Positions 1-64,000 of a DNA stretch of 64,000 nt are shown here, piece by piece. The translations under genes and the position numbers were made by a program. Source of the stretch: an uncultured Chloroflexia bacterium. Lineage in GTDB: Bacteria > Chloroflexota > Limnocylindria > Limnocylindrales > CSP1-4. The notes under the pieces are model-generated. The model saw nothing but the letters and a program-made list of their open reading frames with translations, was not told the origin of the DNA and did no database searches. Numbering within the stretch: the stretch's first letter is position 1; each line of letters opens with the position of its first letter. The stretch is from assembly GCA_963813535.1 (NCBI GenBank), contig CAWEZH010000003.1:928001-992000 (forward strand), given 5' to 3'.

Positions 1-564
1 CAGCCCACCCTCCCCGAAGCGGACGCGATGGACCGGCAGCGCGTCGAGCACCTCGTTGGCGATGACTACGCCGTCGAACGGGGCATCGGGCAGGTGGTCG
101 TCGAGCCGATCGGCCAGCCCGGCTGCCTCGAGTCTCGCGCGCAGCCTCGCCAGGCGTCGGGCGTCGACCTCGATCGGTGCATATCGGATGGCCGGCGGCA
201 GCGCCCGCAGCAACGGGACGGCCAGTGACCCCTCGCCTGCGCCGTGCTCGACGACGACGAACCGGGCGGGCTCGCCCAAGGCACGCCACGTGTCCTCGAC
301 CGCCCGCCCGAGCAGCTCGCCGACCATCGGGTGCAGCTCCGGGGCGGTCAGGAAGTCGCCGCCGCGGCCGGGCCGGGCTTCGGCCGAGCGGTAGTAGCCG
401 CCGTCCGGGTCGTATAGCGCACGCTCCATGAACCGCGCGAACGGCATGGGTCCATCCCGCCGGATCTCGTCCCGGATGCGGTCGGCGAGCACGGCGTTCT
501 CACGCAGATCCGACAGGTCGATCGGCGCCTCGCGGCGGAGCCCGGGTTCGAGTGGCCTCACCAT
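1..564 (-). CDS. SAM-dependent methyltransferase, MidA/NDUFAF7 family (3' end runs off window)
   Basis: Not in the ORF track. Manual translation from ATG 564 (or GTG 561) gives ...LADRIRDEIRRDGPMPFARFMERALYDPDGGYY...GDFLTAPELHP...VEHGAGEG...IANEVLDALP, which are hallmark MidA motifs. Confidence 0.9.
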   Translation of the reverse strand, partial: MVRPLEPGLRREAPIDLSDLRENAVLADRIRDEIRRDGPMPFARFMERALYDPDGGYYRSAEARPGRGGDFLTAPELHPMVGELLGRAVEDTWRALGEPARFVVVEHGAGEGSLAVPLLRALPPAIRYAPIEVDARRLARLRARLEAAGLADRLDDHLPDAPFDGVVIANEVLDALPVHRVRFGEGGL

Positions 565-570
565 CGGATG

Positions 571-1617
571 CTAGCGGTGCCCATCGAGCGCCAGCTGCAG
601 GCCCGGTCCGACCAGCGTGTGACCACCGAGCATGATCGGGATCGGCGCCTCGGCGGCCGAGATGGTCAGGGCGCGTAGCCACGGGTCAGCGATCCGGGAC
701 CCGAGCAGGAGGTCCGAAGCGAAGCGGTCCTCCGGAACGGGCCAGCCTGTCTCGTCGGCCCCGACGTGGTGCGCCAGCAGGACCCGACTGTCGATGATCG
801 CGGCATCCGCCAGCTGCGCGACGTGCCCAGCGAACGACGCTGGCCCATCCCGCTCCAGGAGCGCACCGAGCACCGAGGCCGCGGGCCGCTGACCGGGCCG
901 CCGCGTGCGGAGCCCGCGCTCCTCGATGAGGGCTCGTGTCCGCGACGCGGTGCGGGCTTCCAGCCAGCCGAGGTTCGCGGCCGACACCCGCCCGGCGATC
1001 AGGAGCTCGGCGTTCGGGTCATCGACCACGGCCCGGACGCCGTCCATCGCTCGACGCGTCGCCTCGGTATCGGACGCGTCGAGCTGCGATGCCCATCGAC
1101 CGCCGAGGAGCACGAGGTCGAGCGGGCCGTCGATGTCGATGCCGAGACGCCGTCGGCCGCGCCGGTCGTCGACGGGCACGCCGGCGACCTCGTCGAGCCA
1201 GCGTGGTAGCGCGTTGTCGGTGGCCAGGTCGGGGAGGTCGGCGAGGGCCGTGCGGGCGCAGGCGACGGCGACGACATCGGCCGAATACCGATTGTTGGCC
1301 AGCGCTTGCGGCTGGGGCGCCGCGGCGGCCGCAACCAGCTCCCGGAGGTCGGCCGCGGTCGCGAGCGGGACCGCGCCCGAACCGAGGACCACGAGCCCGC
1401 CATCGCCGATCTCGGCGACGAGCTCGCGAAGCCGCGCACCGAACGGTCGCCCAGCCGCCCGGTCCGTGTGGAGCCGGACCCGCGTCGCACCGGCGGCGAG
1501 GAAGGCACGTCGGTGCCGATCGGCGAGACGCAGTCGGGCGGCCGCGGTCGCGACGCTCAGCGGGCCGGCATCCGGATCCGGCGCAGCATGCAGGATCGCG
1601 ACATCGACCTCGGTCAC
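571..1617 (-). CDS. Conserved hypothetical protein, possibly a nucleotide-diphospho-sugar transferase/CofC-like fold
   Basis: ORF 571..1794. The likely start is GTG 1617 because the upstream part overlaps folK. Motifs PFGARL, GSGAVPL, ANNRYSAD and DIDGPLDL; the fold call is tentative. Confidence 0.6.
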   Translation of the reverse strand: MTEVDVAILHAAPDPDAGPLSVATAAARLRLADRHRRAFLAAGATRVRLHTDRAAGRPFGARLRELVAEIGDGGLVVLGSGAVPLATAADLRELVAAAAAPQPQALANNRYSADVVAVACARTALADLPDLATDNALPRWLDEVAGVPVDDRRGRRRLGIDIDGPLDLVLLGGRWASQLDASDTEATRRAMDGVRAVVDDPNAELLIAGRVSAANLGWLEARTASRTRALIEERGLRTRRPGQRPAASVLGALLERDGPASFAGHVAQLADAAIIDSRVLLAHHVGADETGWPVPEDRFASDLLLGSRIADPWLRALTISAAEAPIPIMLGGHTLVGPGLQLALDGHR

Positions 1618-1708
1618 GGGACGCCGAGGACCTGCGCAGGCAAGGCGGTCTCGACACGGCCCGTCGAGCTGGGATCCGGGGTCATCGCCGGATAGTAAGG
1701 TGCCCTCG

Positions 1709-2344
1709 ATGAGCCGCCGTCGGACCGTTCGCGCGTACGTCGGCCTCGGCGCGAACCTCGGCGATGCCGCACGATCGCTGGCGGCCGCCGTCACATCCCT
1801 CGAGGCGCTGCCGGGAGTCTCGGTCCGCGGGGTCTCGCGCCTCTATGCGACGGCGCCGTGGGGCGTCACGGACCAGCCCGAGTTCCGCAACGCCGCCGCC
1901 CGCCTCGACGTCTCCGCGGCGACCGGCGTTCCAGAGAGGGCCGCGCTCGACCTGCTCGGGCAGCTCAAGACGATCGAGCGTGGCGCGGGTCGCCAGCCTC
2001 GAGACCGCTGGGGACCGCGTGAGCTCGACCTGGACCTCCTGATCTTCGGCCGCCATCGGATCGACGTCGAGCGGTCGCCGCCCGCCCGCTCCGTCGACGC
2101 CGAGACCGATCCGGCGAAGGCCGCCAAGCGGCTGCAGGTCCCGCATCGGGACCTCGGGGAGCGGCTGTTCGTCCTGGCGCCGCTCGCCGACCTCGCCCCC
2201 CGGCTCGTGCCGCCCGGTTGGTCCGAGACGGTCGAGAGACGCCGCCGAAAGGTCGCTGCATCCGAGCCTCCGGGGAGTGTCAGGATCGTCGGGGAATGGC
2301 AGCCGGATCTGGGTGCGTGGCGTGCGCCGAGGCCGGGCGCATGA
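1709..2344 (+). CDS. folK: 2-amino-4-hydroxy-6-hydroxymethyldihydropteridine diphosphokinase
   Basis: C-terminal part of ORF 905..2344: AYVGLGANLGD, SRLYATAPWG, DQPEFRNA, RWGPRELDLDLL, VPH, ERLFVLAPL. Confidence 0.95.
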   Translation: MSRRRTVRAYVGLGANLGDAARSLAAAVTSLEALPGVSVRGVSRLYATAPWGVTDQPEFRNAAARLDVSAATGVPERAALDLLGQLKTIERGAGRQPRDRWGPRELDLDLLIFGRHRIDVERSPPARSVDAETDPAKAAKRLQVPHRDLGERLFVLAPLADLAPRLVPPGWSETVERRRRKVAASEPPGSVRIVGEWQPDLGAWRAPRPGA

Positions 2345-2358
2345 CGGGGCAGCTCGGG

Positions 2359-3630
2359 TCAGGCCGTCTGACGAAGCGCGTCGACGGCGCGGACCACGTC
2401 CTCGAACGAGCTGTACAACGGCACCGGTGCCAGCCGGATGAGGTCCGGCTCGCGGACGTCCGCGACCACGTCGTACGCCTCGAGGGCAGTCGCCCGGCCG
2501 TGCGCATCGGCCACGCGCAGCGTCAACTGCGCACCACGCTGGGCCGGGTCGCGCGGCGTCACGATCGTGGCATCGGGCACGAGCACGTCCACCAGTCGCT
2601 CGAGCTCGCCGGTCAACGTGAGGGACCGCTCCCGCAGCGCCGGCATCCCGACTTCATCGAACATCGCCAGTGAGACCGCGATCGGCGCGAGCGACAGGAT
2701 GGGCGGGGTGGAGATCCGGAAACCGTCTGCGCCGGGGCCCGGCTCGAATGTCTCCGCCATCCGGAAGCGGGTCGACGGCTCGTTGCCCCACCACCCGGCG
2801 AGCCGCGGCGTCTGCGCGTCGGTCGCGTGGCGTTCGTGGATGAACACCTGTGCGAGCGCTCCCGGCCCGCTGTTCAGGTACTTGTAGGTGCACCACGCGG
2901 CCGCGTCGACGTCGTCGTCGTGGAGCCGCAGCGGGATGTTGCCGGCCGCGTGCGCCAGGTCCCAGATCGCGATCGCGCCAGCAGCGCGCGCCGCGGCCGT
3001 GTGACGACGGATGTCGAACGCCTGGCCCGTCGCGTAGTTCACGCCGGCCAGCAGCACGACGGCCAGCTCGTCGCGGTGCCGATCGATCGTCTCGTCGAGG
3101 TCGTCCGGTCGCACGACATCCTCACCCGGGCGCGGTCGGACGACGATCAGGTCGGCCGCCGGATCGAGCCCGTGATGGCGGAGCTGCGACTCGACGACAT
3201 AGCGATCTGACGGGAACGTGGGGGCATCGATGAGGATCCGTCGGCGGGTCCCGCCAGGCCGGAAGAGCGACGAGAGCAGCAGGTGCAGGTCGATGCTGAG
3301 CGTGTTGGCCGTGGTGACCTCGGATGGCGCCGCCCCGACGAGACGTCCGGTGGCCGGGGCGAGCTCTCGCTCGACGTCGATCCAGGGTCGCTCCGGGTAG
3401 AACCAGGCGTCGACGCCGAGACGCGCCCAGGCCTCGAGGCGCTCCTCGACGGCCGCCCGCGCGGCGACGGGCTGGGCGCCCAGACTCTGTCCTGCGAGGT
3501 AGGCCTTCGGACGGCCGTCCCGGCCGATCGGCAGCTGGAAGCGCTCGCGCAGCGAGCGCGTCGGATCGGCGCGGTCGCGTCGGATGGCCTCGGCGCGCTC
3601 GGCCTCGATCGCCGTCGGCGTCGAGGTCAC
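2359..3630 (-). CDS. kynU: Kynureninase (PLP-dependent)
   Basis: YLAGQSLG, FPSDRY, WDLAHAAGN, WCTYKYLNSGPG, GWWG and RLAPVPLY. Its GTG start overlaps the upstream TGA. Confidence 0.95.
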   Translation of the reverse strand: MTSTPTAIEAERAEAIRRDRADPTRSLRERFQLPIGRDGRPKAYLAGQSLGAQPVAARAAVEERLEAWARLGVDAWFYPERPWIDVERELAPATGRLVGAAPSEVTTANTLSIDLHLLLSSLFRPGGTRRRILIDAPTFPSDRYVVESQLRHHGLDPAADLIVVRPRPGEDVVRPDDLDETIDRHRDELAVVLLAGVNYATGQAFDIRRHTAAARAAGAIAIWDLAHAAGNIPLRLHDDDVDAAAWCTYKYLNSGPGALAQVFIHERHATDAQTPRLAGWWGNEPSTRFRMAETFEPGPGADGFRISTPPILSLAPIAVSLAMFDEVGMPALRERSLTLTGELERLVDVLVPDATIVTPRDPAQRGAQLTLRVADAHGRATALEAYDVVADVREPDLIRLAPVPLYSSFEDVVRAVDALRQTA

Positions 3631-5051
3631 GCCTGGGAAACCTCCCCGGCCGCCAGGCGAGCGGCGACATCAGGGATCCCGCCACGCTCCACGACACGGA
3701 CCGGGTGGCCCTGCGCTTCGACCAGGCCGGCGGCGATCAGCGCGCGACTGCCGGACCGGCAGGCGATCGTCACCGGGGCGCCCGCCGGTAGCGCGGTGGC
3801 GTCGCCCGCGATGAGCCGCGGGAGCGACAGCTCGACGGCGTCCTCGATCCGGCCCTCGTCGCGGAGCTCGGCGGGGTCGCGCACGTCGAGGACGATCGGG
3901 GGTCGATCCGAGCGCAGCTCGTCGGCGAGGGCTCCGGCCGTGATCGTCGGCATCTCGACGATCGGGCGCCCCGAGGCAGCCCAGGCATCGACCCCGCCCT
4001 CGAGCACACCCAGCAGCCGGTCGAATCCGATCCGCACGAGCTGGTCGACCGCCTCGTCGGCGGCCCCCGCCCGCTCCGATAGCACGAGGACGAGTGGCGT
4101 TCCGACCGGCAGGATCCAGCCGACGTACGACGCGAACGTGTCGCCGAGCTCGATCGTCAGCGAGCCCGGGATGTGGCCGGCCGTCACCGCGCGGCGGGGG
4201 CGTCCGTCGACGAGGCGGGCACCGCCACCGAGCGCGGCGCTGACCGCATCCGGGTCCAGCCGCGCCAGATCGGGGCGCCGGCCCAGGACCGCCGGTCCGG
4301 TCCGGTTCATCGGACCCATCTCGGCGTAGTAGGCCGGATAGGGTGCGAACCCCGCGACGAGCCGAGCGCGGAACGTCGCGGCGTCGCCGATGGCGAACAG
4401 GGGGTTCGAACGCCGCTCGTCGCCGATGGTCGACGTCGGCTCCTCGTGCATCGGCCCGGCGGCGCAGAAGCTGCCGGATCCGTGGGTCGGCCATACGGCG
4501 ACATCGTCCGGGAGACGCGCGAGTGCCCGGAGCGAGTCGAACTGCTGGAGCGTGAGCGCGTCGGTCGAATCGTCCCCGAGCAGGTCGGTCCGCCCGACGC
4601 TGCCGATGAGCAGGGATCCGCCGGTCAGGACCGCGATGGGAACCCCGTTCGACGCGGACTCCTCGAGGTCGTGGACCTCCCAGGCGAGGTGCTCCGGCGT
4701 ATGGCCGGGGGTCGCCCGTGCCCGCAGCCGGACGCCACCGAGCTCGATCTGGTCGTCCGCGTCGACCGGCTGGTGGTCGAACGCATAGCGACCGCGCGCG
4801 GGCGCGTAGATCGATGCCCGATCGGCCGCGGCGAGCTCGAGCGCTCCCGACAGGTAGTCGTTGTGGACATGGGTCTCGACGACCGTCCGCAGCCGCCAGC
4901 CCCGGCGGTCGACGACCTCGCGGACCCGCCACGCGTCCCGTGGTGGATCGACGACCAGCGCCTCCCCGTCGGAGGCGAGGACGTAGGTCGAATTGCCCAA
5001 GCCCCGAGTGCGCAGGATCTCGACATCCATTCGGCGCTCATCATCGGACAT
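3627..5051 (-). CDS. MBL-fold metallo-hydrolase (persulfide dioxygenase-like) with two rhodanese domains
   Basis: ETHVHNDYLSG, TPGHTPEH, GRTDL, PTHGSGSFC; rhodanese motifs GHIPGS, LDVR and CRSGSR. Confidence 0.9.
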   Translation of the reverse strand: MSDDERRMDVEILRTRGLGNSTYVLASDGEALVVDPPRDAWRVREVVDRRGWRLRTVVETHVHNDYLSGALELAAADRASIYAPARGRYAFDHQPVDADDQIELGGVRLRARATPGHTPEHLAWEVHDLEESASNGVPIAVLTGGSLLIGSVGRTDLLGDDSTDALTLQQFDSLRALARLPDDVAVWPTHGSGSFCAAGPMHEEPTSTIGDERRSNPLFAIGDAATFRARLVAGFAPYPAYYAEMGPMNRTGPAVLGRRPDLARLDPDAVSAALGGGARLVDGRPRRAVTAGHIPGSLTIELGDTFASYVGWILPVGTPLVLVLSERAGAADEAVDQLVRIGFDRLLGVLEGGVDAWAASGRPIVEMPTITAGALADELRSDRPPIVLDVRDPAELRDEGRIEDAVELSLPRLIAGDATALPAGAPVTIACRSGSRALIAAGLVEAQGHPVRVVERGGIPDVAARLAAGEVSQA

Positions 5052-5143
5052 GGCGTCCAGCGTGCGCGGGCCGTTGGGCGATACTTGCACCTTCACGGCT
5101 GCAGTGCCGTCCCGGAACGCTCGCAAGGAGACGCCCGAATCGG

Positions 5144-6143
5144 ATGACGACGATCGGCTACGCCGCGATGATGGAGCAGTTCCATCCGAACGACCTCGTC
5201 GACTGGTGCGCCCAGGCGGAGGCGGCCGGTTTCGAGGCCGGCTTCATGGTCTCGGAGCACTTCCACCCCTGGACACCCGAGCAGGGCCAGAGCGGCTTCG
5301 CGTGGGCCTTCATGGGCGCGCTCGGCCAGCGCACGTCGCTGCGCTTCGGGACGGCCGTCACGTGCCCGGGCTTCCGCTACCACCCCGCGGTCATCGCCCA
5401 TGCCGCGGCGACGCTTGGGGCGATGTATCCCGGCCGCTTCTATCTCGGGCTCGGTGCAGGGCGAGGCCCTCAACGAGCACGTCGTCGCCCCGGTCTGGCC
5501 GGAAGTTCCGATCCGCAGCGCGATGATGTTCGAGGCTGTCGAGGTCATCTCGAAGCTGTTCAGCGGTGACGTGGTGCGTCACGACGGCAAGTACTTCACC
5601 CTCGAGCGGGCCAAGCTGTACACCCGTCCCCCGGACGACCAGCGCGTGCCGATCTACGTCGCCACGGCCGGCCCGGTCAACGCCAAGAAGACCGGCAAGT
5701 TCGCGGACGGGATCATCACGGTCGGTGCCGCCGACGAGAAGATGGAGATGATCTGGGGCAAGTTCGAGGAGGGTCGAGCCGAGGCCGGCAAGGATCCCAA
5801 GACGGGTCCCAAGATGCTCCAGATCCACATCTCGTGGGCACCCACCGAGGAGGCGGCCATGGAGAACGCCATGGTCGAGTGGCCCAACGGCGGTATGGCC
5901 TTCTTCCCGAAGCAGGACATCAAGAACCCGGAGGACTTCGCCGGGATCGCCAAGCTCGTCCGCCCGGAGGACTTCAAGAACCGGGTCATGATCAGCAGCG
6001 ATCTCGAGGCCCATACGCGCCATATCCAGCATTACGTGGACATGGGCTACGACGAGGTCCACCTCCATAACGTCGGGCGGAACCAGGCCGAGTTCATCGA
6101 GGTCTTCGGCAAGGAGGTCCTGCCCAACCTGCGCCTCGGCTAG
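5144..6143 (+). CDS. F420-dependent LLM-class oxidoreductase (G6PDH-like, TIGR03557 type); +1 frameshift at ~5460
   Basis: The N-half (SEHFHPW, GTAVTCP, GLGAG) is in ORF 4718..5569 and the C-half (EALNEH...) is in ORF 5400..6143. The span is 1000 nt = 999+1, with an extra G in GGG. AAGGAG RBS upstream. Confidence 0.88.
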
Positions 6144-6168
6144 CCGAGGCGCGTGGTCCGATCCCGCT

Positions 6169-7182
6169 TCAGCCCGACACGCCGCCGCTTGGTGGTGGGC
6201 TGCCCGTGAGCAGGACGGCGACGGCCAGGGCGAGCAGCCCGATAGCGACCCACATCGACGCGCCCAGGAGGACCGGGCGGCCGCCGATCCCCGCCAGCGA
6301 CCGGAGGTCGGTCGCCATGCCGACGCCGGCCAGGGCGACCAGGATCAGGAGCGACGCAAGGGTCGAACACAGGTCCGCGAGGGTGCCGCCCGTCGGGAGC
6401 GGGACGTCCAGCAGGCCCGCCGAACGGAGCGCGGCGACGGCGATGAACCCGACGACGAACCACGGGACGGCGCGGCCGACCATCGCGAGGCGGGACGTCC
6501 GTGCGGCATCCGGATCCGGGGCCGTCGACCGCGCGACCAGCCACGTCGCGCCGAGGAGGACCGGCAGGATCGCCAGGTTCCGGGTCAGCTTGACGACCGT
6601 CGCGACGTCGCCCGCTTCGGGCGAGTAGGCGTAGCCGGTCGCCACGACCTGGGCCGTGTCGTTGACGGCCAGCCCGGCCCACGTGCCGAAGACGGTGTCG
6701 TCCAGACCGAGCACCCGCCCGAGTACCGGCAGCAACAGCACCCCGATCAGACCGAAGATCGTGATGGTCGACACCGCGTACGCCGTGTCGCGGTGCTTGG
6801 CGCCGATGATCGGCGACAGGGCGAGGATCGCCGAGTTGCCGCAGATCGCCATGCCGACCGTGATGAGCGCCGACAGCGGCGGCACGAGTCCGAGCCGACG
6901 GGCGAGCCAGGTGCCGAGCACCAGCGCCGTCACGACCACGATGACGATGGCGACGATGCTGCCGGCCCCGGTGCTCAGGAGTTGGCCGAGCGTGAGCCGC
7001 GCACCGAGCAGGGTGATGCCGAGGCGCAGCGCGTACCGTGCCGCGAGCGTCGCGCCGGGCAGCACCGCTGCGCGAACGCTCGTCGCGGCCCCGACCGCCA
7101 GTCCGAGCGCCAGCGCGACCGCCGTCTCGAGACCGAGCTGGAGCACCGAGCCGGTCCATCGCGCCACCGCGGCCACGACCAC
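6169..7182 (-). CDS. Putative sulfate exporter family transporter (YeiH/PSE)
   Basis: LRLGITLLG, AICGNSAI, FGTWAG, DTAQVVA, TVVKLTRN and VPWFV. The hydrophobic frame continues upstream to a CTG at 7242 that overlaps the glpX stop. Confidence 0.9.
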   Translation of the reverse strand: MVVAAVARWTGSVLQLGLETAVALALGLAVGAATSVRAAVLPGATLAARYALRLGITLLGARLTLGQLLSTGAGSIVAIVIVVVTALVLGTWLARRLGLVPPLSALITVGMAICGNSAILALSPIIGAKHRDTAYAVSTITIFGLIGVLLLPVLGRVLGLDDTVFGTWAGLAVNDTAQVVATGYAYSPEAGDVATVVKLTRNLAILPVLLGATWLVARSTAPDPDAARTSRLAMVGRAVPWFVVGFIAVAALRSAGLLDVPLPTGGTLADLCSTLASLLILVALAGVGMATDLRSLAGIGGRPVLLGASMWVAIGLLALAVAVLLTGSPPPSGGVSG

Positions 7183-7238
7183 GCACGCGGCGAGTCCCAG
7201 GGCGAGGCCGACTTCCGAGCGCGGGGGAGCCGCAGCGG

Positions 7239-8222
7239 TCAGAGTCGGACCCGGGGCGGGCTGTCTCGGTCGAACATGTGGACCGTGTCGACGAACCGGA
7301 CCTGCTTGGCCTGGTAGGCCATCACGAGCGAGTGGGTCCGAGCGCCACCGCCGAAGAACCGCACGCCCTGGAGCAGGTCGCCGGTCGTGACACCGGTGGC
7401 GGCGAAGACGAGGTTCTCGCCGGGGGCGAGGTCCTCGGTCGTATAGACGCGCTCCTCATCGCCATGCCCCATGCGCGTCCCACGCTCTCGCTCCTCAGGG
7501 CTGCGGTACCGGAACCGCGCCTGGATCTCGCCACCGAGGCAACGCAGCGCGCCGGCAGTGATGACGCCTTCGGGAGCACCGCCGATGCCCATGACCGCGT
7601 GGACACCGGTCCCGGACACGGCGCAGGAGATCGCCGCGGACAGGTCGCCATCGCCGATGAGCTTGATCCTCGCGCCGGCTTGGCGGACCTCGGCGATGAG
7701 CGCCTCGTGACGGGGTCGCTCGAGGATGACGACGGTGATATCCGAGATCTTCCGGCCGAGTGCGTCGGCGATCCGCCGGAGGTTCTCGGTCGGGCTGACA
7801 CGGATGTCCACCTTGCCTGCGGCGATCGGGCCGACGCAGAGCTTCTCCATGTACGTGTCGGGTGCATTGGTCAGGCCGCCGGCCTCGCTCGCACAAAGCA
7901 CGGTGATCGCGCCCGCCTGCCCGTGGGCGACAAGGTTCGTGCCCTCCAACGGGTCGACGGCGATGTCGATGGCGGGCACCTCGGCGCGCTCCGCGCCCGT
8001 CTTGCCGACCCGCTCGCCGATGTACAGCATGGGCGCCTCATCGCGCTCGCCCTCGCCGATGACGATGCGGCCCGCGAACTCGATCTCGTCCATCGTCTTG
8101 CGCATCGCGCTCGTTGCCGCGGCGTCCGCTTCGTCCTTGGCACCCCGCCCCATGAACCGCGCCGACTCGATAGCGGCCGCCTCGGTCACCCGGACCATCT
8201 CGAGCGCCAGCAGTTGTTCCAT
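7239..8222 (-). CDS. glpX: Class II fructose-1,6-bisphosphatase
   Basis: [46 protein letters not shown] and FAATGVT. Confidence 0.97.
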
Positions 8223-8275
8223 CTACGAACCGTCAGGGGCCGCTAGGCGGTGCGGGGAACTGACAGGGCCGCCGC

Positions 8276-9823
8276 TCAATGTCGAAAGTGCCTTCTACCG
8301 GTGAATACCATGGCCATGTGGTGTCGGTCGGCGACTTCGATCGCCATCTCGTCGCGGATCGAGCCGCCCGGCTGGATGATCGCGGTGACGCCCGCGAACG
8401 CCGCCGCTTGGATGCCGTCGGGGAAGGGGAAATACGCGTCCGACGCCATGACCGCCGTCTTGGCCCGATCGCCGGCGCGCCGCAATGCGATCTCGACCGA
8501 CACCTGGCGTGACGCCTGGCCCGCGCCGATCCCGACGGTCGCCGCGTTCCGCGCCAGGACGATGGCGTTCGAGCGGACGTGGCGGACGGCGCGCCACGCG
8601 AACAGGAGGTCCGTCAACTCCTCGAGCGTCGGACGGCGGCGGGTCACGACCTGGAGCTGGCCGCGGTCGAGGCCAAGGTCGTCGAGATCCTCGACGAGCA
8701 GGCCGCCGGCGACGCGCTTGAAGTCGAGGTTGGCGATCCCGTAGTCGCGCATGCCATCGGTCGGGTCGGGCGGGACGGCGAGCAGTTCCAGGCCCGCCTT
8801 CGACTTGAGGATGCCGATCGCGGCTTGGCTGAAGCCCGGGGCGACGACCGCCTCGTATGAATTCGCCGCGATCTCGCGTGCCGTCGCGCCATCGAGCTCC
8901 CGATTGACACCGACGATCCCGCCGAAGGACGCCACGGGATCCGTTTCGAGCGCGTGCCGATACGCCTCGACGAGTTCGTCATGGGAGGCAAGGCCGACCG
9001 GGTCGGTGTGCTTGGCGATCGTCACTGTCGGGGCCGTGTAGTCGCGGGCGATCTGGTACGCCGCGTCGAGGTCGAGCAGGTTGTTGAACGAGGGCCGGTC
9101 GCCCTGCAGCTGGGTCGCGTCGGCGAGCGTCGCGCTCCGGTGCGTCGTCTCGCGATAGAACGCCGCGCGCTGGTGCGGGTTCTCGCCATAGCGGAGGTCG
9201 TCGACCTTCTCCAGCACAAGCGCCAGCCGCCGCGGGAAGACATTGCCGGAGATCTGGTTGAGATAGGCCGCGATCTCGGCGTGGTAGGCGGCGACCGTGC
9301 TGAACGCCTCGGCGGCGAGCCGTGCGCGCGTCTCGGCGCTCACCTGGCCGAGCTCCTTGAGCTCGCCGAGGATCGCGTCGTAGTGCGACGGGTCGGATGC
9401 GGCCGCGACGCCCGCCGAGTTGCGGGCGGCAGCGCCGAGCAGCGCCGCGCCGCCGACATCGATCATCTCGATCGCCTCGTCGATGCCGACCAGCTTGGCG
9501 CCGACGGTCGGGGCGAACGGCTTCACGTTGACGATGACGATGTCGATCGGGATGATCCCCTGCGCCTTCAGGTCGGCCATCTGATGGGGGACGTCGCGCC
9601 GCGCGAGGATGCCGGCGTACACGGCGTGATGGAATGTCTTGACCTGGCCGCCGATGGTCGGCTCGCCGTCGGTCAACTCATTGACCGACCCGACATCGAT
9701 CCCCTCACCGGCGAGGTATTCGCGGGTGCCGTCGGTGGCGAACATCTCCACGTCGAGGGCATGGAGTACCCGGGCGAGCGCCGCGATTCCCTCCCGGTTC
9801 GCGACTGACAGCAGGGCTCGCAC
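8276..9823 (-). CDS. purH: Bifunctional AICAR formyltransferase / IMP cyclohydrolase
   Basis: [43 protein letters not shown] and [12 protein letters not shown] 9823 follows a GAGGAGG RBS. Confidence 0.95.
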
Positions 9824-9939
9824 CCGGGGCGTTCCTCCTCCCACCGCGCGGCCGTCGGGAGCGGACCGCTCCGGCCGAGTATAGCGTCCGACATGGCATA
9901 CTCCGGCGCACCGATCGACCCACCCATCGCGAGGCAGCG

Positions 9940-10380
9940 ATGACGCTTGCGCCCTGGGACTACCTCTTCACGTCGTTCAACAGCCACAACTTCCCGGACC
10001 TGTTCCACCCGACATGGATCGCGTCCGCGGTGCTGCTGGCCGCCCTGATCGTCCTCTACCAGATCCGGACGCGGGCCCTCCACCGCCACCAGCCCTTCGT
10101 CGATCTCTGGGAGTGGCTGTGGTGGACCGGGCTGATCACGTTCAGCCTGCTCATCATCGAAGCCCTGTTCGTGTTCGACTTCATCCTGGTGCTCGCTACG
10201 GCGATCATCGGCCTCGGCACGCTGGTCTGGATCCGCTTCGTGCGCTTCCCGCCGATCCTCCGCGCCCACGAGCAGCGACTGGCGCGGCAGCGCTACTTCA
10301 CCAAGCAGAAGTTCGCCGACCCCGAGGCGACGATCCGACGGCGCAGCGGTCCACGGCGGCAGCGCCGGCGGCGGCGCTAG
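9940..10380 (+). CDS. Hypothetical membrane protein (about 3 TM, Arg-rich C-terminus)
   Basis: Clean coding bias, GAGG RBS, hydrophobic segments. Confidence 0.8.
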   Translation: MTLAPWDYLFTSFNSHNFPDLFHPTWIASAVLLAALIVLYQIRTRALHRHQPFVDLWEWLWWTGLITFSLLIIEALFVFDFILVLATAIIGLGTLVWIRFVRFPPILRAHEQRLARQRYFTKQKFADPEATIRRRSGPRRQRRRRR

Positions 10381-10387
10381 TCGCGCG

Positions 10388-10861
10388 ATGCCCATCGAGA
10401 TCCGCAGGTTCGGCGTCGGGTACCGTCGGCCCGACGGGCCGCCGGGCACGAGTGGGGTGACCGGTCAGCCGATCCACTCCGACGCTCGCGGGGCGATCAG
10501 CGAGATGGCGTTCGCGCGCGGGGCGGCGATCGAGCCGCATGCCAACCCCAACAGCTCCTGGTTCATCGTGATCGAAGGCGGCGGCTGGGTCGGGGTCGGC
10601 GAAGAGCGGACACGAGTCGCGGCGGGGGAGGCCGTCCTGTGGCCGGCCGACGTCCCGCACGCCGCGTGGACCGAGCACTCTGAGATGCGGGCGTTCGTCG
10701 TCGAGTTCGCGGGAGCGGACGACAGCGCTCTCGCGAATGTGATCGAGGGCCGGGCGATCGATGCCGGCGCCCTGGGCGTCCCGGTCGAGCGGGGTGTGGG
10801 GCACCTCGTGTCCGAGGGCACCCGGATACGCCACGACCCGGAGGCCGGCGAACCGGCCTGA
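10388..10861 (+). CDS. Cupin-domain protein
   Basis: IEPHANP..FIVIEGGGWV..AGEAVLWPADVPHAA cupin signature. Confidence 0.85.
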   Translation: MPIEIRRFGVGYRRPDGPPGTSGVTGQPIHSDARGAISEMAFARGAAIEPHANPNSSWFIVIEGGGWVGVGEERTRVAAGEAVLWPADVPHAAWTEHSEMRAFVVEFAGADDSALANVIEGRAIDAGALGVPVERGVGHLVSEGTRIRHDPEAGEPA

Positions 10862-10868
10862 CCGGGCC

Positions 10869-11101
10869 GTGACGGCGGGTCGGGACCTCCTCCTGTCCCT
10901 GCCCGCAGATGGATTCGGATGCCGCTACTCGTCCATACGGGCGAGACGGTCGAGTAGATCCAGGAAGCCGTGGACCTCGTCGGTCGGTGGCTGGCCGGAG
11001 GCCTCGCGGAACGCAACCTCCCGTCCGGGTGCCATTGGGGTCGGCACCCGGGCACTTGGGCGATCCACCGATGTGGCTCGCAGGTCCCGACATGACGCCA
11101 C
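10869..11101. ncRNA. Putative structured non-coding RNA (6S-like overall shape, family unassigned)
   Basis: Lies in a 295-nt gap between convergent genes. Perfect 10-bp closing stem GTCGGGACCT(10879-88)/AGGTCCCGAC(11082-91), inner stem TGGAT/ATCCA, hairpins CTACTCG(10925-31)/CGAGTAG(10951-57) and CCGGGTGCC(11025-33)/GGCACCCGG(11043-51). Confidence 0.5.
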
Positions 11102-11156
11102 CAGTGCGCCTTCGGGCCGTCGCCTCGACGGAAGAAGGGGGCGTTCGGTTCCCGGG

Positions 11157-11825
11157 TCAGGCCGGCGAGCGTTCCGGGGGTGTCTCGGTGCCGGCGATGA
11201 CGGCGCCGAGCTGGCTCAGGACGCGCGCCGTCGCGCCCCACACCGACAACCCATCGACTTCGTAGTGGCTGTAGCGGATCGGCCATTCGCGGATCGTCCG
11301 CTCGACGACGCCTATGGGAGCGTCCGGCAGGAACGTCGCGATCGGGGGCTCGATGATGCGGACGACCTCGGCCGCGGCCGCGACGAGCTCAGGACGTCGC
11401 GAGGCGAGCGCGACGACGGGCGTCACGGCAAAGTCGCTGACGGGGATCCAGAGGCGGTCGAGCAACCCGACGACGCGAACCTCCGCCGCGACGGCATCGA
11501 GCCCGATCTCCTCCTCCGCTTCGCGGAGGGCGGTGGCGACGGCGTCGACGTCCTCGGCCTCGGCCTTGCCGCCGGGAAAGCTCACCTCGCCCGAGTGGTG
11601 TCGGCCATCGACGGTCGGCCGCTCGATCAGCACCACGCGTGCCTCGCCCGCATCGTCGGGGTAGAGCAGCACCAGGACCGCGGCCGGGCGCCCGCCCGGG
11701 ATCGCCGCCCCTGCGGGCGCCGGCCAGCCGACACCATCGAGCCGGACCGGCAGCAGGGCCTCGAGCGGCGGAGGGAGCGGGTCGGGCAGCGGTTCCAGGC
11801 GGGCGGCGACAGCCTCGAACCGCAT
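11157..11825 (-). CDS. CoA pyrophosphatase, Nudix hydrolase (NudL-like)
   Basis: AAVLVLL, HSGEVSFPGG, Nudix box ALREAEEEIG, and WGATA. ATG 11825 lies just after the clpB stop. Confidence 0.92.
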   Translation of the reverse strand: MRFEAVAARLEPLPDPLPPPLEALLPVRLDGVGWPAPAGAAIPGGRPAAVLVLLYPDDAGEARVVLIERPTVDGRHHSGEVSFPGGKAEAEDVDAVATALREAEEEIGLDAVAAEVRVVGLLDRLWIPVSDFAVTPVVALASRRPELVAAAAEVVRIIEPPIATFLPDAPIGVVERTIREWPIRYSHYEVDGLSVWGATARVLSQLGAVIAGTETPPERSPA

Positions 11826-11844
11826 CCCCGGCCGCGCCCCCGCG

Positions 11845-14598
<2,754 letters not shown>

Positions 14599-14602
14599 CG
14601 TC

Positions 14603-15682
14603 CTAGCTCTCTCGTGCTCGGGGATCGGGTTGGTCGGCGAGGGTCAGGAATCGCTCGGCGGCGGCCCGCGCGTCCTCTGACAGGTCTGTCGGGAGGATCA
14701 CCTTCGCCTTGACATAGAGGTCGCCGTGGCCGTCGGCCTTGAAGCGCGGCATGCCCTGGCCGGTGAGCCGGAATGTCCGACCGGGTTGCGTGCCGGCCGG
14801 GACCGTGAGGAGCACGCGGCCCTTGAGCGTGCGGACGTGGACATCGGCACCCAGCAACGCCTCCTTGAGCGTGAGCGGCAGCTCGCGCTCGAGGTCGGCG
14901 CCACGCCGGGTGAACGTCCGATGCTTCGTCTGGCGGATGGCGACGTACAGGTCCCCGCCACCGGGTGCCTTGCCGGTCAGCCGGATGCGCGTGCCCGTAT
15001 CGGCGCCCTTCGGGATCGTGACCTCGAGTCGCTTGCCGTCGACCTCGACCAGCCGGCTCGTGCCGTGGTACGCCTCGTCGAGGGTGATCTCGGCGACCGC
15101 CTCGGCCGACGGCCGCGGTGGGGTCGCCGTGCGGCTGCCGGCCGTGCGCCCGCCAGGCACACGTGTCGTTCCGTCGGCGTCGAGTCCCATGCCGGCGAGG
15201 ATGTCCTCGAAGGTCGGGCCGCCGGTCGGGCGAGTCCCGCGCCCGGGGCCGGTGTCGCGATTCGGCTGGGACGCGCCGGCGAAGAACGCCTGGAAGAAAT
15301 CGCTGAACTCGCCGGCGTCGCCTGTCGAATGGAATTCGTAGCGGACGCCACCACCGGGACCACCGAAACCCGAGAACCCGGCGTACGGGTTGCCCGTCGG
15401 GGCGCCGGGGCGTGCGCCGCCCGCCGCGGACCCGGCGGTCGCCCCCGCTCGGGCGTACGCCTCCCAGTCCTTGCCCAGGCGGTCATAGAGGGCGCGCTTG
15501 TCCGGATCCGACAACACGGCGTTCGCCTCGTTGACGGCCTTGAACTTCCGCTCGGCCTCGGCATCGCCCGTGTTCGTGTCGGGGTGATGCTTCCGGGCGG
15601 CCTTGCGGAACGCCTTCTTGATGTCCGATTGGGACGCGGCCCTCGGTACCCCGAGGACCGCGTAGTAGTCCTGGTATTCCAT
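14603..15682 (-). CDS. DnaJ-class co-chaperone without zinc finger (CbpA/DnaJ class B)
   Basis: [15 protein letters not shown] motif, G/F region with FSDFF, C-terminal GDLY motifs, no CxxCxGxG. Confidence 0.93.
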
Positions 15683-15823
15683 GGCCGGACTACTGCCTTG
15701 GCGCCGCTCCGGCGAGTCCGAGGCAAGGCGCCGGGGAGCACGCGAGCGAGCGCACCTCAAGGTGCGTGAACGAGCGCGCGCAGCCGGCAACGCGGCATCG
15801 GGCCGCCGTAGCGGTGCCCATGG

Positions 15824-18319
15824 TCAGTGCCTCTCGACTACGACCGGGGGCTGGTCGGTCGGCGGGAAGTTGGTCCTTCGGACCGTGGTCTCGGGCTCCG
15901 GCTCGATCGGATCGCCACTCTTGACGACCTTCGGCGGCTCGGCGTCGAGGGCCTTCGGCTTGCGCCGAAGGGCTGCCTCGAGCACCTGCTCCATCGTGTC
16001 GACGAGGATGAGCTTCATCGACTTGCGGATCTCGTCGGGGATATCGCGCAGGTCCTTCTCGTTCTTCCTCGGGATGATCACGGTCTTCGCGCCCGAGAGG
16101 TGGGCCGCGAGGATCTTGCTCTTGAGCCCGCCGATCGGGAGGACCCGACCGCGCAGGGTGATCTCGCCCGTCATCGCCACGTCCTTGCGGACCGGGATGC
16201 CGGTCAGCGCGCTCACGATGGCGGTCGCCATCGTGATCCCGGCCGACGGCCCGTCCTTCGGGATGGCTCCCGCCGGGACGTGGATGTGGAGCGTGTTCTT
16301 CTCGAAGACCGCGCGCTCGATGCCGAGCTCAGAGGCGTGTGCCCGCGTCCACGACAGGCCTGCCCGCGCGCTCTCACGCATGACCTCGCCCAGCTGGCCG
16401 GTGAGGATGAAGTCCTCCTTGCCCTCCATGCGGGTCACCTCGATGGCGACGACATCGCCACCGACCTCGGTCACCACGAGGCCCGTGGCCGAACCGATCT
16501 GGTCCTCGGCCTCGAGCTCGCCGTACTCGAAGCGCTGCGGTCCGAGGAACTCGGCCAGCTTCTTCGCGTCGACGACGGTCTTGCGCTTGCGGCCCTCGGC
16601 GACCTGCCGGGCGACCTTGCGCATGACGTTGGCGATCTCACGCTCGAGGTTCCGGACGCCGGCCTCGTGCGTATAGGAGCGCACCAGCTCGGTCATCGCC
16701 TCGTCGGTGATCTGGATCGTCTTCGGGGTCAGACCGTGGTTCGTCATCTGCTTGGGGATGAGGAACCGCTTGCCGATCTCGATCTTCTCCTGCTCGGTAT
16801 AGCCGGGCAGGTGGACGATCTCCATGCGATCGCGCAACGGCGGCGGGATCGGATCGAGCAGGTTGGCCGTCGCGATGAAGAGCGTCTTGCTCAGGTCGAA
16901 CGGCACCTCCAGGTAGTTGTCCTGGAAGGTGTTGTTCTGCTCGGGATCGAGGACCTCGAGCAGCGCGGACGACGGGTCGCCCCGGAAGTCCATGCCGATC
17001 TTGTCGACCTCGTCGAGCATGAACACCGGGTTGTTCGACCCGGCGGTCTTGATGCTCTGGATGATGCGACCGGGCAGCGCGCCGATGTACGTGCGCCGGT
17101 GACCGCGGATCTCCGCCTCGTCGTGGATGCCGCCGAGGCTCATGCGGACGAACTTGCGGCCCATGGCCTTGGCGATGCTCTTGCCGAGGCTGGTCTTGCC
17201 GACGCCGGGCGGTCCGACGAAGGCCAGGATCGGGCTGCGGATCTCGTCCGCCAGGGTGCGCACCGCGAGGTACTCGAGGATGCGTTCCTTGATCTTCTCC
17301 AGGCCGTAGTGGTCCTCTTCGAGGATCCGGGCGGCCTCCTTGATGTCGAGCTGGTCGTCGGTCGACACGTTCCACGGCAGGCCGATCAGCCAGTCGACGT
17401 ACGTGCGGATGACTCCGACCTCGGGCGACGCCGAGGGGATGCGGCTCATGCGGTCGATCTCCTTGATCGCCCGCGCCTTGATCTCCTCCGGCATGCCGGC
17501 GGCATCGACCTTCTCGCGCAGCTCGTTGATCTCGGCCTGCTGCGGGTCGTCCTCGCCCAGCTCGCGCTGGATCGCCTTGAGCTGCTCGCGGAGGATGTAC
17601 TCCCGCTGGGTCTTGTCCATCTCCGACTTGACTTCGGACTGGATCCGACCCTTGAGCTCGAGGATCTCGACCTGGTTGGCGAGGAAGTTCGAGACGAGCT
17701 TGAGGCGCTCGGTGACGTCGATCGTCTCCAGCAGCTCCTGGCGCTGCTCGGTCGACATGTCCGGGCTGTACGCGACCATGTCGGCCAGCAGGCCCGGCTC
17801 GGTGATGTTGCGTGCGGCGACGGCGGCCTCCGGCGGCACCGGAGCCCCGTTGGCCACGTACTGCTCGATCTGCGCCTGGACCGTGCGCATCAGCGCCTGG
17901 ACCTCGAGGCCGTCGGGGGACTCGTCAGGGAGCTCCTCGATGGATGCCCGGAGGTACGGCTCGGTCTGTGTGAAGCCGCGCAGGCGCAGCCGCGATTGGC
18001 CCTGGACGATCGCCCGGACGGTGCCGTCCTGCAGCTGGACGACCTGGGCGATCTTGGCCAGCGTGCCGATGGCGTACAGCTCGGAGGGGTCGTTGATGTC
18101 CTCCTGCTCGGCCTGGCGCTGGGTGACGAGGGCGATGGGTCCGCCTTCGGTGACCGCGGCGTTGAGCGCGTTGACGCTCTTCTCGCGGCCGACCTGCAGC
18201 GGGACGATCATCTCGGGGAAGATGACCGTCTCCCGGAGTGCGACGAGGGGCAGGTCTCGTGGACCGTTGTCGGTCCCTTCCTGGATCTCCTCGACCGGGT
18301 CTGACGGTCGCTTGGCCAT
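15824..18319 (-). CDS. lon: Endopeptidase La (Lon protease)
   Basis: Lon N-domain, [22 protein letters not shown] (catalytic Ser), GGLKSK. ATG 18319 follows AGGAG. Confidence 0.97.
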
Positions 18320-18396
18320 CGTTGGGTTCTCCTGATGCTCGGGTTCGATGTCGCTGCGGCGGCGCCGCTTCGACTGTTGGATCGGTGGTCGGTCGG

Positions 18397-18792
18397 TCAA
18401 CGGTCGGCCGTCGATCGATCGCGTTCGGGTTCGGGGTCCGGTTCGGGGTCCGGCGTCGGGCGACTATGGATCCGAGCCGGCGAGGCATCGCCCATGCCCT
18501 CGGCGTACAAGGCTTCGAGGATGCGGGCGCCGAGGCGCTCCTCGAGTTCGAACAGGATGCGGATGCCCGCGAGGTTGACCCCTCGTTCGCGGGTCAGGTG
18601 CCGGATCCACAGGATCCGGCGGATGTCGTTCTCGCTGTACAGGCGGATGTTCGTCGGCGTCCGCGCCGGGCAGAGCAGGCCCTCGTCCTCGTAGATCCGC
18701 AGGGTCCGCGGATGCACGCTGACGATGCTTGCCGCCACGCTGATCACGTAGACGGGTCGCTCGGGATCGCGTTCCGGTCGGGGCGATGCCAT
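18397..18792 (-). CDS. hspR: MerR-family heat-shock repressor HspR
   Basis: PVYVISVAA..VHPRTLRIYE..RLYSENDI..GVNLAGI; first gene of the lon-dnaJ-clpB operon. Confidence 0.9.
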   Translation of the reverse strand: MASPRPERDPERPVYVISVAASIVSVHPRTLRIYEDEGLLCPARTPTNIRLYSENDIRRILWIRHLTRERGVNLAGIRILFELEERLGARILEALYAEGMGDASPARIHSRPTPDPEPDPEPERDRSTADR

Positions 18793-18856
18793 GGCGTCAG
18801 CCCGGCGTCTGGAGGTGGTTGCCGGCCTGACGACCGACTGTCGTGAACATGCTCGG

Positions 18857-18887
18857 ATGCTAGAACCCTGACAATAATGTTGTCAAG
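18857..18887 (-). promoter_or_regulatory. Sigma70-type promoter of the hspR operon with overlapping HAIR-like inverted repeat
   Basis: Minus strand TTGACA(18886-81)-N18-TAGCAT(18862-57). Inverted repeat CTTGACA-N7-TGTCAGG at 18867-18887. Confidence 0.75.
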
Positions 18888-18960
18888 ACTCCTACGCGAT
18901 TCGGCTAATGAAGTTTTGGCAATCCCCGGCACGCGACCCACGACTGCCGTCGGTGGACGC

Positions 18961-19641
18961 TCAGCGGGCGGCTGTCGCCTCCGGGTCGCCGATGAGCTGG
19001 CCGTGGAGCAGCTCCTCGCACTCCTGCTTGCCGATGGCGATGACTTTGTCGCCTTCGCGGAGCAGCGTGTCGGGCCGCAGCGGCGACGCCACGCCGTCGC
19101 GGATGACCGCGAACAGCGAACAGCCCTCGGGGATCTCGAGGTCGCGGGGCGCCCGCCCGATGGCGGGTGAGCCGGTCTGGAGGTGGGCTTCGATCAGCTC
19201 GAGCTCGCCTTCGCCGAGCGTCGCGAGATGCAGCAGCTCGTGGACCGGGATGTCCTGCTCGATCGAGCCGAGGATCATGCGCGTCGGGCTGATGAGCTCG
19301 TCCACGCCCAGATGCCGGAATAGTGACTCGTTCTTCGGGTTGTTGACGCGGGCGATGGTCCGCGGCACGTCGAAGTGGTGCTTGGCCATCTGGCAGATGA
19401 CGAGGTTGTCCTCGTCGTCACCGGTCACCGCGGCCACGACGTCCGCCCGGTTCGATCCCGCTTCGCCCAGGTATTTGCCCTCGCAGCCGTCGTGCGGGAT
19501 CACGATCGATCCGATCTCGTCGGCGATCTGCCGCGCCCGGTCTGCATCCTTCTCCATCAGAGCCACTTCGTGGCCCGAGTCCAGCAGCTCCTTGGCCAGG
19601 TAGTACCCGACCTTGCCACCACCAACGACCAGGACGAACAC
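18961..19641 (-). CDS. TrkA/KtrA-family RCK protein (TrkA-N plus TrkA-C)
   Basis: VVGGGKVG, AVTGDDEDN, ARVNNPKN, and TrkA-C GSPAIG..IRDG..LREGDKV. Confidence 0.93.
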   Translation of the reverse strand: MFVLVVGGGKVGYYLAKELLDSGHEVALMEKDADRARQIADEIGSIVIPHDGCEGKYLGEAGSNRADVVAAVTGDDEDNLVICQMAKHHFDVPRTIARVNNPKNESLFRHLGVDELISPTRMILGSIEQDIPVHELLHLATLGEGELELIEAHLQTGSPAIGRAPRDLEIPEGCSLFAVIRDGVASPLRPDTLLREGDKVIAIGKQECEELLHGQLIGDPEATAAR

Positions 19642-19644
19642 GAT

Positions 19645-20187
19645 CTAGGCCTCCATCGACGCGCTCGGCGCGGCCGGCACGGTGCCGGTCGCCGAAGGCG
19701 TCTCGCTGTCGTCGGATTTGGGCAGCGGATGATGATCGCCGCCCGGATGATGACCGCTCGGTTCGAGCATGCCGGCCAGGCCGGATGGCGGGAACCCGAG
19801 GTACCCGTTCACCGCGTCGACCATCAGGCCCGTCCGACACAGGGTGGCGATGCCGAGCTCGGCGTACGCGGCCGCGCGCACCGGGTCGTTGATCTTCGCG
19901 ATGACGCGCGCCACCTCGAATGCCTCGACGGCGAGCTGTGCCGCCATGACGTTCCGGTTGTCGCCCTCGGTCAGGGCGAGGAAGACATCGGCACCCTCCA
20001 TGCCGGCGCGGCGCAGGACGTCCTCGTCCGTGCCGTCGCCGCGGACGGCGGTCCCGCCGAAGGTCGATGGCAGGCGCTCGAACGCGCGCGTCGAGATGTC
20101 CAGCACGATGACCTCGTGTCCGGCCGCGTCCCACAGCTCGGCGGCGGATGCACCGACTCGCCCGCAGCCCACGATGACGATCTTCAT
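19645..20187 (-). CDS. TrkA-family RCK protein (TrkA-N only)
   Basis: MKIVIVGCGRVG, GDGTD, ALTEGDNRN, AKINDP. Confidence 0.9.
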   Translation of the reverse strand: MKIVIVGCGRVGASAAELWDAAGHEVIVLDISTRAFERLPSTFGGTAVRGDGTDEDVLRRAGMEGADVFLALTEGDNRNVMAAQLAVEAFEVARVIAKINDPVRAAAYAELGIATLCRTGLMVDAVNGYLGFPPSGLAGMLEPSGHHPGGDHHPLPKSDDSETPSATGTVPAAPSASMEA

Positions 20188-20642
20188 AGGGTTTCCTCGT
20201 TCATCGGCTCGCGCACCACCCATACGGTGCAGGGCGCGTTCTGGAGGATGTAGGGGATCGTCCGGCCGATGGCGAACTCCCCGCCGAAACGCTTTCGATA
20301 TGGCAGACCGGTGACCAGCAGGTCGGCACCTCGCTCGGTCGCCTCGTCGACGATCGCCGCGGCGACATCGCGAGCCTGCAACAGCACCGGTTCCAGCGAC
20401 ACCTTGGAGCCTTCGGCGATCTCCTCGGCCGCATCGAGCACGCGCTGGACGTCCTCGGATCGACCGGCGATGTCGGCATCGAGCGGGAGCGTCCAGTCGA
20501 TCTCGACGACGTGCACGGCGATCAACTCAGCCTTGGTCTTTGCGGCCAGGCTGGCCGCCAGCCGGACGATCCTGGCGTCGCTGGGTCCGCCATTGAGGGC
20601 GAGGACCGCCCGGCGGAAATGTGCGGTCTCGTTGTCCGGCAT
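20184..20642 (-). CDS. Universal stress protein
   Basis: AVHVVE, ADLLVTG, GRTIPYILQNAPCTVWVVR. Its stop overlaps the trkA ATG. Confidence 0.9.
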   Translation of the reverse strand: MPDNETAHFRRAVLALNGGPSDARIVRLAASLAAKTKAELIAVHVVEIDWTLPLDADIAGRSEDVQRVLDAAEEIAEGSKVSLEPVLLQARDVAAAIVDEATERGADLLVTGLPYRKRFGGEFAIGRTIPYILQNAPCTVWVVREPMNEETL

Positions 20643-20739
20643 GGACGGCCACGATACCACCGTGTGGCCCCGGGGCTGGTGCCCGCGGGCACTGGGTCAA
20701 CGCCCCGCGCGAGCCTGCCCGGCCGTCATCGGCGACCCG

Positions 20740-22773
20740 TCACTCCCGCCGGTACGGCACGTCCGCGATGACCGTGTGCTCGCGCCCGAGGATGGCCTGC
20801 TTGAGCCGCTTCGCCGTCTGGTTGTAGAGCAGCCGCTCCCACCAGTGCCGCGCGACGTACTCGGGCAGCACGACGATCGTGATCGGTGCCTCCTTGTCGG
20901 GCGGCCACGCCTGGTCGAGCACGTCGAGGTAGGCAAGCACGGGCGAGATCACCGCGCGATAGGGCGACTCGACGATGACCAGGGGCACGCCGGGCACCTG
21001 GCGTTCCCAGCGCTCTCGGACGGCGTCGCCCTCCACGGGGTCGACGGTGACGTAGACCGCTCGGACATCGGGGCTGAGCGTCCGTCCGAAGTTGACCGCC
21101 TGGATCACCGCCCGGTTGATGCCGTTCACGGGGATGACGACGCGCTGCTCGCGATGGGGTCCTTCGACGACGAGGTCCTCGCGGACGCGCAGCTCACGCT
21201 CCTGGGCGTCGTACTCGCGGCGGATGAACAGCATCATGCTGACGAGGATCGGGATCAGCAGCACCACGAACCACGCCCCGTCGAGGAACTTCACGCCGGT
21301 GACGACGACGGCCACGACCGCCGTCGCGGCACAGCCGATCGCGTTGACGACGAGCCGGTAGCGCCAGCCGCGATCCCGCGTGCGCAGCCAGTGCCGGATC
21401 ATGCCCGCCTGGCTGATCGTGAAGTCGATGAACACGCCCACGGCATAGAGCGGGATGAGCGCATGGGTGCGGCCACCCGCGATGACGACGAGCGACGCGG
21501 CGATCAGGCCGAGCAGCAGGATCCCCATCGAGAACGCCAGCCGGTCGCCGCGGAGGGCGAACTGGCGCGGGAAGAAGCCGTCCTCGCCGAGGACCGCGGC
21601 AAGCCGAGGGAACGCGGCGAAGCTCGTGTTCGCGGCGAGGAAGAGCAGCAGCGCCGTGAAGATCTGGAACAGGTAGAACTGGAGCGTGGACGACCCGAAG
21701 ACCGTCTCCGCGACCTGGGCGATGACGGTCTTGTGCTCCACGTCCGTACCGAACAGCTCCGGCACCGTCGGATAGATGGCGAAGTTCGAGGCCAGGAACG
21801 TGATGCCGATGAAGAGAGTGGCCAGCACGGCCGCCATCACCAACAGGGTGGCCGCCGCGTTCTTCGCCTCGGGCGGCTTGAAGGCCGGCACGCCCGTCGC
21901 GATGGCCTCGGTCCCTGTCAGCGCCACGGCACCCGAGGCGAACGCCCGGAGCAACAGGAAGATCGAGATGGCGCCGGCCGTGTTCGCCGTCGCGGCGACG
22001 ACCTCGGGTGGCGGCGCGTGATGCTCGCCCAGCACGATGATCCGGTAGGCGCCCATGGCGATCATCGCGAAGGCGCTGAACATGAACAGGTAGGTCGGGA
22101 CGGCGAAGATGTTGCCGGCCTCGCGCACGCCGCGCAGGTTGGCCAGGGTGATCAGGCCCAATGCCCCCACGCCGATGAGGACGCGGACGTCGCCCAGGGC
22201 GGGGAAGGCCGAGACGATCTGCTCGACCGCCGACGACGTCGACACGGCTGCCGTCAGGTTGTAGTCGATGAGCAGGGCCGACGCCGCCACGAGTGACGCG
22301 TTCCGGCCGAAATTCGCCTTCGACACCGAGTACGACCCGCCGCCGGTCGGGTAGGCGATGCAGACCTGCCGATAGCTGAAGGCGACGACCGCGAGAAGGC
22401 CGGCGATGGCGATGGCGACCGGCAATGCGAATTGGAGCGCCGCCAGCGCTGCGCCACCGAGGATGAAGGCGAGGATGATCTCCTCGGTCGCGTACGCGGA
22501 CGAGCTGATGGCGTCGGAGCTGAAGATGGCCAGGGCCTTGGTCTTCGACAGGCGCTCGCCGATCTCCTCGTCCTGGTGGAGCGGCCGGCCGAGGACGACG
22601 GCGCGGACCTTCGCGACCAGACGGGCGCCGGGCGTGGTCGGGATGCTGGCCGCCTCTTTGGCGGTCAGCTGGCCCTTGCCGCTGTAGCGGAAATAGGGTG
22701 CGTGGGGGCGCTCCACGCGAACTCGCTTGTCGCCGGGCTTGCGGCCCTGCAGCGGCCGCCGACCGCCGATCAC
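20740..22773 (-). CDS. APC-family permease, KimA/YdaO-type K+ transporter
   Basis: FSSDAISSSAYATEE, YPTGGGSY, ALTGTEAI, LIPLYAVGVF, and cytoplasmic SPYR and HWWERLLYNQ. Confidence 0.9.
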   Translation of the reverse strand: MIGGRRPLQGRKPGDKRVRVERPHAPYFRYSGKGQLTAKEAASIPTTPGARLVAKVRAVVLGRPLHQDEEIGERLSKTKALAIFSSDAISSSAYATEEIILAFILGGAALAALQFALPVAIAIAGLLAVVAFSYRQVCIAYPTGGGSYSVSKANFGRNASLVAASALLIDYNLTAAVSTSSAVEQIVSAFPALGDVRVLIGVGALGLITLANLRGVREAGNIFAVPTYLFMFSAFAMIAMGAYRIIVLGEHHAPPPEVVAATANTAGAISIFLLLRAFASGAVALTGTEAIATGVPAFKPPEAKNAAATLLVMAAVLATLFIGITFLASNFAIYPTVPELFGTDVEHKTVIAQVAETVFGSSTLQFYLFQIFTALLLFLAANTSFAAFPRLAAVLGEDGFFPRQFALRGDRLAFSMGILLLGLIAASLVVIAGGRTHALIPLYAVGVFIDFTISQAGMIRHWLRTRDRGWRYRLVVNAIGCAATAVVAVVVTGVKFLDGAWFVVLLIPILVSMMLFIRREYDAQERELRVREDLVVEGPHREQRVVIPVNGINRAVIQAVNFGRTLSPDVRAVYVTVDPVEGDAVRERWERQVPGVPLVIVESPYRAVISPVLAYLDVLDQAWPPDKEAPITIVVLPEYVARHWWERLLYNQTAKRLKQAILGREHTVIADVPYRRE

Positions 22774-22798
22774 TCGCGAGTCTCCCCTGGCTGCCAGG

Positions 22799-23522
22799 TC
22801 ATACGCCGAAGCTCAGTCGTGCGGCCAACCGATCGGGCAGCCCGATGGAACGCATGGCGGCCTGGACGCGGTCGATGTCGTACGCGACGCGGTGCCAGGT
22901 CACCCGGCCGACGTCCCGATCGAGCACGAGGTAGGACGCCCGCGGATCACCGTCACGCGGCTGCCCCACGCTGCCCGGATTGATCAGCGACCGGTAGGCG
23001 CCGAGCTCGATCCCGGTGGTGTCGCGAGCCTGGACCAGCGCCACGCGATCCGGCGTGGCCATCCACGCCACCGGCACGTGGGTGTGGCCGTGCAGCGCGT
23101 GCTGCGTCTCCTGTCCCTCGATGTTCGCGCGTCGCGGTGTCGCGGTCCGTGACGTACTCGCGGAGCGGATCGCGCGGGCTGCCATGGACCAGCAGCACGT
23201 CGTCGACCACGCGCCGCTCGGGCAGCGCCTCCAGCCATCGCCTGGTCTCCACGGCCATGGATTCGCGGGTCCACTCCGCGGCCGCGCGAGCCTCCGGATT
23301 GAACCAATCGATCTCCGGGCCGCCGACGGCCGCGGCATCGTGATTGCCGCGCACACCCGTCGCGTCGCGCTCGCTCAAGCGCGCCACCACGGCGTCGGGC
23401 TCGGGGCCGTAGCCGACCACGTCGCCGAGATGCCAGACGGCATCGACGTCGCCGGCGTGGAGAAGGACCGCATCGAGCGCCACGATATTGCTATGGATGT
23501 CCGACAGCACAGCGACGCGCAT
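22799..23522 (-). CDS. Metallophosphoesterase (calcineurin-like); +1 frameshift at ~23135
   Basis: SDIHSN, LGDVVGYG, RGNHD and VHGSP in ORF 22953..23522; HGHTH, NPGSVGQPRDG and RVAYD in ORF 22799..23356. The span is 724 = 723+1. Confidence 0.88.
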
Positions 23523-23564
23523 CCGGGTGAGGGTAGCAGTCAGCGCGGGACGGTCGAGGCACGG

Positions 23565-24356
23565 TCACCACGGGGTCCGGCGGCGGACGGCGGGGTCACG
23601 CGGGAATCGATCCGGGACCGCTCCGCGCTCGTCTCTCGTCGCCACGATCAGGCGGTGCGACTCGAGTCCGCGGACCCCGACCTCGACGGCCTCGATGTGC
23701 CCGCCGCCGAGGGCGTCGATCGCCCGCAGCGCGGCCGCCGTCTCGGCCGTCAGGTCACCCCGCTTCCACGCCACGAGTGACCCACCGGGCGCGAGCAGCG
23801 GGAACGCGAGTTCGACGAGGTCGGCGGCTGACGCGACGGCCCGTGCGGTGACGACATCCCGTCGACCTCTCGCCGCCGGATCGCGCGCGAGGTCCTCGGC
23901 TCGCCGCGCGTCGACGCTGACCCTGTCGCCCAGTCCCGTCGCCTCGATCGCGGTGCTGAGGAATCGTGCCTTCTTGGCGGTCGGTTCGAGCAGCGTCACC
24001 TCGATCGACGGGAGCGTCGGGCGCAGGGCCGCGGCCAGCGGCAGACCCGGGAAACCGCCGCCCGACCCGAGGTCGAGCAGCCGCTGGGGTCGGTGCGCGG
24101 CGATCCATGGCAGCGCGGTCAGACTGTCGACGACGTGGCCGGTCGCGATGGCGTCCGCGTCACGGATCGCCGTCAGGTTGATGGAGGGTGTCCACGCGAG
24201 GAGCAGCCGGACATGCCCCTCGATGGCCTGGGCGACCTCCGGTGCCAGGTCGATCCCGAGTGCGTCGAGCCCGCGACGGAGCGCGTCATCGTAGGTGACC
24301 GGCAACCGAGCGGTGTCCTGGACACGCGTCGGGAGCGGCTCGCGCCTGCGATCCAA
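23565..24356 (-). CDS. rsmG: 16S rRNA m7G527 methyltransferase
   Basis: INLTAI, HVVDSL, DLGSGGGFPG, RAE and VTARAV. TTG 24356 follows AAGGAGG. Confidence 0.93.
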   Translation of the reverse strand: MDRRREPLPTRVQDTARLPVTYDDALRRGLDALGIDLAPEVAQAIEGHVRLLLAWTPSINLTAIRDADAIATGHVVDSLTALPWIAAHRPQRLLDLGSGGGFPGLPLAAALRPTLPSIEVTLLEPTAKKARFLSTAIEATGLGDRVSVDARRAEDLARDPAARGRRDVVTARAVASAADLVELAFPLLAPGGSLVAWKRGDLTAETAAALRAIDALGGGHIEAVEVGVRGLESHRLIVATRDERGAVPDRFPRDPAVRRRTPW

Positions 24357-24532
24357 CGGTACGCCTCCTTGGCCGTGCGTACCACGCGGCGCGCCACCGC
24401 TCCCGACGTCGACTCGTCTCGCACCAGCGGCGATGATCGTCCGGTCTTCCGCGATCCATCCGGTTCGTGGCCGGGTCTCCCCGTGCCCCTCGTGGACCGC
24501 GTTACCCTCGCGTCGCCCCAGTGCGGGATGGG

Positions 24533-24608
24533 ACCGTAATAGCCGCGGCGGGGGAGCGTCAACACCCTTATCCACGAAGTCCCCGGGGCAGGACGGTTTG
24601 GTGGATAA
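24533..24608 (-). promoter_or_regulatory. Putative rsmG promoter with two inverted DnaA-box-like 9-mers just upstream
   Basis: TTGACG(24562-57)-N18-TACGGT(24538-33). TTATCCACG at 24568-76 and TTATCCACC (minus strand) at 24600-08. Confidence 0.45.
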
Positions 24609-24621
24609 GTCGCCCCGGAAT

Positions 24622-26115
24622 CTAGTCGCGGGTACCAGCCGGGATGACGCTGCGCGGGGCGCGGACATGCGGCGGCCGAGCCGATGTCGGGACGCGCAAG
24701 CCGCTGGCGCGAACCGCCGCGAGCGCCTCCAGCCGGTCCGTCTCGTGCTCGAGGGCCGTGGTCGTCGCGACGGCGATGAGGTCAGGATCGATCGGCGCGC
24801 CGGGACCCGGCAGGACGAGCACGAATGCCGACCCGACGCCCAGCTCGCTCGCGACGTCGAGCTCGCCGCCCATCCGCCGGGCGAGATCCCGGGCGATCGA
24901 CAGACCGAGCCCGGTGCCGGTGACCCGCTCGTGATCGGCCATCCGGTAGAAGCGCTCGAAGACCCGTGCCCGATCCTCCGCGCCGATGCCCGGGCCTTCG
25001 TCCCGGACCGAGACGATGGCGACCGGACCGTCGAACCGTCCGGTGAGCTCGACCTCCAGGCCGCCGGACCCGAACTTGAGCGCGTTCGACGTGAGGTTGG
25101 TCACGATCTGCTCGACCCGTCGCCGGTCGCCGACCGCGGTCCCGATCCGGTTGGGCAGCGTCGTGACGAGGGGCACGCCGCGATCGAGCGCGATCGGCAT
25201 CAGCGCCGAACCGACCGTGTGCAGCACATCGGCCACGGAGAACGGCTCATGCTCGAGGACCAGGGAGCCCGCCTCGAGCTTGGACAGCTCCAGCAGGTCG
25301 CCGATCAGCTCGGTCATCGATCCGGCGATCGAGCGACATCGCTCGAGGAACTCGCGGGCGACCGCCTCGTCGTCGACGTTGCCGTCGAGGATGAGGTCGA
25401 GGTACCCGGACAGGCCCGTGAGCGGTGTTCGCAGTTCGTGCGCGACCGTCGACACGTACGTGGCGCGCTCGGCCTCGCCGGCCCGCCACGTCGCGAGCTC
25501 CCGCTCGGTCGACATGGATTCGGTGACCAGGGCCAGGGCCACTGCCGCGTGTCGCGCCAGCGACGGCGGCAGGCGCTCGGTCAGCGCCTCGGCGTCACGA
25601 GGACGGGCGAACGCGAACCCGAGGGTCACGTCGCCAGCCGAAGGGATCGGGAGCCAGGCATGATGGGGCGTGGTCGACGTGGCGCGGGGACGTTGCAGCC
25701 CCGCATCGACACGCGACGCGACGACGATCTCGGCCGGCGCCGATGCGGCACGGCGCGCGCGACTGCGCGGGGCGGACGCATCGAGCCAGGCCGCCAGCTC
25801 GAGCGCACCGGGTGCGTCCTCGGGTCCCGACGCCGCCACCGCGACACGACGCTGATCGCCGTCAGCGAGGACCGCAGCCCGCTCCGCACCCGCGATCCTG
25901 GCCAGGAGATCGAGCATGCCCGCCAGCCGCGCTTCGGCCGGACGACCAGACGCCAGGATGTCGAGGGCCATCGCGAGGAGACGTCGCTCCTCGTCGGCCA
26001 GCCGATCGGCGGCACGCCGCAGATGCCGTCGCCGCTCGACGAACGGTCGCGGTGGCGAGATCGTCGGGCCGACGGACGGGAGTGAGCCGGGTGCGATGCC
26101 CGATGGCTCCGTCAT
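24622..26115 (-). CDS. Soluble sensor histidine kinase (HisKA + HATPase_c)
   Basis: AHELRTPL H-box, NLTSNALKF N-box, DEGPGI, FERFYR and GTGLGL; no clear TM. The start is uncertain. Confidence 0.9.
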   Translation of the reverse strand: MTEPSGIAPGSLPSVGPTISPPRPFVERRRHLRRAADRLADEERRLLAMALDILASGRPAEARLAGMLDLLARIAGAERAAVLADGDQRRVAVAASGPEDAPGALELAAWLDASAPRSRARRAASAPAEIVVASRVDAGLQRPRATSTTPHHAWLPIPSAGDVTLGFAFARPRDAEALTERLPPSLARHAAVALALVTESMSTERELATWRAGEAERATYVSTVAHELRTPLTGLSGYLDLILDGNVDDEAVAREFLERCRSIAGSMTELIGDLLELSKLEAGSLVLEHEPFSVADVLHTVGSALMPIALDRGVPLVTTLPNRIGTAVGDRRRVEQIVTNLTSNALKFGSGGLEVELTGRFDGPVAIVSVRDEGPGIGAEDRARVFERFYRMADHERVTGTGLGLSIARDLARRMGGELDVASELGVGSAFVLVLPGPGAPIDPDLIAVATTTALEHETDRLEALAAVRASGLRVPTSARPPHVRAPRSVIPAGTRD

Positions 26116-26194
26116 ACCGGACCATCGTCCCGCCCCGGTGCATCCGGGCGACATCCCCCGACGGCGCTCGGCGCGGGCGCCGAAGGTACCGGGG

Positions 26195-26548
26195 CTAGGA
26201 GGCCCGACTTGGGCTCCGGACAGGCCGGCCGAGCGTCCGACGCACGACGTCGATGACCTCGTCCACGTACTGGTCCGCCTCGCCGCGCTCGGCCGCTGTC
26301 CGCACGCAGCCCTGGACGTGATCCTCCAGGACCAGGATCGACAAGGCATCGACCGCTGCCCGCAACGCCGCGGTCTGCTGGAGGATGTCGACGCAGTACT
26401 CTTCGCGCTCGATCATCCGGGCGATCCCGCGGACCTGGCCCTCCATCCGCGACAGCCGCCGCATCAGCTGCGCCGAATCCTTGGCGTAGCTGTGGCGGAA
26501 GTGGCTCGGGTCGGGGGGAGGGACTCGGCGCGACGAACTCGTGGCCAT
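26195..26548 (-). CDS. csoR: CsoR/RcnR-family metal-sensing repressor
   Basis: RLSRMEGQVRGIARM..YCVDILQQ..LEDHVQGCV (Cys-His-Cys Cu(I) fingerprint). Confidence 0.9.
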   Translation of the reverse strand: MATSSSRRVPPPDPSHFRHSYAKDSAQLMRRLSRMEGQVRGIARMIEREEYCVDILQQTAALRAAVDALSILVLEDHVQGCVRTAAERGEADQYVDEVIDVVRRTLGRPVRSPSRAS

Positions 26549-26555
26549 GGCCGGC

Positions 26556-26585
26556 ATCATACCCCCAGGGGGTATCGAGTCGCAA
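26556..26585 (-). promoter_or_regulatory. CsoR operator palindrome inside the csoR promoter
   Basis: Perfect ATACCCCC-A-GGGGGTAT at 26559-26575, between TTGCGA(26585-80) and TATGAT(26561-56). This matches the G/C-tract CsoR operator type. Confidence 0.85.
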
Positions 26586-26654
26586 TGTGCCGGCGGGTCG
26601 GGCCATGTGTCGTCTCGAACCGGTCCCACGGTCCCTCGGGTAGACTGGCGGCCG

Positions 26655-27179
26655 ATGGACTCCCGCACCCCGTTCGCCCATGCCAGCGAAGCGGAGATGG
26701 CTCGCATCCTCGACTTCTATGCGGTCCGGTGGGAGTACGAGCCGCACACCTTCCCGATCCTCTGGAACATGGAGGGTGACGTCGTCGAGAGCTTCTCGCC
26801 GGATTTCTACCTGCCCGATCTCGACCTGTACCTCGAGATGACCACGCTCCGCCAGAAGCTGGTCCGCAAGAAGAACCGCAAGCTCCGGCGCCTCCGGGAG
26901 CTCTACCCGTCGATCAACATCAAGCTGTTCTACGCGCGCGACTTCCGGGCATTGATGCTCAAGTACGGCAAGCTCGCGCTCGTCGCGGGCCTGTCGGGTT
27001 CGTCGGGCCAGGTGGCGTTGCCGCACGCCGTCGAGGTGACGACATTCCCGGACGGACCGCCGGTCCGTCAGCCAGCCGCCGCACCGCTGGCCGCGGCCGT
27101 CATCGGGACCGGCCGCCGCCGTGCCGCCCGGGTGCCCACGGCGAGCGCCGCGACCGAACCTGAGACCGGCGGTCGATGA
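26655..27179 (+). CDS. Conserved hypothetical protein, PD-(D/E)XK/TnsA-N-like fold
   Basis: FAHASE..WEYEP..FSPDFYLP..LYLEMTT..KKNRKLRRLRELYP; strong coding bias; ATGA overlap with hpt. Confidence 0.8.
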   Translation: MDSRTPFAHASEAEMARILDFYAVRWEYEPHTFPILWNMEGDVVESFSPDFYLPDLDLYLEMTTLRQKLVRKKNRKLRRLRELYPSINIKLFYARDFRALMLKYGKLALVAGLSGSSGQVALPHAVEVTTFPDGPPVRQPAAAPLAAAVIGTGRRRAARVPTASAATEPETGGR

Positions 27180-27769
27180 CCGGCCGGATCGCCGATCTCC
27201 ACGCCGACATCGCTGACGTCCTCCTCACCGAGGAGCAGATCTCGACCCGCGTCGCCGAACTCGGTGCGCAGATCACGGCCGACTACCAGGGCCGCCCGGT
27301 GACGCTCGTGTCCGTGCTGAAGGGGTCGCTGCCGTTCATGGCCGACCTGATGCGGGCCATCGACCTGCCCCTTCGGATCGACCTCATGGAGGTCAGCTCG
27401 TACGGCGGTGCGACGACCGAGTCGTCGGGGCTGGTCAGGATCCTCAAGGACCTGTCGGCCAGCATCGCCGATGAGGACGTATTGATCGTCGAGGACATCA
27501 TCGACACCGGTCTGACGCTCAACTACCTGATCCGCTACCTGCGCGGCAAGAACCCGAAGTCGTTGCGCATCTGCACGCTGCTGGACAAGCCGGCCCGCCG
27601 TCTCGTCGACATCCCGGTCGAGTACATCGGATTCCAGATCCCCGACCAGTTCGTCATCGGCTACGGCCTCGATTACGGCGAGGTCTACCGCAACCTGCGC
27701 TTCGTCGGCGTGCTCAAGCCCGAGGTGTATGGCGTCATGGGCGAGCCCGAGGAGGCCGTCGAGGCGTGA
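27176..27769 (+). CDS. hpt: Hypoxanthine phosphoribosyltransferase
   Basis: VLKGS, VSSYG, IVEDIIDTGLTL, LLDKP and FVIGYGLD. Confidence 0.97.
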   Translation: MTGRIADLHADIADVLLTEEQISTRVAELGAQITADYQGRPVTLVSVLKGSLPFMADLMRAIDLPLRIDLMEVSSYGGATTESSGLVRILKDLSASIADEDVLIVEDIIDTGLTLNYLIRYLRGKNPKSLRICTLLDKPARRLVDIPVEYIGFQIPDQFVIGYGLDYGEVYRNLRFVGVLKPEVYGVMGEPEEAVEA

Positions 27770-28212
27770 CGATGCACCGGCGGCCCCTCGGCGCGGGCCG
27801 GACGCTGGCCGCCATCGGCGGCGTGGCGATCCTCATCGGCTGTGTCCTGCCGTGGTGGCAGCTCGCCCAGCCCGGCGGTGGCCTGCCGCCGCTGACCGGT
27901 AACGGCCTGGAGGCGAGCGGGATCCTCGCGCTGCTGTCGGGGATCGGCACGCTCTTGCTCGTCGCGTTGCCCTACGCCGTCGGCGACCGTCCGACCCCGA
28001 TCGACCGTTGGGAGGTGTTCGCCGGGCTGGCGATCATCGGATGGATCGGCGTCGGCTGGCGGGTGTTCGAGCTGGTCGGCCTTGGCGCCTTCCGGTTCAC
28101 CGAGCCCGTCCAGATCGTCACGAACGGCCCGGGGCTCTGGATCACGGTGATCGGGCTGGCCGTGCTCTCGCGAGCGGCCTTCGTGATGACCCACGAGCCG
28201 CACTACCGCTGA
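27766..28212 (+). CDS. Hypothetical membrane protein (about 4 TM)
   Basis: GTGA overlap with hpt; hydrophobic segments with LPWW and GPGLW motifs. Confidence 0.75.
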   Translation: MTMHRRPLGAGRTLAAIGGVAILIGCVLPWWQLAQPGGGLPPLTGNGLEASGILALLSGIGTLLLVALPYAVGDRPTPIDRWEVFAGLAIIGWIGVGWRVFELVGLGAFRFTEPVQIVTNGPGLWITVIGLAVLSRAAFVMTHEPHYR

Positions 28213-29688
28213 GCGGCGGGGATCGCCTCGCGGTCTGACACCGCCACGAGATCGAGCCGGTCGCTGGCCGCCTCGATGAGGGCCGGGTCATGGGTCGTCG
28301 CCAATACCGTCACGCGCCCGTCGAGCGCCGACAGCAGTCGGGCGACGGAGCGGGCGCCGGCTCGGTCGAGCGCGGCGGTCGGTTCGTCGAGGATCAGCAG
28401 GTCGGGCTCCGCCGCGAGCGCTCGCGCGAGCGCGACCCGCAGTCGTTCGCCGGCCGACAGCCCGTCGGGGGCACGGTCGAGGTGGTCGCCGAGGCCCACG
28501 GCTTCCAGCGCGGCGACGGCGCGCGGTCGGGCGGCATCCGGCGCGACCCCGCGGATCGCCAGGCCCAGCTCGACATTCTCGCGGGCGCTCAGGAACGGGA
28601 CGAGGTCGCGGACCTGATCGACGATCCCGACCCGCGCCGCGCGCAGATGCGCCAGACCGTCGCGATCCAGACCCGCGAGGTCCGTGCCGAGGGTCACGAC
28701 CCGGCCCTCGGTCGGCCGATCGAGACCGGCCACGATACGCAGGAGCGTCGTCTTGCCGCTCCCCGAGGGGCCGGTGATCACGTGGAAGCGCCCCGCGCGG
28801 AATGCAGCGCTCGTCGGCGGCAGCCCGAGCATCTCGGTGGCCCCTCCGCCATAGCGTCGGGCGACCCGATCGAGCACGACCGCGTCCGTCCCATCGTCGT
28901 GGCGGACCGCAGGCGACAACGGTGTCGACGGTTCCGCCAACGGCGGTGCGAGCCAGCCCTGCGCATCGCGGACCGGCATCCGCGGCGCACCGGGACCGCC
29001 CACGCGTTCGGCCACGGCCCGACCGTCCGCGACGTGGATGACTCGATCCGCCACCCGCTCGACCAGCTCGTCATGGGTGACGACGAGACAGGTGCTCCCC
29101 TCGGCCCGCACGAGGTCGCGGAGGACGCCCAGGATCGTTTCGGCCGTGGTCGCGTCGAGCTCGCCGGTCGGTTCGTCGGCGAGGAGCAGGGCAGGACGCG
29201 TGGCGAGCGCGACCGCGAAGGCGACGCGCTGCTGCTCACCGCCCGACAGCTCGTGCCGGAGCGCTGCCCCACGGTCCGGCAGGCCGATCCGCTCGAGAAG
29301 CTCGGCTACACGTCGTGTCCGCTCGGCGGTGGGGACGCCGCGCAGCGCGAGCGGCAGGGCGATGGCCTCGGCGACGCCGGAGGTATGGCGACAGCGCGCG
29401 ACGATAGTGCTGCTCGACCACGCCCACGCGGGCCCGCCGGTGCTCGTCGAGCTGGCGATCGGTGGCGTCGGTCAGGTCCTGTCCGAAGACCTCCAATCGT
29501 CCGGCTGACGGCCGGTCGAGGCCGGCCACGAGCCGGAGCAGGGTCGACTTCCCGGAGCCCGACGGCCCGATGACCGCGGCGACCTCACCCTCCGCGACCA
29601 TGATGTCGAGGCCGCGCAGGGCTGGCACGGGTCCACCCGGGCTCGGATGGATCCTGATCAGCCCGGAGCCGACGATCGCGTCAGCCAT
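28203..29688 (-). CDS. ABC transporter ATP-binding protein with two LolD-like ATPase domains; +1 frameshift at ~29375
   Basis: First domain has GPSGSGKS, then LSGGEQQR and ADEPTGELD after the shift; second domain has [13 protein letters not shown] and LDEPT. The span is 1486 = 1485+1. Confidence 0.85.
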
Positions 29689-32600
29689 CGGCCCGCTCCG
29701 GGCCGGCCGTCCACGTGCCAGCTCGTCGGTCGGCGCGACCGCCGCGCCGCTCACCGAGGGTCGTTCGGCCGTAGGTTCGAGCCGCGAGCAGCGCGACCGT
29801 GCCGAGCACGATCGCCAGCACCCCGCCGACGACGGCCGCGATCTCGAAGGGCGGCAGGACGACGACCAGCGGTGGGATCGGCAGCCGGCCCTCGGCGTCG
29901 ATCGCCAGCGCGCCGGTCACCACGACGGCCAGCGCCAGACCGGCGACAAGGCCGGCGATGCTGCCGCCGATCGCCAGCCAGGCGGTCCGTGCGAGGGCGT
30001 GCCAGCGCAACGACGACGGCGGCACGCCCTGCGCCTCGAGGTCCGCCAGCTCACCGCGTTCGTCGCGAAGGTCGGTCACGGCACCCATCACGAGCGCTCC
30101 GATGGACAGCGTCAGACCGGCCAGTGCCGCCACGACCTGGGCCCAGACGATCGCCTGGCTCAGCGGGTCGGCGGCATGCTCCGCGACCAGGTCGGAGCGG
30201 GCGGCGACCTGGGCGAAGCGGAACGGCGGCTTGGCCAGCGCCGCGCGGACCTCGGCCTGGCGGTTCGGGTCCGACACGCTGAGCCACATCTCGGAGGGCC
30301 GGCCGGAACCCGGGACGGCCGAGGCGACCGACACGATGAACGGGTCGAGCGGGACGATGACGAAGCGTGGCTCGGGGTCGACGATCGAGGGTGCGCGATC
30401 GGCCGTGCCGACGATGCGGATCGGGATGGTGCCGCTGCCCAGGTGGAGGTCGAGGGTCCCGTCGGCCGTGCCTCGGCCGCGAGGTCCGGGCTGACGACCG
30501 CCGGCAGCGCCAGACCGTCGGTGACCTGCGGCGCCCGGACGATCACGGCACTGACCGTGAAGACCTCGAGGCCGATCGGCCGTTCGTCGACGAGGCCGTC
30601 GAGCCCCTCGAACGTCACCGTCGCCTGGAAGACCCCATGTTGGTGGCCGGTGCCCGCGACGATGCGATCGTTGTAGAAGACGAGCGTGGTGAGCAAGCCG
30701 CCGATCGCACTCTTTGGCAACGGCGCCGAGGCGCGGGTCATGCCGTCGCGCACCGTGCCGAGCGGGATCCGGGTCGAAATCACCGTCCTTCGTCCAGACG
30801 ATCGCATCGAGCCGCATGGGTTCGCCTTCGTAGCGGAACCGCAGGTCGAGCTGCGGCGAGCCTGCCGGCAGGGGATGGCCAGACACCGCCCAGCCGCCGG
30901 ATGGCGGATCGACGTGCAACCGGTCGGCCAGCTCTTCCACCGGCACGGTCGAGAAATCACGGCGCCAGCCGGGGAGGCTCGGGAGCTCCGCTGGGTCGAT
31001 CCCCAGGATGTCGACGCGGCTGCCGGGCTGGGTCGTGCTGCCTTCCCGGAACACGGGCACCGCCGTGACGTCCGACCCCAGCGCCGCGTAGCGCTCGACC
31101 GGCACGACCGAGGGCGCGATCGACAGGCCGGTGCCGAGCTCGGTCACCCGCAGGTCCAGTCCGGAGCGATAGGCGGCGGCGTCACCGATGCCCGCGCGCA
31201 GGGTGGCAGACCAGCACGTGGCGAACACGATCGCCCCGAGGCTGAAGGCCAGCAGCACCACGGTGGCCGCGGGTCGGCCGGGATCGCGCGACAGCGACAG
31301 GAGTGACAGCCGGACGGGGAGCGGCGCCCGCGTCGAGCGGCGGCTGATGGCACGGAGGAGTGGTGGCATCGACGTGGCCAGCAGGAGCGCCGCCACGAAC
31401 GCCAGCGCCGGCGGGAGCAGGACCACGATCGGGCTGCTGACCGACCGTGCCAGCGCCGCCGCGTCGAGCGGGCCGGTGCTCGCCAGCTGCCAGGCCAGCA
31501 CGACGATGGCGGTCAGCACCATCGCGACGATCGTCCGCACGCCGCCGCCCCACGACCGTCCCGGCGCTGTCGCGAGCACCGTCGTCACGATCGCGACCAC
31601 GATGACGACGACCGCAACGGCCAGCGGTCTCAGGCCCAGCGTGGCACCGGCGAGGATCGCGCCCACGTCGGCCCCGGCCCAGCCCGCGAGGATGGCCACG
31701 ACCAGGGCACCACCCATCCAGCCAAGGATGCTGCCGAGCACGGCAGGGATGGCCGCCTCGAGGACGAGGAACCGGATCCGGTCTCGCCGCCGGGCACCCA
31801 CCGCCGTCAGCCGCGCGACCTCGGCGGCCACGTCGTCCCGGACGACGAGCGCGAGGAACACCGCGAATGCCAGCAGGATCGCCACGCCGAGGGAGCCGAT
31901 GAGGAGCAGCCGCGCCGAGGCGGCATCGGCTTGCCCGAGCGCGACGGCGATCATCGTCAGCGGGCTCTCGACGCTGTACGCGGCATCAGCGGCGGCCAGG
32001 TCGCGGGTCAGGTCCTCGACGGCGCCCTGGAAGGAGGCAGCGGTCCACGGATGGATGGCACCGACATCGACGGGAGCGGTCCACACGTACGTACGCCCGG
32101 TGAGATCGAAGGCCGGGCCATTGGAGATCGCCTCGACACCGTCGACCATGAGCACTGCCGGGCTGCGCCGGCCGGTCTGGTAGTCGCCGCCACCGATCGT
32201 GATCTCGCCGAACGGGCCGCGCTGGTCGAGGGCACCGAAGGGGACGGCGGGATCGATCAGGCCTCGGCCGACGATCGTCAGCTCGAGGTCCGGCGAGGGC
32301 CGCGCCGTCGTGAAATCGAACTCTGGCGCGGTCTCGGACAGGAGCAGCGCCTCGCAGGCCCGGCCGTCGACGCACGGGGCGGGGAGTCGCCCGTCGATCA
32401 GTGTCACGAGGGGTGCCGGTTCGTCGACGCCCACAACGAGCTCGAACACGGGCAGCTCGAGATCCTGGAGCTCGCGCGTCACCACCCCGCGCGTCGGCGG
32501 GAGGGTCAGGCCGCCGAGATGGGTCGCGATCGCTTGTTCGCCGAAGTCGGTCACCGTCCCGTAGTCCGTGGCGGTCGCGGCGAAGCGCGAGACCCGGACC

Positions 32601-32785
32601 AGCGGCCGATCCACCCCTGCCCCGTCGAGCGAGCGCGCGACGGTCGCATCCGCCGCCACCAGCCCGATGCCCGACACGATGGCGATCAGGGCGGCCGCCG
32701 CGCCGACGGCCGCCATCGCGATCAGGGCGGTCGCACCACGTCGACGGAGGCGGGCGAGAACGAGCGACGTGATCGGGCCGGCCAT
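29681..32785 (-). CDS. Large FtsX/MacB-like ABC permease (two permease modules); compensating frameshifts at ~30778 and ~30470
   Basis: Two TM clusters with [11 protein letters not shown] and ELADLEAQG motifs. The ~30470-30778 stretch reads sensibly only in ORF 30160..30960 ([11 protein letters not shown]...[10 protein letters not shown]). Confidence 0.82.
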
Positions 32786-32811
32786 CCGCGCATGGTAACG
32801 TATCAACGGCG

Positions 32812-33399
32812 ATGAACACCGTTACATCGGTCCTCGGCGCGGACGCTGCCCTGGGGTTGGCGAACAGCCTCCATGGGCCGGGGGCGCACTATCGCCGACG
32901 CGCGCGGGACGGTGAGCCGGCGCATGACCATCTCGACACCCCGGGCCGGGCCGCCGAGTTTCTCACGACCCACGACATCCCCGATCCAGGACGTGCCCCG
33001 ACCGAGGACCAGCTGGTGCGGCTCCGGGACATCCGTGATGCCGTGCGTGCGCTGGCCGACGCCCCGACGTTCGATGCCGACGGATGGCGCGCGGACGTGG
33101 ATCGGGTCCTCGCCCGCGTCGACTATCGACTCGGCGTGGATGGTGCGATGCGGTCGGCCGCCGCCGGATGGGATGGCATCGCCGACGACCTCCTGCCGGC
33201 GGCCCTGGCGCTAGCCGCGGAGCGCGACCGCCTCCGCCGCTGTGGCAACCCGCGCTGCCGATGGCTGTTCGTGGACCGCTCGCGACAGGGCAACCGGGTG
33301 TGGTGCGAGGCCGCGGTGTGCGGCAACCGGATGCGGGTGGGTCGGCATCGGCGGCGTTCGGCAGCGGCGACGGTCGAGACCCGCCCGGCCCGGGCCTAG
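32812..33399 (+). CDS. CGNR zinc-finger (ABATE) domain protein, probable regulator
   Basis: RLRRCGNPRCRWLFVDRSR..RVWC..CGNRMRV. Confidence 0.92.
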   Translation: MNTVTSVLGADAALGLANSLHGPGAHYRRRARDGEPAHDHLDTPGRAAEFLTTHDIPDPGRAPTEDQLVRLRDIRDAVRALADAPTFDADGWRADVDRVLARVDYRLGVDGAMRSAAAGWDGIADDLLPAALALAAERDRLRRCGNPRCRWLFVDRSRQGNRVWCEAAVCGNRMRVGRHRRRSAAATVETRPARA

Positions 33400-34106
33400 C
33401 CGCCCAGGTACGCCTTCTGGACCTCGGGGTTGACCATCAGGCGGTCGGCCGAGTCCTGGAGCACGATCTCGCCGGTCTGGAGGATGTACCCACGCTTGGC
33501 GATGCCGAGCGCCATCAGCGCGTTCTGCTCGACCAGCAGGACGGTCGTGCCCGAGGCATTGATGTCCTTGACGATCTGGAAGATCTGCTCGACGAGGATG
33601 GGCGCGAGACCCATCGACGGCTCGTCGAGGAGCAGGACCTTGGGCCGCGCCATCAGCGCCCGGCCGATCGCCAGCATCTGCTGTTCGCCGCCCGACAGCG
33701 TGCCGCCGTTCTGGGACGCACGCTCCTTGAGCCGCGGGAACAGGGTGTAGACCCGCTCGAAGTCGGCATCCCGCTCGGGCCCTTTGGGTCGCTGGAAGGC
33801 GCCCATCTCCAGGTTCTCGAGCACGGTCATCTTGGGGAAGATGCGGCGCCCCTCGGGTGACTGGCAGATCCCCTTCACGACCACATCGTGGGCGGGCGTC
33901 CCGTCGAGACGCTGGCCGTCGAACCAGATCTCGCCCTCGCGCGGCCGGAGGAGCCCGCTGATCGTCTTGAGCGTGGTCGACTTGCCGGCGCCGTTCGAAC
34001 CGATGAGCGTGACGATCTCGCCCTCGTCGATCGTGATCGAGATCCCCTTCAGGGCGTGGATATTGCCGTAGTACGTGTGGACCTCGCGCAGCTCGAGCAG
34101 GGCCAT
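33396..34106 (-). CDS. livF: Branched-chain amino acid ABC transporter ATPase
   Basis: GSNGAGKS, PEGRRIF, LSGGEQQM, LDEPSMGLAP and LVEQN. Confidence 0.95.
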   Translation of the reverse strand: MALLELREVHTYYGNIHALKGISITIDEGEIVTLIGSNGAGKSTTLKTISGLLRPREGEIWFDGQRLDGTPAHDVVVKGICQSPEGRRIFPKMTVLENLEMGAFQRPKGPERDADFERVYTLFPRLKERASQNGGTLSGGEQQMLAIGRALMARPKVLLLDEPSMGLAPILVEQIFQIVKDINASGTTVLLVEQNALMALGIAKRGYILQTGEIVLQDSADRLMVNPEVQKAYLGG

Positions 34107-34110
34107 GCGG

Positions 34111-34923
34111 TCAGCCCGCCCCGGCCGCGCCGCGGCCGAGATATGCCTCGATGACGCGCGGGTCGGCGCGCACTTCGGCCGGCGACCCCTCGGCGATCTT
34201 CTCGCCGTGATCCAGCACGGTGACGCGGTCGCTGATCCCCATCACGACCTTCATGTCGTGCTCGATGAGGAGGACCGTGAGGCTCAGGCGCGTCCGCAGC
34301 TCGCGGACGAAGTCGGTGAGCTTGCGGGTCTCCTCGGGGTTCATGCCGGCCGTGGGTTCGTCGAGGAGGAGCAGCTTCGGCTCCGTGGCCAGCGCACGTG
34401 CGATCTCGAGACGACGCTGGTCGCCGTACGGGAGGTTTCGCGCCAGGGTCGTGGCCCGGCTCTTCAGCCCGACGAGATCGAGGAGCTCCATCGCCCGATC
34501 GTGCGCCTCCTGCTCCTCGCGGATGATCGAGGGCGGACGGATGATCGCCCCGAACCAGCGGCCCTTGAGGCGATGGTGGAGCCCGACGAGCACGTTGTCC
34601 TCGGCCGACATGTTGCCGAACAGCCGGATGTTCTGGAACGTCCGGGCGATGCCGACGCGGACGACTTCGTGCGGCTTCAGCCCGGTGATCTCGCCCCCGT
34701 CGAAGGTGATGCTGCCCTCCGTCGGGATGTACAGCCCGGTGATCATGTTGAAGAACGTCGTCTTGCCGGCGCCGTTCGGCCCGATGAGGCTGACGATCGA
34801 GCCGCGCGGGATGGTGAAGTCGATGTCGTGGACGGCGACGAGGCCGCCGAACCGCTTCGTGCAGCCCTTGGCGACGAGGAGGTCCCCGGCCGGCTGGACC
34901 GCCTCCGCGGCCACGGCCGTCAT
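34111..34923 (-). CDS. livG: Branched-chain amino acid ABC transporter ATPase (appears fused to livM in this sequence)
   Basis: KRFGGL, GPNGAGKT, RTFQNIRLF, LPYGDQR, LDEPTAG and IEHDM; in-frame ATG at 34923. Confidence 0.9.
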   Translation of the reverse strand: MTAVAAEAVQPAGDLLVAKGCTKRFGGLVAVHDIDFTIPRGSIVSLIGPNGAGKTTFFNMITGLYIPTEGSITFDGGEITGLKPHEVVRVGIARTFQNIRLFGNMSAEDNVLVGLHHRLKGRWFGAIIRPPSIIREEQEAHDRAMELLDLVGLKSRATTLARNLPYGDQRRLEIARALATEPKLLLLDEPTAGMNPEETRKLTDFVRELRTRLSLTVLLIEHDMKVVMGISDRVTVLDHGEKIAEGSPAEVRADPRVIEAYLGRGAAGAG

Positions 34924-36297
34924 GCCGGTCGCCCGGGATCGGACGTGGTTCCCGAGGCGTCGGACGCCGCCGCATGTGGCGTCGGACGGTGGGGCGTTCG
35001 GGTCGGGCAGGGGCGCTTCCTCGAGCTCGATCACCTCGAGCTCCTCGAGGGCCGCGAGCTCGTCCCCACCCGCTCCCGTCACCTCGGCGGAGATCCCGAC
35101 GCCGTGCATCTCGGCCTTGGCCGCCTCGTCGGGGAACAGACCCTCCGGGCGCTTGATCATCATGATCACGAGCATCAGGCCGAAGATCAGGTAGTTGTAC
35201 GTGGTCAGCTTGAAGTCGCGCAGCAGCTCGATGCCGGTCTGGTTGCCGATCGACTGGATCGGGGCATTGAGGATCGTGTCACCCAGCCACGGCAGGAGCG
35301 TCCGGTCGAGGATCATCACGGCGAACGCCCCGATGACCACGCCTCGCAGCGAGCCGATGCCGCCCAGGATGATGATGATCACGACGAGGATCGAGACGTT
35401 GTAGTTGAACGTCTCGGCGAAGATCGCCGTGTTGTAGGCGCCGGTGAACGCGCCGGCGAACCCCGAGAAGCTGGCACCCAGCGAGAACGCGAGCAGCTTC
35501 GTCGTGACCGTGTTGATGCCCATCGCTGCCGCGGCAGTCTCGTCCTCCCGGATGGCCATCCACGCGCGGCCGAGCTTCGAGTCGCGGAGCCGCCTGCAGA
35601 TGAAGAACGTGATGGTCAGCAACAGCAGCACGAGATACCACGACGCGATCGCATTCTGATTCGAGAACACGAGCTGTGGTCCCCATGGCCCGGGTATCGG
35701 GATGATCGGCGGGTCGATCGGGTTGATACCGACGTTGCCGCCGGTCAGGTTCGCGTTCGGGCCGACCAGGACGGCGCCGCCGAGGAAGGCCGGCAGGATG
35801 ATCGTGATGTCGCCCAGGTTGCGGAAGACCAGGCGCACGATCTCGCCGAAACCGAGCGTGACGATGGCCAGGTAGTCGCCACGGAGCTTGAGCGTCGGGG
35901 CGCCGAGCATGACCCCGAAGACCGCCGCGGCGGCCACCGCGATCCAGATGACGATCCACCAGCTGATATGGACCCCGAAGTGGGGCGAGGCGAGGAACGC
36001 GGTCGTGTACGCCCCGATGGCGTAGAAGGCGACGTAGCCGAGGTCGAGCAGACCGGCGAAGCCCATGACGATGTTGAGTCCGAGGGCCAGGATCGCGAAC
36101 GTCGCGCAGAAGATCAGGACCGCTGTGCCGGGCCACGGGACGAATGGCGCGGCCGACTGGAGGAAGCGGTAGATCAGCGGATACGTCAGGGCGACGACCC
36201 CGATGATGACCAGGATGACGAGCTGACGGCGACGAGGGTCCAGCCCGGACAGCGGGTTGGGGATCAACGCGCGCGGAGCGCGGACGGCTTCGGTCAT
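34920..36297 (-). CDS. livM: Branched-chain amino acid ABC transporter permease
   Basis: GLNIVMGFAGLLDLGY, LRGDYLAIVTLGFGEI, AIREDE and RPEGL. Removing one base at ~34975 gives a stop at 34920 overlapping the livG ATG (1378 = 1377+1). Confidence 0.9.
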
Positions 36298-36298
36298 G

Positions 36299-37225
36299 TC
36301 ACGCCCGCTCCGACGCCTGCTCGGCGAGCAGTCCGGTCGGGCGGAAGATCAGGACCAGGATCAGCAGCGAGAAGACGATGACCGTCGTCCACTTCGCCTC
36401 GATGAACCGGTCCGACATGGCCGCGATGAGGCCGATGAGCATCCCGCCGAGTGCCGCCCCGGTCAGGTTCCCGATACCGCCGAGCACGGCCGCAGTGAAC
36501 GACAGGAGCCCGAACTGCAGGCCGAGCTGGAAGAACGTCTGCCCGTAGTACAGGGCGACGACGAGACCGGCCGCGCCCGCCAGGCCACCGGCGATCAGGA
36601 AGGTGAGCGAGATCGTCCGGTTGACGTCGATGCCCATGAGCCCGGACGCCTCGCGGTCCTGGGCGGTCGCCCGCATGGCCTTGCCCTGGCGGGTGCTGCC
36701 GACGAACCATCGCAAGCCAAGCAGCAGTGGCACCGTGACGGCCAGGACGACGAGCTCGTCGATCCCGAACCATGCCGCTCCGCTCGGGAAGAACAGGATG
36801 TCGGTCCGCGGCAGGACCGGTTCGACCGCCTTTTGCGACGGGCCGAGCAACATCAGGCCGACGTTCTGGAGCACGAACGACATGCCGATCGCGCTGATGA
36901 GGGGTGCCAACCGCGGCGCGTTGCGCAATGGCCTGTAGGCGACGCGTTCGATGCCGGCGTTGATCCCGGCCGTGGCCAACATGATGAACGGTAGGGCGAT
37001 GAGCGTCAGCAGCAGCGCCAACGTGCTCGAGGCAGGGATGCCCATGCCGATGACGATGAGTTCTGTCGCGAAGTAGGTGAACGCCGTGCCGAGCATGAAC
37101 ACGTCGGCATGGGCGAAGTTGATGAGTTCGAGGATGCCGTAAACGAGGGTGTAGCCGATCGCGATGAGCGCGATGATCAGGCCGTTCGTGACGCCGATGG
37201 TCAGCGCCTTGATCAGCTCCTCCAA
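36299..37225 (-). CDS. livH: Branched-chain amino acid ABC transporter permease
   Basis: GYTLVYG..INFAH, GKAMRA, AAVLGGIG and RPTGLL. Confidence 0.95.
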   Translation of the reverse strand: MEELIKALTIGVTNGLIIALIAIGYTLVYGILELINFAHADVFMLGTAFTYFATELIVIGMGIPASSTLALLLTLIALPFIMLATAGINAGIERVAYRPLRNAPRLAPLISAIGMSFVLQNVGLMLLGPSQKAVEPVLPRTDILFFPSGAAWFGIDELVVLAVTVPLLLGLRWFVGSTRQGKAMRATAQDREASGLMGIDVNRTISLTFLIAGGLAGAAGLVVALYYGQTFFQLGLQFGLLSFTAAVLGGIGNLTGAALGGMLIGLIAAMSDRFIEAKWTTVIVFSLLILVLIFRPTGLLAEQASERA

Positions 37226-37262
37226 CGCCCTCTCCTCATCGTCGCGGAGGTGATGGATGGAC

Positions 37263-37294
37263 GCCGGCCGTTCGGCGGATGCCGAACGGCCGGC
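37263..37294 (-). terminator. Intercistronic 14-bp hairpin after livK (terminator or mRNA stabiliser)
   Basis: Perfect inverted repeat GCCGGCCGTTCGGC-GGAT-GCCGAACGGCCGGC; no U-tract. Confidence 0.6.
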
Positions 37295-37321
37295 TAGTGC
37301 TTCCTCTCCGGTGGAGCGGAG

Positions 37322-38542
37322 CTACTCGATGACGGAGTCGAACTTGAACTCGCCGCCGGTGATGATCAAACCCGACATGGTGGTCGCGCTTGTATCGCCG
37401 TCGGCATCGAAGCTCCACTTGCCGAGTACGCCGTCGTAGTCCTTCGTCGCCTTGACCTCGTCGAGGACCGCGGCGCGGAGCGCTGCGACGTCGGCGGGGT
37501 TCTTGGCGGCAGCCCGCTCGATGGCCGCGAGGACGACGTTGGCCGCCTCATAGCCGTAGGCCGTGTAGCCCTCGACCGGGTTGTTCGGGTACTTGGCGGT
37601 GTACTTGTCGACGAATTCCTTGCCCTTCCCGGTCAGCTGATCGGGCGGCACGCCGCCGAACGTGATGTAGCTGCCTTCGGCGGCCGCAGCAGCGGCCTCG
37701 AGGAACTCGTTCTCGTAGACACCGTCGGGGCCCATCAGAGCGACATCCGGCATCGCGTCGCGCAGGTCGCGCCACAGCTGGCCGGCGTTGTTCTGGGTGA
37801 TCCCGCCGTAGTACACGAGGTCGGGGTTGGTCGCCTTGACCTTCTCGGCCAGGGCCTTGTAGTCGGTCGCCTTGCCGTCGATGCCGTCGCGGCCGAGGAT
37901 GGTCAGGCCGTAGTCCGCCGAGCGGGTGTTGAAGACGTCGGCGATGCCCTTCCCGTAGACCTCGGTGTCGTCGAGGATGTAGACGTTCTTGAGACCGAGC
38001 TCAGACGCCCACTTGGCGCCGGCGTTCCCCTGGAGCGAGTCGTTGGGGATGACGCGCGTGTAGTTCTTCTTGCACCCGTTCGGGTAGTACTTGTCCGGCT
38101 CACCCTCCTCGAAGGGCTTGGTGAGGCCGACGCCTGTGTTGGCCGGGCTGATCATGACGATGCCCTTGCCGCACAGGATGGGGATGGACAGCTTCGCTGC
38201 GCCCGAGTTGAACGTGCCGATGTACGCCACGAGCTTGTCGGCCGCGACGGCGTCGTTGGCGTTCTTGATCTCGGTCGCCTCGTCCCACTTGCCGGCTGCG
38301 GCAGTGGAGTCGTCCTTGTCGACGTACTTGATCGTGTAGCCGCCGACCGTGCCGCCCCTCTCCTCGATGGCCATGTTGATGGCGTTCACGATCGTGTCGG
38401 TCTGGGCCTTGCTCGACCCTTGGCGCGGAAGCGAGGACCAGATCTCGATCTCGCCCTTGCTCGCACCGCCGCCCCCGCCGCCGCACGCTGCGAAGGCGAG
38501 CATGGCGACGGCACCGAGTGCCGCGATTCTGCTCTTGTTCAT
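37322..38542 (-). CDS. livK: Branched-chain amino acid ABC transporter substrate-binding lipoprotein
   Basis: Lipobox FAAC, GTFNSG, ISPANT, YGKG and FDADGD; AGGAGG RBS. Confidence 0.9.
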   Translation of the reverse strand: MNKSRIAALGAVAMLAFAACGGGGGGASKGEIEIWSSLPRQGSSKAQTDTIVNAINMAIEERGGTVGGYTIKYVDKDDSTAAAGKWDEATEIKNANDAVAADKLVAYIGTFNSGAAKLSIPILCGKGIVMISPANTGVGLTKPFEEGEPDKYYPNGCKKNYTRVIPNDSLQGNAGAKWASELGLKNVYILDDTEVYGKGIADVFNTRSADYGLTILGRDGIDGKATDYKALAEKVKATNPDLVYYGGITQNNAGQLWRDLRDAMPDVALMGPDGVYENEFLEAAAAAAEGSYITFGGVPPDQLTGKGKEFVDKYTAKYPNNPVEGYTAYGYEAANVVLAAIERAAAKNPADVAALRAAVLDEVKATKDYDGVLGKWSFDADGDTSATTMSGLIITGGEFKFDSVIE

Positions 38543-38769
38543 GCATTCTCCTCCTGGATATCCGGGTCGCCCGGCTCCTACCGGACGACCGTCGCTGGTG
38601 GCACTTGGCCCGGCCCGATCCGGAGATGCGAAGACGCCCGTCCACCTCAGTCGCCTTGCCCCGGCGACGGTGCCCTCCCAGGGCGTCGATCGGGGCGTGG
38701 CGATGCGTGACGGAGGCGACGCAAGACCGATCTCGAGCGGTGCGCAGGTGACCGCCGAAACGATGCCGT

Positions 38770-38797
38770 ATCATATGCGCTGGCGACCCGAATGCAA
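38770..38797 (-). promoter_or_regulatory. Putative promoter of the liv operon
   Basis: TTGCAT(38797-92)-N16-TATGAT(38775-70), implying a ~220-nt 5' UTR. Confidence 0.5.
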
Positions 38798-38938
38798 TAC
38801 CGGTCGGTCGCATCCCTCGAACGCGACGAATTCGCACGCGGTGAACGGGGATAGCGAAGCCCATCGGTCCGACCTCAGGTCGGGATGGCCTCGGTCGAGG
38901 GGTGACGGTCGCCGTCCTGCGAGGTACGAATCTTCGGC

Positions 38939-39403
38939 GTGGAATACCTGGTCCGAGCCGCCCGCATCACCGACATCGATCGACTCGTCGCCTTGAGCGA
39001 CGCCGAGATGCGTGGCGGTCCTGAGGCGAGCCCGCTCGATGCCGCCGACCTGCTTCGTCAGCTGGTGTACTTGCCGCAGGCGAGTATCTTCGTGGCCGAG
39101 ACCCAGCGGCATGTCGTGGGTGGGGCCGTCCTGGCCCTCCGCCCGTCGGTCCGTGCCGGCGGTTTCGTGGGTACCATCGATCTGCTGGTCGTCGACCCCG
39201 ACCACGATGCCGATCGGGTCGCCGACGCCCTCATCGAAGAGGTCGTCAGGTCGGCCAGCAACAAGGGCTGCACGCTCGTCGAAGTGGCCCGCCCGGACGA
39301 TCAGGCGTCCCTCGGCCGCTGGGCGGCACTGGGGTTCACGCCGGCCGGTCCGCGCATCCAACGAACCGTGGCCGCGGTGGGAACCACCTCGCGTCGCATC
39401 TGA
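38939..39403 (+). CDS. GNAT-family acetyltransferase-like protein
   Basis: VRAARITD, IDLLVVDP and ALGF; the acetyl-CoA loop is atypical. Confidence 0.75.
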   Translation: MEYLVRAARITDIDRLVALSDAEMRGGPEASPLDAADLLRQLVYLPQASIFVAETQRHVVGGAVLALRPSVRAGGFVGTIDLLVVDPDHDADRVADALIEEVVRSASNKGCTLVEVARPDDQASLGRWAALGFTPAGPRIQRTVAAVGTTSRRI

Positions 39404-39472
39404 TCATCGGCCCGCCGAGCAGCGAGAACGCGCCGGCAGGGCGCCAACACACATCATCCAAGGAGTAACAGT

Positions 39473-41356
39473 TTGGGCAAGAACGTCGCCGTCTTCGTAG
39501 ACGTGGCGAACATCTTCTATGCGGCGAAGGCCGCGGGCGTGGACATCGATTACGTCACGCTCCTCAAATCGGCAGGCGCCGGGCGGGATCTCGTCCGCGC
39601 GTATGCATATACGGGGCTCGACCCGGACAACGAGAACCAGCGGAACTTCCATGACTTCCTGCGCCGGCACGGCTACAAGGTGGTCAGCAAGGACATCCGC
39701 AAGTACGGCGACGGCAAGGTCAAGGCCAACCTCGACATCGAGCTCGTCGTCGACATGATGAAGACCGCTCGGAACCTGGACATCGCGATCGTGGTGTCCG
39801 GTGACGGCGACTTCGCACCGGCGATCCGCGCCGTACAGGAGATGGGCGTCCGCTGCGAGGTCATCAGCTTCCGCGGCAACACCAGCTCCGACCTCATCGA
39901 GGTCGCCGACCTCTTCACCGATATCACGCAGCTCGCCCGAGTGGAGAAGGGGACTCGCTCGGGTCGTCGAGTCGCGGACGACGACGCGGACCTGTCGATG
40001 ACCGAGGTCCCCGACAAGCAGACCGAAGGAACGGGCGTCGGTCGCGGGACGCGCGGCGGTCGCGGTCGCGGTCGCGGACGCAGCGGCGAGGCCGAGCCGG
40101 TCGCGGCATCGACGTCAGGGTCCGGCCGCGGGCGCCGCGGTGGCGGCACCTCCACGAACGGGTCCGCCGCCGGCGCCACGGCGATGCCGGGCGAGCGCCT
40201 TCGCGGACGGTCCGGACGTTCCGGCAGCCTCTCGGAGGCCGATCTCGCGTCGGCCGAGGTCTTCACCCTCGACGACCTCGACGAGGCCGTCGGCGGCGAG
40301 GGCACCGACGCCGGTGAGGCGGCCGATGGAGCCGAGGGTCGCGACGAGGCCGGCCGGCGCCGCCGACGGCGCGGAGGCCGCGGCCGCGGCCGTGGCCGCG
40401 GACGCGACGACGTGCCCGCAGCAGGCGAGGCGATCGTCGAGCCCATCGCGGCCGACGAGGAGGAGGACGAGGAGGACGCTCCGATCGAGGCGCCGCGCCC
40501 GCCGCGCAGCACCCCGTTCGGTTCCGTCTGGGACTCGCAGCTGGGCACGACGGCCGCGCCGTCGCCGCTCACGCCTCCGAGCGACGACGAGGACTTCGAT
40601 GAGCCGGAGATCCCGGAATACCTGATCGCCGAGCAGCGCCGGGGCCGTGCCCCCAGCGGTGGCGGTCGCGGCGGAGCCCGCGGTGGGCCCCGCGGCGGTC
40701 GAGCCGCCTATCAGTCGGCGATCGAGCGTGAGCGCTACGGGCGCGGTGGGAGTGGCGGCATCAACCGCTATCCCGACGTGAGCGGGCGGACCGGCGGACG
40801 TGACCAGCGCAGCGGTGGTCGAGGCTACGACCGTCCGAACGAGCGGCCACGCGAAGCGGGTCGCCCGTCCGGTTCCACCGAGCCGTGGAGCGAGGTCCCG
40901 CCGGAGCTCGAGGCGATGCTCCGGGCACAGGTCGGCCAGAAGCCGCCGACCCGTCCGACAGAGGTCGTGCCCGGACGGTCCCTCGAGGAGGAGGTCGCCG
41001 CCCCGGTCGCCGCGGATGGAGCCGAGGTAGCGGAGACGGCGCCGAAGCGCCGCTCGACGCGATCCTCCAGCACGACATCGCGAGCGACGAAGGCCGCCGG
41101 CGAGTCGGCCGAGGCCGGGACGCCCAAGCGACGCAGCACGCGTAAGCCGACCGCCGCCACTGAGGCGACCGGCGATGCCGCGGCCCCCGAAGCGGCAGCA
41201 CCCAAGCGACGGACGACCCGCAAGTCGACAGCCGCTGCGGCGACCGCCGACGGAGCCGCGACCGACGACACCAGCGCAGCGGCCGACGCCGATGCGGGTG
41301 CCGAGGCTGCGCCCAAGCGACGGACGACCCGCAAGTCGACCAAGACCACGTCCTGA
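39473..41356 (+). CDS. NYN (LabA/DUF88, PIN-like) domain protein with long disordered C-terminal region
   Basis: VFVDVANIF, KANLDIELVVD, VSGDGDFAP and LIEVADLF; then RGG, acidic and PKRR-repeat tracts. TTG start after AAGGAG. Confidence 0.9.
   Translation: MGKNVAVFVDVANIFYAAKAAGVDIDYVTLLKSAGAGRDLVRAYAYTGLDPDNENQRNFHDFLRRHGYKVVSKDIRKYGDGKVKANLDIELVVDMMKTARNLDIAIVVSGDGDFAPAIRAVQEMGVRCEVISFRGNTSSDLIEVADLFTDITQLARVEKGTRSGRRVADDDADLSMTEVPDKQTEGTGVGRGTRGGRGRGRGRSGEAEPVAASTSGSGRGRRGGGTSTNGSAAGATAMPGERLRGRSGRSGSLSEADLASAEVFTLDDLDEAVGGEGTDAGEAADGAEGRDEAGRRRRRRGGRGRGRGRGRDDVPAAGEAIVEPIAADEEEDEEDAPIEAPRPPRSTPFGSVWDSQLGTTAAPSPLTPPSDDEDFDEPEIPEYLIAEQRRGRAPSGGGRGGARGGPRGGRAAYQSAIERERYGRGGSGGINRYPDVSGRTGGRDQRSGGRGYDRPNERPREAGRPSGSTEPWSEVPPELEAMLRAQVGQKPPTRPTEVVPGRSLEEEVAAPVAADGAEVAETAPKRRSTRSSSTTSRATKAAGESAEAGTPKRRSTRKPTAATEATGDAAAPEAAAPKRRTTRKSTAAAATADGAATDDTSAAADADAGAEAAPKRRTTRKSTKTTS
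41042..41340 (+). repeat. Four PKRR(S/T)TR(K/S) peptide repeats in the NYN tail
   Basis: Copies at ~41042, ~41123, 41201 and 41312. The last two share an identical 29-mer, CCCAAGCGACGGACGACCCGCAAGTCGAC. Confidence 0.85.
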
Positions 41357-41367
41357 CCCCAGGCTCG

Positions 41368-42615
41368 ATGGACGGGGTTCGCACGCGGGGCCATCCCGCG
41401 GCGCTCGCCGCGATCGGGGCGATGGTCCGCACCGGCGCGCCGGGTGCCGTCCTGTTCGTCGGGCCGGCCGGTGTCGGCAAGACGACCCTGGCGCTCGACC
41501 TGGCCGCCGGGCTCCTCTGCGTGCACGAGGATCCCGGCGCACGTCCGTGCGGGGCATGCCGGGCATGCCGCCTGGTGGTCCGCGGCGTCCACCCCGACGT
41601 CCACCGGCTGGGCCCGGATGGACCCGGCCGCCAGGTCGTCATCGGCGGTCCCGGTGCGAAGGTGCGGGGCATCCGTGACCTGATCGCCGAGCTGGCCCTC
41701 CTCCCCGTCGAGGGTGGCGCGCGGGTGGCGATCGTCGAGTCGGCGCATCGGATGAACGAAGACGCACAGGCGGCGCTGCTCAAGACGCTCGAGGAGCCGC
41801 CCCCGAACACGACGATCATCCTGTGCGCGGACGCAGAGGAGCCGTTGCTCCCGACCATCCGGTCGCGTTGCGCTCGACTTCGGCTGGGACCGGTCGGGAC
41901 CCGCGACATCGAGGCGATCCTTGCCGAGGCGGCGGCCATCGATCCGCCGGTAGCGGCCCGCGTCGCGCGTATCTGCGGCGGGCGCCCGGGCGTCGCGCTC
42001 GCATGGGTCGCTCGCCCGGACGCCCTGCGGGAACGCGACGCGATCGGGCGCACGTTGCTGGATCTCGCGTCGGCGCGCCCCGCGGACCGCCTGTCCGGTG
42101 TTCGCTCCCTCGCTGCGCAGGCGGCGGCGATCGCCGGCATCGGCGAGGGTGCACGACTCGACGCCTCGATCGACCGCCCCATGTCCGATGCTCCGACCGG
42201 AACGGCGACGACGCGCCGCAAGCGGGCTGCGCCGGATGCGCCGGATGCGCCCCCGCCCGCGCCGATCGCGGAGGAGGGCGACGCCGACGGTGAGGAGCTC
42301 GAGGCAGCAGGCCCGTCGCGCGCGCCGGCAACCGAGCGGCGCCAGGCCGCCGAGGCGCTCATCGGCCTGTGGACGGATGTCGCTCGTGACCTTGCGCTGT
42401 GCCAGCGCGGCCTCGATGGGTCCGTCCGCGACCTCGCCCTGCTCGACGATGCACGATCGCTCGCCGCGCAGCTGGATGCCGCGGCCGTCGGGGCATTCAT
42501 CGATCGCCTCGGCAGGGCCGGGGTACTCATCGCGGGCAACGTGTCGCCGGAGCTGGTGCTCGACGACCTGGCCCTAGCCTGGCCGCGGCCAAGGGCCAGC
42601 TCGCGCGCGGCGTGA
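41368..42615 (+). CDS. holB: DNA polymerase III subunit delta'
   Basis: GPAGVGK, Zn motif C..PCGACRAC, HPDV, AHRMNEDAQAALLKTLEEPP and LLPTIRSRC. Confidence 0.88.
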   Translation: MDGVRTRGHPAALAAIGAMVRTGAPGAVLFVGPAGVGKTTLALDLAAGLLCVHEDPGARPCGACRACRLVVRGVHPDVHRLGPDGPGRQVVIGGPGAKVRGIRDLIAELALLPVEGGARVAIVESAHRMNEDAQAALLKTLEEPPPNTTIILCADAEEPLLPTIRSRCARLRLGPVGTRDIEAILAEAAAIDPPVAARVARICGGRPGVALAWVARPDALRERDAIGRTLLDLASARPADRLSGVRSLAAQAAAIAGIGEGARLDASIDRPMSDAPTGTATTRRKRAAPDAPDAPPPAPIAEEGDADGEELEAAGPSRAPATERRQAAEALIGLWTDVARDLALCQRGLDGSVRDLALLDDARSLAAQLDAAAVGAFIDRLGRAGVLIAGNVSPELVLDDLALAWPRPRASSRAA

Positions 42616-42908
42616 GCGACGAGCGCCTCGACGCCACCGTCCGGGGGCGCGTGCAGGGTGTCGGGTTCCGGTATTTCGTGATCCGCCGAGCCATGAGCCT
42701 CGGGCTGACGGGCTGGGTCTCCAACGAAGCGGACGGCTCCGTCCGGTGCATCGCGGAGGGGCCGCGAGCCTCCCTGGACGCACTGCTCCAGGCGCTGGAG
42801 GACGGCCCGGCGGGGGCGATGGTCGACCGAGTGATGACCGTCTGGGGCCCGGCCACGGGCGGATTCGCCTCCTTCGAGGTGCGGAGCGGCGGCCACCGCG
42901 GGGATTGA
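42612..42908 (+). CDS. acyP: Acylphosphatase
   Basis: VRGRVQGVGFR, GWVSNEADGSV and AEG; GTGA overlap with holB. Confidence 0.95.
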   Translation: MSDERLDATVRGRVQGVGFRYFVIRRAMSLGLTGWVSNEADGSVRCIAEGPRASLDALLQALEDGPAGAMVDRVMTVWGPATGGFASFEVRSGGHRGD

Positions 42909-42989
42909 GGGCTGACCCGTTCGGCGTGTGGTGGGAGGGACCGCTGGGCTATTCCCACCCTGACCATCGGGGTCCATCGTGGCCCGACG

Positions 42990-43268
42990 ATGGAGACGAA
43001 CTCTCCGGCCGAGGAACTCCCCGCCCTCTATCGCGCGATCCTCGATCGCGTCGCGGAGCTCGAGGTCGCGGGTGAGCGGGCGCGCGCGGCGCAGCTGCGC
43101 AACGACGCGACCGACGCCTACTCGAGGGCCTGGGACGAGCGCGCACGCCGGCGGTTGGAACTCCTGCTCCGGCGGTCGGATCGTGATGTAGATGCTGAGC
43201 GCCCGCGTCGCCGGACCCGACGACCCATCCCCACGACACAGCAGGCGATCGCCGCGCGGGAGCGCTGA
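42990..43268 (+). CDS. Small helical hypothetical protein
   Basis: EELPALYRAILDRVAELE..YSRAWDE; plausible coding bias. Confidence 0.65.
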   Translation: METNSPAEELPALYRAILDRVAELEVAGERARAAQLRNDATDAYSRAWDERARRRLELLLRRSDRDVDAERPRRRTRRPIPTTQQAIAARER

Positions 43269-43351
43269 GACCCGCCTTCCGCAGACCGCCAGTCAGCGGG
43301 CGGTGAGCGGGATCCGCTGACCGGCAAGACCACCCGGCGTACGCTTCGGGC

Positions 43352-43663
43352 GTGAATCCAGCGCCCGGTCCCACGGTCGGCGACGTCCTCGATCGAGCCT
43401 CGTCCGCGTATGGCGCCCTCGCCGACGTGAGCGAGGCCGTCGACGATGAGTGGTCGTACATCCAGGACCTCACCGAGGCATGGGCCAGCCGGTTCGATGC
43501 CATCCGCGTGGCTCGTGGAGATGAACCGGTCGACGTCGAGGTCGCAGTGGCCATCGATGCGGCGATCGACGAGGTCGGCCGGATCGGCGATCCGCATCGG
43601 GCGATCGATTGGCTGTCGACCTTCCCGCAGGTCACGTTGATGGCACTCGGCGAGCGGCCGTGA
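43352..43663 (+). CDS. Small acidic hypothetical protein
   Basis: DEWSYIQDL..DPHRAIDWLSTFPQ; GTGA coupling to the next gene; TACGCT 6 nt upstream of the start. Confidence 0.75.
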   Translation: MNPAPGPTVGDVLDRASSAYGALADVSEAVDDEWSYIQDLTEAWASRFDAIRVARGDEPVDVEVAVAIDAAIDEVGRIGDPHRAIDWLSTFPQVTLMALGERP

Positions 43664-44331
43664 GGTTCCAGGACGCGGCCCGCGATGGGCGCGCGGTCGT
43701 CTACGCCGGGATCCAGGCCGATCCGCTCGTCTCACGCGCTGCCGACCTCCTTGCGAGCGCCACCCCACCGATGCGCGTCCTTGCCCGTGCCGCGATGAAC
43801 GGCGAGTCGACCGACGCCGGATCGTGGCGGATCATGTTCCCCGGCCTGTTCGGCGCTGCCGTGGCGGAGGACCAGCGCGCACGGGCCGAGGCGATCCTGG
43901 CCGTGGCGCTCGAGGTCGCGGATCGTGGTGAGGCGGTCCGCAGCCAGGTCCGCGGCGCCATCGTGGAGGAGCTGACGGCGCGACTCCTTGCGCGGCGGGT
44001 GCCGCCCGACGCCGTCCGCCGTGAACGGCGGATCCTGTTCGACGGCGTTCGCGCCGAGATCCATCCGTACGACGTCACCGTCGAGCGGGACGACGGGTAC
44101 GAGGCGTACGACTGCAAATGGGGCGCGCGCGGGATCAGCGCCGACGTGCTGCACCAGCTCGACGACGCGCGCGGGCACGCTGCCGACGAGGACGTCCCGC
44201 TGCACGTCGCGCTCGTCGTGTTCGATGCCGCGCGATCGTGCGAGGTTCGCCTCGTTCGGTCGACGGCGCCGGCAGGGGACACGGTCATCGTTGCGCTCGA
44301 GACGCTCGACGATCTGGCAGCGGACCGGTGA
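43660..44331 (+). CDS. Hypothetical protein with a C-terminal restriction-endonuclease-like motif
   Basis: RGAIVEEL...PYDVTV..EAYDCKWG; GTGA overlaps at both ends. Confidence 0.7.
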   Translation: MRFQDAARDGRAVVYAGIQADPLVSRAADLLASATPPMRVLARAAMNGESTDAGSWRIMFPGLFGAAVAEDQRARAEAILAVALEVADRGEAVRSQVRGAIVEELTARLLARRVPPDAVRRERRILFDGVRAEIHPYDVTVERDDGYEAYDCKWGARGISADVLHQLDDARGHAADEDVPLHVALVVFDAARSCEVRLVRSTAPAGDTVIVALETLDDLAADR

Positions 44332-45084
44332 CCGACGGGGACCGCCAGCCCGATCGCTGTTCGTCGCCGTATCGCGTCCGGTTCGACGAGGCCGCTCCCG
44401 ATGGGCGGATCCGAACCTCGGTCCTGCTGCGCTATGCCCAAGACCTGGCCTGGTTCCACTCGTCGTCACGCGGGTTCACGCGCGAGTGGTATCGCGAGCG
44501 CGGCCTGACGTGGCTGGCCCGCGCCGCCGAGGTCGGAATCGAGGGCGACATGCGGGTCGGCGATGAGTTGGTCGGAACCACGCAGGTCGTCGGCTGGCGA
44601 CGCGTCTGGGCCCGACGCCGGACGGACTTCGTCGACGCGACGGAGCGCCCTCGTCGCCTGGACGCACGTCGACTGGGTGCTCCTGGATGGGCGTGGGGCA
44701 CCCACCCGCGTACCCAAGGAATTCGACGGCCAGTTCTGGGCGCCGGAGGCCACCTTCCCGCTGGGCCGAGTCGCGCTAGGCGATCCGCCGCCCGACGTCG
44801 ACGGGGCGAGCATCAGCGTGCGTCCCCAGGAGCTCGATCCGATGGATCACGTCAACAACGCCGTCTACGCCGACTGGGTCGACGAGCAGGTCATCCGGTC
44901 AGGCGGCGAGGAGGACGTCCGGATCATCCCCAGGGTCATCCGCCTCGAGTACGCCCGGGCGGTCGATGCCGGCGCGACCGTGGTCGCCGACGCGTGGCGC
45001 GACGCCGACGGCTGGTCGTGCCGGATCCGCGATGCCGCCGGCAACGAGTGCCTGCGGGCCCGGCTCGAACCTGCCGCGGTCTGA
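44328..45084 (+). CDS. Acyl-ACP thioesterase (double hot-dog); +1 frameshift at ~44645
   Basis: YRVRFDEA..LRYAQD in ORF 44118; DWVLLD..VRPQELDPMDHVNNAVY in ORF 44563. The span is 757 = 756+1. Confidence 0.85.
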
Positions 45085-45089
45085 CGACG

Positions 45090-45779
45090 ATGGCCGATCA
45101 GACCGAGGACATCGAGGCGATCGCGTTGCTGGACGAACCCGTCCGCCGGGCGCTGTACGACTGGGTCGGCGCTCAGCGGCGGCCGGTCGGACGGGACGAG
45201 GCGGCCGCCGGTGTGGGCATCTCGCGCGCGCTCGCGGCGTTCCACCTCGATCGCCTCGCCGTGGCCGGTCTGCTCACCACCGAGTTCCGCCGGCTGACCG
45301 GCCGGACCGGTCCCGGCGCAGGACGCCCGGCGAAGCTCTATGCCCGCGCCGAGCGCGAGATCCGCGTATCGCTCCCCGAGCGTCGCTACGACGTCGCCGC
45401 GAGATTGATGGCGGATGCGTTCGAGGACGCATCCGGCGAGGTCCCGCCGCCGTCGCTGCGCGCTGCCGCCCACAGCCTCGGAGCGGAGGTGGGTCGCTCC
45501 GCACGAGCCGCGGCCGGACCGAAGCCATCGAAGGGTCGCCGTCGCGCGGCCCTGATCGCGTCGCTTGCAGAACGAGGGTACGAGCCACACGAGCAGGCGG
45601 GCGAGCTGCGCCTCGGGAACTGCCCGTTCGACGCACTCGTCGACGAGCACCAGGATCTCGTGTGCGGCATGAACCTCGCCCTTGCCGACGGCCTCCTCGA
45701 CGGTCTTGGCGAAACGCGGGCGACGACCCGGCTCGATCGCCAGCCGGGCCTGTGTTGCGTCGCGATCGACCTGCGGTGA
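45090..45779 (+). CDS. ArsR-like HTH transcriptional regulator with a Cys-containing C-terminal domain
   Basis: LDEPVRRALY, AAFHLDRL, GAGRPAKLY, NCPF, VCGMN and CCV. Confidence 0.88.
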   Translation: MADQTEDIEAIALLDEPVRRALYDWVGAQRRPVGRDEAAAGVGISRALAAFHLDRLAVAGLLTTEFRRLTGRTGPGAGRPAKLYARAEREIRVSLPERRYDVAARLMADAFEDASGEVPPPSLRAAAHSLGAEVGRSARAAAGPKPSKGRRRAALIASLAERGYEPHEQAGELRLGNCPFDALVDEHQDLVCGMNLALADGLLDGLGETRATTRLDRQPGLCCVAIDLR

Positions 45780-45786
45780 CCGGGCG

Positions 45787-46941
45787 GTGACCACCGCCAT
45801 GGACGTCGCCATCATCGGCGGTGGTGCGATGGGCAGCGCGATCGCGGTCCAGCTCCTCGAGGACCCGGCGTTCGACGGTCGCGTCGCGGTGATCGAACGT
45901 GACCCGACGTTCCGGCGGGCGTCGTCCGCATTGAGCGCCGCGTCGATCCGGCGGCAGTTCTCGACACCCGAGAACATCCGGATGTCCGCCTTCTCGTTCG
46001 GATGGCTGCGCGACCACCTCGACGTCGGGCTGCACGAGGCCGGCTACCTCTATCTCGCCACTCGTGAGACCGCGCCGATCCTCGAGGAGAACCATGAGGT
46101 CCAGGTGGCGGAGGGCGCCGATGTCGTGTTGCTGTCGCCCGACGAGCTGACTCGACGTTTCCCCTGGCTCGCGACCGATGGGATCGCCCTCGGTTCGCTC
46201 GGGTGCTCGGGCGAAGGCTGGTTCGATGGCTACGCGCTCGTCCAGGGACTGCGCAAGCGCGCGCGGGAGCTTGGCGCCGAGCTCGTCACGGGCGAGGTCG
46301 TCGGGATGGGGATGGACGACGGTCGGGTGGAGTCCCTCGCGCTGGCCGATGGCTCGAGCCGGACGTGTGCGACCGTCGTCGATGCCGCCGGGCCGTGGGC
46401 GGCCGAGGTCGCCGCCATGGCCGGCGTCGACCTTCCGGTCGAGGCGCGCCGGCGCTCGGTGTTCGTCTTCGACGTCGAGCGCGACGCCCCGCGCGACTGC
46501 CCGCTCGTCATCGACACCTCGGGCGCCTGGTTCCGACCCGAGGGCGGGTCGTTCATCGCGGGTATCGCGCCGGATCCCGACGATGACCTGCCCGATCTGC
46601 CGCTCGTACCGGAGCACCGGCTGTTCGATGACCGGCTCTGGCCGGCGCTCGCGCACCGGGTGCCGGCATTCGATGCGATCCGTGTCACGAATTCGTGGGC
46701 GGGCTACTACGAGGTGAACACGTTCGACCACAACGCGATCATCGGTCGTCATCCGGACGTCTCGAACCTGCTGTTCGCGAACGGGTTCAGCGGCCACGGG
46801 ATCCAGCAGGCACCGGCCGTCGGGCGGGCCATCGCGGAGCTGATCGTGCATGAGCGGTTCGTGACGCTGGATCTGTCCATGTTCGGTTTCGAGCGGATCG
46901 CTGCAGGTCGCGCCGTGATCGAGCGCAACGTCATCGGCTGA
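45787..46941 (+). CDS. FAD-dependent oxidoreductase (DAO/sarcosine oxidase beta, FOXRED1-like)
   Basis: IIGGGAMG, IRRQFS, EGWFD, AAGPW, WAGYYE..DHNAIIG and NGFSGHG. Confidence 0.9.
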   Translation: MTTAMDVAIIGGGAMGSAIAVQLLEDPAFDGRVAVIERDPTFRRASSALSAASIRRQFSTPENIRMSAFSFGWLRDHLDVGLHEAGYLYLATRETAPILEENHEVQVAEGADVVLLSPDELTRRFPWLATDGIALGSLGCSGEGWFDGYALVQGLRKRARELGAELVTGEVVGMGMDDGRVESLALADGSSRTCATVVDAAGPWAAEVAAMAGVDLPVEARRRSVFVFDVERDAPRDCPLVIDTSGAWFRPEGGSFIAGIAPDPDDDLPDLPLVPEHRLFDDRLWPALAHRVPAFDAIRVTNSWAGYYEVNTFDHNAIIGRHPDVSNLLFANGFSGHGIQQAPAVGRAIAELIVHERFVTLDLSMFGFERIAAGRAVIERNVIG

Positions 46942-47063
46942 CCGCGTCACGCACGGCCGCGGATATGGCAAGCAACCTGTAACCCTCGGGTGCGTCCGGC
47001 GCTGAGTCGACGACGCGCTGCCCGATGCCACCGTTCCCAGCCTGACCAACGAGGAGGACGTCC

Positions 47064-47495
47064 ATGCAGACGACCATGAATGAGATCCGCAGCGCGACCA
47101 CCATCGATGCACCCATCGATCGCGTCTGGGCGGCGATCACGACGCCATCCGAGCTCAAGCAGTGGTTCTTCGGCGTCGATACCGAGGCCGACTGGAAAGT
47201 CGGCGGCAGCCTCGTGCACCGTGGCGAGTACGAGGGCAAGCCGTACGTCGACAAGGGCGAGATCCTCGCCTTCGAGCCACCGCGGCGGCTGGTACATACG
47301 CACTGGAGCGATGTCTCCGGCCTGGCCGACGTGCCGGAGAACTACCAGGAGGTCGCGTGGGACCTGACCGAGCGTGTCGGCGGCACGCAGCTGACCATCA
47401 CCGAGCGGAACCTGCCCTCCGATGACGCCGCGAAGACCTCCGAGGAGGGCTGGAAGGGCGCGCTGGAAAGCCTGAAGACGCTCCTCGAGGGCTAG
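47064..47495 (+). CDS. SRPBCC/AHSA1-domain protein
   Basis: IDAPIDRVW, WKVGG, EPPRRL, GTQLTI and GW..L..LK..LE; GAGGAGG RBS. Confidence 0.92.
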   Translation: MQTTMNEIRSATTIDAPIDRVWAAITTPSELKQWFFGVDTEADWKVGGSLVHRGEYEGKPYVDKGEILAFEPPRRLVHTHWSDVSGLADVPENYQEVAWDLTERVGGTQLTITERNLPSDDAAKTSEEGWKGALESLKTLLEG

Positions 47496-47607
47496 CTCCC
47501 ACCGGGCGCCCGCGCCCGACGACCCGATCACCAAGCCCGGCCACTCGAGCGGCCGGGCTCTCGCGTCATCGGGTGCCCGCACGGTCGAGCACGTGGGTGG
47601 GCGCGCC

Positions 47608-48945
47608 ATGGCCCACGCGGACCGTCGGGTCGATGCTGTCGTCGGCATGCCGATGATCGCGCCTGGAACGCCCGCCGCACGCGGACGAGCGGCCGCCGAG
47701 TGGGCGGCGCTCCGCGACCGGCTGCGCACCGTGACCCCGCACGCCGTCGGTCGGGCGGTCCTCGTCGCGGGCGTCGTGGTGGGCACTGTCGCTGTCGCCC
47801 GGGCAACGCTTCCGGCTGTCCTCCCGTTCGTCGTCGGCGGTCTGATCGCCTACGCGCTGCTGCCGGTCGTGGACGCTCTCGACCGGTTCATGCCGCGGAC
47901 CCTGGCCGCGCTCCTGTCAGTGTCCGCGATCGTCGTGGCGGTCGTGGGCATCGGGCTCATCGTCCTGCCGCCGCTCGCCAACGCCTTCGTCCGACTCGCT
48001 GTGGGTCTGCCGACCACGGCCGATATCGACGCCGCCATCGCGCACCTGCAGGAACAGCTGGGCTCGATGCCGGAGGGCTCCGCCGCGATCGCGGCTCCCA
48101 TCCTGACGACCATCGCCGTCACGATCAGGGACGCCGCCTCGGGTGCTTCCGGCGGGCTCGACGAGGTGGTCCGGACCGGCCTGCGGGCATTGCTCGATAC
48201 CATCGCCGCATTGCTGGGCCTGATCGTCCTGCCCACATGGATGCTGACGGTCTTGGGCGACAAGCAGCGAGCTCGTGCGTCGATCGACCGACGGATCGCC
48301 CCGTGGCTGCGCAAGGATGTCTGGGCCGTCGCCGCGATCGTCGACCGGGCGGCCGGCGCCTACCTCCGCGGGTACGTTGTCGTCGCAGCGCTGGTGGGGT
48401 TCCTGGTCTATGTCGGGCTTCGTGCCTCCCCCTCCATCGGCGGACCGACGTTCCAGGAACCGCTCGCCCTGGCGACGCTGGCCGGGGCGACCCAGGTCAT
48501 CCCGATCATCGGCCCGCTGCTGGGCCTGCTGCCGGTGCTCCTGATCCTCGTCGTCGATAGCGATCGCGCACTGGTCTATGCCGGGGTCTACGTGGCCGCT
48601 CGCCTCCTCGGAGCGAGCCTCCTCGGGTCACGACTCATGGAGCGTCGACTCGGTGTCCATCCCGCGATCCTCATCCCGGGCGTCGTGATGCTGGGGCAGC
48701 TGGGGATCCTGTGGCTGCTGCTGTCGGCTCCGATCGTCAGCGCCGTGGCCGACCTCGTTCGCTACGTGCACGGGCGGCTGTCCGAACCACCGCTTCCCGC
48801 AGGCGTGCTGCCACGCACCCAGGCAGCGGCAGTCAGGCGGCCGGCGGGGAGCCCCGTCTCCCGGGTCCCATCCACGTACCGACGGCCGACGGCACCCGCG
48901 CCGATCGCTCGAGCCGCGGCGTCCGCTCCGCCGCCGACCACATGA
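47608..48945 (+). CDS. AI-2E (PerM) family transporter
   Basis: IAYALLPVV, YLRG, IPIIGP, LGVHP and multiple TM; the start is uncertain (47593-47654). Confidence 0.88.
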   Translation: MAHADRRVDAVVGMPMIAPGTPAARGRAAAEWAALRDRLRTVTPHAVGRAVLVAGVVVGTVAVARATLPAVLPFVVGGLIAYALLPVVDALDRFMPRTLAALLSVSAIVVAVVGIGLIVLPPLANAFVRLAVGLPTTADIDAAIAHLQEQLGSMPEGSAAIAAPILTTIAVTIRDAASGASGGLDEVVRTGLRALLDTIAALLGLIVLPTWMLTVLGDKQRARASIDRRIAPWLRKDVWAVAAIVDRAAGAYLRGYVVVAALVGFLVYVGLRASPSIGGPTFQEPLALATLAGATQVIPIIGPLLGLLPVLLILVVDSDRALVYAGVYVAARLLGASLLGSRLMERRLGVHPAILIPGVVMLGQLGILWLLLSAPIVSAVADLVRYVHGRLSEPPLPAGVLPRTQAAAVRRPAGSPVSRVPSTYRRPTAPAPIARAAASAPPPTT

Positions 48946-48962
48946 GGGACAGGTGATGCGCC

Positions 48963-50186
48963 ATGGCTGACGAGCAACCGGCAGAGGGCACAAGCCCGGC
49001 CACGGCCTCGACGTCGGCTGCGACCTCGGCCCCGCCGACCACGGCCCCGGTCCAGCTCACGCAGTCGCGGGTCCCGCTCGACGAGACCGCAGAGGCCCTG
49101 GCGACGCCGGATGCCAACGGGAACCTGCCGATCGTCGTCCTCCCGCTGCATTCGCTTCGCATCCGGAACGAGCTCGTCGCGGCCGGCGCCATCGCGCTGG
49201 CAGTGAGCCTGTTCGTCAACATCGACCTGGCGCTTCGGGGCGCCCTCCTCACGCTGGGCGGCGTGCTCATCGTGCTTGGTGTCTTCCAGTCGTTCCGTGT
49301 CCCGGTGCCGGAGTCGTCGCAGGCGATCCTGCTGCGGCGCGGACGGTTCATGAAGACGCTCGGGCCCGGCAACCATTTTGTTCCGCCGTGGATCATCGTC
49401 AGCCATTTCGTGACGATGCGAGAGACGCCGTTCGACGCTCCGGCGACGGAGATCCCGACCCGCGACGACGTCCGCACCAACGTCGACATCCTGATGACCT
49501 TCAAGATCACGGCACCGGAGCGGTTCGTGTTCACGATCGCGGCGCCCGACTTCGATCAGGTGTGCCAGGCGACTTGCCAGGAGACTGTCCGTTTGCTGAT
49601 CCGCTCCAAGGGCTCCGACGAGGTCCTCGACATGGGCGAGGTCGACAACGAGTGGCTGCGCGCCGCCATCAGCGAGGCCTTGGATCGGTACGGCGTCGAG
49701 ATCGTCCGCGTGGTCCTGACCCATGTCCAGCCTCCGGCCGAGTTCGTCGCCTCACGGGAAGCTCGTCGACTGGCCTCCGTCCACCGCGCCGAGGAGGTGG
49801 AGCAGCACACCTTGGAGCTCCTGCGCCAGTCGGATCGTGAGGCGCTGGAGCGGCAAAAGATCGCCGCCCGTCGCGAGGCGATCGAACTCGAAGCGGCAAA
49901 CGAGGTCGCTCGCCTCGAGCGGCTCGAGACGCGGATCCGCGAGTACCCGGCCGCGATGCAATGGGACATCGAGTCGCGCCGGCTCGATGTCGCCGCGAAC
50001 CTCGCCGGCAACACTCGCGCGATGGTCCAGGTCGGGCCGGCGGCGGACGTCGCGGCGTCGCTGCTGATGCACACGATGCCGGACGACGGTGGTCAGGCCA
50101 AACCGGCCGCCGGGCCGGCGCCAGCGCCGGCCGACGGCGCGAGCCGTTCCGCGCGAGCGTCACGGCCCAAGCGCGAGGCGTCCTAG
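48963..50186 (+). CDS. SPFH/band-7 domain membrane protein
   Basis: Two TM, then RRGRFMKTLGPG, PTRDDV and YGVEIVRV, followed by a coiled coil. Confidence 0.88.
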   Translation: MADEQPAEGTSPATASTSAATSAPPTTAPVQLTQSRVPLDETAEALATPDANGNLPIVVLPLHSLRIRNELVAAGAIALAVSLFVNIDLALRGALLTLGGVLIVLGVFQSFRVPVPESSQAILLRRGRFMKTLGPGNHFVPPWIIVSHFVTMRETPFDAPATEIPTRDDVRTNVDILMTFKITAPERFVFTIAAPDFDQVCQATCQETVRLLIRSKGSDEVLDMGEVDNEWLRAAISEALDRYGVEIVRVVLTHVQPPAEFVASREARRLASVHRAEEVEQHTLELLRQSDREALERQKIAARREAIELEAANEVARLERLETRIREYPAAMQWDIESRRLDVAANLAGNTRAMVQVGPAADVAASLLMHTMPDDGGQAKPAAGPAPAPADGASRSARASRPKREAS

Positions 50187-52301
50187 CGGTCGGGCGGGCT
50201 AGACGGCTCCTCGGAGCCACCCTCGGTCGGCGGCTCCGCCGAAGCGGTCCCGCCCGGTGCCGCGTTCCCCTCGACCTCGGACTCGCCCTCGGGAGGGGCG
50301 GCCTCGACCGACTCGTCGACCATCGACTCGTCACTCGCGGTCGCCGTCGTTCCTTCAGCAGGCTCGACGACCTCGTCATCCGCTTCGGCTCCCGGCTCCG
50401 ATCCCGTCCCTTCCGGTGGTGGCTCCGTCACCGGCTCTCGACGTGACCGCACGTACAGCACCGCCGCGACGATGAGCGCGATGATCCCCAGCAGGCCGAC
50501 GATCGCCCCGAGCTGGAGACCGTCATCGGCGACGACCTCCGACGTGGTCGCCACCGGCACGGTGATGCCGCTGAGGGGGTTCCCCTTGGTGATCACCGGA
50601 ACGCCGGTGCGGTTCTCCCAGCGCTGGTCACCGTCGACGATCCCCGCCGCGACGACGTAGCTCGGCGGCTTGATCGATCTTGGCCGGGTCGAACGCGACC
50701 GAGAAGGCGATCGGCACACCGGCCGGAGCGACCTCGACGTCGATTCCCATCGTCGTGTCGGTGGCTACGTCGAGCAGGACGGCCGCCGACATCGCCTGCG
50801 GGCCGAGCTCGATATCGGTGCCACTGATCGAGCCGGTGACTGCGCCCTTCAGGAGGTCGGTGCGATACACGAGCTGGATGTCCAGTCCGGAGGACGGAGC
50901 ACCCTTGGTGATGACGGGCGTGCCCTGCCCCGTCGCCCAGATGCGCTCCCCATCGATGATGGTCGCCTGGACGGTATAGGTGGTCTGCGGGTCGATCCCC
51001 ACGGTGCCGTAGGGAACGGCGAATGCGATGGGTACCTGGCCGGGCGAGACGATGGTCTGGCTCGCCACGATCGAGCCGGCGGTGGGCTTGCCGGCGCCCT
51101 CGACGATCGCGATCAGGGCGATCGCGTCATCGGTGAGGGCGGCCTTCTCGCTGTAGTCCAGCGTGCCGGTCAGGGTCCCGGGCCCGGGCGCAACGGAGGC
51201 TAAGGGTGGCGGTGTCGTGGCCACAGCCGTCTCGCTGGCCGTCGCGGTGGGCGTCGGCGTGGGTGTCGCGGTCGGCGTCGGCGTGGGAGTCGGCGTCGGC
51301 GTGGGAGTCGGCGTCGGTGTCGGCGTCGGCGTGGGAGTCGGCGTCGGTGTCGGCGTGGGTGTCGGCGTCGGTGTCGGCGTGGGTGTCGCGGACGGCGTGG
51401 GCGTGGGCGTGGCCGTCGGAGTCGGACTTGGTTCCGGGGTCGCGGTCGGCGTCGGGCTTGGCTCCACCGTCGCAGATGGTTCGACCGACACCGATGGCTC
51501 CACCGAGACCGATGGCTCCACCGACACTGATGGCTCGACCGACGGAGTGACGTCCGGGGCCACCGGGATGGTCTCCGGGCGTGCCTCGACGCTGACCTCC
51601 AGCGGCGTCGCCGGCGTGCCACCGACGATCGCGGTGACCGCCGAGGTCGTCCCCCAGACGTTCGCGCCATCGACGATCGCCGCTCGAACAGCGTAGGTGG
51701 CGTCGGGATCGACAAGATCAGGCTCGTAGCCAAGCTCGAACGGGATGGTCGCGCCCGGCTCGAGGTTCGTTACCGTGTCGACATCGACCAGCGTCCCCGT
51801 GTCCTGCTTGACGAGCGCGGCGATCGCCACGGCGTCCTCCGTCAGCGGTTGCCGGTCTGTTCGCAGGATGTCGCCGCCGATCGTCGCCGGCTCAGCGCCG
51901 TCCGGCTCGACGGGCACCTCCATGTTCAGCGACGGTCCACCCGTGATCACCGGCACCGGAACCGGCGTGTTCCATTCGGTATCACCGTCGACGATCGAAG
52001 CGACGACAGCGTACGAGTGATCTGGATCGATCCGCGCGTCGTCGTAGAGGACCTCGAACGCGATCGGCAGCGAGCCGGGTGAGTCGATGCGCTGCTCACC
52101 GATGATCGCGCCCGCCTCCGGGGTCGCCGTCTGGTCGACGATCGTGATCACCGCGACGGCATCGTCCGATAGGGGCACGTCGCCTTCCGACGTGATCACC
52201 CCGTTGAGGACGGTCGTGGCGGCAACGACCCGCCCGGCGGGTACCAGCACGATCAGGGCGAGCGCGATGGCGAGCAGTAGCGAGGCGATCTTGCGGTTCA
52301 T
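50183..52301 (-). CDS. Secreted, C-terminally anchored protein with four YbaY-like domains and a Pro/Thr linker; +1 frameshift at ~50665
   Basis: Signal peptide, four repeats of P(I)xFxxxY/FD..ID....Y.V.A.I.DG, C-terminal TM plus RSRR and an acidic tail (ORF 50183..50719). The span is 2119 = 2118+1. AAGGAG RBS. Confidence 0.8.
51241..51540 (-). repeat. Tandem hexamer repeats encoding (PT)n plus three 18-bp repeats encoding VEPSVS
   Basis: GGCGTC/GGCGTG/GGTGTC/GGAGTC units at ~51241-51460; TC(G/C)ACCGA(C/G)AC(C/T)GATGGC x3 at 51481-51534. Confidence 0.9.
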
Positions 52302-52422
52302 TCGTCAGCACTCCTTGGAGACGGTCGTGTCAGGCGGCAATGGAACCCCAAGCGCAGTGAGCACGCCCTCTGAGCTCACCTCATCGGTCGCAAGGCGAGT
52401 CGACCAGTCGTTCCTGCAAATT

Positions 52423-52719
52423 TCAGCGTCTGTGGATGTCCGCTCCCGCGTCGAAGACGAAAGCGCGGATGTCCCCGCCGCGCTCGGCTACCTCGCCGAG
52501 GGACCATAGGAAATCGAGGTACTCGGGGTCGACCGGTGGGCTCTCCGATGACACCCGCAGGCCCGTCCTCCTCAAAGCGATCGCGGATCCAAGCAGGCTG
52601 GCGACCAAGTCGTCGACGGCCTGCTCGACCGTCGCTCCGTGGCCATAGCCCCAGCCGCCGAGGGTCACGCGGACCCGGCCCCCCGCGACGCTCGTGCGCA
52701 GGAGGCGAGACCCAGCCAT
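52423..52719 (-). CDS. Small hypothetical protein, weakly HicB-N-like
   Basis: GYGHGATVEQAVDDL segment; fills the gap after the sulfatase. Confidence 0.55.
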   Translation of the reverse strand: MAGSRLLRTSVAGGRVRVTLGGWGYGHGATVEQAVDDLVASLLGSAIALRRTGLRVSSESPPVDPEYLDFLWSLGEVAERGGDIRAFVFDAGADIHRR

Positions 52720-52745
52720 CCACCGGCGCCGCGATCATCCGCGGG

Positions 52746-55109
52746 CTACTGCCGGGCCATCGCGAGTCGATATCGCTCGTCCGGCGAGATCATGTGGTCG
52801 GCGTCCTTGGCGTCACCCTCGAGGTCGATCTGGACCCATCGCACACGACCGTTGAAGGTCGTCTTGCCCTCGACCAGGTCGTCCGTGACGGGTGTCGCCG
52901 AGTCGGTGCCGACGTCAGTGGTCTCGTCGGCGGAGAACGCCATCGGCACGGTCGCATCGACTCGACCCTCACCGACCTTCGAAGCATCGACGTACAGGCT
53001 GGCGGAGCCACCCTTGCCGACGCCGCCGCCGTCATAGGCGAACTCGACGCGTAGCTGGTGTTCGCCGGATGGCACGACCTCGTCGCCGTAGACCTTGAAG
53101 CGCTGGATCCCGAACAGGTTGTAGCAGTAGGCCGGGCGCCCCTCGTGCATGTATAGCGTCCAGCCCCCGAACGCGCCCCCCTGCGCGACCACGCATCCTT
53201 GGCCACCGCGCTCTGGGACGACGACCTCGGCCGTGATGGCATGGGACTTGTTCTTGATGACAATGACCGAGTTCTCGGACAGCCTGCCCATCCCACCGAA
53301 CAGCACCTGCGTGTTGCCGCGGATCAGTTGCGGGCGACCGGCCAGATCCGAATTGAATTGCTCGAACCGCCGGTCGTCGAGCGGCAGGACGTTGTATTTC
53401 GTCGCCTCGATCAGGAACAGGCGTTGGAGCTGCGCGAGCTTCTCGGGCTGCTCGGTCGCGATGTTCCGTGACTGCGTCCAGTCGTCGGGCCCGTACAGCT
53501 CCCAGACGTCATCATCGAGGGCCGGGACCTTCGTGGCAGCCCACGGGATCGAATGCCTCGTAACCGCCGTCCAGCCCTCGTGATAGATGCCCCGGTTGAC
53601 GAACATCTCGAAGTACTGGGTGGTGTGCCGATCGTCGGCCTTGACGTCATCGAACGAGTACCCCATCGAGACTCCCTCGATCGGCGCCTGCTGGATGCCG
53701 TTGACGAACGTGGGCGCCGGCAGTCCCGCAGCCTCGAGGATCGTCGGGGCGACGTCGATGACATGGTGGAACTGGCTCCGGACCTCGCCCTTTGCCTTGA
53801 TCCCATTCGGCCAATGGACGACCATCCCATTGCGAGTTCCGCCCCAATGGCTGGCGACCTGCTTCGTCCACTGGTACGGCGTATCCATCGCGTGGGCCCA
53901 GCCGACCGCGAAGTGGTTGTACGCCGTCGGCGTGCCGAATTCGGCGATCTTGGAAACCATGAATTCGGTGGTTTCGACGCCGAAGGCGCCGTTGAGCGTC
54001 ACCAGCTCGTTGAAGCAGCCGTTCGGCGTGCCCTCGGCCGAAGCTCCGTTGTCACCGACGATATAGAAGATCAGCGTGTCGTCGAGGATCTCCAGTTCCT
54101 TCAGCGAATCCACGAGCCGACCGACATGGTGGTCAGTGTGCTCGAGGAAGCCCGCGTAGACTTCCATCTGGCGAGCGAGCACGGGCCTGAGGTCGGCTGG
54201 CATGTCCTCCCAGCCTGGGATCTCCGGCGCTCGTTCTGTCAACTCCGCGTCCGGCGGGATGACGCCTAGCTCCTTCTGACGCGCGATGATCCGCTTGCGC
54301 TGTTCGTCCCAGCCGTCGTCGAACATGCCCTTGTACTTGTCCGACCACTCCGGCCGAACGTGGTGAGGAGCGTGCGTCGCGCCTGGCGCGAAGTAGGCGA
54401 AGAACGGCTTATCGGGCATGAGCGCCTTCTGCTGCCGGATCCAGTCGATCGCCCGATCCGTCATGTCTTCGGTGAAGTGATACCCCTCCTCGGCGGTCCT
54501 GTCGGGTTCGATCGGGACCGTGTCCTGGTAGATCGCCGGGGCGTATTGATTCGTCTCGCCGCCGATGAAGCCGTAGAAGTGCTCGAAGCCGCTTCCGGTC
54601 GGCCAGGCGTCGAACGGCCCCATGGGGCTCGTCTCCCAGACCGGCACCTCATGGCATTTCCCGAACTGGGCGGTCGAGTAGCCGTTGAGCTTCAGGACCT
54701 CCGCGACGGGCGCCTTGTCCTTCGGCCGAACGGAGTTGTAGCCCGGGGCGGAAGTCGCGATCTCGGTGATACCGCCCATGCCGACCGAGTGATGGTTGCG
54801 GCCATTGAGCAGCGCGGCCCGTGTAGGCGAACACAGAGCAGTGGTGTGGAAGCGCGTGTAACGCAGGCCCTCGCCCGCGAGGCGCTCCAGCGTGGGCGTG
54901 TTGCAGGGACCGCCGAAGACGCTCGACGATCCGAACCCCGCGTCGTCGATGAGGATGATCAGGACATTCGGGGCCCGGGCAGGCGGACGGATCTGCGCGA
55001 TCGGCGGGAACTTGGTGTCCGGGTCCTTGGCGTCGTAGGTCGTGACACCGACCCATTGCGGATCAGGGATCGGCAGATGTGTTCGATCCCGCGAGTCGTT
55101 GTCGCCCAT
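52746..55109 (-). CDS. Arylsulfatase (Cys-type, AtsA/AtsD-like), no signal peptide
   Basis: PNVLIILIDD, TALCSPTRAALL, GKCH, GATHAPHH and GDNGAS. Confidence 0.95.
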   Translation of the reverse strand: MGDNDSRDRTHLPIPDPQWVGVTTYDAKDPDTKFPPIAQIRPPARAPNVLIILIDDAGFGSSSVFGGPCNTPTLERLAGEGLRYTRFHTTALCSPTRAALLNGRNHHSVGMGGITEIATSAPGYNSVRPKDKAPVAEVLKLNGYSTAQFGKCHEVPVWETSPMGPFDAWPTGSGFEHFYGFIGGETNQYAPAIYQDTVPIEPDRTAEEGYHFTEDMTDRAIDWIRQQKALMPDKPFFAYFAPGATHAPHHVRPEWSDKYKGMFDDGWDEQRKRIIARQKELGVIPPDAELTERAPEIPGWEDMPADLRPVLARQMEVYAGFLEHTDHHVGRLVDSLKELEILDDTLIFYIVGDNGASAEGTPNGCFNELVTLNGAFGVETTEFMVSKIAEFGTPTAYNHFAVGWAHAMDTPYQWTKQVASHWGGTRNGMVVHWPNGIKAKGEVRSQFHHVIDVAPTILEAAGLPAPTFVNGIQQAPIEGVSMGYSFDDVKADDRHTTQYFEMFVNRGIYHEGWTAVTRHSIPWAATKVPALDDDVWELYGPDDWTQSRNIATEQPEKLAQLQRLFLIEATKYNVLPLDDRRFEQFNSDLAGRPQLIRGNTQVLFGGMGRLSENSVIVIKNKSHAITAEVVVPERGGQGCVVAQGGAFGGWTLYMHEGRPAYCYNLFGIQRFKVYGDEVVPSGEHQLRVEFAYDGGGVGKGGSASLYVDASKVGEGRVDATVPMAFSADETTDVGTDSATPVTDDLVEGKTTFNGRVRWVQIDLEGDAKDADHMISPDERYRLAMARQ

Positions 55110-55305
55110 GTGCGCCTTCCTCCGATGCCGCAGGGATCGGCCTCAGGGCGACCAGCGGCGGTCTAGGCAGTCCGTGAAAAGTCTCACTGTCAATGTGACT
55201 GTCCGGTCGGCGGCCGCATATGGCGCAGACACGCGTACCCGCGTGGTGCCACCGCGTATGTCGGTCATGCGTCGGCGCGAGCCGCTACCCGATCTCGACG
55301 CAGCG

Positions 55306-56190
55306 CTAGTGAGTGCGCCACCGCGTCACGGCTCGCTGGACGATGAGCGTCGAGCAGCCGGCGACGATCAGGCTTACGAGGTTCACGCCAAGGACGGCTA
55401 GCGAGCCCAGGGCGCGAGGCCAGTCGCCGAGCCCGGCAGCGACGCCGGTCATCGCGGCTGCCGGGATCGTCGTGACCGAGATGGCGACACCCACCGCGGC
55501 GCCGGCTCGACTCTCGAAGGCGAGCACGCCGGCGACGCCCGCCCCCAGCGCGACGCCGATGGTGCCGACGCCCACATGACTGAATGACGCCATCAGCCCT
55601 TGCGAGAGGTCGATGCCCGGGAGGATCCCCAGTAGGTCGAGGAGTTCGACGACCCCGAAGGCGGCGGCCGTGGCGAGTCCGAGCCCCAGGAGAAGCGTCG
55701 CCGTGCCGCGCCCTACGAGGCTCGATCGCCCGGACACGAGGCCGACACACGCCGCGATGAGCGGGACGAGGTCGGGGCTCACCGCCATGGCGCCAACGAT
55801 GAGGATCGGGTTGTCGATGATCACGCCGTAGCCGGCGATGATGCCGGCGACGAACATGAGGCCGAGATATCGACCCACGACCCTGGATTCCATGCGGGCC
55901 GAGCTCAGGACGTCGGCCCACACCAACACCGATCCGCCGGTGACGGAAGCCCCGGCGGGCTGGATCCAGGTGCGTCGCGCCAGGCCGATGTCGCCGGCCG
56001 GGACACCGAGTGATCCGAGGGCCTCCATCACCTCGTCCGCGACGAGGGCGTCCACTTCAGCCAGGACGTGCGTCGTGCCGTCTGCAGATGCAGGCAACGC
56101 GGTCGCACGGCGCACGCCTTCCATGCCGTCGAGCAGCCCGAGGGCGTCGGCTCGCTTGTCCGCCGCGACGAATGCGTGCAGGTCGAGCAT
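55306..56190 (-). CDS. DUF389-domain membrane protein
   Basis: IIAGYG..IVGAMAVSP..ALGAGVAG..GVAISVTTIPAA. Confidence 0.85.
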   Translation of the reverse strand: MLDLHAFVAADKRADALGLLDGMEGVRRATALPASADGTTHVLAEVDALVADEVMEALGSLGVPAGDIGLARRTWIQPAGASVTGGSVLVWADVLSSARMESRVVGRYLGLMFVAGIIAGYGVIIDNPILIVGAMAVSPDLVPLIAACVGLVSGRSSLVGRGTATLLLGLGLATAAAFGVVELLDLLGILPGIDLSQGLMASFSHVGVGTIGVALGAGVAGVLAFESRAGAAVGVAISVTTIPAAAMTGVAAGLGDWPRALGSLAVLGVNLVSLIVAGCSTLIVQRAVTRWRTH

Positions 56191-56238
56191 CAGCCCCGGT
56201 CACGCGGGGAGACGTCGGTCAGCCGGGCACCCGAAGGC

Positions 56239-58560
56239 CTATTCCCGGGCCAGCATCGCGGCCGCTTCCTTCTCGAGGTCCTTGTAGTGGTCGTCGCCGA
56301 CATTGACCTCGACCTGGTGGATCGTGCCTCCCGCGAACTTGTTCGGGGACTTGTATTGCGAGCTCACTGCATCGCCTGAGTCGCGGCCGATGCACAGCCC
56401 GTCCCCGCAGAGCGTGAACATCCCCACCTGCGTTCGCATGGGTCCCGTCGCGACGACGTCGTCGTTTACGTAGAGGTTCGCGGTGCCGTGGGTCTCGTGG
56501 TATTGGCCCATCGACTCCTTGATGAACTCCATGCCAAGCACGTATTCGCCCGGTTCGAGCTTGTCGGAGACGAGTTGCTGCTCCGGCGGGACGCCCAGGA
56601 AGTTGTAGACGTACCACAGCTTCTGGTCCTTAAGGAACAGCGAGTGCCCTCCGAAGCGCGAGCCATGGGCAAAGATCACGCCGCTCGCCTCGGGTGTATT
56701 GATGGTCACATCGGCGAGGATCTTGAATGACCGGCTGCGCGTGTTGACCGCAACCGACTCGGGCACGTCGGCCGTGTCCGGGTAGTAGACGAAGTTGGCG
56801 CGTGGCGGCTCGGGCTGTGGCCGCGGATCGTTGATGATCTCGATCGGGAAGCGGTCGTCGAGCGGCAGGACGTTGTACTTGTCAGCCTCCTCGAACCAGG
56901 CGGCGATCAGCTGCTTGAGCTTTTCCGGCTCCTGCTCGGCGAGGTCTGTCGCCTCGGAGCGGTCGACATCGGTATGGAACAACTGCCACACGTCCTTGTC
57001 GAAGTTGCCGAGGCCCGACGTTGGGCCGTGCACTGTGACGGCCTTCCAGCCCTTCTCCCAGATGCCGCGCGTGCCGAGCATCGCGTAGTACTGGCGCTCC
57101 TTGGGCGTAGGTGCGTCCGCATTGTCGAAGCTGTACGTCATCGAGTCGCCAGGCAACGGCACCTGTTCGTGCCCGTTCAGCGTCTTGGGGAACTCCAGAC
57201 CTACGGCCTCGAGGATGGTCGGCACGATGTCGGTCGAGTGGTGGTACTGGTGACGGACCTCGCCACGGGCCTTGAACCCCTTCGGCCAGTGGATGACCAT
57301 CGGATCGGAGACGCCGCCTTGGTAGCTGTATCGCTTGAACATCCGATACGGCGTCGAGAAGGCCATGGCCCAGCCGGTCGGATAGTGGTTGTACGTGTTC
57401 GGGCTGCCGAGGTCATCGAGGTGCTTGAGGTTCTCCGACATCTCGTCCGGCCAGCCGTTGAAGAACTTGTTCTCGTTGACCGATCCATTGGGCGTCCCTT
57501 CGCCGGAGGCACCGTTGTCGGCGCAGTAGAAGATCAGAGTGTTGTCGAGCTGGCCGGTCTCCTCCAGGTAATCGATGATCCGGCCGACCTGCGCGTCGGT
57601 GTATTCGCTGAAGCCTGCGTAGACCTCGGCCATCCGGCTGAAGAGCGCCTTCTCATCGGCTGACAGCGAGTCCCAAGGTCGGACGTCGTCGGCTGGAGAG
57701 TGGGTCCCCTCGGGCATCGGGTTCATCGGCGTGAGGTCGGTGCCCTCGGGCAGGATGCCCTTCTCGATCATCCGCGGGAGCACCCACTCGCGGTAGGCCT
57801 CGTAGCCGTCGTCGAACTTGCCCTTGTACTTGTCGATGTACTCCTGCGGGGCATGGTGCGGAGCGTGGTTGGCTCCTGGGCAGAACCATTGGAACCATGG
57901 GCGCGACGGTGCGCTCGCCTTGACATCGCGGATCATCTGGATGGCCTGGTCGGCCAGATCCTTGGAAAGGTGGTACCCCTCTTCCGGCGAATACGGCTCG
58001 TCGATGTAGTGGTTGTCATTCACCAGATCGGGGTACCAGTTGTTCGTCTCGCCGCCCAGGAAGCCGTAGAAGCGGTCCCAGCCCTGGTGCAGCGGCCAGG
58101 TCTCCTTGGTCCCTCCGGTCGCCAGGTCGTCGACGGGCACGTTGTGGTTCTTGCCCAGCCAGAAGGTGCTCCAGCCGGCCTGGCGCATGACCTCGGCCAG
58201 CGTCCCGCACTCCGGCGGGATGTGGGCACTCGCACCGGGGTACCCGATCGAACCTTCGGTTATGCAGGCCATCCCATTCTGATGGTGGTTCCGCCCGGTC
58301 AGGAATGTGGAGCGTGTCGGCGAGCACAGGGCGGTCGTGTGCCACTGGCTGTACATCAGGCCGTTGTCGGCGAGCTTCTGGAGTGTCGGCATATTGATCC
58401 GCCCACCGAAGGGGGACCAAGCTGCCAGGCCGGTATCGTCGTACAGGATGATCAAGACATTCGGCGCGTCCTTGGGAGCCTTCGGTGGGACGAACGGGTC
58501 CCAATCCGGCGTCGAGTCGCGGACATCCAGCTTGATCGTGCCCTTGAACGGTTTCGCCAT
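56239..58560 (-). CDS. Arylsulfatase (Cys-type), no signal peptide
   Basis: PNVLIILYDD, TALCSPTRSTFL, GKNH, GANHAPHH and ADNGAS; GGAGGAGG RBS. Confidence 0.95.
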   Translation of the reverse strand: MAKPFKGTIKLDVRDSTPDWDPFVPPKAPKDAPNVLIILYDDTGLAAWSPFGGRINMPTLQKLADNGLMYSQWHTTALCSPTRSTFLTGRNHHQNGMACITEGSIGYPGASAHIPPECGTLAEVMRQAGWSTFWLGKNHNVPVDDLATGGTKETWPLHQGWDRFYGFLGGETNNWYPDLVNDNHYIDEPYSPEEGYHLSKDLADQAIQMIRDVKASAPSRPWFQWFCPGANHAPHHAPQEYIDKYKGKFDDGYEAYREWVLPRMIEKGILPEGTDLTPMNPMPEGTHSPADDVRPWDSLSADEKALFSRMAEVYAGFSEYTDAQVGRIIDYLEETGQLDNTLIFYCADNGASGEGTPNGSVNENKFFNGWPDEMSENLKHLDDLGSPNTYNHYPTGWAMAFSTPYRMFKRYSYQGGVSDPMVIHWPKGFKARGEVRHQYHHSTDIVPTILEAVGLEFPKTLNGHEQVPLPGDSMTYSFDNADAPTPKERQYYAMLGTRGIWEKGWKAVTVHGPTSGLGNFDKDVWQLFHTDVDRSEATDLAEQEPEKLKQLIAAWFEEADKYNVLPLDDRFPIEIINDPRPQPEPPRANFVYYPDTADVPESVAVNTRSRSFKILADVTINTPEASGVIFAHGSRFGGHSLFLKDQKLWYVYNFLGVPPEQQLVSDKLEPGEYVLGMEFIKESMGQYHETHGTANLYVNDDVVATGPMRTQVGMFTLCGDGLCIGRDSGDAVSSQYKSPNKFAGGTIHQVEVNVGDDHYKDLEKEAAAMLARE

Positions 58561-58604
58561 GGGTCAGCCTCCTCCGTCGTGGTGGTGTATTGAGTGATCC
58601 CTGG

Positions 58605-59288
58605 TCATGAACTGAGTACCGCCGCACCGGCCGGGTCGGGTGGTAGCGGCTCCTCCCACCGCAGGAGTCGCGCGAGGACGCGGAACGGGAAGCCCACTGC
58701 GAAGGCAAGCAACGTCGCCGGCCAGATCGTCAGCCCGAGCCCCGCGTCCGCGATGATGTAGACGACGCTGGTGAGGACGGCCGTCCCCACGAACCATTCG
58801 CCCCGGACGAAGTGCTGTGGCGTCACCCCCGACGTGATGTCGATCAGGAAGCGTCCGGCCGTCGGGCCCACGACGCCGATGAGGATGCACGCCAGGTACG
58901 GCAGCCCTGCCTCGAGTGCCTTGTTGGCGCCGACCGCCGCATACCACGGCAGCGAGAACGCCGACATGAAGTCGAATACCCGCGCGCTTCGAGCGGCATC
59001 GAGCTGACCCGAGATCCGAAGCGCCAGGAAACCGGCGACGGCGCACAGGATGAGGTACCAGGCATTGGTCAATGCCGACGGCACGTCATTGAGCAGGACG
59101 TCGCGACTCACGCCGCCTCCGATGCCGCCGAAGACCGCGATCAGGAGGATGCCGACAACCGTGTACTTGCGGTAGTGCGACGGCTGGCGCGCCAGGAGGG
59201 CGCCGTTGAACGCGTTGGTCGTGGCGGCGATCAGGTCGATGATGGTGAAGTCGCCGAGACTGAAGTCGGCGAACAACGTCACATCCAT
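58605..59288 (-). CDS. TRIC/UPF0126 (YadS-like) membrane protein
   Basis: AFNGAL, FGGIGGGVSRDVLL and GANKAL; duplicated 3-TM unit. Confidence 0.88.
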   Translation of the reverse strand: MDVTLFADFSLGDFTIIDLIAATTNAFNGALLARQPSHYRKYTVVGILLIAVFGGIGGGVSRDVLLNDVPSALTNAWYLILCAVAGFLALRISGQLDAARSARVFDFMSAFSLPWYAAVGANKALEAGLPYLACILIGVVGPTAGRFLIDITSGVTPQHFVRGEWFVGTAVLTSVVYIIADAGLGLTIWPATLLAFAVGFPFRVLARLLRWEEPLPPDPAGAAVLSS

Positions 59289-59365
59289 GGAACGGGCCCG
59301 CCGAGCGCAATCTGCGTATGGTGCCCCCTTGGCACAGGACGGTGGACCACGGTCATCACGTCGGT

Positions 59366-61033
59366 TTAGCCGGGCTGCGGGACGGGCTGCTGGGATCCCG
59401 GCGATGACGGCCGAGCCGGCACCGTGTCCTGCTCTTGGTAGGACGCCAGCAGCCGGTGCTCCTCGTCCTTGCGCGGGAACTTGAAGAAGACGAGCGCGGC
59501 GCCCAGGAGGACGGCGATGATGCCGGCCAGGTACGCCCACTGGTCGCCGGCCAGGAACGCCACTTTCGCGGCCGCGATGATCTGGTCGCTGTACTGCGGG
59601 TACTGTGCAGCGATATCGGCCGCACCCGCGTACGACATCGTGAGCTGGTTCTGCACGCTAGTCGTCAGATCGGGATTCGGCGGAGCCCCTGCCAGCGCGG
59701 CGGCTGCGGCGGCGGCGTAACCGGCCGTCAGCAACGCCCCGAAGATCGACTGCATGATCGCGCCGCCAAGGTCGCGCTGAAGGTCGGCGGTCCCGGACGC
59801 CATCCCGGCGCGTGTGACCGGTACCGAGCCCGTTAGGGACCTTGACGCGGGGGTTCCGGCGAGCCCGACCCCCACCCCAACAAGGGCGTAGCCGAGAGCC
59901 ACGACGAGGTAGCTGCTGCCCTCGCCCCAGAGCAGCAGCATCGTCAGGAATCCGCCGAGGACGAACACGTATCCGAACATGAGCGTGAAGCGCGCGCCGC
60001 GGGCCTCGACGATCACGGCCGACCGAGGGGCGACGAGGACCATCGCTAGGGCAGCCGGGATGATCGCCGTTCCGGCCTCGAAGGTCGAGTACTGCAGCAC
60101 GTTCTGGAGGTATTGCTGGCCGATGAACATCGCGCCCATCAGCGATCCGAAGACGATGATGCCGGCCAGCGCGGCGACCCAGAACGTCGGCCTAGCCGCG
60201 ATGTCCAGGTCGTACAGGGGATCCTTCGCCCGACGTTGGCGGATGACGAAGGCGACGGTCGCGGCCACGCAGATACCCGCCAGCCCGATCACGAGGGCAG
60301 CCATGTTGGGCACCGGCGCGAAATTGATGGCGAGGATGAGCGTCCCGACCAGGACCGCCGACAGGATGCCGCCCAGATTGTCGACCGGATCCACGGTCTC
60401 GTTCACGTGCGCCGGAACGAACCGCCACGCCATGAAGAGGGCGACGGCCGCGAGCGGCAGCGTGATCAGGAAGACCGATCCCCAGTCGAAGCGCTCGAGG
60501 AGGAAACCCGCCACCAGGGGGCCGAGGGCCGCGATGGCGCCACCGAGGGCCGACCACAGGGCGATGGACTTCGTTCGCCCGGGCCCGGGAGCCCAGAGTG
60601 CGGTGATGAGGGCGAGCGTGGTGGGGTAAGCCATGCCCGCGGAGATGCCGCCGACGATCCTCGCGACGATCAGGACCTCGATCGTGGGCGCGAACGCCGC
60701 CACCAGGCAGGCTGGGATCGACAGCCCGATACCGAGTAGCAACAGCATCTTGCGGCCGTAGCGGTCCCCGATCGCCCCGAGCCAGAGCACGGATGCGGCC
60801 AAGCCCAGCGAGTACCCGACCGCCACGAGATCGAGCGCTGTCTGCGACGCCGTGAAGGCCAGGCCGATCGATGGCAACGCGACATTTGCCACCGACAGGT
60901 TGAGGTTGGCGACCGCCGCGACGAGGATCAGGGACGCGAGGATCAGGCCTCCGCCCGATGGGATGCCGGCATCGCCCGGCTCCTGGGCGGTCTGCGCTAC
61001 GGATGCAGGCCCCGGGGCGGTGTCCTCTGCCAT
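59366..61033 (-). CDS. MFS transporter, DHA2 (14-TM) type
   Basis: GAIGDRYGRK, GPLVAGFLL..DWGSVF and RAGMASG. Confidence 0.92.
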   Translation of the reverse strand: MAEDTAPGPASVAQTAQEPGDAGIPSGGGLILASLILVAAVANLNLSVANVALPSIGLAFTASQTALDLVAVGYSLGLAASVLWLGAIGDRYGRKMLLLLGIGLSIPACLVAAFAPTIEVLIVARIVGGISAGMAYPTTLALITALWAPGPGRTKSIALWSALGGAIAALGPLVAGFLLERFDWGSVFLITLPLAAVALFMAWRFVPAHVNETVDPVDNLGGILSAVLVGTLILAINFAPVPNMAALVIGLAGICVAATVAFVIRQRRAKDPLYDLDIAARPTFWVAALAGIIVFGSLMGAMFIGQQYLQNVLQYSTFEAGTAIIPAALAMVLVAPRSAVIVEARGARFTLMFGYVFVLGGFLTMLLLWGEGSSYLVVALGYALVGVGVGLAGTPASRSLTGSVPVTRAGMASGTADLQRDLGGAIMQSIFGALLTAGYAAAAAAALAGAPPNPDLTTSVQNQLTMSYAGAADIAAQYPQYSDQIIAAAKVAFLAGDQWAYLAGIIAVLLGAALVFFKFPRKDEEHRLLASYQEQDTVPARPSSPGSQQPVPQPG

Positions 61034-61048
61034 TAGAGTCGCCGGCGA

Positions 61049-61315
61049 TCAGGCGTTGGACTGGCTGCCTGCCCAGAGCGCGAACAGGCGAAGGAAGTGG
61101 CCCATGCCGGCCACGAGCAAAGCCAGGAAGATCGGCCCACCGATCGCTGAGAGTGACAGGCCGAGCGCCTGAAGGAAGTTGAATGCCGGACTCGACGCCA
61201 GGTCGAGGAACCACAGGACGCCGGACACGACCGCATAGATCACGGTGAACCATCCGATGTACACGAAGAACGTCGCGACGTTCGCGAGTGTCCGGGCTTC
61301 TGCGCGGATGTCCAT
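61049..61315 (-). CDS. Small two-TM hypothetical membrane protein
   Basis: MDIRAEART... after AAGGAGTG; two hydrophobic helices. Confidence 0.7.
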   Translation of the reverse strand: MDIRAEARTLANVATFFVYIGWFTVIYAVVSGVLWFLDLASSPAFNFLQALGLSLSAIGGPIFLALLVAGMGHFLRLFALWAGSQSNA

Positions 61316-61479
61316 GGCCCTCACTCCTTGCACCGCCGGGTTGCACACGCATGGCCCCAGTCGTGTCTCGATGGTGGCGACGTGGCGCACTGAGTGGGAT
61401 GGCGCGGACAGGTCGCGTGACGGGGGCAGGCCAGCCTCTTTCGCGCGCGTAGGGCGCCGGGAGCGGGACTCGCCGGCGC

Positions 61480-62451
61480 TCAGCTCCGCGGGCGCACGAT
61501 GCAGCGAAAGCCGATGTGCGCAGTCGACGTCTCGACGGCCTGCGCCTGTCGGGCCGCCGGCCTGTAGCGAAGGCAATAGTTGGGAGCGCACAGGTGGGAA
61601 CCGCCCTTCACCACGCGTCGCGGGAAGTTCTCACCCGGGCGGCCCGTGTCGTAGCTCTGGTCGGGCGAGGTGACACGAGGATTCGAGACCGGCCCGCAGC
61701 AGGCATGACGCGGCTCTTCGTCGTGATGCGGCGTATAGAAGTCGGTCGTCCACTCCCAGACGTTGCCTGCCATGTCGTACAAGCCGTAGCCGTTCGGCGG
61801 GAAGGTGGCTACCGGCGAGGTCCCCTCGTAGCGATCCTCGAGCGTGTTCTGCCACGGGAATTCGCCCTGCCACGTGTTGGCCATCATCCGGCCCCGCGGT
61901 TTGAACTCGTCGCCCCATGTGAACATCTTGCCCTCGAGACCGCCTCGCGCGGCGAACTCCCACTCTGCCTCGGTGGGCAGGGCCTTATCCGTCCAGGTCG
62001 CATAGGCTTCGACGTCCTCCCACGCGACGTGCGTGACCGGGTGCCGCTCTCGCCCGTTCAAGGTGCTCCCGGGTCCTTCCGGGTGACGCCAGTCCGCGCC
62101 GGGCACGTACCGCCACCAATTCCGGTAATCGTCGAGAGGGACGGGGCCCCGGGTGCGCTGGAAGACCAGCGATCCGGGCACAAGCATGTTCGGGTCCGCG
62201 TCCGGGTAGTCCGCAGGATCGAGCGGCCGCTCGGCGAGGGTGACGTAGCCGGAGTCCTTCACGAAACGGCGGAACTCCGCGACCGTGACCTGGTGGAGGT
62301 CGATCCAGAACCCGTCAACAGCGGCGTCGTGGACTGGTCGCTCCTCGGCATAGTGGTCGTCGGAGCCCATGAGGAACGAGCCACCAGGGATCCAGGCCAT
62401 GTCCTTTGCAGGCGGCGCTCCGGATCCGTCGACCGTGGCCTCAGCGGTCAC
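61480..62451 (-). CDS. Formylglycine-generating enzyme (SUMF1/FGE)
   Basis: FLMGSD, HPVTHV, LPTEAEWE, NGYGLYDMAGNVWEW, and KGGSHLCAPNYCLRYRPAAR with both catalytic Cys. Confidence 0.95.
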   Translation of the reverse strand: MTAEATVDGSGAPPAKDMAWIPGGSFLMGSDDHYAEERPVHDAAVDGFWIDLHQVTVAEFRRFVKDSGYVTLAERPLDPADYPDADPNMLVPGSLVFQRTRGPVPLDDYRNWWRYVPGADWRHPEGPGSTLNGRERHPVTHVAWEDVEAYATWTDKALPTEAEWEFAARGGLEGKMFTWGDEFKPRGRMMANTWQGEFPWQNTLEDRYEGTSPVATFPPNGYGLYDMAGNVWEWTTDFYTPHHDEEPRHACCGPVSNPRVTSPDQSYDTGRPGENFPRRVVKGGSHLCAPNYCLRYRPAARQAQAVETSTAHIGFRCIVRPRS

Positions 62452-62815
62452 GCCGGTGCGTCTCCCACAGGTCGTTGAGGACGCGCGGACGAAGTTCGTC
62501 CTTTCGGACGAATGCCGCTGCGGAGCACGAGGCAGGGCTTCTGCCCTGAAGCCCGTCCCCGGTCGATGAGGTCAGGACGACGACGGTGTCCGGGAGTCGG
62601 TCCACGATGGCCCGGCTCGCGTCACAACCGTCGATCCCGGGCAGATGGACATCCATCAGGACCAGGTCAGGGGCGAGTTGCGTCGCGGCGCTGATGGCCG
62701 CTTCGCCCGTGCAGGCCGTCCCAACCTCCTCGAAGCCGTCCGTCGCTTCTGTGACGGCATGCACGGCACGCCGGAACGACTCGTGGTCGTCGACGGTGAG
62801 GACCCTGACCACCAT
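62441..62815 (-). CDS. Stand-alone response regulator receiver domain
   Basis: VLTVDDH, PDLVLMDVHLPGIDG, VVLTS and FVRK; no output domain. Confidence 0.88.
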   Translation of the reverse strand: MVVRVLTVDDHESFRRAVHAVTEATDGFEEVGTACTGEAAISAATQLAPDLVLMDVHLPGIDGCDASRAIVDRLPDTVVVLTSSTGDGLQGRSPASCSAAAFVRKDELRPRVLNDLWETHRRDR

Positions 62816-63052
62816 CTGACCCTCGCGCTGGGCTGTGGGTAGCAGTTCGTGATCGGCCGTTGTGGCGCTCCAGGCCGACGGTGTCACGCCTTCTACTCCG
62901 TCCCGGCCCACGCTACTGACCTCCGTGTACCAGGTGCTCGTCGAGGCGGGAACCACGTCGTGCCGCTCCTTGAACCACGGTCCCTCGGCCGGAGCCTGAC
63001 CGGCCGCAGCGGGGCCAGCAATGGGGCGGACGCGACTGCCCCACGGGGGCCG

Positions 63053-63369
63053 TCACTCGCGATCCGGCGCTTCGGTGACCGCGGTGTCCGAGTCCTCTGC
63101 GCCGGCGTCGGGCACCGAGGTGACGAGCCATGTCTCGGCGGCGCCGATCGCGCGTCGCGTGGATTCGCCCAAGATCGGGATCACGCTCTCCAGCCAGACC
63201 TGTGCGCCGAGATCGAGCTTCCCACTGCGCACGAGCTGGACGCGGACATGCTCGTCGACACGGCCCAGGTAGAGCCGTCCACCACCGACGCAAGGCGGCC
63301 GGCATAGCGGTCGACGATCTGGATGAACGTCGCCCCGACCTTGGTTCGGCCGCGGATCCGAAGGATCAC
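63053..63369 (-). pseudogene. STAS-like C-terminal fragment of a SulP-family anion transporter (or stand-alone STAS); -1 indel at ~63283
   Basis: Joining two frames gives VILRIRGRTKVGATFIQIVDRYAGRLASV/GGRLYLGRVDEHVRVQLVRSGKLDL...ILGESTRRAIGAAETWL...; 317 nt = 318-1; no membrane domain upstream. Confidence 0.6.
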
Positions 63370-63442
63370 GACCGCGGACGGGGTGGCTTGCGACGTACCA
63401 TGCGCTGGACCGAACCGGTTCCGCCGCGCGAAAGAGGAAAAG

Positions 63443-64000
63443 GTGTCGCGAGAGACGGGAACGGACGCCCCGGGGTCGGGCTCCGACGAAGAGTCACCCC
63501 GCGAATCCCCGCCGTTGCGCGGGACGAAGATCCATGCCCCCCGCCGCCACCGGGACACCATCCACCGGACACGATTGACGGACGTGCTGCGCGCCGCCCG
63601 ACCGTCCTCGGTGCTCGTGGTGGCCCCGGCGGGTTTCGGCAAGACGTCCATCCTGGCCGACTGGGCCGAGATCGACGGGCGACCGTTTGCCTGGCTCTCG
63701 CTCGGCACGGCGGACAACGATCGCATGGTGTTGTGGGCCTACATCGCCGCGGCCCTGACAGCCGCCGGGGGTATGTCGTGGACCAGCGACGAGCTCTCGG
63801 CGATCGCCAGGGTGCCCGATCCGGTCGGCGTCGTCATCGCCCACTTGAGGACCGACCAGGAGATGGTCTTGGTCCTCGACGACTACCACGCCATCGAGAG
63901 CGAGGCGTGCCATGAGTCCGTGCTGCGCTTCATCGAGCTCGCGCCAGCCAACCTGCAAGTCGCGATCTCATCCCGGACCGCAGTGCCACTCCCGCTGGCG
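63443..64000 (+). CDS. MalT-like STAND ATPase/LuxR regulator, N-terminal part (runs off window)
   Basis: Not in the ORF track. GTG 63443 after GAGGA gives ...TKIHAP..R.RL..VVAPAGFGKTS...AWLSL..DND...LVLDDYH...SRT..PLPLA. Confidence 0.88.
   Translation, partial: MSRETGTDAPGSGSDEESPRESPPLRGTKIHAPRRHRDTIHRTRLTDVLRAARPSSVLVVAPAGFGKTSILADWAEIDGRPFAWLSLGTADNDRMVLWAYIAAALTAAGGMSWTSDELSAIARVPDPVGVVIAHLRTDQEMVLVLDDYHAIESEACHESVLRFIELAPANLQVAISSRTAVPLPLA

Follow-up and report, generated by a model that had tools for sequence, protein, structure and literature searches.

The locus described here raises the question whether a bacterial protein of the NYN/LabA family with a long, charge-patterned C-terminal extension (hereafter the NYN-tail protein) acts as an organising RNA endonuclease in bacteria without RNase E. 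The organisation of RNA decay in such bacteria is only partly understood, essentially nothing is established about what bacterial NYN/LabA proteins do biochemically, and the gene is carried by every sampled genome of three soil and freshwater Chloroflexota families, even at a genome size of 1 Mb. The window, i.e. the whole stretch of DNA analysed, comprises 64,000 nt of contig CAWEZH010000003.1 from an uncultured Chloroflexia bacterium (positions 928,001 to 992,000, forward strand).

The gene and its nuclease domain

Features of the locus are listed in Table 1. GC3 peaks in the listed frame of the NYN-tail gene, both in the domain (0.88) and in the tail (0.83), and full-length orthologues of the protein were recovered. 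Contigs from runs labelled metatranscriptomic span parts of the tail and the junction with holB, the RNA label being a guess and many of these contigs coming from relatives. Promoter and terminator scans gave nothing useful.

Table 1. Coordinates of features at the NYN-tail locus (window numbering; residues are those of the NYN-tail protein)
Feature	Residues	Position	Strand	Remarks
GNAT acetyltransferase gene, upstream of NYN-tail gene		38939..39403	+	kept in families f1 and f3
Shine-Dalgarno-like AAGGAG		39460..39465	+	7 nt 5' of TTG; direct sequence reading
NYN-tail gene		39473..41356	+	627 aa, TTG start; from ORF list
NYN/LabA nuclease domain	4-151	39482..39925	+	Pfam PF01936, E 3.5e-36
Post-domain segment RSGRRVADDDADLSMTEVPDKQTEG	162-186	39956..40030	+	conserved
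First Arg-Gly block GRGTRGGRGRGRGRS	190-204	40040..40084	+	partly conserved within family
Acidic-hydrophobic island SEADLASAEVFTLDDL	254-269	40232..40279	+	sister-family counterpart IETLTLDDL
Arg motif GRRRRRRGGRGRGRGRGR	294-311	40352..40405	+	RRRRRRGGRGR invariant in all three families
Acidic block DEEEDEED	328-335	40454..40477	+	inside variable linker
Island APRPPRSTPFGSVWDSQLGT	340-359	40490..40549	+	specific to source organism's family
Island DDEDFDEPEIPEYLIAEQRR	371-390	40583..40642	+	predicted short helix 382-388
Arg-Gly block and islands AYQSAIERERYG and GGINRYPDVSGRT	399-440	40667..40792	+	predicted helix 411-422
Island STEPWSEVPPELEAMLRAQV	468-487	40874..40933	+	predicted helix 477-487; sister-family counterpart SDVSPDVAALLQSQL
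Basic C-terminal region	524-621	41042..41335	+	four PKRR(S/T)TR(K) repeats, Ala/Thr/acidic spacers
holB (DNA polymerase III delta')		41368..42615	+	PF13177, TIGR00678; conserved neighbourhood

The initial annotation had described an intact NYN domain with conserved Asp residues in VDVAN, NLDIEL, SGDGDF and ADLF. All four motifs were found in the translation, and PF01936, matched with 125.3 bits (cut-off 24.2) over model positions 1-144 of 145, was the sole Pfam family in the protein at E<=0.01. PF05991 (NYN_YacP; YacP/Rae1) was absent among the Pfam matches at this threshold, Rae1/YacP being matched only by fold at Z 7.7, and Pfam gave no match in the protein to the catalytic domain of RNase E/G (PF10150). 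Residues D10, D88, E90, D111, D113 and D146 show no variation among 36 class-wide sequences from families f1-f3, and the same acidic residues are present in PDB 2qip (HMMER alignment; sequence match E 1.2e-16). Four conserved acidic residues are predicted to hold the metal ion in NYN proteins, and COG1432 members in the same survey retain 1-5 of the acidic residues (PMC5499597); the NYN-tail protein has candidates for the four in D10, D88, D111 and D113, with E90 and D146 in addition. The AF2 model of residues 1-160 has a pLDDT of about 70, and the modelled fold is of the PIN-like alpha/beta, NYN type: the fold search returned 2qip (VPA0982) at Z 14.4 (130 aligned, rmsd 2.6) and the MARF1 NYN domain at Z 12.4 and 11.8 with a sequence identity of about 15%, the next unrelated matches lying well under these at Z <=9.7.

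The NYN domain of MARF1 is an endoribonuclease (PMC6294520), and nuclease function had not been tested for bacterial NYN/COG1432 proteins when they were surveyed in 2017 (PMC5499597). The NYN-tail protein might be compared with LabA-type proteins such as cyanobacterial LabA, which fall in the same Pfam/COG group and for which, as for single-domain bacterial NYN/LabA proteins in general, a regulatory role at most and no nuclease activity has been shown (PMC5499597); the NYN fold would then only bind a ligand or RNA, and the tail would make regulatory contacts. Since the acidic active-site positions are all invariant across the three families, a pattern that suggests a working enzyme, such a non-catalytic regulator is considered very unlikely.

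Composition, conservation and distribution of the tail

The tail comprises residues 161-627 and, at 467 aa, corresponds to the low-complexity sequence of about 460 aa that had been annotated. It contains 76 K/R and 76 D/E residues (net charge 0; charged fraction 0.325) and 10.5% hydrophobic residues, its charge segregation stands at 8.2 sd over 2000 shuffles, none of which equals it, and pLDDT is <50 except in the predicted helices 382-388, 411-422 and 477-487. The tail is a charge-segregated polyampholyte, predicted from the model to be disordered. The blocks RGGRGRGRGR, DEEEDEED and DDEDFDE, the Arg/Gly strings RRRRRRGGRGRGRGRGR and GGRGGARGGPRGGR, and the four hydrophobic islands that had been singled out are all present in the translation, as are the four terminal PKRR(S/T)TR repeats (residues 524-530, 551-558, 577-584 and 614-621).

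The expectation that the islands would be conserved among orthologues while the linkers vary was borne out. In 120 sequences the islands are at least 90% identical and the linkers mostly <50%, the latter being free to vary in length and sequence. Island APRPPRSTPFGSVWDSQLGT is at least 90% identical in the same 120 sequences, with FGSVWDSQ.G invariant in 13 sequences; P180 and K182 of the post-domain segment are invariant class-wide; VPEYL of island DDEDFDEPEIPEYLIAEQRR is retained in the sister family; and island STEPWSEVPPELEAMLRAQV reaches the highest scores in the tail (pLDDT 63-68). From family f1 to f3 the islands change, and any partners may therefore differ too. RRRRRRGGRGR is invariant in 36/36 aligned sequences and is encoded at 50 loci by 44 distinct DNA versions, each of its 11 positions using 3-5 synonymous codons; since the protein sequence is invariant despite these 44 DNA versions, selection acts on the residues of the motif. 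These observations also bear on the idea that the tail is functionless low-complexity sequence grown by slippage in a GC-rich genome. Free linker variation and frequent assembly frameshifts within the tail would fit such an origin, but the identity of the islands, the invariance of the Arg motif, the retention of the tail in streamlined genomes of 1 Mb and a GC3 signal that marks the frame as coding all argue against it, and it is hardly credible.

An orthologue of the NYN-tail protein was found in 40/41 relatives, including 16/16 genomes of 1.0-1.4 Mb, and in all 21 sampled genomes of families f1, f2 and f3, which belong to one Chloroflexota class. No copy of the gene was found in f52 or f53, which are sister families, and 118/201 genomes of the phylum are without a close NYN homologue. 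Absence of the tail from close relatives would have spoken against a scaffold, and all of the close relatives examined have one. Apparent short forms (12 proteins of 233-331 aa with NYN domains 92-99% identical) were mostly frameshifted assemblies: 9 of the 12 continue from varied points into out-of-frame Arg/Pro/Trp-rich text, as from assembly indels, and the remaining three (P0275, P0278 and P0283) read in frame into the tail before an early stop. The existence of true tail-less close relatives was rejected on these counts.

A profile of the tail islands gave 204 matches among 1.84 billion representatives, and 12/12 odd matches checked proved to be the same locus. Beyond such same-locus fragments and read-throughs, the islands were not found on other proteins among these representatives, elsewhere in the genome (six frames) or in the PDB, so far as sequence can tell making the module specific to the NYN-tail protein. 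Long disordered extensions on NYN domains as such are not unique to it: of five long NYN ORFs fetched from other Chloroflexota families, four have a low-complexity N-terminal region of 550-730 aa with an Arg run.

The holB neighbourhood and the complement of RNA-processing enzymes

The annotated embedding of the gene in an operon with holB was upheld. The NYN-tail stop codon is separated from the holB start by 11 nt, the gene lies directly 5' of holB in families f1 and f2 and within about 0.8 kb of it in f3, and the linkage is thus conserved across three families; holB, a replication gene, is the sole conserved neighbour of known role. This adjacency would be in keeping with a nuclease that is associated with DNA or the nucleoid and acts alongside the replisome, its NYN domain cleaving flaps, primers or other DNA or RNA-DNA structures and its H1-like tail binding the chromosome. 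The C-terminal repeats are swapped for AKKPAAKKPA in f2 and for PKPRRSRSRK in f3, and a Lys/Ala/Pro-rich composition of the former kind is known from the DNA-binding tails of HU and H1-like proteins. The basic repeats (AKKPAAKK in f2) would be able to bind DNA as well as RNA; they gave no profile match, and their likeness to H1 or HU tails is one of composition only. PIN-like folds moreover include flap endonucleases, with the 5' nuclease of mycobacterial Pol I at Z 8.7 and ExoIX at Z 7.8 in the fold search. Against a replisome role, the top matches by fold and by sequence are NYN proteins, a group with RNA as the substrate of its known activities; 5'-3' exonuclease domains occur in 31/31 class genomes (mostly twice), so no replication nuclease is missing; and neighbours of holB are often unrelated housekeeping genes. 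The role is judged unlikely on balance. RNase III is likewise present in 31/31 class genomes, both enzymes occurring with or without the NYN-tail gene, and the idea that the NYN-tail protein stands in for an RNase III or flap nuclease that was lost was rejected.

The neighbours of holB in the sister families f52 and f53 are an ArsR-type regulator and a PSP1 (ricT-like) gene. As a single-clade lead, it was observed that the f1-f3 clade is without the PSP1/RicT-like gene that adjoins holB in these sister families. A phylum-wide anticorrelation between PSP1 and NYN was rejected, since both occur in f5, f8, f20, f23 and f27, and since f6, f16, f17, f22, f25 and f26 have neither. RicA/RicF (PF06133) was found in 1/31 class genomes, and not in f52 or f53.

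Whether these genomes lack RNase E or its disordered region had been put forward as a check on the scaffold idea. The lack was borne out, as PF10150 was not found in the source genome (93% complete). It is not specific to these genomes: RNase E/G lies above the cut-off in 1/201 genomes of the phylum, so its absence is phylum-wide, compatible with a scaffold but not discriminating. The source genome encodes RNase Y, RNase J, PNPase and DEAD-box helicases, all of them possible partners of the NYN-tail protein. With RNase Y, RNase J and PNPase present and RNase E absent phylum-wide, no gap is demonstrated for the NYN-tail protein to fill, and an alternative degradosome becomes one of several possible RNA roles. 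Complex prediction of PNPase (residues 1-705) with the tail (residues 285-492) scored 0.00, which gives no verdict and is evidence neither way. As a separate single-clade lead, PNPase carries an inserted DEDDh exonuclease-like domain in exactly families f1-f3; nothing but generic DEDDh domains was found in the rest of the phylum, and there is thus no independent second occurrence of the insert.

Among RNA roles, a nuclease of stable RNA or ribosome biogenesis was also weighed, in which the tail, like nucleolar GAR/acidic proteins, would keep the enzyme bound to rRNA precursors or ribosomes instead of organising mRNA decay. Bacterial NYN genes are tied by neighbourhood to tRNA and rRNA processing (PMC5499597), presence in all 16 streamlined genomes of 1.0-1.4 Mb is expected for a translation-related core gene, the tail composition fits binding of structured RNA, and Rae1/YacP, of related fold, appears in the fold list (Z as above). 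This role is nevertheless rather unlikely: at the loci examined no rRNA, tRNA or ribosomal-protein gene adjoins the NYN-tail gene, an Rfam scan of the window found no family, and with RNase III and RNase P RNA (RF00010; 179 bits, gathering score 100) present in the source genome no known maturation step is visibly vacant. A protein-only RNase P role (PRORP/HARP-like) was rejected, RNase P RNA being present.

Proposed role and comparison with known systems

The reading favoured here, at a probability of roughly 0.45, is that of a clade-specific housekeeping RNA endonuclease with a tail for RNA binding and partner docking. The NYN domain would be a metal-dependent PIN-like endonuclease, with single-stranded RNA as its most likely substrate. 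The Arg-Gly blocks, RRRRRRGGRGR and the basic C-terminal repeats may provide multivalent, non-specific nucleic-acid binding; the acidic blocks in between would balance charge and permit self-association; and the conserved islands, three of which are predicted helices, may be docking sites for protein partners. By analogy with the C-terminal half of RNase E, the tail would keep a non-specific nuclease domain attached to RNA and to further enzymes of RNA processing, possibly within a degradosome or condensate.

A broader joint reading was also considered, in which Chloroflexota, being without RNase E, would rely on NYN nucleases bearing long disordered extensions as the endonucleases that organise an assembly or condensate for RNA decay. 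In the f1-f3 clade, RRRRRRGGRGR would recruit PNPase with its DEDDh insert in the manner of cyanobacterial RRRRRRSSA, other enzymes would be brought in by family-specific islands, and the gene would have taken over the place beside holB, and perhaps the role, of a lost PSP1/RicT-type factor. Taken whole, this combination is improbable.

If the favoured reading holds, a tail designed like that of RNase E but joined to an unrelated nuclease fold would clearly exemplify how a disordered scaffold can arise by convergent evolution, and the NYN-tail protein would open a new entry point to bacterial RNA-protein condensates. The 11-residue Arg motif and the helical islands are ready handles for pull-down, peptide-competition and phase-separation work.

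Among bacterial proteins, VPA0982 (2qip) and LabA share the Pfam family, the fold and the conserved acidic residues of the NYN-tail protein, but are tail-less and about 165-190 aa long, compared with 627 aa here. A literature search, covering sources other than subscription journals, found no bacterial NYN protein with a disordered scaffold. The NYN fold is shared with the eukaryotic RNA-granule endoribonucleases MARF1, N4BP1 and DNE1, in which a nuclease domain is combined with extensions that place the enzyme in mRNA-decay assemblies. Those proteins use folded RNA-binding modules (RRM, LOTUS/OST-HTH, KH), whereas none was detected here by Pfam and the extension is predicted to be disordered. 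In Bacillus, RNA decay proceeds without RNase E through RNase Y and its specificity factor RicT/YaaT (PSP1 domain; PMC10470536); RicT/YaaT is unrelated in sequence to the NYN-tail protein, the ricT-like PSP1 gene of the sister families being the one that adjoins holB.

The closest parallel in design is the C-terminal half of RNase E (E. coli and Caulobacter; degradosome and BR-bodies), likewise a long disordered region on an endonuclease. In both tails Arg-rich and acidic blocks alternate, and short conserved microdomains stand amid variable linkers. BR-bodies depend on charge blocks. In its segregated-charge disorder and its microdomains the NYN tail resembles degradosome scaffolds of the RNase E type, which are a functional class and not a sequence family. 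A language-model search of the tail returned as nearest Pfam-bearing clusters the RNase E tail pieces PF12300 (0.79) and PF12111 (0.76), such scores often arising by chance, and the best ESM Atlas score of 0.87 was to unnamed clusters and lies under the trust level. The proteins differ in that the catalytic domain is NYN here and the S1/DNase-I-like RNase E/G domain in RNase E, a membrane-targeting helix was not identified in the NYN-tail protein, and the tail has no similarity to solved RNase E segments (0 PDB matches at E<=10).

A more specific parallel is offered by the C4 nonapeptide RRRRRRSSA of cyanobacterial RNase E, a PNPase-binding site, and in Anabaena six Arg without SSA bound PNPase poorly (PMC3964918). 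Here GGRGRGR takes the place of SSA after the Arg run, which sits in the middle of the tail, whereas the cyanobacterial site is near the C-terminus. Each motif has a run of exactly six Arg with small residues after it, and each is strictly conserved within the otherwise variable, non-catalytic tail of an endonuclease.

An NYN protein with a disordered tail

The ORF of the NYN gene is real, encoding 627 aa from a TTG start codon, and GC3 peaks in its frame, at 0.88 in the domain and 0.83 in the tail. Residues 4-151 are matched end to end by Pfam NYN (PF01936, E 3.5e-36), none of the NCBIfam models matches the protein, and VPA0982 (2qip; E 1.2e-16) is its sole solved relative by sequence. The NYN domain was modelled at pLDDT ~70 with AlphaFold2 (input alignment of 36 sequences), and came structurally closest to 2qip (Z 14.4) and next to the NYN domain of MARF1 (Z 12.4, 11.8); unrelated Rossmann-like folds followed at Z ≤ 9.7. 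The acidic residues D10, D88, E90, D111, D113 and D146 are invariant in 36/36 aligned sequences.

The tail (residues 161-627) contains 76 K/R and 76 D/E residues, giving a net charge of 0, and only 10.5% of its residues are hydrophobic. Its charge segregation lies 8.2 sd above shuffled versions and was reached by 0/2000 shuffles. Tail pLDDT is below 50 except in three short helices (382-388, 411-422 and 477-487), and a Pfam scan of the tail found no family. The motifs on which the initial annotation had based its RNase E-like scaffold are all present in the translation.

Features of the NYN-gene locus, with the PNPase gene of the same genome
Feature	Coordinates	Strand	Remarks
728-aa ORF	34111-36297	-	Resembles a fusion of branched-chain amino-acid ABC permease and ATPase (membrane part, then Walker-A part GPNGAGKTT); next to another permease and a periplasmic binding protein
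Small GNAT acetyltransferase gene	38939-39403	+	70 nt upstream of the NYN gene; pairing conserved in families f1 and f3
AAGGAG	39460-39465		Upstream of the TTG start of the NYN gene; read from sequence
NYN gene	39473-41356	+
PNPase gene	G000:C2:569912-572545		Outside the window; RNase J 2 kb downstream

Gene order in f1, the window's own family, is periplasmic binding protein (minus strand), GNAT, NYN gene, holB and acylphosphatase, and is conserved within the family. In f2, a sister family, the order NYN then holB is conserved, and f3 of the same class has GNAT, NYN, ~0.8 kb, holB and acylphosphatase. The window's holB begins 11 nt past the NYN-gene stop codon. This adjacency, together with the basic tail, speaks for DNA or the replisome as the site of action, which is a live rival; RNA is the more likely putative substrate because of the known activities of the NYN family.

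Distribution of the gene and conservation of the tail

The NYN gene was found in 40/41 related genomes, the single exception (G005) being 83% complete, and is kept in 16/16 f2 genomes of 1.0-1.4 Mb. In an even class draw of 31 genomes, each at least 91% complete, orthologues were present in 10/10 genomes of f1 (the window's own included), 1/1 of f2, 10/10 of f3, 0/9 of f52 and 0/1 of f53. Some NYN homologue (E ≤ 1e-10) occurs in 83/201 phylum genomes, and homologues beyond the class are at most 50% identical. The phylum tallies for NYN, RNase E/G, the PNPase insert and PSP1 include two genomes flagged unpublished (G184 and G212; 2/201), on which no conclusion rests.

Of 8000 candidates scored in a whole-protein search, 2368 proteins reached E ≤ 0.001. 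The 120 matches listed are 579-844 aa long and all carry PF01936, and source-given names put the organisms in Chloroflexota, 'Candidatus Limnocylindrales'. The window's protein was aligned with those of 560-700 aa (119 of the 120 listed homologues). As the initial annotation had anticipated, the short hydrophobic or acidic islands of the tail are conserved and the linkers between them vary: across these 120 sequences, identity is 90% or more in the islands and the NYN domain but mostly below 50% in the linkers, the lowest at 14-29%.

Across families, the f2 tail keeps several islands in shortened form (IETLTLDDL, VPEYL, SDVSPDVAALLQSQL) and has AKKPAAKKPA in place of the PKRR repeats, and the f3 tail carries motifs of its own (EIGWQEFDDLSQ, REYTFEEADAATLAELGL), with repeats of PKPRRSRSRK and, at the C-terminus, GIWGRFRSAR. 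The f3 orthologues L037-L047 end in this sequence or in GIWQRFRSGR. In a class-wide alignment of 36 sequences drawn from f1, f2 and f3, the only invariant tail elements are P180, K182, R191 and RRRRRRGGRGR. The last was found in 50/52 orthologue-bearing loci, the others being L034, which reads RHRRRRRGGRGR, and L036, truncated at a contig end. The DNA that codes for this Arg motif exists in 44 distinct versions, and every one of the 11 positions uses 3-5 synonymous codons; it is therefore the residues that are under selection, rather than composition or the DNA. Public assemblies, among them contigs as long as ~1.8 Mb, often have frameshifts in the GC-rich Arg-Gly region of the gene (P0272-P0362), and the resulting 'NYN domain' calls are cut short at 230-340 aa.

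A six-frame search found no tail motifs elsewhere in the window's own genome. Searched against 1.84 billion representatives, a profile of the islands (residues 336-490, built from 13 orthologues) had 204 protein matches, of which 91 reached E ≤ 1e-30; in the PDB it matched nothing at E ≤ 10. Twelve matches were Pfam-scanned, 10 of them chosen for odd length or placement, and contained only NYN, holB-type and acylphosphatase domains; the odd ones are fragments or read-throughs of the NYN-gene locus. By these searches, no other protein carries the tail module.

Five long NYN ORFs were taken from other Chloroflexota families and Pfam was run on four. L126, L127, L128 and L130 have a C-terminal NYN domain after a 550-730-aa low-complexity N-terminal region with an Arg run (SRRRRRRRSKS, TRRRRRRRRGSS, RRRGRRGRRGGRGRRRG), and L129 is NYN plus TPR repeats. 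The former proteins are 700-910 aa long and have common motifs such as RPARRYRFDRP. With such extensions in four of the five ORFs, disordered, Arg-run-bearing NYN extensions thus recur in the phylum in at least two architectures.

RNA-decay genes of the clade

The initial annotation had raised a lack of RNase E. No PF10150 was found in the window's own genome (93% complete, 3 contigs), but RNase E/G exceeds the cut-off in just 1/201 phylum genomes, so lacking it characterises the phylum rather than the NYN-gene holders. The genome encodes RNase J, RNase Y, PNPase, DEAD-box helicases, RNase III and RNase P RNA. Its PNPase, like those at L062 and L075-L095, carries a ~200-aa insert between the first RNase PH domain and the rest, which reads like a DEDDh/DnaQ-type 3'-5' exonuclease. 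This insert is present in 21/21 genomes of f1-f3 and absent in 10/10 of f52 and f53. The draw of 201 phylum genomes showed no further case of it.

In f52 and f53, class members without the NYN gene (L119-L125), the neighbours of holB are an ArsR-type gene and a PSP1 (RicT/YaaT-like) gene, the latter following holB as it does in Bacillus. PSP1 is present in 10/10 genomes of f52 and f53 and 0/21 of f1-f3; RicA and RicF were looked for in f52 and f53 and not found, and there is no general anticorrelation of PSP1 and NYN across the phylum. Bacillus RicT is described in complex with RNase Y (PMC10470536). The insert and PSP1 patterns of loss or gain each rest on one tree split and are leads, not tests.

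Predicted role and comparison with known systems

The MARF1 NYN domain is an endoribonuclease (PMC6294520). A 2017 survey of PIN-like domains enters NYN/COG1432 under 'function unknown', reports no nuclease test of any member, and gives neighbourhood links to tRNA and rRNA processing (PMC5499597). The literature searched yielded no paper describing a disordered scaffold on a bacterial NYN protein. The data fit a predicted active NYN endonuclease with a core role in this clade, whose disordered half would supply nucleic-acid binding and would dock putative partners; such a protein might organise a degradosome or a condensate.

Cyanobacterial RNase E binds PNPase via a strictly conserved nonapeptide, RRRRRRSSA, R6 alone binding poorly, and in Caulobacter RNase E it is a GWW motif at the C-terminus (EKPRRGWWRR) that binds PNPase (PMC3964918). 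The Arg run followed by small residues in L126, L127, L128 and L130 (e.g. TRRRRRRRRGSS) resembles the former, and the f3 C-terminus recalls the latter. The NYN-gene protein does not belong to the RNase E family, and it is only in tail design that it resembles RNase E.
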